IMG/VR virus record: IMGVR_UViG_3300020379_000227
Span: 1-38,645 of that record
Reading direction: 5' to 3' (one strand)
Length of the DNA: 38,645 bases
Source: a virus
Lineage: Duplodnaviria; Caudoviricetes
Of this stretch, positions 1-38,645 are shown in pieces (the first letter of the stretch is position 1; every line of letters starts with the position of its first letter). The notes beneath the pieces are model-generated. The model was not told the DNA's origin and searched no databases. It worked only from the letters and a program-made list of their open reading frames with translations. The position numbers were made by a program, and so were the translations under genes.

Positions 1-123
1 CTAATAATTTCTTCATTTACTAAACTGATCCACCTTTTACATAATATTGCCCCAGCAGATTGTATTAAGAAGTTGAGAGCAGAATGAGTAGAACGGACAG
101 GAATATGTCTACCATCCAGACCT
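1..123. repeat. Contig-end direct overlap, copy 1 (assembly circularity)
   Basis: 1-123 equals 38523-38645 except T at 47 versus C at 38569; lies inside the DNA polymerase gene. Confidence 0.95.
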
Positions 124-1514
124 TTTAAAAACTTCTTCTTCTCTAGTGACCTAGCAATATTATTATTCAAGCTAGAGAATCCAGTAATATTACTCATGAA
201 CTTATCTTTAAGTTTCTTACCTTCTTCTTTACCACCACCAATGATAGACCCTATTTTCTGTGATCCAGCACCATAAAGTAGAGCATAGATAAATGTTTTT
301 GCTTGGTCCCTAGTTTCTAGTCCAGCAGACTTCTGGTTTTCAGTATGTATATCACTTTCTACTACTTTCTTACCATAGGAACCATTGTCATACTTTGCTA
401 AATAGTGAGACAATACCCTTAGTTCCAATGAGGACATATCTATACCAATAAACTTGTGTCCCTTGTCTGGTATAAACAACTCCCTACATTCTTTACCAAA
501 AGGTGAACGAGTAGCAGGAACTTGTCCTAGATTAGGATGAGTATGGGTTGCCCTAGATGTATATGTACCAAGAGGATTAGTTCGGTTGTGTATGATGTAA
601 CTACCATTCTCTTTATTAGCCAACTTCAACCATGCTTGTTTACCTTCACTAATTTGAGCTATTCTTTTTTGTAGTAGTAAGTAGTCTGCTATCATTAGTG
701 CTTCTGGTGTACCTAGTTCCCTTAGTACAACTTCATCTACTATAGGATGACCCAAAGGTGTTTTCTTAGTAGGTTCCCATCCTCTTTCTATTAAAACTCT
801 GGCTATATGCTGTCTGGACCTAGGATTAAAATTTACATTCTTGATCTTGGTATAATCTTTTTTCTTCCTTGTCCTACCTTCTCCATTATTAACAATCCAA
901 GATCCAAACTCATCCTTCAGCTTATCCTCAAAGCCTACTCGTTTTAGTGATAGTTTTTCTTCTAGTGCTTTTGCATCCTTCTTATTAAATCTGACACCAG
1001 TAAACCTCATATCAGAACATATAAGTTGCATAGAATGCTCTAGTCGTACAGCATCTTGTACACCAGAGTCTTTCATCTTCTTCTTTAACTTCTCATACAA
1101 CTTAAAGTTTAGTTTTACATCATTGATGCAGTAGTTAAGCATATCCTCAGAGTATACCCCAAAGTTACTACACTCCATCTTAGGGAAGTTTAACTCTTTA
1201 CCCCAACTATCAAGACTGTGAAACTCTCTAGTAGGAAAAAGCAGTCTAGAAATAGTAAGAGTATCCCTAGGTAATGCTTTAGGAACCCAATTGTAGATTT
1301 TGTTTATAAAAGGAATGTCAAAATCAATTATGTTATGACCAACGACTATTTTAGCAGAGTCTAGGTATTCTATTCCTGCTTCTATTTCATCTGGACCAAA
1401 TGATTTTATCTCCCATGTCTCAGCATCCATAGTAACGATGCAATGAATAACTTTTCCCTGCTCATAAAAGTTATCTGTCTCAATATCAAAAATCAGCGTC
1501 TTCTTCTTCTTCAT
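1..1514 (-). CDS. DNA polymerase family A (T7 gp5-like), 5' part; continues across the circular join (about 569 aa in total). Not in the ORF track
   Basis: Manual translation from ATG at 1514: MKKKKTLIFDIETDNFY (ExoI DIE), GHNIIDFD (ExoII), motif A IGIDMSSLELR, motif B RDQAKTFIYALLYGAG; frame runs off position 1. Confidence 0.96.
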   Translation of the reverse strand, partial: MKKKKTLIFDIETDNFYEQGKVIHCIVTMDAETWEIKSFGPDEIEAGIEYLDSAKIVVGHNIIDFDIPFINKIYNWVPKALPRDTLTISRLLFPTREFHSLDSWGKELNFPKMECSNFGVYSEDMLNYCINDVKLNFKLYEKLKKKMKDSGVQDAVRLEHSMQLICSDMRFTGVRFNKKDAKALEEKLSLKRVGFEDKLKDEFGSWIVNNGEGRTRKKKDYTKIKNVNFNPRSRQHIARVLIERGWEPTKKTPLGHPIVDEVVLRELGTPEALMIADYLLLQKRIAQISEGKQAWLKLANKENGSYIIHNRTNPLGTYTSRATHTHPNLGQVPATRSPFGKECRELFIPDKGHKFIGIDMSSLELRVLSHYLAKYDNGSYGKKVVESDIHTENQKSAGLETRDQAKTFIYALLYGAGSQKIGSIIGGGKEEGKKLKDKFMSNITGFSSLNNNIARSLEKKKFLKGLDGRHIPVRSTHSALNFLIQSAGAILCKRWISLVNEEII

Positions 1515-3132
1515 CAAAATTTATCTCTTCTAATGTCTCAAATAATCTTCCTGTCTCAGGTGTATACCTAAGTACAGAACAAGCACCTTCTTCCCCTGAA
1601 TATCTATTTTTTAATACACGTACTGTAGTTAAGTGCTTGTCTTTCCCTTGTTTGTCCCTTTCTAACGCTATGCACATATCTGATAACTGAGCTATAGCCT
1701 GACTTCCCCTTAAATGATTTAATCCTACTCTTTCACCTTCTTCATGTCCTTTGCCCCCATTGGTTCTTTTTAAATGCGATACCAGCAATAACGCACATTG
1801 GGTATCCTCAACGAAATCCCGTAGGTTGGTCATGAGGTTATCTATTTTCCTTCTCTCGTCACCTTCCCCATCTCCTGAGACAATAATAGAAATGTGGTCA
1901 AGGATAATTAACTTACAGTCGTATCCTTTTACAAAATGACGGAGTTTATCCTTAATACTGTCTTCTGAGGAACTACCCCAATGCTTATCAAATACAACGT
2001 TGTTTCCAAGATCAAGATCCTTGTACCATTTTTCCCATTCTTTTAAATCTCTTTCTTCTTGTGATTGTAAATGAAGTGGTTCATTAGCATGAAGAGCAAG
2101 TAAACCAATAGCAGAACGCTTAGTGTTTTCCTCTAGTGCATAGTAGGCAACTTTATGTCCTTGTAGGATAGTGTTGTATGCTACTTCTCTACAAAACTGT
2201 GACTTACCTACTCCTGTTCCAGCAGTAATACAAACTATCTCACCACAACGTATACCCCTAGTCATCTCATCTAACTTAGGGAATGGGTAAGGAATACTTA
2301 CTTCATCATGTACTTTTATTATTTCTTCCCATATTTCATCCCCTGTTACTATTCCCTCTGGTTTATGAGGTTTAGCATTGTAGATTGCTTGCATGAGATC
2401 CTGTTGCCTGTTTTGCATCAGCAACTCATTAGCATCTTTCTCAGGAAGTTGAGCTATCTTACATTTACCATAGGATAATAGTTCTGCTACTTTTTTTGTT
2501 GCTTTATCCCCAGCTTCATCAGCATCAAAACAGAGTATTACTTCAGGAAATGATTCAACCCATTCTAAGTTTTCTTTTATTTGTGTTACTGCATTACCAG
2601 CACCTTTAGTTATAGATACTACTGGTCTTTTAAAGTTAAATACTTGTGCTACAGAAAGACAATCAATCTCTCCCTCTGTTATTATCAGAGGTTGAGGGTA
2701 GTTCAGGTTCTTTTGTGGTTGGAACTTGTTCTGACCAAAGAGAAGAGAGGTCTTCCCCCTCCATTTGAAATCCCTGTTCAACCCCCTCGTCTTCTGGGCG
2801 ATGTCTACTCCGTTCTCTGTAAAGCTGATTACTGCTGTTTTTACCCCGTCTAATAATGTTTTTTGGTAATCGTAGAATCGGCACGTTTCCTCTGTTATTT
2901 TTCGTTTAGGTAAATCTTCATAGAATAACTGATCCCTAGGAATTAAATTTAGTTTCTTCTTAGGTTTCTGTTCTACTGCTTCTACTGTATCTCCATCCAT
3001 TGTTCCCCTTTTTTCACAAGTCCAGCACCAAGTGCTACCATCGTCATAAACTGATTTGTTATCTACACTACCACATGAATCACAACCTACATTCTTAACC
3101 CAACTAGCTTCTTTATAAGGATGTTTACCCAT
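1486..3132 (-). CDS. Primase-helicase (T7 gp4-like)
   Basis: N-terminal Zn finger CDSC...CWTC, TOPRIM motifs ITEGEIDC and FDADEAG, Walker A GTGVGKS, IILDHIS, LRGSQAIAQLSD, VLKNRYSG; acidic tail ending in F. Confidence 0.97.
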   Translation of the reverse strand: MGKHPYKEASWVKNVGCDSCGSVDNKSVYDDGSTWCWTCEKRGTMDGDTVEAVEQKPKKKLNLIPRDQLFYEDLPKRKITEETCRFYDYQKTLLDGVKTAVISFTENGVDIAQKTRGLNRDFKWRGKTSLLFGQNKFQPQKNLNYPQPLIITEGEIDCLSVAQVFNFKRPVVSITKGAGNAVTQIKENLEWVESFPEVILCFDADEAGDKATKKVAELLSYGKCKIAQLPEKDANELLMQNRQQDLMQAIYNAKPHKPEGIVTGDEIWEEIIKVHDEVSIPYPFPKLDEMTRGIRCGEIVCITAGTGVGKSQFCREVAYNTILQGHKVAYYALEENTKRSAIGLLALHANEPLHLQSQEERDLKEWEKWYKDLDLGNNVVFDKHWGSSSEDSIKDKLRHFVKGYDCKLIILDHISIIVSGDGEGDERRKIDNLMTNLRDFVEDTQCALLLVSHLKRTNGGKGHEEGERVGLNHLRGSQAIAQLSDMCIALERDKQGKDKHLTTVRVLKNRYSGEEGACSVLRYTPETGRLFETLEEINFDEEEEDADF

Positions 3133-3595
3133 TAAAATAATCCTCTACATCGAAGTATGGTTTTTCCTCATCTTTAAGTAATTGATCCTGACCTATAACC
3201 CTTGCATCTGGATATACTCTTTTAAGATGAGAAGTAAGAAGTAGTAATGAATCTAATTGCTCTTCAAAATAACTTTGATCTGTAGGTATACCTTCTAAGT
3301 TTCTACCACCTACCAAAGTTATACATACAGAAGACTCATCGTAACCCCAAGTGTGACTACCATGTTCTTCTATTTCCCTACCCTTTTGTATTTCCCCAAA
3401 TTTATCTATAAGAAAATGACAACCTACAGAAATCCATCCTAATGCTCTATGCAGTCTATCTAATTGTACAATGTCTAGTAGTTTGTCAGGTTTAGTATCA
3501 GTACAAGTAACAATAATAAAATCAGTCTGATTCCTTTTCTTTATATTCACCAAACCATGAGGTAGGTACTCTTTTATGTGCATACTTGAATCCAT
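3125..3595 (-). CDS. T7 gp3.5-like N-acetylmuramoyl-L-alanine amidase homolog, probably catalytically inactive
   Basis: Position between endonuclease and primase; LHRALGWISVGCHFLI..G.IQKGR...GSH..GY..SVCITLVGG matches T7 lysozyme, but Zn ligands are substituted. True start may be a few codons downstream. Confidence 0.85.
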   Translation of the reverse strand: MDSSMHIKEYLPHGLVNIKKRNQTDFIIVTCTDTKPDKLLDIVQLDRLHRALGWISVGCHFLIDKFGEIQKGREIEEHGSHTWGYDESSVCITLVGGRNLEGIPTDQSYFEEQLDSLLLLTSHLKRVYPDARVIGQDQLLKDEEKPYFDVEDYFNG

Positions 3596-3932
3596 GTTTC
3601 TCAGCCCATTGTTGGTTCGTTCTTCTAGATCCTTGGTATCGTTGATTAAGATTCATGAATACAAACCTTAAATCTATCTCTGGATATTGTTTTTTAAAGT
3701 TCTCGTACTTTCTTCTACTTTCTGCTCTTAGAAAACCTTTGATCTCTACATAGATACCATTAGGTAAAACTAAGTCAGGTGTATAAGTAGTAGGGATGTC
3801 TACACTAAACTTACATGGTTCGTATACACACCCCTTTTGCGGTAATGCGTTAAATACCTGCTCTTCAAAAGATGACCTAAAAATCGTCTTCTTCTTCAAA
3901 GATTGTTTCTTTCCCCTCTTCCTTGTATTCAA
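3522..3932 (-). CDS. Endonuclease I / Holliday junction resolvase (T7 gp3-like)
   Basis: FRSSFEEQV, YTPDLVLPNGIYVEIKG, DLRFVF, WAEKHGF. ORF track starts at 3986; TTG at 3932 after GAGG is a more plausible start. Confidence 0.93.
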   Translation of the reverse strand: MNTRKRGKKQSLKKKTIFRSSFEEQVFNALPQKGCVYEPCKFSVDIPTTYTPDLVLPNGIYVEIKGFLRAESRRKYENFKKQYPEIDLRFVFMNLNQRYQGSRRTNQQWAEKHGFKYAHKRVPTSWFGEYKEKESD

Positions 3933-4464
3933 ACCCTTCTTCCTCTTCAAATCCAAATCCATCTGAATTAGCTGAGTAAGGTACATGGTTAATTACTTGT
4001 ACTGCCATTGGAATTAGGGACACACCACAACCAGTTCCAGCAACACTCCAAGTTCTAGTTTTATAAGCAATCTTGACAATAGAACCATTGCCGATACTAA
4101 AATCAGGATCAGTAATAACAATACCTTTAGCATCTACTACTGTAGGCTTCTGAGTAATGACATCACCTTTCCTAGTTTCGTACTTAGCCTTCATCTTAAA
4201 CTTGAAAGCAATACCATCTTCTTGTCCATCTACTTCATTTACTTTGTAAGGTGGATTTGCTTTCTTCGGCTTCTTACCATCTACTGTGTGTTCTGCAACA
4301 GCATCTGTAATATACTGATCAACAATAGATTTAAACTCTTCTGCTTCTTTACCTTTTAAAACAAGGTTCCCTTCATACACTCCTTGCGGATTATAATTAG
4401 TCTCTGGTCTTATCATCTTTAACCAGAGTGCTTCACCTTTTGGTGTTTTCTCTAATTGTTTCAT
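3877..4464 (-). CDS. ssb: Single-stranded DNA-binding protein (T7 gp2.5-like)
   Basis: TPKGEA.W, FKFKMKA, IGNGSIVK, AVQVI; acidic C-terminal tail ending DDF; synteny. Confidence 0.93.
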   Translation of the reverse strand: MKQLEKTPKGEALWLKMIRPETNYNPQGVYEGNLVLKGKEAEEFKSIVDQYITDAVAEHTVDGKKPKKANPPYKVNEVDGQEDGIAFKFKMKAKYETRKGDVITQKPTVVDAKGIVITDPDFSIGNGSIVKIAYKTRTWSVAGTGCGVSLIPMAVQVINHVPYSANSDGFGFEEEEGFEYKEEGKETIFEEEDDF

Positions 4465-4472
4465 TTCACTTC

Positions 4473-6944
4473 CTATGCGAAAAAGAATGGTGAATCCCTC
4501 ACCAGATTAATATCCAAGTTCCCCCTCTCTGGTGGACTTGGTAATGCACTCTCTGGTACTACCATTGAGGCATCCTTTAGAAACTCCTCACATACATCCC
4601 ATTGTTCGTACATCTCAACAAAGGACTCACGTAAGAGCTTCTGCATTAATGGCATTTGTGCCACTAAAGACCCATAACTGTCATGAATCATCGTCACTTG
4701 ATTTAAATCATGTTCTCTACATTTCTGTAAAGTAAGAGTAAGATGACTCGCATCCATACTATGAATAAAATTAGGTGGTGTAGCGTTACCAGTTTTCCAA
4801 CTATCCTGTTTACTACCTATTGGGTTACCTTGGATATTAGCCATAATTAATTTACCATCCAGTACAGTCCTTATTTTTCTAGATCGAACCTCTGGATAAT
4901 TTTGTACTACTACAAAACCACTTGGGGTTCTCCATTGTACTGGTACTTTCTGTTTTATAATCTGTCTTGCTACTGATTTAATCCATTGCATTCCATTAGT
5001 GGCTGCTTTTACTTTTACTTTAAGTGCATCTTGTATTTTACTTACTAACCAACGTGATTCTTTGAATGCATCTGTTACTCTTACACCATTATTAAAAGGC
5101 CATTCTACTTCTCCTGCATACTCTATTACATAACCATTTATGTATTCGGTAAACATGTGAGGTGTACCACCATACGGGAAGGTCATAACTATTTTCTTCA
5201 GCATGGATCTATCTATAAGATCACTCTTTAACCAATCCCTTGCTAAAGGTTCATTAGATTCTTTTAGTATGGCTTTAACTTCATCTGCTACTTCTTGGTA
5301 TAGGTCTTGTGGATTATTGGTATAGGTAAGGTTGCAATAGTGAGCAGTTTCTTCATCACCTAACATAGCAGAGTAATGCTGGATACCATTCTGACTACCA
5401 TCGGTATGTACCCAATAAAAACTCTTGTACCCTAGTCCATTAGTTTTGTACTTTCTCCACTCTTTACAGAATGCTAGAAACTGCCAAGGTTCATCTGCAT
5501 CAGTCCACCATTTAAAATCAAAAGGTGCTTTAGCACTCTCTATGATCTGATCAGTATGATGGTTAATCCACTTAACTCTGTTCTCCATTGTAGTCTTATC
5601 AAACCCATACAAGTTTGCTCCTGCTATAGCTAAAGCATTAACTTGTTCATCTTCTGTAACAGGCATCCCTACTGCACTCTGTAGAAGGGATTTAGACCAA
5701 TCTGGACCTTGGGGATGTAGGAAGTTGTGCATGAGGTAATATCTACCTCTGTAATCACATTGGGCTACATAATTAAACTGTTTGTGTTGCATTAAATCTT
5801 TAGCCATTTGCAACCCTCTAACAAACTGCAACCTTCTGCTATACATCTGATTGTTTTTCCTCATCAGCATGGCATAAGGTTTAGCCCATTTTTCCCATAT
5901 TTCTTTTTGTTCTTCTGTTAGAGTTTTCTTTTGTGTTCCTGGGTATGGACATTGTGGTAAGTCATAAGGTTTATTAGGAGGTATTCCTTCCCACTCTGCA
6001 CCACTATCGTAAGCCTTCTGCATCAACTCATACATTGGTATGTTGATAGCAAACTCTGTCCTCTGCATTTGATTTAAAGCATCGTATACAAGGGGCATAC
6101 TTACATTATCTAAATCTTGATACCCTGTCTTTTTATGTAACTTAATTGCACGTAGTCCTTTTAGTTGACTAGTGTAATAACCACCACCTAATGTTTTCTC
6201 TTGCCAATCTCTAGGTGTTACTACACATGGCATATACTGAGTAGCTATGTTTTCTCTATGCCTTTCCAACTTCTCTATCCATTCAAGAGCAGAAGGATTG
6301 GGAACCAACATATTAATGGTTTTTCTTTTATTGACATAGTTAGGAACTATATTAACTAACCCTGTTTCCCTGTGTATAAGATGAATTAGAATTTTACCCA
6401 ACATAATCTTATCAGCATCTTCTAATGTAAGATCATGTAGGTTTAATTGGGTCTTTCTAGAAAGCAACCAAGTCATAGCATTCTTTTGTCTATAACGTGG
6501 ATTACGTTTCTGATGTTCTGACTCTAAAACCCTCTTAAAATAATTTGGATTCTCTGTACGGAAGGTACGTAACCTATGTTCATCTTGTATAGCATTACCT
6601 ATGGTCCTTGCTACACGATATTCTGGATGGGATTGGGATAAACCATCTAGCGTACATATAAGTGCTAGATAGGCTATTGTTTCATCTTCTAGTTCAAGAG
6701 ATTCAACAACTTCTATGAGGTGAGTAGCGTAAGCTGGTTTACCAGTTTTACGTTTATCTATCCATTTTCTAAAAGCATTAGAAATAGGTTGTACTGCTTC
6801 TGACATAATGTAACGTACAGAGGGGAGTCTAGTCCATGACTCTTGATCTTTAGCATCCTTGCTAACCCTCTGGTAACGTCTTTTACCTAACCTCTTACCT
6901 TCTAGTTCAAGGTTAAGTTGTTTCTCTAGTACGTTTTGATACAT
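4473..6944 (-). CDS. Single-subunit DNA-directed RNA polymerase (T7 gp1-like)
   Basis: DYRGRYY, motif A DGSQNGIQH, motif B RSMLKKIVMTFPYG, PNFIHSMDA, motif C IHDSYG, C-terminus FFA. Likely start ATG 6944 (ORF track begins at 6965). Confidence 0.98.
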   Translation of the reverse strand: MYQNVLEKQLNLELEGKRLGKRRYQRVSKDAKDQESWTRLPSVRYIMSEAVQPISNAFRKWIDKRKTGKPAYATHLIEVVESLELEDETIAYLALICTLDGLSQSHPEYRVARTIGNAIQDEHRLRTFRTENPNYFKRVLESEHQKRNPRYRQKNAMTWLLSRKTQLNLHDLTLEDADKIMLGKILIHLIHRETGLVNIVPNYVNKRKTINMLVPNPSALEWIEKLERHRENIATQYMPCVVTPRDWQEKTLGGGYYTSQLKGLRAIKLHKKTGYQDLDNVSMPLVYDALNQMQRTEFAINIPMYELMQKAYDSGAEWEGIPPNKPYDLPQCPYPGTQKKTLTEEQKEIWEKWAKPYAMLMRKNNQMYSRRLQFVRGLQMAKDLMQHKQFNYVAQCDYRGRYYLMHNFLHPQGPDWSKSLLQSAVGMPVTEDEQVNALAIAGANLYGFDKTTMENRVKWINHHTDQIIESAKAPFDFKWWTDADEPWQFLAFCKEWRKYKTNGLGYKSFYWVHTDGSQNGIQHYSAMLGDEETAHYCNLTYTNNPQDLYQEVADEVKAILKESNEPLARDWLKSDLIDRSMLKKIVMTFPYGGTPHMFTEYINGYVIEYAGEVEWPFNNGVRVTDAFKESRWLVSKIQDALKVKVKAATNGMQWIKSVARQIIKQKVPVQWRTPSGFVVVQNYPEVRSRKIRTVLDGKLIMANIQGNPIGSKQDSWKTGNATPPNFIHSMDASHLTLTLQKCREHDLNQVTMIHDSYGSLVAQMPLMQKLLRESFVEMYEQWDVCEEFLKDASMVVPESALPSPPERGNLDINLVRDSPFFFA

Positions 6945-7128
6945 AATTCCCAGACTTCCTGTCAAGAATTAATTCATCTACTATTTTAAGTGCTTCTACT
7001 TCTAAATTTATTCTTGCAATAGCAATAAACTTATTACTACAAGAACATTCAATAATACTAGTACCAGAATGTTCCCTGTTTTCTATATGCCTCCTACCAC
7101 AATGGGGACATTTGCTTTCTACTCTCAT
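6913..7128 (-). CDS. Small Zn-ribbon protein
   Basis: CPHC...ECSC pattern; overlaps neighbours in operon fashion. Confidence 0.65.
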   Translation of the reverse strand: MRVESKCPHCGRRHIENREHSGTSIIECSCSNKFIAIARINLEVEALKIVDELILDRKSGNYVSKRTRETT

Positions 7129-7315
7129 TGTACTCCATACATGCTACACATATTATGTGTTCATCTAGTTTATTACTGGTTAGTCTTTTACATTCTTTAC
7201 ATGGTAGAAAACTTTGGTTACCCAATAGTTGTTTCCTCATAAACCGCTGGTTTAAAGTTTCGGTCATAGTCATCTCTCTCTGCTTGTTGTATTTGTAATT
7301 CTTCTTTCTTATCAT
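7094..7315 (-). CDS. Small Zn-finger protein
   Basis: CKEC...CVAC; start probably at internal MTMTE. Confidence 0.6.
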   Translation of the reverse strand: MIRKKNYKYNKQREMTMTETLNQRFMRKQLLGNQSFLPCKECKRLTSNKLDEHIICVACMEYNESRKQMSPLW

Positions 7316-7565
7316 AAATCATCTGTACACAAGCAGAATAACCAGCAAGATCAACCAAGTTATCTTCTTTATGTCTATATATTTCTCTGGCTATTTTCAT
7401 ACCAGCTAACATAAGTGCTACTTTCTCAGGTGGTACTGGATCTGTATCAAGTATTACACCCCAAATAGTTCCTATTCTTTGACAATTTTCCAATGGGTGA
7501 TCATAAGCCCATTGTCGATCACCATTAACTAGTCTTTCTGCTTGTTTGTTTACGCTTTCTGCCAT
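7218..7565 (-). CDS. DUF6378-like phage protein (all-helical, nucleotide-metabolism-associated family)
   Basis: A..LVNGDRQ..Y.HP.EN..RI...W, VALML..MKIAR, DNLVDLAGY are the typical pattern of this family. Confidence 0.75.
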   Translation of the reverse strand: MAESVNKQAERLVNGDRQWAYDHPLENCQRIGTIWGVILDTDPVPPEKVALMLAGMKIAREIYRHKEDNLVDLAGYSACVQMIYDKKEELQIQQAERDDYDRNFKPAVYEETTIG

Positions 7566-7728
7566 TATATTTCCTGAGTAATACTAAATATTCATCTTGT
7601 AATATACTGCACCAATCTTTTAGTACATCTAACTTATGTAATTCATCTGAATTTTCAAAATCCTTAGACCATCTAACACTTCCGTATGAATCATTGAAAA
7701 CTAACCTTACTGGATTATATTTTGTCAT
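7525..7728 (-). CDS. Hypothetical protein
   Basis: ATG preceded by GAGGGA; operon context. Confidence 0.65.
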   Translation of the reverse strand: MTKYNPVRLVFNDSYGSVRWSKDFENSDELHKLDVLKDWCSILQDEYLVLLRKYNGRKRKQTSRKTS

Positions 7729-7752
7729 ATCATCCCTCTATTAATTTAAATT

Positions 7753-7836
7753 AAATGGGCAAGGTAAAGCTCCACACTTTATTCAATTTGAACCCAACCT
7801 ATGCGTTGTTAAGTAAAAATAGATCCTTGCCCATTT
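7753..7836. repeat. Perfect 12-bp inverted repeat enclosing an intergenic loop
   Basis: AAATGGGCAAGG (7753-7764) and CCTTGCCCATTT (7825-7836). Confidence 0.8.
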
Positions 7837-8255
7837 CATACTGCTTCATAGTACAAAGCAGTTAAGTCTTTCATAAATTGTTTATCGTACTTAGCTACTT
7901 GATTAACTGGTACAAACTTATGTTTAACCTCACCATCAACTAATACATCTACTCTTTTTTGACCTTTGTTCTTTGGTGGTCTACCTATACACGCTTTTAG
8001 ATGGTTTTCCCTTCTCTTTTTTTCACTCTTTCGCATTCTTTTATATACAATTGGGTTTAGCTCTTTTTTGAGACACCCACATGACTTTGTATTTAAAGAA
8101 TTGACTGCTTGCTGGTATAACTTTTTATAGTTACCACAACTACACTTATATAAGTTTATTCTGCTACCATTCTTGTCCCTATGAGAGAAACGAACGCAAG
8201 TAAGTCTACTACCAGCTACACGACCAGTTAGTTGACCACTATCGTTAGGATGCAC
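7836..8255 (-). CDS. Protein with the Cys-rich N-terminal domain of phage HNH/AP2-type proteins, no nuclease domain seen
   Basis: LTG...SRLT.V...YKCSCGN...TKSCGCL; basic C-terminal half lacks an HNH motif. Confidence 0.65.
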   Translation of the reverse strand: MHPNDSGQLTGRVAGSRLTCVRFSHRDKNGSRINLYKCSCGNYKKLYQQAVNSLNTKSCGCLKKELNPIVYKRMRKSEKKRRENHLKACIGRPPKNKGQKRVDVLVDGEVKHKFVPVNQVAKYDKQFMKDLTALYYEAV

Positions 8256-8520
8256 TTACATCCTCATTAGTTAAATGGTCCTGCTTAACAATGCCATGTT
8301 TCCTAACACTATCAAAGGTCCAGCTATATACTTTGTAATACTCAGATCCAGCTACTAACTTTTGACTGAAATCATCAGATAAAGCAGGAAGTTTAGTAAT
8401 GGTTCCACCTTTACTTTTATATGCTTCTACTGCTTTATTAACTTGTTCTCTGGAGATTAATTGACCCTTGCGTACCCTCTTGTGGGCTAATGCCCTACTA
8501 GCGAAAGTATTTTGCCCCAT
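8245..8520 (-). CDS. Small protein with SutA-like RNA-polymerase-binding motif
   Basis: SREQVNKAVEAYKSKGGTITKLP resembles the SutA helix-GG-strand pattern; RBS GAGGG; first gene after a sigma70-like promoter. Confidence 0.55.
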   Translation of the reverse strand: MGQNTFASRALAHKRVRKGQLISREQVNKAVEAYKSKGGTITKLPALSDDFSQKLVAGSEYYKVYSWTFDSVRKHGIVKQDHLTNEDVSAS

Positions 8521-8568
8521 AACCCTCTTAATATAATCTTGCAGAAGTGCAAGTATGTGAAGTAATGT

Positions 8569-8632
8569 CGAACTAGCAGTAATGGCAAAAGCGGAAACTT
8601 AGTTGTCGCTTGAGATGTAAACTGGAAGTTCG
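8569..8632 (-). promoter_or_regulatory. Long imperfect hairpin in a 5' leader
   Basis: Nested complementary blocks CGAACT/AGTTCG, CAGT/ACTG, AAGCG/CGCTT; separate small hairpin CTTGCA/TGCAAG at 8538-8553. Confidence 0.6.
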
Positions 8633-8647
8633 TAGATATGAAAAAAC

Positions 8648-8676
8648 ACCATGGCACAAGCTAATTTACTTGTCAA
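8648..8676 (-). promoter_or_regulatory. Host sigma70-type promoter upstream of the SutA-like to RNAP gene block
   Basis: TTGACA (8676-8671), 17 nt, TG.CATGGT extended -10 (8653-8648). Confidence 0.6.
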
Positions 8677-8845
8677 CCCCTTCATCCATCTTTTTTATTT
8701 TTTCTTCTATTGCTTGCTCTACAAAAGTTTTAAGAGGTATATCTAACTGATTTTTCAGCATAAACATTTTAGTTTCTCTTACGAGTTTTCGGGATAACAC
8801 TACATTGATAACCGAATTTCTGTATTCATCTTGCATTATTTTCAC
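8666..8845 (-). CDS. Ribbon-helix-helix DNA-binding protein (59 aa, not in ORF track)
   Basis: MKIMQDEYRNSVINVVLSRKLVRETKMFMLKNQLDIPLKTFVEQAIEEKIKKMDEGVDK; alternating strand INVVL then two amphipathic helices; AGGAG upstream; alternative ATG at 8836. Confidence 0.7.
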   Translation of the reverse strand: MKIMQDEYRNSVINVVLSRKLVRETKMFMLKNQLDIPLKTFVEQAIEEKIKKMDEGVDK

Positions 8846-8905
8846 ATACTCCTATGGTTATAGATCCTACCTATAGATCCTTTCTATAGTTGGGAATTAG
8901 AGAGA

Positions 8906-8930
8906 GAGGGGTGCGTGAGAAACACCCCTC
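8906..8930 (-). terminator. GC-rich hairpin directly after the recombinase stop
   Basis: GAGGGGTG / CACCCCTC 8-bp stem followed on the minus strand by TCTCTCTAATT rather than a U-tract; may be a processing hairpin instead. Confidence 0.45.
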
Positions 8931-8936
8931 AACTTC

Positions 8937-9512
8937 CTACATTATGTTAAGTGCTTCCGCTTTGTTCAAAGCATCCTCTGCACTAATATTCAAATAAAGA
9001 GAAGTAGAAGCAACATTAGAATGCCCTAATAGTTGTCTACACGTTTCTATATCCCTAGTTTTACCATATACAATACTAGGTTTGGTTCTACGTAAGCTAT
9101 GACTAGAATACAGTTCCCAATCTAATCCTGCTTTGTAGGCTATTTCTTTTACTATATTCCGATACATCTTATCACTAAGAGGTTTCAGGTTACCCAGCTT
9201 GTCCGTTGCTCTACTTGGGAACAAAGGCTCATTGCTTTCTAGTTTTCGGGTTCTTACCCATCGATCTACCAGATCCATAGTGAACTCTGATAGTCTACAT
9301 GAAACTCGTCTAGATGTTTTCTTCTGCTTGATCTCTATGTTCTTGCGAACTCTACCATGAGAATCAATTAAATCTTTTACCCTAAGATTTATTAAATCAA
9401 CACATCTAAGACAAGTGTCAACATGGACACAAAATAAAAGTTGGTTTCTACCATGCAGGTTAGCACGTATCGCAAGGATCTGTTCCTGTGTAAAAGGCTT
9501 TTTTTGAGGCAT
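8937..9512 (-). CDS. int: Tyrosine recombinase/integrase, catalytic domain only (191 aa)
   Basis: Catalytic set R (CLRCVDL), K (QKKT), HxxR (HSLRRT), H (LLGHSN), Y (TSLYL). Confidence 0.93.
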   Translation of the reverse strand: MPQKKPFTQEQILAIRANLHGRNQLLFCVHVDTCLRCVDLINLRVKDLIDSHGRVRKNIEIKQKKTSRRVSCRLSEFTMDLVDRWVRTRKLESNEPLFPSRATDKLGNLKPLSDKMYRNIVKEIAYKAGLDWELYSSHSLRRTKPSIVYGKTRDIETCRQLLGHSNVASTSLYLNISAEDALNKAEALNIM

Positions 9513-9750
9513 TTTCTTGAGCTAGTTGAGAGATTAGAGAGAATAAATAGTTTTCGGGTTGAAGTTTTCGGGGTGGAGGATGTTTGTAGGTATGTGCTTT
9601 TGTCCTTCTGCGATTTGCCCCTCTATGATTATTTTGTCTAAATTTCATAAATAAATTCTGTAGATGAGATTTAGTTTTCGGGCATCCTGCCAAGTTTTCG
9701 GGTCCATCCCTTAATTACACTCCAGAGAATGCAATTAAAAAAGAGATCAG

Positions 9751-9779
9751 ATTAGAAAAAAATATAAAAATATTGTCAA
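9751..9779 (-). promoter_or_regulatory. Host sigma70-type promoter upstream of the recombinase
   Basis: TTGACA (9779-9774), 17 nt, TCTAAT (9756-9751); AT-rich upstream tract. Confidence 0.55.
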
Positions 9780-9806
9780 GAAAAAAATTAATTTAGTAGA
9801 TACGAA

Positions 9807-9846
9807 ACCCTTGAAACATACGAATATTATACCATGTTCCAAGGGT
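9807..9846 (-). terminator. Intergenic hairpin (terminator or RNA processing site)
   Basis: ACCCTTG-AAACAT ... ATGTTC-CAAGGGT, downstream of the 97-aa gene. Confidence 0.5.
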
Positions 9847-9870
9847 CTGAGGAAGGAAAAGAGAAATGAA

Positions 9871-10164
9871 TTATCCTAAATCGAAATAAACTTTTATTTC
9901 AGTTAATTCCCGCTCTCCAGATTTGAGTAAAGCAGATTTAAAAAGTTTATCGTCAATGTAAAAATGAAAACTTCGATCACCATTTGGTAGATCCCTGCAC
10001 GTTGTACGATGAGACAGAAAATGATGAGAGTTTTTTGAACTAGTTCCTACTCTTATTTCTGTATCAGAATGTTTTTTAATTCCAAAACTTTTGTTTCCTG
10101 TTCCTCTGCCATGATTAGCATAGGCACAAGAATCAATCTTACACCAGATTGGATATTGTCGCAT
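9871..10164 (-). CDS. Early hypothetical protein
   Basis: RBS AAAAGGA and leader motif upstream; 97 aa. Confidence 0.8.
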   Translation of the reverse strand: MRQYPIWCKIDSCAYANHGRGTGNKSFGIKKHSDTEIRVGTSSKNSHHFLSHRTTCRDLPNGDRSFHFYIDDKLFKSALLKSGERELTEIKVYFDLG

Positions 10165-10270
10165 AGCATCCTTTTAATTGAGAATTAGAGAGTTTTTAAA
10201 ATGGTCTGAGAATAGACCTTATTGACCTATCATCAATGACAGATCAAAAAATTCAATTCTCAGTAGAAAC

Positions 10271-10309
10271 AAAAAACCCCAGAGAATACAATTAGATTCC
10301 CTAGGGTTT
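10271..10309 (-). terminator. Probable intrinsic terminator
   Basis: Minus strand ACCCTAGGGAAT...ATTCTCTGGGGT stem followed by a T-tract. Confidence 0.55.
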
Positions 10310-10333
10310 GAATTAAATAGAATTTGGTATGAA

Positions 10334-10558
10334 TTAGAATTCACCCCTCATGAATGGTTCATCTACTTGTGGAACTTCTAACCTACCATCATTTACATAT
10401 ACATAATTTCGAGTAATTCTATTTTTAAAAGGAATTAAACCTTTCAGATTATCTGTCATTAACATGAATTCTTTATAATCTAAATGCTTGTAATGTTCGC
10501 TTTCTTCTATTGCTTTTTCCAGTTCCCAAAAAGCTACTTCAATTGTTACTTTATCCAT
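10334..10558 (-). CDS. Early hypothetical protein (74 aa, MDKVTIEV...)
   Basis: ATG at 10558 overlaps the stop of the upstream 45-aa ORF; ORF track extends it to a TTG at 10609. Confidence 0.75.
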   Translation of the reverse strand: MDKVTIEVAFWELEKAIEESEHYKHLDYKEFMLMTDNLKGLIPFKNRITRNYVYVNDGRLEVPQVDEPFMRGEF

Positions 10559-10688
10559 TATCTTGCTCAATAAAAGGTTTTGTATATTTCTGGTATAGAT
10601 CCCTTTCAATGCGGATCAATTCGCCAATGATTCCCAAACCTAAAATTACTGTTGAGATTAAAATTATGATTTCGAGTTTCCTTTGCAT
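10551..10688 (-). CDS. Small single-pass membrane protein (45 aa, not in ORF track)
   Basis: MQRKLEIIILISTVILGLGIIGELIRIERDLYQKYTKPFIEQDNG; RBS AAAGGT and leader motif upstream. Confidence 0.7.
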   Translation of the reverse strand: MQRKLEIIILISTVILGLGIIGELIRIERDLYQKYTKPFIEQDNG

Positions 10689-10756
10689 GATTGTACCTTT
10701 GAGAGAATTAGAGAGAACCCTAGGATTTAAAAGAAAACCCTAGGGATGAAATTAAA

Positions 10757-10924
10757 CTAGTTATACTTAGTGCATTTGCCGTAAAGTAATTCCATTTTAA
10801 GTTTACCATTCTTTACTTTGAGTGAATGGTTTTCTCTTTCTAATCTAGTTATTCTTTCCATGCTGGAAATTACATTATTGATCAGAAGTTTATTTTGTGT
10901 AATGGCTCGCATTTCAGTTGACAT
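10757..10924 (-). CDS. Small coiled-coil-like early protein (55 aa, not in ORF track)
   Basis: MSTEMRAITQNKLLINNVISSMERITRLERENHSLKVKNGKLKMELLYGKCTKYN; RBS GAAAGGT and leader motif upstream. Confidence 0.7.
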   Translation of the reverse strand: MSTEMRAITQNKLLINNVISSMERITRLERENHSLKVKNGKLKMELLYGKCTKYN

Positions 10925-10997
10925 AAATACCTTTCATATAATGAGAATTAGAGAGAACTAGGGAACCTTAATTGATTCCCTAGGTAATGAAATAAGA

Positions 10998-11255
10998 TTA
11001 AGCAGGGAAAGCCCGAACGGATTTGCCTACAAGTTGAGGTGCAAATTTATCTTTAGCACCAGATATAACTGTATCAATGTCGAGATTATCAGCATCAGCT
11101 TTAAATCTCTTTTCAGCATCTGTTCTAGTTGATGCTTCTATTTCTACTGTACTACGTACAATCTGCTTGCATTCAAATTCAACCAAGAATTTTTTTAAAC
11201 CTGAAGCTACTGTTTCGAGTGCTTCTACTTTTTCTTCTACTTTATCTTTTCCCAT
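10998..11255 (-). CDS. Early hypothetical protein
   Basis: RBS AAAAGGA and leader motif upstream; 85 aa. Confidence 0.8.
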   Translation of the reverse strand: MGKDKVEEKVEALETVASGLKKFLVEFECKQIVRSTVEIEASTRTDAEKRFKADADNLDIDTVISGAKDKFAPQLVGKSVRAFPA

Positions 11256-11420
11256 AATATTCCTTTTGATATGAGAATTAGAGAGAATCAGAATAAATTA
11301 ATTTTTACCCTGAGAACACAACTATAGTTAATTGTGTTCTTCGGATACCCTAGGACCATAAATCGGAAAAGATCAGATGAAACTTTCAACGCTATTATAA
11401 TCCTAGGGAATGAATTAAAG

Positions 11421-12344
11421 TTATGCTGTTTCCATTTCTTCCAATCTTTCTTGCATTTCTAAATTTGATCTCTCTTGATCATTTAGATCACTTGGCATTT
11501 CTGAAACTGGCATTGTCTCAAACTCATCATCACTCAATTCAATAATACTACTTGTGTCCAAGTTAACTATATTATCCATCATTCCGCATAGTTTTATGTT
11601 TCGAGTAGTGACTTGATCAAGATTCTTATAGCACTTAAAACTTTCTGTAAAAGCATTATTAAGTGACCATAAGGTTCTAGGTTTGAATTCGTCATGAGTT
11701 GAACTTTGTGAATCTTCTGTCATACGCCATTCATTTAAAACCTTGTAAAGGTTAGAAGGTGATAAAACACCAGCATCACAAGCACGTACACAAAAATCAT
11801 GAACCCATGAATCACTTTCTACTTTTCTGCTTTTATATGCTTCTATTCTTTGATCATTAATATCATCTAAGAATTTAAGTTGTTCTACTGCTTTAAGAAT
11901 TAAATTAGGCAAACGTAGGAATATATTTTTTGTGTGCCTTGTTTTTACTACAATCTCACCAGAAAAAATAAGATTAGAACAAACTGTGATCCTAGATCCA
12001 CCAGCTAATGCAACTGGGAATTTTTTGTCATGGGAATTTCGATAGGCAATAATACTTTTATAATCTGCATTATGCTTATCATAATAAACGTCACAAATCC
12101 CAAACATCCGATTATGATCATGAGTTGTGCCTTGTGTAAAATTACTTAGCTCAATTCCAATATTATTAGCACTCTCTGTGATGTATTTAAGGACATCACT
12201 ATGTGGAACAGTTTGATGAGTGATGACACCTAAATCATTTTTTTCAGGTGCTGGTGTCGGAAGTGATTCAAGTTCAGCAAGACCAATGTCCAAACCTAAA
12301 CCATAGTTAGTCAAACGTGTGTTTGATTGTGTCAACTGTGTCAT
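11421..12344 (-). CDS. DUF932-family (phage/plasmid leading-region) protein with acidic tail
   Basis: YRNSHDKK...GSRITVCSNL, ..RHT, TLWSLNNAFTE match the DUF932 pattern; first gene after the early promoters. Confidence 0.8.
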   Translation of the reverse strand: MTQLTQSNTRLTNYGLGLDIGLAELESLPTPAPEKNDLGVITHQTVPHSDVLKYITESANNIGIELSNFTQGTTHDHNRMFGICDVYYDKHNADYKSIIAYRNSHDKKFPVALAGGSRITVCSNLIFSGEIVVKTRHTKNIFLRLPNLILKAVEQLKFLDDINDQRIEAYKSRKVESDSWVHDFCVRACDAGVLSPSNLYKVLNEWRMTEDSQSSTHDEFKPRTLWSLNNAFTESFKCYKNLDQVTTRNIKLCGMMDNIVNLDTSSIIELSDDEFETMPVSEMPSDLNDQERSNLEMQERLEEMETA

Positions 12345-12405
12345 GGTGTACCTTTCTTTATATTGAGAATTAGAGAAACACGTTAATCTAAATGACTAAC
12401 GTAAG

Positions 12406-12436
12406 ACCATGTTATTATATGCACATGGTTTGTCAA
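12406..12436 (-). promoter_or_regulatory. Early sigma70-type promoter overlapped by a palindrome
   Basis: TTGACA (12436-12431), 16 nt, TAACAT (12414-12409); inverted repeat ACCATGT (12406-12412) / ACATGGT (12423-12429). Confidence 0.6.
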
Positions 12437-12517
12437 TAGCAGAAAGTGAATTTATTTACAAAACACCTGAAATCATTGAAGAAATATTATTTATCCCAGA
12501 AAACCCCGATATTCACC

Positions 12518-12586
12518 TATCTTGTATAAGATGAGAACCTTGAGGATATCTTGTATCTTGTATAGGAATCTAATTGTTATCTTGTA
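12518..12586. repeat. Four direct copies of TATCTTGTA
   Basis: At 12518, 12547, 12554, 12578. Confidence 0.85.
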
Positions 12587-12595
12587 GAATGTCAA
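12567..12595 (-). promoter_or_regulatory. Early sigma70-type promoter
   Basis: TTGACA (12595-12590), 17 nt, TAGATT (12572-12567). Confidence 0.65.
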
Positions 12596-12599
12596 TTAG

Positions 12600-13133
12600 A
12601 TATAAGGTGTCCTAGGTATCCATGGTATTACATTTGTAATCTGGTTTAACTTATGTAAATAAGATTAATGAAATGAAAAAACGATAGTATAAATAAATGG
12701 ATGAAAATTTAATTTAATTCTCTACAAAAACAATTAAGTTGATTCCTAGTAGTTTTGCCCGTCTGCTAACTTATTGAAATCATTACTATTCGTATTTCCG
12801 TTTTGGATAAAACCGGAAACTAAGGATCTTTGAGGGGGGCCAAGGGGGGATTTCGGGGTACACATACGTAGTAAGGTATTCAAATTTTTGCACCAAATTA
12901 TTTACAGTCATACAGAATACCGAACCCCATAGGATACAGTCTATAGTACCCTATATTTAAGTATACTCTAGTAGACCCATGGATATGGGAATCATAAGAC
13001 ACAGATTAAAAGCAAAAGAAGTAAAACTAAAGTACCTTACCAATGGTATACCCTAAGTATACCTATAGTATACCCTAGGTATACCCAAGTATAACTAAAG
13101 TCTAGTTCAAGGTACTACTTTCTACTACTTCTA
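12600..13133. other. Non-coding region expected to contain the physical genome ends (direct terminal repeat)
   Basis: Only long non-coding stretch, between terminase stop and early promoters, as in T7; includes G-run block 12832-12858. Confidence 0.7.
13046..13099. repeat. Five tandem ~11-bp units GTATACCYWAR
   Basis: GTATACCCTAA GTATACCTATA GTATACCCTAG GTATACCCAA GTATAACTAAA. Confidence 0.85.
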
Positions 13134-14837
13134 CTAATGATTACTACTGCTAAAATAAGTATACACAGGTTCCCCTAGGCTCTTAGGTTTACTAAGGTAT
13201 GCCTTACTACCCTCCATAAAGTTCTCTAGTTCCATGTCTAATGCTTCTTCTTTTTGTCTATTACTTTCTACTTGTTGATCAGCACCTATCTGTTCTATCC
13301 AGTATCCTATTGCCATACTGAGAGCATCTAGTCTGTCATCATGTCTTAGTGATCCCCTCTCCCTAGTTATCCTAGTCATCTGGTAAAACAGTTGCTTCCT
13401 CAAGGAATCCTCAACATTGTACTCTTTAGTAGACTCATAGTCCTCTGTAATAACATTGGTATCCACTATAAGTCTATGTTGCATCATTACTGGTTCTAGG
13501 GTATCAATAATTCTTCTTTCTTTTTGTGTGTTACTTCTTACTTCTTCTATCCCAACAGGATATATTCTTTTTAGATGTGGTTTTAGTAACTCACTAAACA
13601 TACCATCCCCAAAGTTACTCTCAACTAGTACCAGATTTACCTTGTAACCCTTTGCCAGTTTAACAAGGCTTGTCATTACCTCATCAGAGTACCCCCCACT
13701 AAACCCTCCTGCTTTACATAGGTACAAGTTACCATTCAGCATTTTGACAATAGCAAAAGCAGTCTCATCCTTACCTCTGCCACTAGGGTCTATACTCATG
13801 ACAGACCCAGTATATTCTTGCCACCCACTAGGTAAATCTAGAGGACCATACCAACCATCCCCAGCTAGACCAACATTAGGTAGATCACTTAGTTTAGTAT
13901 GGTTTAATCTTCCTGCTATTACTTCTTGCGGACCTTTATCTTTAGGTATATCCATAACTATTAGGTCTTGTGTCTTTAATGGATACCTATCTGCATCAGA
14001 AAGACTGGTATCCAGCATAAACTGAAGACTAAACCCTGCTCTCCCATAACTTAGTTCTCTTTCTTCTAGATCATAGCTATCAAATCTATCTGGATCTGTA
14101 GGTGACCCAGCTTCTCCCTTATGGTTTAGTATGTAGTCACTTAATCGTGTCCCATACTTCTCTTTTAGTTTCTGATCTGGAACTCTGGCACACCAAATCT
14201 TTAACTCATATCCTCTCTCTGGCAGTACCTCATAGAGTGTCTGTTCACTCTGAGGTGTACCTAAGAATATAATCCTCCCACTAGGCTTTAGAATAGCATC
14301 AAATTCCTTCACAGACTCCGCTATACGATCCCTCATCCCTTGAGTCATGGAGTTATTTGGTACTTCTATATCATCAGCAATAATTAAGTCTGCTCTGGAC
14401 CCTGCCATTTGACCCGTAATACCCACAGATTTTACAGAAGGTGCGTGAGCAGGGGTAGAAGGGCCAACATCGAAAGAAATTTTACTCTGCCTCTGGTGGT
14501 CGGAGGGACGTAAATGTTGTAGCACAGGCATTTCTAAGATCAATCTCTGGGTAAATGTACTAAAATCATCTGATCTTATTTTACTTGCACTAACAACTAA
14601 TATCTTTGTCTCAGGATTCTTTAATAGACTAAAGCAACAATAAGCAGAAGTAATATAACTTTTACCTATACCCCTAAATGCCTCAATGACTAGTCTACGT
14701 GGACCTTCTTCTAGGTATGTAGCTATATCTTGTTGGATTGGGGTTGGTTGTGGAAGATGTAGGTGGTTCCACACATGGGAGAGGAATATCGGGAACGTAA
14801 GTCTATCTAGTAACTCTGCTTCAGTTGCAGTTGTCAA
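13134..14837 (-). CDS. terL: Terminase large subunit (T7 gp19-like)
   Basis: AFRGIGKS (Walker A), GSRADLIIADDIE (Walker B), LGTPQ, nuclease IDPSGRGKDE, HDDRLDAL. Confidence 0.98.
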   Translation of the reverse strand: MTTATEAELLDRLTFPIFLSHVWNHLHLPQPTPIQQDIATYLEEGPRRLVIEAFRGIGKSYITSAYCCFSLLKNPETKILVVSASKIRSDDFSTFTQRLILEMPVLQHLRPSDHQRQSKISFDVGPSTPAHAPSVKSVGITGQMAGSRADLIIADDIEVPNNSMTQGMRDRIAESVKEFDAILKPSGRIIFLGTPQSEQTLYEVLPERGYELKIWCARVPDQKLKEKYGTRLSDYILNHKGEAGSPTDPDRFDSYDLEERELSYGRAGFSLQFMLDTSLSDADRYPLKTQDLIVMDIPKDKGPQEVIAGRLNHTKLSDLPNVGLAGDGWYGPLDLPSGWQEYTGSVMSIDPSGRGKDETAFAIVKMLNGNLYLCKAGGFSGGYSDEVMTSLVKLAKGYKVNLVLVESNFGDGMFSELLKPHLKRIYPVGIEEVRSNTQKERRIIDTLEPVMMQHRLIVDTNVITEDYESTKEYNVEDSLRKQLFYQMTRITRERGSLRHDDRLDALSMAIGYWIEQIGADQQVESNRQKEEALDMELENFMEGSKAYLSKPKSLGEPVYTYFSSSNH

Positions 14838-15030
14838 TAGACTCAGGTGGGGGAAGAGTATCTAGTAAATTCTTGAGAGGACTATCGGCTACTGGTAGTG
14901 CTTCTATGTGGTTATCTCTAAGGAATTGTCTAGCAACATTAAGATCCCCAGCAGAAGCATCACCACTAGTAATTCTAGTAAGTAGTTCTTGTGTAAGAAC
15001 ATTGTGTAAGCGTTCTAGTTGATCCTGCAT
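14821..15030 (-). CDS. terS: Terminase small subunit (T7 gp18-like)
   Basis: LH..L..ELL.RI..G.A...DLNVARQFLRDNHI; directly upstream of terL. Confidence 0.88.
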   Translation of the reverse strand: MQDQLERLHNVLTQELLTRITSGDASAGDLNVARQFLRDNHIEALPVADSPLKNLLDTLPPPESIDNCN

Positions 15031-15031
15031 A

Positions 15032-15334
15032 TTAGGTTATAGCTAATTTATTTCTGTTACTTATTGCTTTTGCTTTCTTTTTAGCATCTGCTTTAGAACT
15101 AGCACCCCATGCTTTAAGAGAAAGTAGCAACCTAGTAGGTTTACCATCTTTATATTCAGGTCCAGCCATATTACCCATTCTAGCAAGGAAACTTGCTCTC
15201 CTAGGGTTATCACCTTTCCTAACAGGGGCTTTTAAAGTACCCCCTGTTTCTCTTTTATAGCTATCCCTACCTTTTTTATTTAATCCTCCAGAAGGATTTT
15301 TACCTTCCTTCCGTTGCCAAGCAGGAGATCCCAT
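15032..15334 (-). CDS. Conserved basic phage protein (AWQRKEGKNP.GGLN family)
   Basis: AWQRKEGKNPSGGLN..GR, LKAPV, RRASF.ARM, PTRL.LSL.AW, a pattern common in aquatic phages. Confidence 0.75.
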   Translation of the reverse strand: MGSPAWQRKEGKNPSGGLNKKGRDSYKRETGGTLKAPVRKGDNPRRASFLARMGNMAGPEYKDGKPTRLLLSLKAWGASSKADAKKKAKAISNRNKLAIT

Positions 15335-15336
15335 AT

Positions 15337-15525
15337 TTAACTAATTCGCAGAGGATTCTTTTTAGCAGTCTTAGCACTATTGACAAAATCCTGTCTACTA
15401 GGACTACCTTTGGAACCCACTTTACGAGGTTTACCACCTCTTAGTCGTTTAAGATGTATATTTCTGTACAATCCTGGCTTTTGTTTAAGTAGCTTGGATA
15501 TTTTCTGTTGTTTAGTAAGTTCCAT
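15337..15525 (-). CDS. Small basic phage protein
   Basis: GLY.NIH.KR..G..RKVGSKG.P...F..SAKTAK pattern. Confidence 0.75.
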   Translation of the reverse strand: MELTKQQKISKLLKQKPGLYRNIHLKRLRGGKPRKVGSKGSPSRQDFVNSAKTAKKNPLRIS

Positions 15526-15743
15526 CAGTAAATCTTGAGTGGGTTTTTCTTCTTTTTCTTTTTACGTTTTGGAGAATAATTCATTTTAGATAGCTCATTA
15601 CGATGAAATACACGTTGACTAGATTCATTATGTGTTTTACCTGTGTGTACATGACCATTAGGCATTTTATGAGTAGAACCATTGTACTCAGTACCATCTT
15701 TTAGGTAATGTTTAACACCTTTCACTAATAACTCCATACCCAA
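15525..15743 (-). CDS. Small basic His-rich phage protein
   Basis: KGVKHY.KDG..Y.G.THKMPNG..HTGKTH..SS..VFH. Confidence 0.75.
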   Translation of the reverse strand: MGMELLVKGVKHYLKDGTEYNGSTHKMPNGHVHTGKTHNESSQRVFHRNELSKMNYSPKRKKKKKKNPLKIY

Positions 15744-16111
15744 GGACGAGGTTTGCTTGTATTAGGAATTAACATATCAAGATGTAGGAATCTTTTACTG
15801 TGATCACCTTTTTGTGATACACCAATCCCTGTCATTCCATGTTTAATAGCTAATTCCATAATTTTAAGAGCATCACCACCACTACATACTACATCTACTG
15901 CTCTACCAGTAGTATGAGGACCAGTTAAACCAGAACCAGACACTTGGTCATTGTATTCAGGACAACGATACCCACTAGAGACTATCATAGGTTTATCTAG
16001 TTCCATTCTGACCTTCTCTAGTGCTTGCATGAACTCTGGGACCATCTTACAGTCACCAGAACCTTTACATTTCATCTCATTTTCTGAGAAATGATCTGTA
16101 ATCATCCCCAT
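15725..16111 (-). CDS. Peptidase M15A endolysin
   Basis: HFS..E..C, SSGYRCPEYN, H.TGRAVD, FLHLD (Zn ligands H, D, H). Confidence 0.9.
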   Translation of the reverse strand: MGMITDHFSENEMKCKGSGDCKMVPEFMQALEKVRMELDKPMIVSSGYRCPEYNDQVSGSGLTGPHTTGRAVDVVCSGGDALKIMELAIKHGMTGIGVSQKGDHSKRFLHLDMLIPNTSKPRPWVWSY

Positions 16112-16293
16112 ATCAATTCCTTGAGTGATTTGTGGGCATTATCCTTCATTGCTTCTACTTTTTTATCAATATCTTTAACTTCTTTAGAAGATAGTGTTTG
16201 ATTCACTATATTTTCTGCTTGATTAGCAGTTAATTCAGTAAACTTTGATGCAATCATATTTTTAACTAGGTTCAACAATATCGCTTCCATCAC
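16102..16293 (-). CDS. Hypothetical protein in lysis region
   Basis: Overlaps both neighbours; amphipathic N-terminus. Confidence 0.65.
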   Translation of the reverse strand: MMEAILLNLVKNMIASKFTELTANQAENIVNQTLSSKEVKDIDKKVEAMKDNAHKSLKELIWG

Positions 16294-16594
16294 TTCCTTT
16301 CTTTGGGGGTGGATCAGAGTTAATTATTGGTTCATGATCAGTCTCAAACCAATGCTTACCTAACATACCTATAATTGGTAGAAAAGCACCAAAAGCTAGG
16401 TTAATTAGATCTTTTGAAGATTGTGCAAGTTCGTCAGGTTTGTTAATCATAGTAATTACTAACCAACCAAACAAACTAAACGCTAATAGACTAATAAGAA
16501 ATCTTGCCCAAAACCTAAGTTTCTGCATAGCAACATTAGGGTCATTTTGTTTAGCACCATTCCTTACAGTCTTCTTTTCGTGAATCTCTTCCAT
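16262..16594 (-). CDS. Two-TM membrane protein, holin candidate
   Basis: Hydrophobic segments FLISLLAFSLFGWLVITMI and LINLAFGAFLPIIGML; near endolysin. Confidence 0.65.
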   Translation of the reverse strand: MEEIHEKKTVRNGAKQNDPNVAMQKLRFWARFLISLLAFSLFGWLVITMINKPDELAQSSKDLINLAFGAFLPIIGMLGKHWFETDHEPIINSDPPPKKGSDGSDIVEPS

Positions 16595-16785
16595 TAGTTT
16601 ACTTTTGCTTCTGTTTTTAATTCTAAATCATCTATTTGATCTGCTATATCTCTAATGATCTTTATAGCATTGAACCAATGACTAGCTTTACTTGTCTGCT
16701 TATAGTGGAGGATTTCCTCTGCAAATAAATTAAATTTTATTTCAATAGAAGAAGTTAATTCCTCTGGGGTAGGATCTGGGGTCAC
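16594..16785 (-). CDS. Hypothetical protein
   Basis: Start/stop overlaps with both neighbours. Confidence 0.65.
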   Translation of the reverse strand: MTPDPTPEELTSSIEIKFNLFAEEILHYKQTSKASHWFNAIKIIRDIADQIDDLELKTEAKVN

Positions 16786-17123
16786 TTAGATTTAAGAGTA
16801 AGTTCTCTCATAGCTTGGGTATTTTGTTCTAGTGCTATTTTCATAGACATAATAGCATCAGAAGACCTTTCTACTAGTTGCATTATTTTATCATCATTCT
16901 CAGCATCTTTAGCCCAAAATTGTTCTCGTTCTTTTCTTCCTTGATCCGTTGTATATTTAATAAACCAAAAACTAGCTATAATTACACACGCTGGTATACC
17001 TAGTTCCATTATTACATTACTTAAAGCACTTAATTCTGGCATTGTTTCTACTACTGTTTGAGGATAATAATAATATTGAGAATCAGCAGGATTAGGAAAC
17101 TCAGGGAAGTTATGGTGATCCAT
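16782..17123 (-). CDS. Single-TM plus coiled-coil protein, holin-like candidate
   Basis: LGIPACVIIASFWFI followed by a heptad-rich tail. Confidence 0.6.
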   Translation of the reverse strand: MDHHNFPEFPNPADSQYYYYPQTVVETMPELSALSNVIMELGIPACVIIASFWFIKYTTDQGRKEREQFWAKDAENDDKIMQLVERSSDAIMSMKIALEQNTQAMRELTLKSK

Positions 17124-17428
17124 TACGGCTTCGGATACTTGTCTTTTACTGCTTTGATCTTAGCTTTCCACCCATCCATGTCCCAGTAAATCTGATCAAG
17201 CTGGTCAGGAATTGGGTCGTAAGCTAAGGCTCGTTCACGTTGGTATTGTTTGACATCGTAATCTGCTTGAAGTTCTTTTATCTTTGCTTCAATTTCAGAA
17301 CGAGATGGTTGTTTTCTTTCATCTTGCCAAAATATTCTATCCCAAGAATTATCCTCAACATATAGTTTTGCATCAGGTATTAATGCTCTAATTCCATCAA
17401 AAATACTGATTTCTTTTTTTGTAATCAT
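17123..17428 (-). CDS. Tail fibre chaperone-like protein (XkdW-like)
   Basis: I.W.D...PS..EI..K..EL, YQRER...Y..I.DQLD.IY, W...I.AVK.KYPKP. Confidence 0.7.
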   Translation of the reverse strand: MITKKEISIFDGIRALIPDAKLYVEDNSWDRIFWQDERKQPSRSEIEAKIKELQADYDVKQYQRERALAYDPIPDQLDQIYWDMDGWKAKIKAVKDKYPKP

Positions 17429-18009
17429 GTCGCTATTTCCTGAACTATAAGTGTTGTAATTCCTGTTTCTTCATTCGCCCTAATTTCACTTCTATTAATG
17501 TAAGCACCTCCTCTGATAAAAGCCCCCATAGTTATTTGAGTATCTTTGGCATAACTTGTTACAATAAGATCAGAGGCCGTATAATTCATTACTGTGTAAG
17601 CCTCAAGAGATGCACTTTTCACTACTGCATCTAAAGTAAGCTGAAAACCATTAGTTTGACCAGCAGTACCTGGAGCTCTGTTATCTGTTGGTAAATAATT
17701 ACTTGAGCTATTAGTTGCTGAAGTTCCAGTTTGTAATGTAATTGTTACTTGGAGATTATCATCATCACCATGTCCCCCTGCCGATGTATTAAACCAATAT
17801 GCTAATTTTGAATTTGCTTTTTTTGTTGTAAAAGTGATTTCACAAACTTTTACTTCAGCACTTGCTTCTGTTTGAGAAGGGTAATTATCTCTAACTGTTT
17901 GTAGTACCATTCCGGCAGGGAAGGTCAGGTTACTTAGTGTCCCTGAATTAAGGTAAGTTGTTACTCCATCGGCTGACTTTAGTTGGTCGGCTTGTATGAT
18001 ACTAGGCAT
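17425..18009 (-). CDS. Short tail fibre/adhesin-like protein
   Basis: MPSIIQAD.L, PAG.VLQTV, ITFT.K..NSK, C-terminal TLIVQEIA. Confidence 0.65.
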   Translation of the reverse strand: MPSIIQADQLKSADGVTTYLNSGTLSNLTFPAGMVLQTVRDNYPSQTEASAEVKVCEITFTTKKANSKLAYWFNTSAGGHGDDDNLQVTITLQTGTSATNSSSNYLPTDNRAPGTAGQTNGFQLTLDAVVKSASLEAYTVMNYTASDLIVTSYAKDTQITMGAFIRGGAYINRSEIRANEETGITTLIVQEIAT

Positions 18010-18014
18010 GATTT

Positions 18015-18248
18015 TTATTCTGGTTTATTGGGCCATTCAACCCCTGTTAGATTTTCTTTTTCATTTATTGACGGAGTAGTATTAGCAGGCAAATCACGCA
18101 AGGCTTGTCGGTAATTTTGCCATTCTGTTTTTTTATCATCAGTTAATTGGCAGTCAGGCATTTGTGTCCAATCAGACAAAAAAAGAAGGTTGTTTCTTTC
18201 TTGTATAAACTTAACTTCAGCAAATTCTTTTTTAGCTTTTTCGTTCAT
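18015..18248 (-). CDS. Tail fibre assembly chaperone
   Basis: RN.LL..SDWTQ.PD, W..YRQALRDLP, WP.KP. Confidence 0.85.
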   Translation of the reverse strand: MNEKAKKEFAEVKFIQERNNLLFLSDWTQMPDCQLTDDKKTEWQNYRQALRDLPANTTPSINEKENLTGVEWPNKPE

Positions 18249-18251
18249 AAT

Positions 18252-18848
18252 TTATCCGATTAAACAACCTGTAAAAAATGAGTGGTTTAAATTATCCATA
18301 TAAAGATCTCGTGAATCGCCGGTTTCATTGTAAATAGAAATCCTTCTATTGGCAGTAAGGTATGAAAGGGCTGACATTGTAATAAGCTTTCCTCCATCCC
18401 AACTTTGCTGAGCTCTTGACAAAACTACACCATTACTATCAGAAGTATCATGGCTGTAAATTCTAAAATCATAACGTTGAGTACCCGAATGATAAGTGTA
18501 AAGTTGTACATGAAACAAATAAACACCAGCAACAGGAGTGAGAAAAAAATAATTGCTGGTATCAAAATTTCCGCCGTGATTACGAACTTCATCGTTAAAA
18601 GGTACTCTAGATCCGTTTCCTACTGCGGTAGATTGGCCTTGATTTCCATCTACAACAAAATGAGGTCTTGCAGAGTCAATAACATAACCAGCAGAACTTA
18701 TTGAAATAGCATCTAGATCACTTGCACTTCCAATGTTACCACCATCACCAATAATTACACTATTATCTTTAAGTTTTACTCCATCAATACTAACACCATT
18801 AGCAGATGTAACTTCAGATATAGTATTTGCTTTTATTTCAGAACTCAT
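18252..18848 (-). CDS. C1q/TNF-like domain tail adhesin
   Basis: VPFN.E..N.GGNFDTSNY.F.TPVAGVY.F, C-terminal F.G.LIG. Confidence 0.8.
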   Translation of the reverse strand: MSSEIKANTISEVTSANGVSIDGVKLKDNSVIIGDGGNIGSASDLDAISISSAGYVIDSARPHFVVDGNQGQSTAVGNGSRVPFNDEVRNHGGNFDTSNYFFLTPVAGVYLFHVQLYTYHSGTQRYDFRIYSHDTSDSNGVVLSRAQQSWDGGKLITMSALSYLTANRRISIYNETGDSRDLYMDNLNHSFFTGCLIG

Positions 18849-19174
18849 GATGGTAATTCTTGTTTATTTTTTCCTGCTTCTTCATTACGCTGTTGTGCTG
18901 TTTTAACCCAACCTCTTGTAAAAGCGTCAGCAACTATTAGTTCCCTAGTGGCAGGGATCTGAACACCTTCGTCTAACGCACGTTTAGTGTAAATATCTAC
19001 AATTTCATCAATAGCAATTCTGCACCTATTATGTACTGCATTATCTGCCCAATCTTCTGGAGATACAGATGCGTATTCTAACCCTTTGTATTGGGTATCA
19101 TTTAATTCTATTGCAATTTTTTTCATTTTATTTTTTCCATAAATTAGCCTAATAAAAAAACTGAAAAGCAACAA
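18845..19174 (-). CDS. Hypothetical tail-associated protein
   Basis: Follows a C1q gene; likely start at internal MKKIAIEL (19126). Confidence 0.7.
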   Translation of the reverse strand: MLLFSFFIRLIYGKNKMKKIAIELNDTQYKGLEYASVSPEDWADNAVHNRCRIAIDEIVDIYTKRALDEGVQIPATRELIVADAFTRGWVKTAQQRNEEAGKNKQELPS

Positions 19175-19815
19175 TATTCTGTAGATGTATCTGGGTGTGT
19201 ATAACTTGTAGTCCTTCCCGCACCAACAGTATCTCCAGCAGACAAATAACGTGCATAATTGATGGTATTATTTGCGTGTTTTAAGTTTGTAATATATGAT
19301 GACCAACCGTATATGTCAGCAGCTCCATTTTTTACAAGATAAAGCCCTAGATACCCATCTGAACTTTTATAACCGCTAAATATACCAACGTAATATACAC
19401 CTGATATAGGAGCAGTAAACAGCCCTGTAGTGTTGTTAAAATGATTGCCGTTGTTAGTCTCAACTGAATCGTACGTCAATACACTGCTTGCGGTAGTACT
19501 ATTGTACCCACGACAAAAAACGTGAGGGTTATTAGGTTTTAAAACATACCCATGTTCAGTAATCCCCAATAGTTTTGTAGATCCAGTATAAACTGAAAAC
19601 TGTCCACTATTTAAATCGGTTGTGTCTGGTGCTGTTCCGCTTTGTGAATCACTTATTGCTGAGTCAATTCCTTTAACAGTAAACGTATGTGATGTTGATT
19701 TTACATTTAGTTCTGAATCCGCAGTCGTTACTTTTCCTGTGCTACTAATAGAAATAGCATCAGTATCACTTGCTGATCCTATTGTCCCACCATCGGGGAT
19801 TACGATGTTGCTCAT
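19144..19815 (-). CDS. C1q/TNF-like domain tail adhesin
   Basis: N.GNHFNNTTGLFTAPISGVYY, L.AGDTV, C-terminal FS.FLLG. Confidence 0.8.
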   Translation of the reverse strand: MSNIVIPDGGTIGSASDTDAISISSTGKVTTADSELNVKSTSHTFTVKGIDSAISDSQSGTAPDTTDLNSGQFSVYTGSTKLLGITEHGYVLKPNNPHVFCRGYNSTTASSVLTYDSVETNNGNHFNNTTGLFTAPISGVYYVGIFSGYKSSDGYLGLYLVKNGAADIYGWSSYITNLKHANNTINYARYLSAGDTVGAGRTTSYTHPDTSTEYCCFSVFLLG

Positions 19816-20444
19816 ACGATCACCAGAGTTCCCAAAACAGTTAAAGATGCATTAACATCTAATACATCTATTGTGTTCCCCATTCCATTTCCATGTACAC
19901 TACAGTAGTATCTTAAACTTGCAGGGGCATTAGAAGGTACAGTAAAAATAACTTTTCTATCTCCAGAGGATCTACCAGCATTAAAATTTGTAATATTGTA
20001 GTAATTTGTTTGTGTAGCAGATGCTCCATTTAATTCATAGGTAATCCCTGTTGTGTAACTATTTCCGCTACCATCTTTAAATGCTAAAGGATGCCCATCA
20101 TTACTACTATTAGTTTGATCAAATGTATAGGTACTTCCTTTGTATAATTGTAATATTGGGGTTCTATCACCTTCTATAGCAAAAAAATTACCATTATCAG
20201 AAATAACAGTAACATCATACTCAACATTTTCTATTCCTATTGAATAAGGTCCTGCAATAACAGTATTCTCGTTTTTTCCTACTGTTACATTAGCAAACAA
20301 AGAACTTTTTGTTCTAACAATGCCTTGCTGATTACTTATCCCACTAGAATCAATTTTAGATATTGTATTAGATCCAGCACGTACTTCTAGTATATCTTTA
20401 GTAGTTTGTTGTATACCTGTGTCTACTGCACCTTGTTTCTTCAT
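19812..20444 (-). CDS. Tail-region protein with cupredoxin-like domain
   Basis: L.KGSTYTFDQ..SSN.GHPL.F ... VPSNAP..L.YYCSVH..GMG. Confidence 0.7.
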   Translation of the reverse strand: MKKQGAVDTGIQQTTKDILEVRAGSNTISKIDSSGISNQQGIVRTKSSLFANVTVGKNENTVIAGPYSIGIENVEYDVTVISDNGNFFAIEGDRTPILQLYKGSTYTFDQTNSSNDGHPLAFKDGSGNSYTTGITYELNGASATQTNYYNITNFNAGRSSGDRKVIFTVPSNAPASLRYYCSVHGNGMGNTIDVLDVNASLTVLGTLVIV

Positions 20445-20800
20445 TATGCGTTCTCCAATACAGAAACAATAATATCCGCTTTAGTATCAATACTGCATCG
20501 TGCGTGTATCTTTGTAGTGTCAGAGTCAATTACAATTTTACCATCAACTAATTCAACATTTCCACCAGATGGAATTGCAACATTTTTAGCTATGTAAGTT
20601 ACTGTGTTCCCAGAACTATCAATAAGACCAAAATCTACTGTTACTGTTGCTGTGTGTATATTTGCTATATTACACCCAATAAGGACATGACCTTTGTTTG
20701 ATGTTAAAGCAGTTAAAGTTCCTACTAATGTATTTGCCGTATCATGAGCAGAAAAAGCATCATTTTTTAGGTTTCTTTTTTTATTTACAAATTTAGCCAT
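20444..20800 (-). CDS. Tail-associated beta-sandwich protein
   Basis: IG..IANI....TVD, IAKNV.IP.G, D..VSVLE; directly after the fibre gene. Confidence 0.7.
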   Translation of the reverse strand: MAKFVNKKRNLKNDAFSAHDTANTLVGTLTALTSNKGHVLIGCNIANIHTATVTVDFGLIDSSGNTVTYIAKNVAIPSGGNVELVDGKIVIDSDTTKIHARCSIDTKADIIVSVLENA

Positions 20801-20803
20801 AGG

Positions 20804-21745
20804 TCATCCGAGGGCAATACTGAACACAATTGAGTTAGATAAAGCATTTGCTTCTGTTGTTGCATCTTGTGTATCTGCATAAGTTATAGATGCTAACCCT
20901 GCTTCAGTAGGGGTTTGGTTTATATATTTAGAACTACTACTATCGTAAGCTATAATATCGTTATCAGCTATAGACGTAATATCTACATCTTGTAATTTAT
21001 CTAATTGATTTACTGTTCCTGTTGATGAATCTACATAAGTTTTTATAGCTTTAGCAGAAGCCAAAGTATCATCGTTGTTTGATGTAGAACTTAAATCTGT
21101 ATCTATAGCACTACCAGAAACACCAGTATTTAAAACAGGGGATGTAATAACTGGTCCTGTTAATGTCCCTAAACTAGCAGTATCAACATAGTTTTTAGTA
21201 GCAACATCATTACTGTTTGTAGGATTAGCTACACCAAAGATCCTTTTATCTACACCAGAAATCTGTACGTTGAATTGGGTAGTGTCATTGGCATCCAAAC
21301 TAATAGACTCATCTGCTCTGTCTACTGCTTCTAATGACAGGAAACGTGCTTGGTTAGCAGAGGTATTAAGGTCCGTATCGGTAAGAACAGAGTCAGAACT
21401 AAAAGATACTTCAGCAGTTGTTCTATTGGTTAATCTAGCAATCCTCATTACCTGACTAGTAGATAATGTAGGTACTCCGCTACTTACAATTCCTGTAATA
21501 TTAACACTTGTAAGAATAGTAATAGTACCACCACTACTTGAACCAGAAACAGTATACTCAGCACTCTGGACAGACCCAGTATCATCTGGAAGTCTTGTGC
21601 CTGTGTTATACTTCCTTACACCATCGAAAAGATGTTTACCACCAATCGTTACTTTAATGTTGGTAGTGTCATGACTAACTGCATCAAAGCTATAGGCATA
21701 AGCAGTACCATTAGCAGTAGTATGTTCTTGGTAGGATAAAGCCAT
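20804..21745 (-). CDS. Tail fibre adaptor/short fibre (T7 gp17 N-terminal-like)
   Basis: gp17 position; V.F...SVL..TDLN....Q..F...EA.D; NPT..ND.ATKNYVD; ends SIALG. Confidence 0.85.
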   Translation of the reverse strand: MALSYQEHTTANGTAYAYSFDAVSHDTTNIKVTIGGKHLFDGVRKYNTGTRLPDDTGSVQSAEYTVSGSSSGGTITILTSVNITGIVSSGVPTLSTSQVMRIARLTNRTTAEVSFSSDSVLTDTDLNTSANQARFLSLEAVDRADESISLDANDTTQFNVQISGVDKRIFGVANPTNSNDVATKNYVDTASLGTLTGPVITSPVLNTGVSGSAIDTDLSSTSNNDDTLASAKAIKTYVDSSTGTVNQLDKLQDVDITSIADNDIIAYDSSSSKYINQTPTEAGLASITYADTQDATTEANALSNSIVFSIALG

Positions 21746-24700
21746 TATCTAAGGAATGCTGGATTGGTTCTTGAAGGTCTTTGTAATCGTTGGATGTCTA
21801 GTTGTTTAAATTCTTGTTGCTTTCTAAATAATTCTGGATACCTCGCAATTAATTCTTGTTTTGCTAAATCTTTATTTTTTCTTAATTGATTCTGTAATAT
21901 TGCTCTCTGTGTTCCTTCTGGTAAATCTTTAAAATACTTTTCACTTATCATTGGTTCCAAATATTTTTTATTCAAATCACCAGCAGTTTTTGCCCAGAAA
22001 TGACGTTGTTCATTATTAAGAGCAATACTGTGTGTACCAAATTTTCCTCTTAATTGTATAGTTTTCCATAATGATGGTGGTGTTGATCTAACACCTAACT
22101 CTACAATTTTATTGATTAACTTAGATTTTTGTTTTGGACTTTTAGGTATTGGTGACACAAGTGATTGTGCCATGTGAAAGAATCTACCAGATCCAGTATT
22201 ACCTAGAGTAGAAGACTTTACTGGTTCACCAACATAATTTAATTTAGGGTATAATTTACCACTAAAGTTTTTAGGAGTAATACCTTTAAGACTAGGAATG
22301 ATACCCAGACCATCAATTATGTCAGGATTTCTGTTATAAAAATCTTCATACATAGAAGTAAGTAAATCAGCAGATCCAGTTTGTTCTCTTATCATTTTTG
22401 TTCCTCTAGCAACATCACCTCTTAGACCGCTATAAAAGGAAACAATAGGATTGTACGCAGTATAAAGTCTTTTTTCTGCATCCTTTTTATTCATAGGATC
22501 ACCAGAAAAGATAGACATAATTTCAGCAAAACCTTTTAGCATTGCTTTGTCCTGCATCAGTTCCATCATTTGATAAACAAACTGAGCCTTCAGAACATCA
22601 TATTTACTATTTACAAGTTCTGATTCTTGCTGAGTAAAGTATTGAGGATCATTAAAAATCCTCCCTAAATTATACATATCAGCACCGAAACCCAACATGG
22701 TTCCTATGGGGTCAAGCCTGTTAAAAGGTATGTACCCAGCTTCTATAGGTATCCCAAGTATATTCATTTTAGGTACAACAAAAGCATAAGGAGTCCCACC
22801 TTTTGACAATACATTTCTTCTAAGGTTAATGTCTTCTGGTAAAGACCCTGTTATTAATCCTGCATCTGCTAATAAATAAGCAGAAGAATACATTGCCGTT
22901 CCAGTTGCTAATTTTGCTACTGCTAATTGTTGATTCTTTAATCCATTCTTTCTAAATAAATCTTCTCTTGAATTTTTAAATAACATATTTGCACCCAAAG
23001 TTCTTTCCCCTGAGAATCTAAGGATGTTCACAATGGTATTAAAGAAAGGTATGTATATCTGACCTAAACCTAGAGGCATTTGCTCTCTAAACCTATTTGC
23101 TGTTTTTACTAATGGATTAGATTGTGGAGTAGCAAATACTGCTTCTAATGTCGCTTTTTGTGCTTCTACATCAATGTTCTCTAAATCCTGAAATTGTCTC
23201 ATTTCTTCAGGAGTCATCCCCATGATTTGCTTATATGCCTTGTGGAATTTATTTGTATCTCCAGACGATACTTTCCTTGCATAAACATAGGCTTGTGAGG
23301 ATTGTTCTGCACGATAAGCAAGTGATCTAAAAAACTCATCACTACTTAACAGAAACCTAGAAGGCAACCTTGATACATGACCTAAATTGTCAATAAAAGA
23401 ACCTACTAATCCAGAAGGATTGATATAGTCAGCAAAGTTTTCAGCAGTAATTACGTTCCTTTGTACAAACTCTTGCTTAACAAAACTACTGTCAGAAGGA
23501 GCATCTTTTTTAAATGCTTCTTTTGCCATTTGCCATGCTTCTGAAAAATACACCTTATTAAAACCTTGTACCATTCCTGCTACTTCTACTGCTTGCATCC
23601 CTGCTTCATCAGAATTACTAAAAGTGTCGTTTAACCTTCTAGCTATTCTTTTTTCTGCATTAGTAAAAGCTAAAGCTATTCCGTTACCAAAAGAATTAGC
23701 AACTGTACTGTCTATACCACTAAGTAAACCATTAATGTATATTTGTCTTAATGATTGACCAACCTTACCAATAAGAGTAGGTGCATAACCTTTAGATATT
23801 TCATTGATAATTCTTATTTTATTAGGGTCATCTTTAATTTTATCAATCCTATCTATTTCTCTTTGCAATGCACCTTCAGGATCAATTTGATCCATAAAAA
23901 ATTTTGCTTGGAAATCTTTAGCAGTTTGGCTAGAACCAGTCATTTGAAACATTCTACCAACTCTACCCCACTCACTTTTAATACCTTTAACTTGTGCTAC
24001 TATACCAGCTTGTCTAGCTTTAGCATTCTGGTACATCATGTAAGTACGTTGTAAACCATAACCATCACTATTATCTACATCTGGATGTATTCTTCTTTGT
24101 TTTAAATAACTTTGTATTTCAAATATCTGCTTTACCCCTGCTTCCATTAATGTGATAACTGCTCTAGCTTCTGATGTCAGTCCGTTCATTTTTTTGTACA
24201 ACGGATTAACTAGATCCAAATCTGATCCTGTGTTCTTAGCTAGATTATAAATTATTTCATCTGCTCTTTTCTTTGTAGTTCCCCAAGTTAATCCACCTTC
24301 GTACCTTGGTTTACCAGTTCTAGAGTCTATTATTGTTTCTGTAGCACCAGTACCTTCTCTACCTTTTAACAATAAATCGTCATATCCCTTAGATAATGAC
24401 AGTAGCGTATTTTTCAAACTGTCATCATCTGTAATACCATTTAACAATCTACCGATAGATTTAGGATCTTCGTCCAACCAATTAAGATCATCTATTTCCC
24501 TGTCTTTTATCTCTTTTATCTCTTCTGGAGTAAAAGTTTTAAATATCTCTGGTTGTGTTTCTACATCCTTCTTTTGAAACAAAGAATCTATTTGTTGAGA
24601 GAATCCTTCTTCTTCTGGTGTAGTCTCTTTTAATAATGGTTCATCTGGTAATGTCTCACCTTCATCCAATAATCCTTCTTCTACTTGCCTTCTAGTTCGG

Positions 24701-25401
24701 TGCATTCCTTTTTTGACCCAACGCAATGAACTTAAAATTCCACCAAATGCTAATCCTAACCCTGCACCTTCTATTGAATTCTTTAACCTACCTACAAACT
24801 CATTATCTTTCTCTTCATCATCCATAGGGGCCGATAACCATTTAGTAATGGGATCATTTAAATCACCATATTCTCTCATAAAATTAGCCAACCTAGGATC
24901 ATTTGCACCAAAAGCACTAAAATCTGCTACACCTCCACTTACCAATGATCTAAGAACAGGATTTTTTAATTTTTGCAATTTTGGTATAGTTGCTAATCCT
25001 CTAGCTATTGCTATTCCAGGAATTAAACCAGAACCAAATTGACTCATACCTCTTATAAAACCACCTACACCCGTTTCTGGTGCATCAGTAGTATTAATTT
25101 TACCATCAACTACTAAATCAAAACCACCAACGGATACATTAGGTAAAGAAACATCAAGACCAGAAGCCCAATTAAGGAAGGTTCCCATTTCATTAAGACC
25201 ATCGATAAACCCTCCAGCAACTTGTCCAACAGTTTCTCCCAATATTGAATTTTCATCTTCACCAGTTTGTACAGTATTGAAATAAGGACTTTGTATATCG
25301 GGGCTGATTGTTTCTGTGTATTTATTTTGAAAATCGCTATAAGAATCTGGTTGGCTTAAATTATCTAAGAAACTATCAGCAATTGGAGTAGAAGTAGTCA
25401 T
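21745..25401 (-). CDS. Internal virion protein D (T7 gp16-like)
   Basis: 1218 aa helical protein in gp16 position; SRFLLSSDEFF, PFFNT..NI, RLDP.G. Confidence 0.8.
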   Translation of the reverse strand: MTTSTPIADSFLDNLSQPDSYSDFQNKYTETISPDIQSPYFNTVQTGEDENSILGETVGQVAGGFIDGLNEMGTFLNWASGLDVSLPNVSVGGFDLVVDGKINTTDAPETGVGGFIRGMSQFGSGLIPGIAIARGLATIPKLQKLKNPVLRSLVSGGVADFSAFGANDPRLANFMREYGDLNDPITKWLSAPMDDEEKDNEFVGRLKNSIEGAGLGLAFGGILSSLRWVKKGMHRTRRQVEEGLLDEGETLPDEPLLKETTPEEEGFSQQIDSLFQKKDVETQPEIFKTFTPEEIKEIKDREIDDLNWLDEDPKSIGRLLNGITDDDSLKNTLLSLSKGYDDLLLKGREGTGATETIIDSRTGKPRYEGGLTWGTTKKRADEIIYNLAKNTGSDLDLVNPLYKKMNGLTSEARAVITLMEAGVKQIFEIQSYLKQRRIHPDVDNSDGYGLQRTYMMYQNAKARQAGIVAQVKGIKSEWGRVGRMFQMTGSSQTAKDFQAKFFMDQIDPEGALQREIDRIDKIKDDPNKIRIINEISKGYAPTLIGKVGQSLRQIYINGLLSGIDSTVANSFGNGIALAFTNAEKRIARRLNDTFSNSDEAGMQAVEVAGMVQGFNKVYFSEAWQMAKEAFKKDAPSDSSFVKQEFVQRNVITAENFADYINPSGLVGSFIDNLGHVSRLPSRFLLSSDEFFRSLAYRAEQSSQAYVYARKVSSGDTNKFHKAYKQIMGMTPEEMRQFQDLENIDVEAQKATLEAVFATPQSNPLVKTANRFREQMPLGLGQIYIPFFNTIVNILRFSGERTLGANMLFKNSREDLFRKNGLKNQQLAVAKLATGTAMYSSAYLLADAGLITGSLPEDINLRRNVLSKGGTPYAFVVPKMNILGIPIEAGYIPFNRLDPIGTMLGFGADMYNLGRIFNDPQYFTQQESELVNSKYDVLKAQFVYQMMELMQDKAMLKGFAEIMSIFSGDPMNKKDAEKRLYTAYNPIVSFYSGLRGDVARGTKMIREQTGSADLLTSMYEDFYNRNPDIIDGLGIIPSLKGITPKNFSGKLYPKLNYVGEPVKSSTLGNTGSGRFFHMAQSLVSPIPKSPKQKSKLINKIVELGVRSTPPSLWKTIQLRGKFGTHSIALNNEQRHFWAKTAGDLNKKYLEPMISEKYFKDLPEGTQRAILQNQLRKNKDLAKQELIARYPELFRKQQEFKQLDIQRLQRPSRTNPAFLR

Positions 25402-25407
25402 TAATTT

Positions 25408-27699
25408 TTATCCTTGTGGTGGTTGCATAAAATCATAAATACTTTGTCCTTCTACATCGAAAACTAGACTAAATGGATTGGTAAGTATCTGAATTGTACT
25501 ATCCATAAAATTAAAGAAATTATTGGTAGCACCTATATTCAATTTTCTAAAAAGATTTTGTTCCCATATCTCGTATGATTTAGGATGTTTCTCTTGCATT
25601 TCATTTGGTTTCAATACTTCCGCTTGTAAAATCCTAAAATCTTTTTCTATTTCTTCTGCTAACACTTCCTCTTTGTCTAATGAAGAATCGTTACTATATC
25701 GTTCTTCTGCTCTTTTTTTAGCATTACGATAAAAATTAGGATATTCCTTTGCTAGTTCATCATTCTCATGTACTTTTCTCCAAGCATCCGCATTTTTAGC
25801 ATATAAGTAAGAAAAGTATAAAAACTCAGGAATTTGTGTATTAGGATTTAATTGTAAAAATTGTGAAGGAAGGGTATCTAAATTTTCAACATCTATAACT
25901 GTCTGAGACAAATCTGATTCAAAGTATTTCTGTTTTATAAAATCAAAATCATCTCCAAACTCTTTAATTAAACCTCTGTAGAATGTATCTTTTTGTTCTG
26001 CACTAGCTCTTGGGTTTAACCTTTCATACTCTCTTGCTTTTACTGACCATTGTGCATATAAGTCTGCTCTTGCTTTTCTTAGATCGTATGAAAACTTGTA
26101 TTGCTGTTCATACATAGCAGGGTTACCAATTAATTTTTCCCCTATATGATCATCAAATACTTTTGTGTAGAATTTTATTGCTTCTTTATCCCCCGATACT
26201 GATAAAGCTTTTTGTAGTAATTTAGAATTTTCTTCTTTATTAATACCTTTATATTTATTAATAAAATAATTTGCTCCGTTAGGTCCAAATATCTCACTAA
26301 ATTTAACATCACCTTTATCTATGTCTAGAAGAGCTTGATTAAATTTGTCTACATTTCCTACTCCACCAGAAGCATTAAAACTTTTAAATCTTTGACTGAC
26401 TTCATAATATGGAAATAGCAGGTAGTTGTTAAATTCCATGTCAGCAATGGTTTCTATTGCTTTTTGAAACTCTGCTTTAGTTCTAATTCCTACTCTTTCT
26501 TCTACACCTTTATCGTTCTTTTTTGTCCTGTCAGGATTTGCAATGTTTAAAGATATTTCTGCTAATGCAGTATTTTTTTGTCTTGTTGCTCTTTCTTTTT
26601 CTTCTTTATCTAAAACATTTTCTGAATTAAACAGCATTTTGTCTAAATCATTAATTGCTTTAAGAGCAAACCTTTTGTAACCAGTTCCTTTTTCAATATC
26701 CCCATCTTGTATAAGTTTACCACCACTTCTTAAAACACGTTTATCAGTAACATTACCTGACAATGCACCTATTACTTGCTCTATTCGTAATTTTTCTTTT
26801 TCTGTAATAATTCTGCCACCTTCAGAATTAACATTGTCATACATATAGGCATCCTCGATGATGTATTTTAATGCCTCTGCTACTGCTACATCTCTAGGCA
26901 ACCCTAATTTATTTACCCCATAGTCCGACATATCTCCGATATGCTCATAAAATTTTACATTAAATTTATTAGGATCTGCATTAAACACTTCCCCTTGAAT
27001 TCTATCAGAATCTAAAGTAACTGCTTGCACTACATCTCTGTAGGTAGCAATTTTATCCTGCATATCCCTTTTTCTAAATTCAGCAAAAAATTTATCTTCT
27101 ACAGATTCTACATATTTGTTTAATTCAACAACGTCTATGTCAGGGTTTTGTTCAATAATCTTACTTACCCTATTATCAATAGTTTGTTTAAATACTTGTT
27201 CAGCATTATATTTATTTGTATCTTTGTCTTTTTCTAATGTAGAAGTAGTAACACCAGTTTTGTTATTTCCCCAAGCCCCTTTTCCTATATAACTATTTGC
27301 AGTTTTAGTATCTTCAAATACTTGTGGAATAAGGTTTGGGTCATCATTTAATAATTTACCCTCTTTTTGTGCAGTTAATAGATTCTTTGTATTATTCCGT
27401 TCAACATCATAAACTTTCCAATTTTTATACTCAGGATCACCATCGTAATTAGGATTGTTTTTATTTTTAACTGCATCTGCTTGTGCTTTTAGTGCTACTT
27501 CTTTTGCCTTACTTTCTCTATAACTTTGGTAAGCACCAAAACCGCTATCAATAAGACCTTGTGTCGCTTTTAATCTGTCATTTGCCCAATCAATAAAATT
27601 ATCTAACTGTCTTGTATCTTGTCTTCTATAAATATCTATGGGTCTTGCTTGAGGACGTAAGTTACTAAACCCTGCTCGTTGTGTTACTCGTTCTACCAT
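25408..27699 (-). CDS. Internal virion protein C (T7 gp15-like)
   Basis: 763 aa, position between gp14- and gp16-like genes; synteny only. Confidence 0.65.
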   Translation of the reverse strand: MVERVTQRAGFSNLRPQARPIDIYRRQDTRQLDNFIDWANDRLKATQGLIDSGFGAYQSYRESKAKEVALKAQADAVKNKNNPNYDGDPEYKNWKVYDVERNNTKNLLTAQKEGKLLNDDPNLIPQVFEDTKTANSYIGKGAWGNNKTGVTTSTLEKDKDTNKYNAEQVFKQTIDNRVSKIIEQNPDIDVVELNKYVESVEDKFFAEFRKRDMQDKIATYRDVVQAVTLDSDRIQGEVFNADPNKFNVKFYEHIGDMSDYGVNKLGLPRDVAVAEALKYIIEDAYMYDNVNSEGGRIITEKEKLRIEQVIGALSGNVTDKRVLRSGGKLIQDGDIEKGTGYKRFALKAINDLDKMLFNSENVLDKEEKERATRQKNTALAEISLNIANPDRTKKNDKGVEERVGIRTKAEFQKAIETIADMEFNNYLLFPYYEVSQRFKSFNASGGVGNVDKFNQALLDIDKGDVKFSEIFGPNGANYFINKYKGINKEENSKLLQKALSVSGDKEAIKFYTKVFDDHIGEKLIGNPAMYEQQYKFSYDLRKARADLYAQWSVKAREYERLNPRASAEQKDTFYRGLIKEFGDDFDFIKQKYFESDLSQTVIDVENLDTLPSQFLQLNPNTQIPEFLYFSYLYAKNADAWRKVHENDELAKEYPNFYRNAKKRAEERYSNDSSLDKEEVLAEEIEKDFRILQAEVLKPNEMQEKHPKSYEIWEQNLFRKLNIGATNNFFNFMDSTIQILTNPFSLVFDVEGQSIYDFMQPPQG

Positions 27700-27705
27700 A
27701 ATTAA

Positions 27706-28353
27706 TTAAGTAAAAAGAAAGTCATCTTTATAACCCGTGTCTCTACCATATTGGTATGCTTGAAATCCTGAACTAGTTACACCTAACAATGCACTTACTG
27801 GATCTGGTTTACTTGGTCCTCTAAAGCTAAATATCCTATCTTGCATCTTTGCTTTTGCTTGTAATTTACTTATCTGTAATTGATCACTTAACATAGCTAA
27901 ATTTCTGGTATTAATACCTCGTTGCTCTGCAATCATTTGTTTAGAACGATCTCTATTTAAATCTATGTCACCAGTTCGTTCTAATATTTGTTGATCATAA
28001 TCAGCAATAATAGCATTTACAGTATTACCAGAAAGCATATTAGCAGTTAATTTACCTACTACTTTACCTTTAGCTTTTTCCCCTTCTTTTTCTACTCTTC
28101 GTTTAGCAACAGTAGCATCTACACCTTCTTGTATGTTTTTCTTTTCTAATTGTCTTTGGTTTAACTCAAATGCTTCTTCTTCTTGGTCTTGTCTTTTGTC
28201 AATTTGAGCTACATCTAGATCGTATGCTTGTTCTGCTAATATTTTGTTTTGGTCTTCTAACTCTAAACCCTCTTGGTATGCTTTTTCTTGTGCCGTATAG
28301 TTGGCTACACCTTGGGCTATTAACAAAGCACCATAAGCATAGGGATTACACAT
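27706..28353 (-). CDS. Internal virion protein B (T7 gp14-like)
   Basis: MCNP start, hydrophobic N-terminus, Q/A/E-rich helix, SGN.V, P.KP. Confidence 0.8.
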   Translation of the reverse strand: MCNPYAYGALLIAQGVANYTAQEKAYQEGLELEDQNKILAEQAYDLDVAQIDKRQDQEEEAFELNQRQLEKKNIQEGVDATVAKRRVEKEGEKAKGKVVGKLTANMLSGNTVNAIIADYDQQILERTGDIDLNRDRSKQMIAEQRGINTRNLAMLSDQLQISKLQAKAKMQDRIFSFRGPSKPDPVSALLGVTSSGFQAYQYGRDTGYKDDFLFT

Positions 28354-29020
28354 TCTTTATCCTCATAAATTCTACAAAGGGAGTTCCAGCATACCCAAAA
28401 TTAGGTATAACTCTGATAAATGAAAAACCTAAAAATTTTAACCATCGGATTGCGTTATGATTATCCACATCAACGTAATTATATAAAAGATCCCAATTAG
28501 TAGATAAAAGATCATCTACCCATTTCTTTCCTGTTCTTAAAAATTTAATTTCTATTCCTTCAAATTGACCATCACTTAATAACCAAGGGATTCCTATGCG
28601 GTCATTTATTGTACTTTTGTTCACACCAAACATACTTTTAATTACCCCATTATGAACAATTGTATACACTTCATTAGAAGCATAAAAACCAGCACATAAC
28701 GAATCCACAGGTTTAGATCCACTTGCTCTCCATATTTCTTCTTTATCTTGAGGACATACTCTTGTTGCTAAATCAAATACATCTTCAATAACTGATTTAC
28801 GGAAATAACTAGTTTTCCCTTCTTGATCTGATGTGGTAGAACCCTTCCCATTCAGCAGATTGGAATTCGCATGGGAGGTGAGATTCTGATAATAGTTCAA
28901 GTTTGATGTTTTTGGAGTTTCCAAGCAAAGGTACTTTAAATGATCCTGAGCCGATAATTGAGGTTTGGTTGGTTTTATTACTTGCTTGGGAGACTTTTCT
29001 TCCAGTAAAGAGTTTGTCAT
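28346..29020 (-). CDS. T7 gp13-like protein (GNAT-like fold); start uncertain
   Basis: D.EEI, MFGV, G.PWLL, LYNYV...N..AIRWLKFLGF, PF.EF; recognisable domain starts near 28810. Confidence 0.8.
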   Translation of the reverse strand: MTNSLLEEKSPKQVIKPTKPQLSAQDHLKYLCLETPKTSNLNYYQNLTSHANSNLLNGKGSTTSDQEGKTSYFRKSVIEDVFDLATRVCPQDKEEIWRASGSKPVDSLCAGFYASNEVYTIVHNGVIKSMFGVNKSTINDRIGIPWLLSDGQFEGIEIKFLRTGKKWVDDLLSTNWDLLYNYVDVDNHNAIRWLKFLGFSFIRVIPNFGYAGTPFVEFMRIKNV

Positions 29021-31280
29021 CTGTATCTTCTGTTATTCTGTTAGTATGAGTCACTCTTGCAGTAAAGTTACCAGTATTAGCAAAATTTAATGTTATATTT
29101 CTAAGTTGTAGTCTAGATATAGTTTGCGGTTTTTGACCCTGCCCTACAATTACTTCGCTAAACTGAAACTTAAACGTAAAAGACTGACCTACATAGATTG
29201 GATTACTGGCAGATAGAGTAAGTGCTTGTGCTTGTGCTAATGATAATGTGTTACCAGCTTTGTCTATATATTTAAGACTAGAACCATCACCATAATAAAC
29301 AGTATCAAAGTTAGTTAAATTACTGTTGCTTGTTACTTTAACTCTTCTATCCAGTAATATTTCATGTCCAGTTGTTGTTGCTCCGACTGCTTCATCTTGT
29401 GATAATTGCACTTTTTCCAAGTAAACTTTATTACTCCTTTGTACAACCATAAATATATCATCTTGTACAAAAGTAATCGCAAGGATGTCAGCATCAAATT
29501 TCCATTGGGACCATGAGGATTGAACTTTATTTTGTCCGTTCCAATAGTAGCTATAGATCCACAAGGTTTTACTAGATGCACTATCATCAGTAATAAGACA
29601 CAACATATTGTAGTTACTGCTGGCTATCATTTGTTTGACACCACCAGCAATGTATCTAGGTACATGACCAGTTACATCAGTTGCATCTTTTACTTCTGTA
29701 TCTGTTTGTAAATAAAATTCTCTTATGGTACTAAATGCACCCCCTGGACTTGCAAAGAACACATATCTTCCTGCACCTACTGGAGTAGTATCTAAATCTG
29801 CTTCAAACTCTGTTGTTACATTAAGGCTAATATCAAGGGGACTAAGGAATTCTGCTGAACTAAGAATAAACTGAGTTTGATCAGAGAAGATAAGGAGGGA
29901 TTCTGAGAAAGGAAGTGCGTGTTTTAAGAGAGAAACACGATTAGTAGAAACTGTTACATCAATAGGATCAGTATCAAGTAAGTTTAATACTGTAGGTCTG
30001 AACCAGTTAAGGAATTTTCCTGCTTCAGTAAATACGACACTTTCCTCAGAAAGGACACCCAACCTATTCTGATGGAAAAATATATCACTAAGAGTAGAAC
30101 CGACAAAAGAAGGAAAGGGGTTACTGTCATCATCACCAGCAACACGACTAGTCCAACTAGCTTGTTTAATACTAAATGTCCCATTTGTCTCCTTTATAAT
30201 CTGTAGGGGCATTGTACTAGGATCTAGACTATTCTGAAGACCAGTAGCTACTGTTTCTTCATAGATCCCTTTAGTTTCATCTGTAAGTTTTACATAAAAA
30301 TCATCAGCAAATTTACTATTATCCCCTGTGATCTTTATGATCATATTTTTAGCATCCGTAGGACCAGCACCAGGAAGTTCTGCAAACCTAAGTGTACTAT
30401 CTTTAAATGCTTGTATAAATCCGTTGGACCTTGAGTCTGTTACTCTTATTTCAAAGTCAGAAGTGTTAGAAGATTTTATATGTATTACAGAACCAGTAAC
30501 AGTTGCAGATAAGTTACTAAATATTCCAGACCCTAATACATTGTCTAAATCTTCTTTTATTTTACCTACACCATCTGAACCATCATCTACAACATTTCCA
30601 AATGCAGTCCCATCAGTTAATGCTTTTGCTATTTTGTCTGTAGCAATATTAGCTTCTTTAGCACCCCCTGTTGAATCAGATGTAGTTACTTTTGCTACTT
30701 CAGTAAATCCAGATTGCCCTGCTGGTTTTATTTCTATTGTGTAGACATTAGCATAATCCCCACCCCTCACATAAACCAATGCTTCAGGGTTCCTAGCAGA
30801 AGTAACAGTTGAGCTTTTTGCTATTATTTTATTCTTATTAACCAGATAGGTGAAATCCGCTACAGTCGTAGCAGTAAAAGCAGTATTGGGGTTACCATCG
30901 GTGAGATAGGTTTTAATCTCGTTGAAGGTAGTACCAGAGGTAATAATGGTATCCCCAGCATCCCTAATATTTACAGTCTTAGAAGTTCCATCACTAGCAT
31001 CAAATATTTTTACAAGGTCACCAGCAGTAGATCCTGTTCCACTAAATACTGCTATAAATGTTTCTGTACCTGACCTTCTAATAGGATGGATAAAAGTAGA
31101 AGAATAAGAACTATCTGATAGCTTTGCTACGTGTTGAGTTCCTGGCCTTTTCTTTAATCCTTTAACAGGATCACTATATCCGTTCTCTTGAAGATCCCCC
31201 TGCGATTTATCTTTAACTGTAGGTGCTTGTTGACTAACTCCATTCAGTAGAGAAGGAATTAGATCAGAGATTAGTGGCAT
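28809..31280 (-). CDS. Tail tubular protein B / nozzle (T7 gp12-like)
   Basis: IPSLLNGVSQQ, GLKKRPG, GDDDSNPFPSF, FFHQNRLG, QSSWS.W, SAEWEG. Confidence 0.95.
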   Translation of the reverse strand: MPLISDLIPSLLNGVSQQAPTVKDKSQGDLQENGYSDPVKGLKKRPGTQHVAKLSDSSYSSTFIHPIRRSGTETFIAVFSGTGSTAGDLVKIFDASDGTSKTVNIRDAGDTIITSGTTFNEIKTYLTDGNPNTAFTATTVADFTYLVNKNKIIAKSSTVTSARNPEALVYVRGGDYANVYTIEIKPAGQSGFTEVAKVTTSDSTGGAKEANIATDKIAKALTDGTAFGNVVDDGSDGVGKIKEDLDNVLGSGIFSNLSATVTGSVIHIKSSNTSDFEIRVTDSRSNGFIQAFKDSTLRFAELPGAGPTDAKNMIIKITGDNSKFADDFYVKLTDETKGIYEETVATGLQNSLDPSTMPLQIIKETNGTFSIKQASWTSRVAGDDDSNPFPSFVGSTLSDIFFHQNRLGVLSEESVVFTEAGKFLNWFRPTVLNLLDTDPIDVTVSTNRVSLLKHALPFSESLLIFSDQTQFILSSAEFLSPLDISLNVTTEFEADLDTTPVGAGRYVFFASPGGAFSTIREFYLQTDTEVKDATDVTGHVPRYIAGGVKQMIASSNYNMLCLITDDSASSKTLWIYSYYWNGQNKVQSSWSQWKFDADILAITFVQDDIFMVVQRSNKVYLEKVQLSQDEAVGATTTGHEILLDRRVKVTSNSNLTNFDTVYYGDGSSLKYIDKAGNTLSLAQAQALTLSASNPIYVGQSFTFKFQFSEVIVGQGQKPQTISRLQLRNITLNFANTGNFTARVTHTNRITEDTDDKLFTGRKVSQASNKTNQTSIIGSGSFKVPLLGNSKNIKLELLSESHLPCEFQSAEWEGFYHIRSRREN

Positions 31281-31915
31281 TAAAGAAACCCTAGTCTTAA
31301 CCTTTGAGTTCCATAATGGTCCCGATTCACTACCCGATACACAGAGTATTCATCGAAAACATTGTGTCCTGCTATTTGACTTTCTGCTTCTTTTAATTCT
31401 GCAAGTGATCTAGCTTCATCTTCTTTTTCATATCCATACAGTTGTGCGTTACCTATTACTTGTTGAGAAAAACGTCTACTAGATTTAATTCCTATATACC
31501 TCTTGGCACTCTCAGGTAAATTTTCAAATTCTTCCTGAGTTACAATATCTATATAGATACTTGTGTGATTGTCACCTACATCGTAGGTATGATTATAGGG
31601 ATCGTAGAGTTTATTAACTGTACCCACTTTCCTCTGGATCATTCTTAGGTGACTACTGGTTCCTACACAATCAATTTTAAGTGTGTTTAGGGGTAATACT
31701 ACTTGCTTGCTTTCCCCATCTGGAACAAATTTCTTATTATAGTCTGTATTAAACCACCAACCCTCAGATTGTGTTTCTCTATCTATCCTACCAATAATTG
31801 TTTCTGCTAATTCAGCATCAGTAAGACCAGAAGATAAAGCACTTACTGGTGACTCACCTATGCTTGCCAGCATAAGATTAACTAAGTCTAGTTTGGTTGT
31901 TGCGTTGTAGGACAT
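31280..31915 (-). CDS. Tail tubular protein A / gatekeeper (T7 gp11-like)
   Basis: VN.ML.SIGESPV, QSEGWWFN, FE.LPE....YI. Confidence 0.95.
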   Translation of the reverse strand: MSYNATTKLDLVNLMLASIGESPVSALSSGLTDAELAETIIGRIDRETQSEGWWFNTDYNKKFVPDGESKQVVLPLNTLKIDCVGTSSHLRMIQRKVGTVNKLYDPYNHTYDVGDNHTSIYIDIVTQEEFENLPESAKRYIGIKSSRRFSQQVIGNAQLYGYEKEDEARSLAELKEAESQIAGHNVFDEYSVYRVVNRDHYGTQRLRLGFL

Positions 31916-32073
31916 TAGTTAGCCTTTGGTCTTCCTTTTTTCTTAACTTGGGGTTGCTCTTGTGACTCTTTTTTTAGTCTTAGTTCTTCCATTTCTCTCC
32001 ATACTGATTTTGATTCACCAGCAGGGCATGGTTGATATTGTTGCTCTCTTACTATTTTATCTAAATCAGACAT
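31915..32073 (-). CDS. Small protein (52 aa, not in ORF track)
   Basis: MSDLDKIVREQQYQPCPAGESKSVWREMEELRLKKESQEQPQVKKKGRPKAN; TAATG overlap with the gp11-like start. Confidence 0.65.
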   Translation of the reverse strand: MSDLDKIVREQQYQPCPAGESKSVWREMEELRLKKESQEQPQVKKKGRPKAN

Positions 32074-32095
32074 ATTTACTTTTATTTAAGGGAGA

Positions 32096-32159
32096 CAGGG
32101 GGGCAAGGGCAAACCCCCCTGAGAGGTAGAGTAGCCAGAGGGAGATTATAGCTACTCTA
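32096..32159 (-). terminator. Two hairpins after the capsid gene (position of T7 Tphi)
   Basis: TAGAGTAGC/GCTACTCTA (32127-32159) and CAGGGGGG/CCCCCCTG-like stem (32096-32121); no U-tract. Confidence 0.6.
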
Positions 32160-32167
32160 AGGGAACA

Positions 32168-33151
32168 TCAACTACCAGTTGCACGTGCAAGGTAGCAACA
32201 TTCAGGACGTAGTACACCATGTCCGACAGCCATCTTTGCTACCAGTAATGTACCTTGTCTACGAATGTCATATTCGCTCTCTGTTTGCAGATTCATAAGT
32301 TGTACAGTACCTACAGCACTTTTATGAAAAGCAAGAAAACGAGTATTACCAAGTGCGGCCGCATTGTTAGCAGTACCATTACCAAAATAGGTGTTATTTT
32401 CACCAGCAGTAGCACTACTAGTATTTGCAGAAGGCATATGGTTTGATACCAAAATAGTGAAACCAGCAAGCCTAGGCATATTAGCATTAGCTACATCACC
32501 TTGACCTCCATAGTCACGATTTACTGCTTTTGTTGAATCAAGAACATCATAAAAATCTTCAGGATCTAATACGATATACCTGTCATCTTTAGGAATGTCT
32601 AATTCATCAAACTTTTGGGCAGAATCAAATATTCTAGCAACTTTTTTATCACTAGTATTGTAGTCTGCATCATTAACTGCAATAGAACTTCCACCACCAG
32701 ATCCACTATTAGTAATAGTAGTAGTAGTATTAGCACCAATATGTACTAATTTAAGAAGATTCTCGTCCATTCGCTTAGACAATGCTCGTCCCATTTCTGT
32801 ACTGTAGACACTACGTACATCATAGTGGGATCGTGCTTCATCTAACTTATCAATGAACACATGGGAAACCAAAAGATCATCAATAGTAATAACCTTTTCG
32901 TTTTGTTGAGGAAGAGTAGCACCAGCAAGTTCAGATCCAGGTGAATGATATGAAGCAGTTGTCTTACCAAACACAGGGAATTGTGCGGACTTACCAGAAC
33001 TAATTGTTCGTTTCATAGTACGTGAAAGCATTACATTTGCTTCTTCAAAGGCAGTAATAGTTTCACCACTAAATACTTTTAAAAATAATGCATCATCAGC
33101 GTTAGCATTATTTACCATACCTATTCGGTTTGGTGTTGAAGCGGAAGCCAT
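32168..33151 (-). CDS. Major capsid protein (T7 gp10-like)
   Basis: ALFLKVFSGE, RTISSGKSAQFP..G, ITIDDLL, YDVRS.YS.EMG.AL, GHGVLRPEC. Confidence 0.98.
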   Translation of the reverse strand: MASASTPNRIGMVNNANADDALFLKVFSGETITAFEEANVMLSRTMKRTISSGKSAQFPVFGKTTASYHSPGSELAGATLPQQNEKVITIDDLLVSHVFIDKLDEARSHYDVRSVYSTEMGRALSKRMDENLLKLVHIGANTTTTITNSGSGGGSSIAVNDADYNTSDKKVARIFDSAQKFDELDIPKDDRYIVLDPEDFYDVLDSTKAVNRDYGGQGDVANANMPRLAGFTILVSNHMPSANTSSATAGENNTYFGNGTANNAAALGNTRFLAFHKSAVGTVQLMNLQTESEYDIRRQGTLLVAKMAVGHGVLRPECCYLARATGS

Positions 33152-33168
33152 AGTTATTTTCCTATATG

Positions 33169-33245
33169 ATTAATGTTAAGGTACGACATTAATTACACCT
33201 TAGTCACTAATCACAACAAGTTGTCTTTCCTCAGAAAGGCTTGTT
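33169..33245 (-). promoter_or_regulatory. Structured leader upstream of the capsid gene
   Basis: AACAAG-CCTTTC TGAG GAAAG-CTTGTT stem-loop, plus overlapping alternative stems TAAGGT/ACCTTA and ATTAATGT/ACATTAAT. Confidence 0.5.
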
Positions 33246-33247
33246 AA

Positions 33248-34012
33248 TTACATGACATTGGAGTTCGCAAGTTTGTCGTGAACTTGCTTTCTAAAAGAAG
33301 GATCATCTTGGTAACGTGGATCTTTCATGTCCTGTGTTACTTGTGCCATAGAAGTATAGGCACTCGATGAATTTGTTCTTTGACCTTGGATTAAATTTGG
33401 GGCCGATCCAGTACCCATCTGGTATCGTGCATGAAGAGAATTAACTGCAAATTTAGCAGTCTCTACATTATTAAGGTCAACATTAGCATTGAATACATTT
33501 ATCTCATCTTGAGATAGATTATCTTTTGCCCAAGCAGTCATTTTATCATAAGTATCCTGACCACCAACTAAGTTGTAAACAGACTGTTGTATTAGTTCTG
33601 ATCTAGCTTCTTGTCCATCTATAAAATCATCTACAAAACTTTTTGGGATACCCGCCTCTTCCAACGCTTGATACGATTCATTAGAAAGTTCCCCTTCTCT
33701 CGCATACTCAGCAGAAAGAGTTCCAAAGTCCAGTCCCTTAGCCTCCACATATCTTTCAGCTTCCTCCAAAAATTCCTCATTTTCATCAGAGGAAACATCA
33801 TCAGATTCTTGAGATCCTTGGGATAACTTTTGTTCCAGATTTTGGTAAGCATTGGCTAGATCCTCTGGTGAATTAAATTTCTCTGGTAACCACTCTGGTC
33901 TGTCAAATTGTTCTTCTACTACTTCTCCATCAGCAAGAGAAGCCATTGCTTCATCATGACCTTCAGGTGGTTGTGTGTTTTCTTCTGGTGGTACTGATAC
34001 TTGATCTACCAT
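33248..34012 (-). CDS. Capsid scaffolding protein (T7 gp9-like)
   Basis: RPEWLPEKF, AY.NLE.KL, VGG...Y..M..WA..NL, M.DPRY..DP.FR..V..KL. Confidence 0.95.
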   Translation of the reverse strand: MVDQVSVPPEENTQPPEGHDEAMASLADGEVVEEQFDRPEWLPEKFNSPEDLANAYQNLEQKLSQGSQESDDVSSDENEEFLEEAERYVEAKGLDFGTLSAEYAREGELSNESYQALEEAGIPKSFVDDFIDGQEARSELIQQSVYNLVGGQDTYDKMTAWAKDNLSQDEINVFNANVDLNNVETAKFAVNSLHARYQMGTGSAPNLIQGQRTNSSSAYTSMAQVTQDMKDPRYQDDPSFRKQVHDKLANSNVM

Positions 34013-34021
34013 ATATCCCTT

Positions 34022-34804
34022 TTATTTAGTTGTGTATTTTCGGCCTTGCCATGTAAATGTTTTACTACCTTTTGCTTTCTCCTCGTTATATTTTTTCCTA
34101 AATGATTTAGCCATAGAAGAACCTTTACGATAAACAGGATAATTACCTTTAAAATCTACTGGTGAATTATCTTTATCTTTCTGCATTCTGTCTTTTATAG
34201 CTTCTTTGGAATCTAATCTTTTATTAGTGTCCTTGGTAGGTACTTTAGGTTTAGCTAACCCCCTCATCTTTTTTTCAGGACTATCTTTTTTCTCTGACTT
34301 CTTAGAAGTAGAAGCACCAATACCCAAAGCACCTAGTAAACCTAACAACATCCCAGCTTTACCTTTAGCTTTTAAACCTTTTGTTCTAATAGGTGCATTT
34401 GGTGTATTAGCATTTGGACTCCTAGTAGTTTTCTTTTTAATTCTTTCTACTACTTTTTCTCTTCGATCACCTTTTAATGCTGGTTTAGGATCTTTGACCC
34501 CTTTCATAGGTACATATTCTACTGTGTAATGACCTGTGTTAGGTTTCCCTGCTCTTTTATCTGCAATTAACTTTTCTGCTACTGGCTTTTTAATACTGTC
34601 AACTACACCATCCTGAAACTGTTTATAGTAACCACCTTTTTTACCACCCCTCACATATCTTTTAATTACAAAGGTACGCTTATTAGCCATGTAATCAGGT
34701 GCTTTATTTCTTTTCTTTAATTCTGTATCCAGATCCTTGGTAGGTATAAATTCTTTTTTTGGTCTACCTACTTGGTTCCCATAAGTGCCTTCACCTTGGG
34801 GCAT
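34022..34804 (-). CDS. Very basic hypothetical protein between portal and scaffold
   Basis: Starts MPQG.GTYG..VGRPKK, ends G.KTFTWQGRKYTT; central Gly/Leu hydrophobic stretch. Confidence 0.75.
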   Translation of the reverse strand: MPQGEGTYGNQVGRPKKEFIPTKDLDTELKKRNKAPDYMANKRTFVIKRYVRGGKKGGYYKQFQDGVVDSIKKPVAEKLIADKRAGKPNTGHYTVEYVPMKGVKDPKPALKGDRREKVVERIKKKTTRSPNANTPNAPIRTKGLKAKGKAGMLLGLLGALGIGASTSKKSEKKDSPEKKMRGLAKPKVPTKDTNKRLDSKEAIKDRMQKDKDNSPVDFKGNYPVYRKGSSMAKSFRKKYNEEKAKGSKTFTWQGRKYTTK

Positions 34805-34805
34805 A

Positions 34806-36380
34806 TTATCCTTGTTGTTGGGGTTGTTGTGGTTGTAGTCCAGCCATTTGCATGATCTGAGGTAGTAGTTGTTTACCTATTTCTGGACCCATAGTTTTAG
34901 CTATTTCCATAACCATTTGTTGTTGTCTTTGTTGTTGAGCTTGCTGTTGTAGTTGTGCTTGCTCTTCCTTAGACTTCAACAACCCTTGAGGATCTATCCC
35001 TAGTGATACACCTACACGATCTATAAAGTCATCAATGTTAATCTGATTTAAGAAACCTTCTGCTCCAAGAGGTTGGAACATCTGTAACATCTGCATTAGT
35101 TTCTTTAAGTCTTCTGATCTACTCATTGCTTCTAGACCAGTAATAATTTGAGGTCTTACTACACCTTCTGGCAGAGGTGGTACTTTGTCTTCATCATTGA
35201 GTTTCTTAAGCATTAATCTAACTAGAGGTAATTGAAACTCTTGGGACAACAAACTAAATATTCCACCTAACCCAGATTCTATTTCATTAGCAAGTAGACG
35301 AACTTCAGTAGCAGTAACTCTCTCAGCATCCCTTTGTACAGAACCAGACATTAGAAATGCACCAGCAAGTCGATCACTAATAGTTTTAATCATGCTCTCA
35401 GCAATCCTAAAATCTACTGCTTTGTTGACCTGCAATACACTCACATCATTAGCATCCCCTTGGATGATTGCTCCGTTAGGTGCAGTAGCTAATGATCTAG
35501 CTTTAGTTGTACCATTAGGACGTACTAAAAATAGTACCTTTGCAGAGGATGCAGTACCTTCTACTAATGCTTGTGATAAACCTTCTAGTGAACGTAAGTC
35601 ACCTAAGTATTGTTCTACTAATCCTCTTCCATAGGATTCACCATCGATCCTGTCAAACCTAAGTACCATCCAAGGGAAGTTATCTAACTTATATGTTCCT
35701 GAACTATTAGGTACTTCTATTTCTTTTACTTCTTGTCTAACAACCCATTGGTCTGCTTCTCTAATTATCTTTGTGTAGAGATCAATACTTTTATCTGAGT
35801 CATCATTAGTATCATCTTGTTGCACTTGGTTTCTTATTTCCTCTGGTAACATGAGAGGACTTACAGATTCTTTAACGATGATCTCTAGGACATTCCCCAT
35901 AGCATCCCTTTGGCATACATATCTCTCCAAAGGAAATACTCGCATACCACCTTCTTCAGGGAAGTAAACTAAAGCATTACCAGAAACAATAAGATGTTTT
36001 AACATCTCAAAAGTAGGCACACGTACTCTTGTTACTTCTATTTCTGACATAACAGCACGTTCTATAGCACCTAATGCTTCCTCAACTGCCCCTCGACCTT
36101 CTTGTTTAAGTTGTGGGATCTCAAGATCATCCACCATTAGTCTAAAGAAGGGACCAGATGGGGGCAGTAAGGCGAGAAGTAACTTAGAAGCAAGAACATT
36201 AACTGCTCTAGCACCTACACTTTGGTATGGTGTAGGAAATATAGTACTAGATGAATGTCCTTCTGGAGGAATAAGGTAAGGTAAAGTTAGTTCGGAACAG
36301 TCCCTGCTTCTTGTAAGGAATATTTGTCTCTGGGACTCTAGTTGGGAATACCTTGAAGCACACGATTGGTTATTTATCAC
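34806..36380 (-). CDS. Portal / head-tail connector (T7 gp8-like)
   Basis: LTLPYL, QSVGAR.VN.LASKL.LALLP, GESYGRG, RDAERVTATEVR; Gln-rich tail. Confidence 0.98.
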   Translation of the reverse strand: MINNQSCASRYSQLESQRQIFLTRSRDCSELTLPYLIPPEGHSSSTIFPTPYQSVGARAVNVLASKLLLALLPPSGPFFRLMVDDLEIPQLKQEGRGAVEEALGAIERAVMSEIEVTRVRVPTFEMLKHLIVSGNALVYFPEEGGMRVFPLERYVCQRDAMGNVLEIIVKESVSPLMLPEEIRNQVQQDDTNDDSDKSIDLYTKIIREADQWVVRQEVKEIEVPNSSGTYKLDNFPWMVLRFDRIDGESYGRGLVEQYLGDLRSLEGLSQALVEGTASSAKVLFLVRPNGTTKARSLATAPNGAIIQGDANDVSVLQVNKAVDFRIAESMIKTISDRLAGAFLMSGSVQRDAERVTATEVRLLANEIESGLGGIFSLLSQEFQLPLVRLMLKKLNDEDKVPPLPEGVVRPQIITGLEAMSRSEDLKKLMQMLQMFQPLGAEGFLNQINIDDFIDRVGVSLGIDPQGLLKSKEEQAQLQQQAQQQRQQQMVMEIAKTMGPEIGKQLLPQIMQMAGLQPQQPQQQG

Positions 36381-36823
36381 GCAGGAATTTGTACACCAAC
36401 TGAGGAACTAGGAATCTTTAATGCACCAGAACGTACATCTTTCTCATTTCCCCTTCTTCGTCCTCGTCTTCGTCTACCAGCAAGAGTAGGATCTTCTAGG
36501 GTTTCATCATAACCACTCATACCACCCATCATTCCTTGTCTCTTGAGAGCAGTATTAATTTGTTTGCTGATAGAAGTACCAATAGCAACCGCATTATCTA
36601 ATGCTCCAGTAGCTTCACCTCCAAGAGTATCTAATGTAGATTCCATATCTTTTGGGATGTCTGTGTATCCTTCAGCAACATTTGTTACTTCTTTTTTTAC
36701 ATCTTCTATTTGTTCGGCTACTTCTTCTTCTACTTCTTCTGTATTGGTGCTAGAGGTAGGGTTACTATCTGCACCACCCACATTACTTTCTGCACCCCCT
36801 GTTATACCACCAGTTCCACACAT
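36377..36823 (-). CDS. Virion assembly protein candidate (T7 gp7.3-like position)
   Basis: MC start, low complexity, basic patch then LKIP; directly upstream of portal. Confidence 0.6.
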   Translation of the reverse strand: MCGTGGITGGAESNVGGADSNPTSSTNTEEVEEEVAEQIEDVKKEVTNVAEGYTDIPKDMESTLDTLGGEATGALDNAVAIGTSISKQINTALKRQGMMGGMSGYDETLEDPTLAGRRRRGRRRGNEKDVRSGALKIPSSSVGVQIPA

Positions 36824-36831
36824 AATTTCCT

Positions 36832-37248
36832 TTAAGTTATTATAGTTGTTGTCCCTGAAGACTGAGATTGAGAGGGACTAGTAATAGTAGAAGGTAAATT
36901 TTCTCTAATCCTAAGACTGTTCATATTTTTTCTTTTCTTTTTTAGTCTAGGATCTATCTCACCTTGCCTAGCATCTAGGTTGGTAACCTTGGTAGGTGTA
37001 ATGGTAGTATCCATTTCTGAAACAGAAGAACTACTATCATCATTATTAAGGTAATTTTGTGGATTTAAATTACGTAGTAACAACCCTGCACCAGATTGAC
37101 TGTCAGGACCAACAAAGGTATCTACTGCATTACCTATATCTAAAATAGGATTCCTAATTAAATCATCAAATGCTTTACCTTCAACAGTAGAAGAAGTTCC
37201 GTCATATCCTCTTTTTCTTCTTTCTGCTACTTGGTCATACTCACACAT
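36832..37248 (-). CDS. Virion protein candidate (T7 gp6.7-like position)
   Basis: MC start, basic patch then SLRI. Confidence 0.6.
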   Translation of the reverse strand: MCEYDQVAERRKRGYDGTSSTVEGKAFDDLIRNPILDIGNAVDTFVGPDSQSGAGLLLRNLNPQNYLNNDDSSSSVSEMDTTITPTKVTNLDARQGEIDPRLKKKRKNMNSLRIRENLPSTITSPSQSQSSGTTTIIT

Positions 37249-37439
37249 TAACCTTCAAACTCCTGCATATCCCTACGTTCCATTAACCATTCCACCATTG
37301 CTCTTTTTCCTGCATACATAAATATTTCTCTTTCTGTCATATCAATAGTAGGACAAGCAGATGGGAATAGTTGATCTAGATCCTTTACTAACTGTTCTGG
37401 TATATCCAGATACAATTCTTTTTTACCCTCTAAATCCAT
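37248..37439 (-). CDS. Conserved small protein after the exonuclease
   Basis: LD.LFP..CP.....EREI..YAGKR..V.WL, recurrent at this position in T7-like phages. Confidence 0.75.
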   Translation of the reverse strand: MDLEGKKELYLDIPEQLVKDLDQLFPSACPTIDMTEREIFMYAGKRAMVEWLMERRDMQEFEG

Positions 37440-37475
37440 AAAAATCGGTTTTCCAACGTAGTTAAAAAATATTTC

Positions 37476-38327
37476 CTATGGGGTTGGGTAATTTATCCCT
37501 AATAAAAGATCCTTATAACCATTTAAATCTGTTGTATCCCCTTCTCTTTGTATTCTTGTCAATCTTGCATTTAACAATGCTTGTTGATTTGTGTAACCAT
37601 GTTTTTCATAGGTAGGTAACACAACATCATCCCACATATTTTTAACATCGAATGGTGGTACATCCCATTGTTCTTCATTTCCTATTCTATCTAACAAAAG
37701 TTTTTTTGCTCTCTTCATTCCCAAACCTTTGACACCTATTATATTATCTACAGTATCCCCAGCTATGGTTTGGCACATCCAAGATAAATTAGCTTTATTT
37801 TCTGTTATTTCTATCAACTCATCTTTTATATAATGTAATCCTGGTACTGTTTGTAGATCCTTATCAATAGTCACACATACTGCTCTGTTGTTCTGTGTTT
37901 TTACTGGTGGTTCTACTTCCCATAGTTTTGCATAAGGATCTTTAGCAGTAATAAACTCACCTATAATATCATCTGCTTCATACCCATCTTGTTCTATATT
38001 GTACTGATATACATAACCTAATCTTTCTCTTATTCTCCTGAGACACAAAGGTTTCCTCTGGTCTACTCTGTTCATCTTGTACTCAGGATAAATTTCTTTT
38101 CTAAAATTGTTTTTATGTGACCAACAAAGAACAGGAATAACTGTAGGATCTCTTTCTGTATCTCTAAACCCTTCTACTATTTTAGTAATGGTATCTATTG
38201 CTATATGAGTTGCTTCTTCTTCTGAACTCCAGAGTGTCCAAAGATCCTCATCCCATTTAACTGCTTTCTCTGCATTGAAAGCTGATCGGTATGCTACTAT
38301 GTCTGCATCTATTGCTAGTATCGTCAT
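37476..38327 (-). CDS. 5'-3' exonuclease (T7 gp6-like)
   Basis: IDADIVAY, NFRK...P.YK.NR, YEADDIIG, DKDL..VPG, GDTVDNI.GV.G.G; start at 38327 by TAATG coupling (ORF track 38345). Confidence 0.95.
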   Translation of the reverse strand: MTILAIDADIVAYRSAFNAEKAVKWDEDLWTLWSSEEEATHIAIDTITKIVEGFRDTERDPTVIPVLCWSHKNNFRKEIYPEYKMNRVDQRKPLCLRRIRERLGYVYQYNIEQDGYEADDIIGEFITAKDPYAKLWEVEPPVKTQNNRAVCVTIDKDLQTVPGLHYIKDELIEITENKANLSWMCQTIAGDTVDNIIGVKGLGMKRAKKLLLDRIGNEEQWDVPPFDVKNMWDDVVLPTYEKHGYTNQQALLNARLTRIQREGDTTDLNGYKDLLLGINYPTP

Positions 38328-38645
38328 TAGTGTGTCTCCATCCAAGAGTTTCCAATTTTATATTCCCCATCCAGAGGACATTTAAAATCATAATATCGTT
38401 CTGTCTCCAAAATTTTTTCCACAAAAACTTTTCCAACTTCATCCAGATCCAAGGTTTCACTAACGCTTACCTGAATCTCATCGTGTACCCAAAGAACTAT
38501 CCTAGCTAATCCATTATAGGATCTAATAATTTCTTCATTTACTAAACTGATCCACCTTTTACATAATACTGCCCCAGCAGATTGTATTAAGAAGTTGAGA
38601 GCAGAATGAGTAGAACGGACAGGAATATGTCTACCATCCAGACCT
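38327..38645 (-). CDS. DNA polymerase family A, 3' part
   Basis: Same frame after the join: LIQSAGAVLCKRW, motif C WVHDEIQ, ends CPLDGEYKIGNSWMETH with TAA at 38329-38327 overlapping the exonuclease ATG (TAATG). Confidence 0.95.
   Translation of the reverse strand, partial: GLDGRHIPVRSTHSALNFLIQSAGAVLCKRWISLVNEEIIRSYNGLARIVLWVHDEIQVSVSETLDLDEVGKVFVEKILETERYYDFKCPLDGEYKIGNSWMETH
38523..38645. repeat. Contig-end direct overlap, copy 2
   Basis: Same sequence as 1-123 with one mismatch. Confidence 0.95.

What the first reader, a model, noticed from the sequence alone, without database searches (positions are those of the whole stretch)
8880..12405. Cassette-like early gene array: seven units each delimited by the same motif (usually with a hairpin), including a minimal tyrosine recombinase
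Seen: on the coding strand, early genes or gene pairs are separated by a unit of the form stop - (T)TTCAT-like box - hairpin (often CCTAGG/CTAGGG arms; 10273-10309, 10718-10745, 10958-10983, 11348-11408) - TCTCTCTAATTCTCA - AAAGG RBS - ATG. The motif occurs at 8892, 9528, 10180, 10703, 10943, 11273 and 12365, and I did not see it elsewhere. Loop lengths vary while arms and motif persist. The recombinase itself sits between two copies. Known: T7 separates early genes with RNase III hairpins, but not with a near-identical leader; T4-type PeSL cassettes shuffle genes by recombination between repeated regulatory units; integrons use hairpin attC sites with a tyrosine recombinase. Inference: this may be a phage gene-cassette system for swapping host-takeover or anti-defence genes, by homologous recombination or by the adjacent recombinase. 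A purely post-transcriptional role (processing site plus pyrimidine-rich translation enhancer) is a serious alternative.
Basis: partly seen in the sequence, partly recalled or inferred. Interest (0 to 1): 0.82.

Follow-up and report, generated by a model that had tools for sequence, protein, structure and literature searches.

The report
Hairpin-leader joints between phage early genes
An uncultured marine T7-like phage puts the same short sequence, usually behind an RNA hairpin, in front of seven early genes; relatives keep all seven in the same order while swapping the genes between them, so it is likely a reusable messenger-RNA signal rather than a recombinase-driven gene-cassette system.

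Summary
The repeat is real: seven coding-strand copies of CTCTCTAATTCTCA in the first 3.5 kb of early genes (0.73 expected by chance), six behind hairpins. Three complete relatives (80-98% RNA-polymerase identity) and all partial ones keep every covered copy in the same order. No unit was lost, duplicated or moved, no attC ends exist, and contigs of 8 runs show no motif-to-motif junction, so an integron-like system is not supported. Genes are replaced in place, and 5 of 13 mapped boundaries lie at a motif. Hairpins rely on G-U pairs on the mRNA strand, and the motif tracks the next start codon. It is most likely an mRNA processing and translation-start signal, like T7's early sites. T7 also repeats a 10-nt tail, but has a lower stem that these units lack. 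Unexpected: beside the recombinase lie six CCCGAAAACT direct repeats flanking a hypervariable, in-frame leader ORF that overlaps the recombinase start. This is a better candidate target for the enzyme. Host and function are untested. The scan has noted this kind of array on other phages. Verdict: new variant of a known kind, interest 0.38.

The parts
12567..12595 (-). [quoted passage not shown]
   Evidence: consensus match only
12409..12436 (-). sigma-70-like promoter match (TTGACA-16-TAACAT) just before unit 1
   Evidence: TTGACA kept in L005, L017, L018, not in L006, L007
12364..12403 (-). unit 1: 10-bp hairpin (12379-12403) followed by motif copy 1
11421..12344 (-). 307-aa DUF932-like gene in the slot of T7 gene 0.3; alleles 55-97% identical swap among relatives
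   Evidence: weak Pfam match E 0.006, below cut-off
11272..11408 (-). unit 2: three hairpins (11348-11408, about 11314-11341, 11288-11313) and motif copy 2
10998..11255 (-). 85-aa gene, present in all relatives that cover the slot
10942..10983 (-). unit 3: 10-bp hairpin with AATWAA loop and motif copy 3
10757..10924 (-). 55-aa gene; two diverged alleles exchanged between units 3 and 4
10703..10745 (-). unit 4: 11-12-bp CCCTAGGG hairpin and motif copy 4
10334..10688 (-). 45-aa gene (10551-10688) and overlapping 74-aa gene (10334-10558); the second is replaced by unrelated genes in relatives
10179..10309 (-). unit 5: terminator-like hairpin with U-run (10274-10309), long irregular hairpin (10206-10263, absent in L007 and L029) and motif copy 5
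9871..10164 (-). 97-aa gene; replaced by a GP88-family gene (PF17338) in L003, L006, L007, L029
9774..9843 (-). conserved hairpin holding an extended -10 (TG-N-TATAAT, 9826-9834) and a TTGACA at 9774-9779: likely promoter(s) of the recombinase unit; no motif here
   Evidence: read from sequence; untested
9549..9702 (-). four CCCGAAAACT direct repeats (9693-9702, 9673-9682, 9563-9572, 9549-9558) around a hypervariable 100-nt spacer (9573-9672)
9460..9648 (-). 62-aa leader ORF with swappable N-terminal half; runs through copy 6 and overlaps the recombinase start in another frame
9527..9541 (-). motif copy 6 (variant, no hairpin)
8937..9512 (-). 191-aa tyrosine recombinase, catalytic domain only; R36, H138, R141, H164, Y173 present; carries a CCCGAAAACT box at 9241-9250
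8891..8930 (-). unit 7: hairpin 8906-8930 (two covarying types among relatives) and motif copy 7
8666..8836 (-). 56-aa gene, possibly a ribbon-helix-helix DNA-binding protein (pattern judged by eye, not confirmed); carries a CCCGAAAACT box at 8784-8793
   Evidence: monomer model shows two helices and no strand

Best explanation
The seven units are likely messenger-RNA signals, not recombinase sites: a hairpin that would protect the 3' end of the upstream gene's message, then a single-stranded UCUCUAAU tract that a host factor likely recognises to start the next gene. Shown: the sequence, its strand, its place, its conservation, and the hairpins' dependence on G-U pairs on the mRNA strand. Inferred: host RNA polymerase reads the early genes as long transcripts from sigma-70-like promoters; a single-strand-specific host endonuclease (RNase E type) most likely cuts just 3' of the stem and gives each gene its own short-leader message, with the pyrimidine tract also serving as the ribosome landing site; I cannot separate cutting from ribosome loading. 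Secondary and inferred: because the units are the conserved islands between variable genes, ordinary homologous recombination between co-infecting relatives swaps alleles or unrelated genes in place at them.
For: Layout equals the T7 early region: terminase, non-coding end, promoter matches, small genes, RNA polymerase. All seven copies kept in order in 3 of 3 complete relatives (L005, L006, L007) and at every covered slot of the partial ones. The coding-strand fold is the more stable in 37 of 39 hairpin regions; all 39 use G-U pairs, against 2 of 39 template-strand folds (related genomes, not independent). The terminator-like hairpin loses its second CCTAGG but still pairs through G-U, which argues against a double-stranded DNA site. 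The motif tracks the next start codon (CTAAT to ATG 16-30 nt at copies 1-6), persists without a hairpin (copy 6) and without a Shine-Dalgarno site (GP88 alleles; recombinase in this genome), while its distance from the hairpin varies from 2 to 17 nt. T7 repeats a comparable hairpin plus 10-nt tail before early genes, and its early precursor holds five RNase III signals (PMC3867540, passages). A different repeat, ACCCCATAGGA or ACCGCATAGGA, is conserved at three middle/late sites in 3 of 3 genomes compared and fits the phage polymerase promoter better.
Against: No RNA data show a cut or a transcript end. T7's five sites all have a lower stem (-4.4 to -8.9 kcal/mol); only 1 of 35 unit hairpins tested reaches that range, so these are not T7-type RNase III sites. 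The motif is only moderately unpaired in folding (mean 0.47-0.83 per unit). At copy 7 the start codon lies 53-65 nt away. An invariant 8-nt core is more sequence-specific than RNase E or S1 sites usually are (recalled). Covariation in the unit-3 stem is not significant alone (79 of 500 shuffles reach it). The host is unknown.
Confidence: 0.57

Rival explanations
1. The hairpins are leaky intrinsic terminators and the motif is a boxA-like RNA site for host Nus factors or a phage antiterminator, giving a lambda-like stepped early cascade.
For: Four unit hairpins score as terminator-like (7 found, 2.6 +/- 1.6 by chance); 3-8 U in the first 8 nt after the stems, 8 of 8 at unit 4 of L007 and L029; slot 5 lies behind a clear terminator without its own promoter match. 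boxA sites can sit 6 nt from a Shine-Dalgarno site (PMC5725501, passages). T7 carries a boxA-consensus match at 813 (the label is recalled).
Against: The motif fails the gamma-proteobacterial consensus GYTCTTTAANA at several positions; the host's own boxA is unknown; the motif would lie inside the terminating hybrid, too late for an antitermination signal at its own hairpin (inference); copy 6 has no hairpin.
Confidence: 0.17
2. The motif is an asymmetric double-stranded DNA operator (stoperator-like) for the 56-aa protein or another regulator that silences the leftmost genes.
For: One orientation, confined to the leftmost genes, the recombinase and a small putative regulator; the core is invariant. 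Asymmetric 13-bp stoperators are known in mycobacteriophages (PMC3203893, passages).
Against: Fixed distance to the start codon and G-U-dependent hairpins point to RNA; the CCCGAAAACT boxes, which cluster round the promoter and inside both genes, look more like the DNA sites; the fold of the 56-aa protein is unconfirmed.
Confidence: 0.09
3. The units are PeSL-like terminator-plus-promoter cassettes in which the motif is a promoter for the phage or host polymerase.
For: Hairpin, conserved word, ribosome site and start codon follow the PeSL order (PMC4122927, first third read); copy 7 ends in an ACTATAG that recalls T7-type promoters (recalled).
Against: No sigma-70 match centred on the motif; the bases after it vary in length and can be C-rich (L007, L031 copy 6); no copy stands before middle or late genes, where a different conserved repeat does.
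Confidence: 0.07
4. One reading: the units are recombination sites of the adjacent tyrosine recombinase, which excises, inserts and reorders gene cassettes as an integron does.
For: Intact recombinase between copies 6 and 7, conserved at 75-98%; 5 of 13 boundaries at a motif; unit hairpins are paralogous, so units did spread by duplication at some time.
Against: [quoted passage not shown]
Confidence: 0.04

Closest known systems
Processing signals between the early genes of coliphage T7 (R0.3, R0.5, R1, R1.1, R1.3)
   Same: Same genome position, polycistronic early message from host-type promoters, 9-12-bp hairpin after the stop codon followed by a repeated pyrimidine-rich tail and the next ribosome site.
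   Different: T7 sites have a lower stem below an internal loop; 34 of 35 unit hairpins tested here do not reach T7's range. The repeated word is different and can stand without a hairpin.
PeSL cassettes of T4-type phages (PMC2839356, PMC4122927)
   Same: Repeated intergenic regulatory units with stem-loops at which variable early genes are exchanged.
   Different: PeSLs carry an early promoter and give deletions and mini-circles between two copies; here no promoter in the motif, no unit lost or gained, only replacement at the same slot; T7-like, not T4-like, phage.
Start-associated sequences (SAS/ESAS) of cluster K mycobacteriophages (PMC3203893)
   Same: 13-14-nt asymmetric word in one orientation just before start codons of non-structural genes, often with an upstream inverted repeat; function untested.
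   Different: SAS contain the Shine-Dalgarno core; this motif lies upstream of it. ESAS inverted repeats do not keep RNA pairing, whereas these hairpins do.
Integrases upstream of the RNA polymerase in marine T7-like pelagiphages (10.1101/410191)
   Same: Tyrosine recombinase with intact R-H-R-Y residues in the early region before the RNA polymerase gene.
   Different: This enzyme is catalytic domain only (191 aa); no tRNA gene, no attP core and no prophage were found.

Membership tests
T7-type RNase III early processing site | lies between early genes of a polycistronic message in a T7-like phage | tested here: met
T7-type RNase III early processing site | upper stem of about 11 bp (minimum for reactivity, PMC1540722 passages) | tested here: inconclusive
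   stems of 9-12 bp at units 1-4 and 7; longer at unit 5
T7-type RNase III early processing site | lower stem below an internal loop | tested here: not met
   5 of 5 T7 sites at -4.4 to -8.9 kcal/mol, 1 of 35 unit hairpins in that range; only the long hairpin of unit 5 (10206-10263, not among the 35) has this shape
T7-type RNase III early processing site | RNase III-dependent cleavage | not testable with these tools
   needs host and RNA end mapping
Integron (IntI/attC) | attC ends RYYYAAC ... GTTRRRY (consensus recalled) | tested here: not met
   none in 7 spacers, both strands
Integron (IntI/attC) | IntI-family integrase | tested here: not met
   TIGR02249 34 bits against cut-off 265, last 70 residues only
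Integron (IntI/attC) | variable number and order of cassettes | tested here: not met
   fixed in 3 of 3 complete and all partial relatives
PeSL | stem-loop terminator plus early promoter in each unit | tested here: inconclusive
   terminator-like stems yes, promoter match at the motif no; host promoter type unknown
PeSL | deletion or insertion of a gene between two copies, leaving one copy | tested here: not met
   not seen in relatives or in contigs of 8 runs; rare circles (about 1 in 100,000 virions for PeSL) would be missed
PeSL | gene exchange boundaries at the unit | tested here: met
   5 of 13 boundaries at a motif
Nus-factor boxA site | GYTCTTTAANA consensus (gamma-proteobacteria) | tested here: not met
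   core TCTCTAAT differs; the consensus of the unknown host could not be tested
SAS (start-associated sequence) | asymmetric repeat, one orientation, at starts of non-structural genes | tested here: met
SAS (start-associated sequence) | contains the Shine-Dalgarno core, 3-7 bp from the start codon | tested here: not met
   motif lies upstream of AAAGG, CTAAT 16-30 nt from ATG
Tyrosine recombinase (PF00589) | catalytic R-K-H-R-H-Y residues | tested here: met
   R36, K62 or K65, H138, R141, H164, Y173; invariant R, H, R, H, Y in 9 sequences
Known RNA family (Rfam, ribozymes included) | match at gathering score | tested here: not met
   none at gathering score in window 8500-13300 or in 11 related loci

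The most novel reading that the evidence does not exclude
Probability: 0.08. Interest if true: 0.8.

Novelty: new variant of a known kind. Interest (0 to 1): 0.38.

Why it matters
It shows a T7-like lineage that standardises the gaps between its host-takeover genes with one RNA signal that is not a classical RNase III site, and that these gaps double as exchange points for variable genes. This gives a ready list of candidate anti-defence genes and a testable new ribonuclease or ribosome recognition word. The box-flanked hypervariable leader beside a catalytic-only recombinase is unexplained and would matter more if the enzyme makes the variation.

Tried and rejected
No RNA holder listed among sequencing runs; the one RNA run from the same sample laid 0 contigs: no evidence either way. 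Pairing of the motif with the 5' end of 16S rRNA: a GTDB scan gave 120 loci, 13 of them 16S starts (12 Bdellovibrionota-like with a shared leader, 1 marine Dehalococcoidia); all match only 11 of the 14 motif bases, so rejected. Prophage or host: no recombinase relative in GTDB representatives, no tRNA; host remains unknown. Motif in distant DUF932 loci: no array in 18 loci at 27-40% identity. Hairpin-motif pattern in IMG/VR: 6 of 7 hits are these relatives, 1 is chance. Tandem CCCGAAAACT in IMG/VR: 7 of 15 hits are these relatives, 8 are unrelated repeats. Ribozymes in the slots, a lead from earlier scan notes: none. Monomer folds of the 56-aa and 85-aa proteins were uninformative; the weak Pfam hit of the 85-aa protein to the hibernation factor family (E 0.01) was not supported. 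The far end of record G001 belongs to unrelated genes, so its early array could not be completed. A consistent anti-Shine-Dalgarno lower stem was suggested by some folds but holds only at some units. Literature searches showed no paper on this motif or lineage in their listings; most subscription papers are not in the library, and no supplements were opened.
Full report
Setting. The window is a complete circular virus record with a 123-nt end overlap. It encodes a T7-type RNA polymerase, primase-helicase, capsid, portal, nozzle and terminase, all on the - strand. The best cultured phages reach only 33% polymerase identity. After the terminase comes a non-coding stretch with sigma-70-like promoter matches at 12595 and 12436, then small genes, the recombinase and the RNA polymerase: the layout of the T7 early region. 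The host is unknown.

Observation. Six copies of the motif match at 0-1 mismatch on the coding strand between 8892 and 12378, against 0.73 expected; the seventh, at 9528, is a variant. The listed hairpins exist. The unit is less uniform than described: the TTCAT box is not conserved, copy 6 lacks a hairpin and here a ribosome site, and at copy 7 the start codon is about 60 nt away.

Relatives. Scans of IMG/VR and metagenome contigs gave three complete arrays other than this genome's own (L005, L006, L007; RNA polymerase 98, 90 and 80% identical) and partial arrays in L001-L004, L017, L018, L021, L025, L026, L029, L031, L032. L024, L028 and L030 repeat the window, L006 and L007, and some partial loci may be pieces of one phage, so they are not all independent. 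Every covered slot has its motif, in the same order. The core TCTCTAAT is the same in 39 of 39 distinct instances; my search pattern contained it, so the real test is that no slot was missed. The motif was not found as an array in 18 distant DUF932 loci.

Gene exchange. Genomes 98% alike elsewhere carry DUF932-like alleles only 55-58% alike. I mapped 13 distinct boundaries from alignments and contig joints. Five lie at a motif: start of the DUF932 allele, both ends of the slot-3 allele, start of the 97-aa/GP88 replacement, and a mosaic at unit 2 in L029. One lies at the terminator-like hairpin upstream of copy 5. Seven lie elsewhere: inside the DUF932 3' end, the end of the 45-aa gene, the hairpin after slot 5, both ends of an in-gene deletion in L003 at a short AAAGGAAA match, and both ends of the box spacer. 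This tally is by eye and is no test of a hotspot, since viable swaps are bound to end in conserved gaps. The motif-free early genes vary too: one slot is present, absent or replaced among 12 genomes. No unit was lost, duplicated or moved. Contigs of three DNA runs holding this genome show no joint; four runs with relatives show 7 joints, none a clean deletion between two motifs, plus one stray row not ending at motifs. Contigs drop rare variants, so PeSL-like circles at 1 in 100,000 (PMC2839356, passages and section 16 read) would be missed.

RNA or DNA. The coding-strand fold is the more stable in 37 of 39 hairpin regions and always uses G-U pairs; template folds do so in 2 of 39. Unit 7 has two stem types that differ on both sides; the unit-3 stem is always paired but its covariation is not significant. 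The motif follows the start codon (16-30 nt at copies 1-6) more closely than the hairpin (2-17 nt, or none) and stays when the Shine-Dalgarno site is absent. It is only moderately unpaired in folding (0.47-0.83). T7's own early hairpins share a 5' TCAAGG and a 3' CCTTTATGAT at three of five sites, so a repeated tail is not new. But all five T7 sites have a lower stem and only 1 of 35 unit hairpins reaches that range; an 11-bp helix is the minimum for E. coli RNase III (PMC1540722, passages) and these stems are 9-12 bp. So the units work like T7's signals but are not members of that class. A separate repeat at 37484, 28602 and 22712 is conserved in all three genomes compared and is the better candidate for the phage promoter. 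No Rfam family matches.

The recombinase. It is a catalytic domain with intact active-site residues, matching Xer profiles only from about position 95-125 on, 75-98% identical in relatives. Short recombinases of this size occur in unrelated phages, and an integrase before the RNA polymerase is usual in pelagiphages (10.1101/410191, passages). No attC ends exist in the spacers. A second motif suits it or the neighbouring 56-aa protein better: CCCGAAAACT occurs six times within 8784-9702, all on one strand, nowhere else in the window (0.02 expected), and 6-9 times in the same area of the two near-complete relatives. Between two boxes lies a spacer of 1-126 nt that differs among nearly all relatives. 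An ATG-started frame overlapping the recombinase start exists in 9 of 10 loci tested, always in the same frame. The four unrelated long spacer types are all open and in frame; by shuffling, the chance of being open is 0.10-0.24 each, besides the shared frame. Ten database proteins share the C-terminal half and vary in front. Whether this is an attachment site, an operator array or a leader peptide control is open.

Mechanism and odds. mRNA processing and translation-start signal 0.57; leaky terminators with a boxA-like site 0.17; DNA operator 0.09; promoter cassette 0.07; recombinase cassette sites 0.04; the rest unassigned. Use as passive boundaries for homologous exchange is compatible with all of them. 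Names recalled without a call: RNase E and S1 preferences, the attC consensus, the ribbon-helix-helix pattern, the R0.3-R1.3 labels.

Known or new. Closest are T7's early processing signals (PMC3867540, passages), PeSLs (PMC4122927, first of three parts read) and start-associated sequences (PMC3203893, passages). Listings of searches showed nothing on this motif; supplements were not opened. Earlier notes of this scan describe hairpin-leader arrays of the same kind on other phage DNA (unchecked, no support); none shares this sequence. Verdict: new variant of a known kind, interest 0.38.

Noticed in passing
window 8784-9702 (-): Six CCCGAAAACT direct repeats, two inside genes, flanking a hypervariable spacer and an in-frame leader ORF that overlaps the recombinase start; looks like an attachment site or operator array.
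   Followed up: partly
window 37484, 28602, 22712 (coding strand) and 12924 (opposite strand): ACCCCATAGGA / ACCGCATAGGA, conserved at the three coding-strand sites in G002 and G003; candidate promoter of the phage RNA polymerase.
   Followed up: partly
whole window: Strong avoidance of palindromic sites (GGATCC 0 against 12 expected, GGTACC 0/9, CTGCAG 0/9, AGATCT 2/19) suggests a host with many restriction systems.
   Followed up: no
window 11421-12344: DUF932-like gene stands where T7 has its anti-restriction gene 0.3 and swaps alleles among close relatives; candidate anti-defence gene.
   Followed up: partly
window 8866-8892 (-): A small hairpin after copy 7 holds AAAGG in its loop and changes on both sides in L007 and L031; the real start codon lies further on.
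   Followed up: no
window 33151-33250 (-): The 100-nt gap before the capsid gene is nearly identical in G002 and G003 and holds a hairpin; possible RNA element or promoter.
   Followed up: no
window 12900-13200: Palindrome-rich non-coding stretch (GGTATACC, CCTAGG repeats) after the terminase, probably the terminal-repeat region.
   Followed up: no
L020 (G001:C1:1-9000): This record joins unrelated virion genes to the relative's genome; it may be a chimeric assembly.
   Followed up: no
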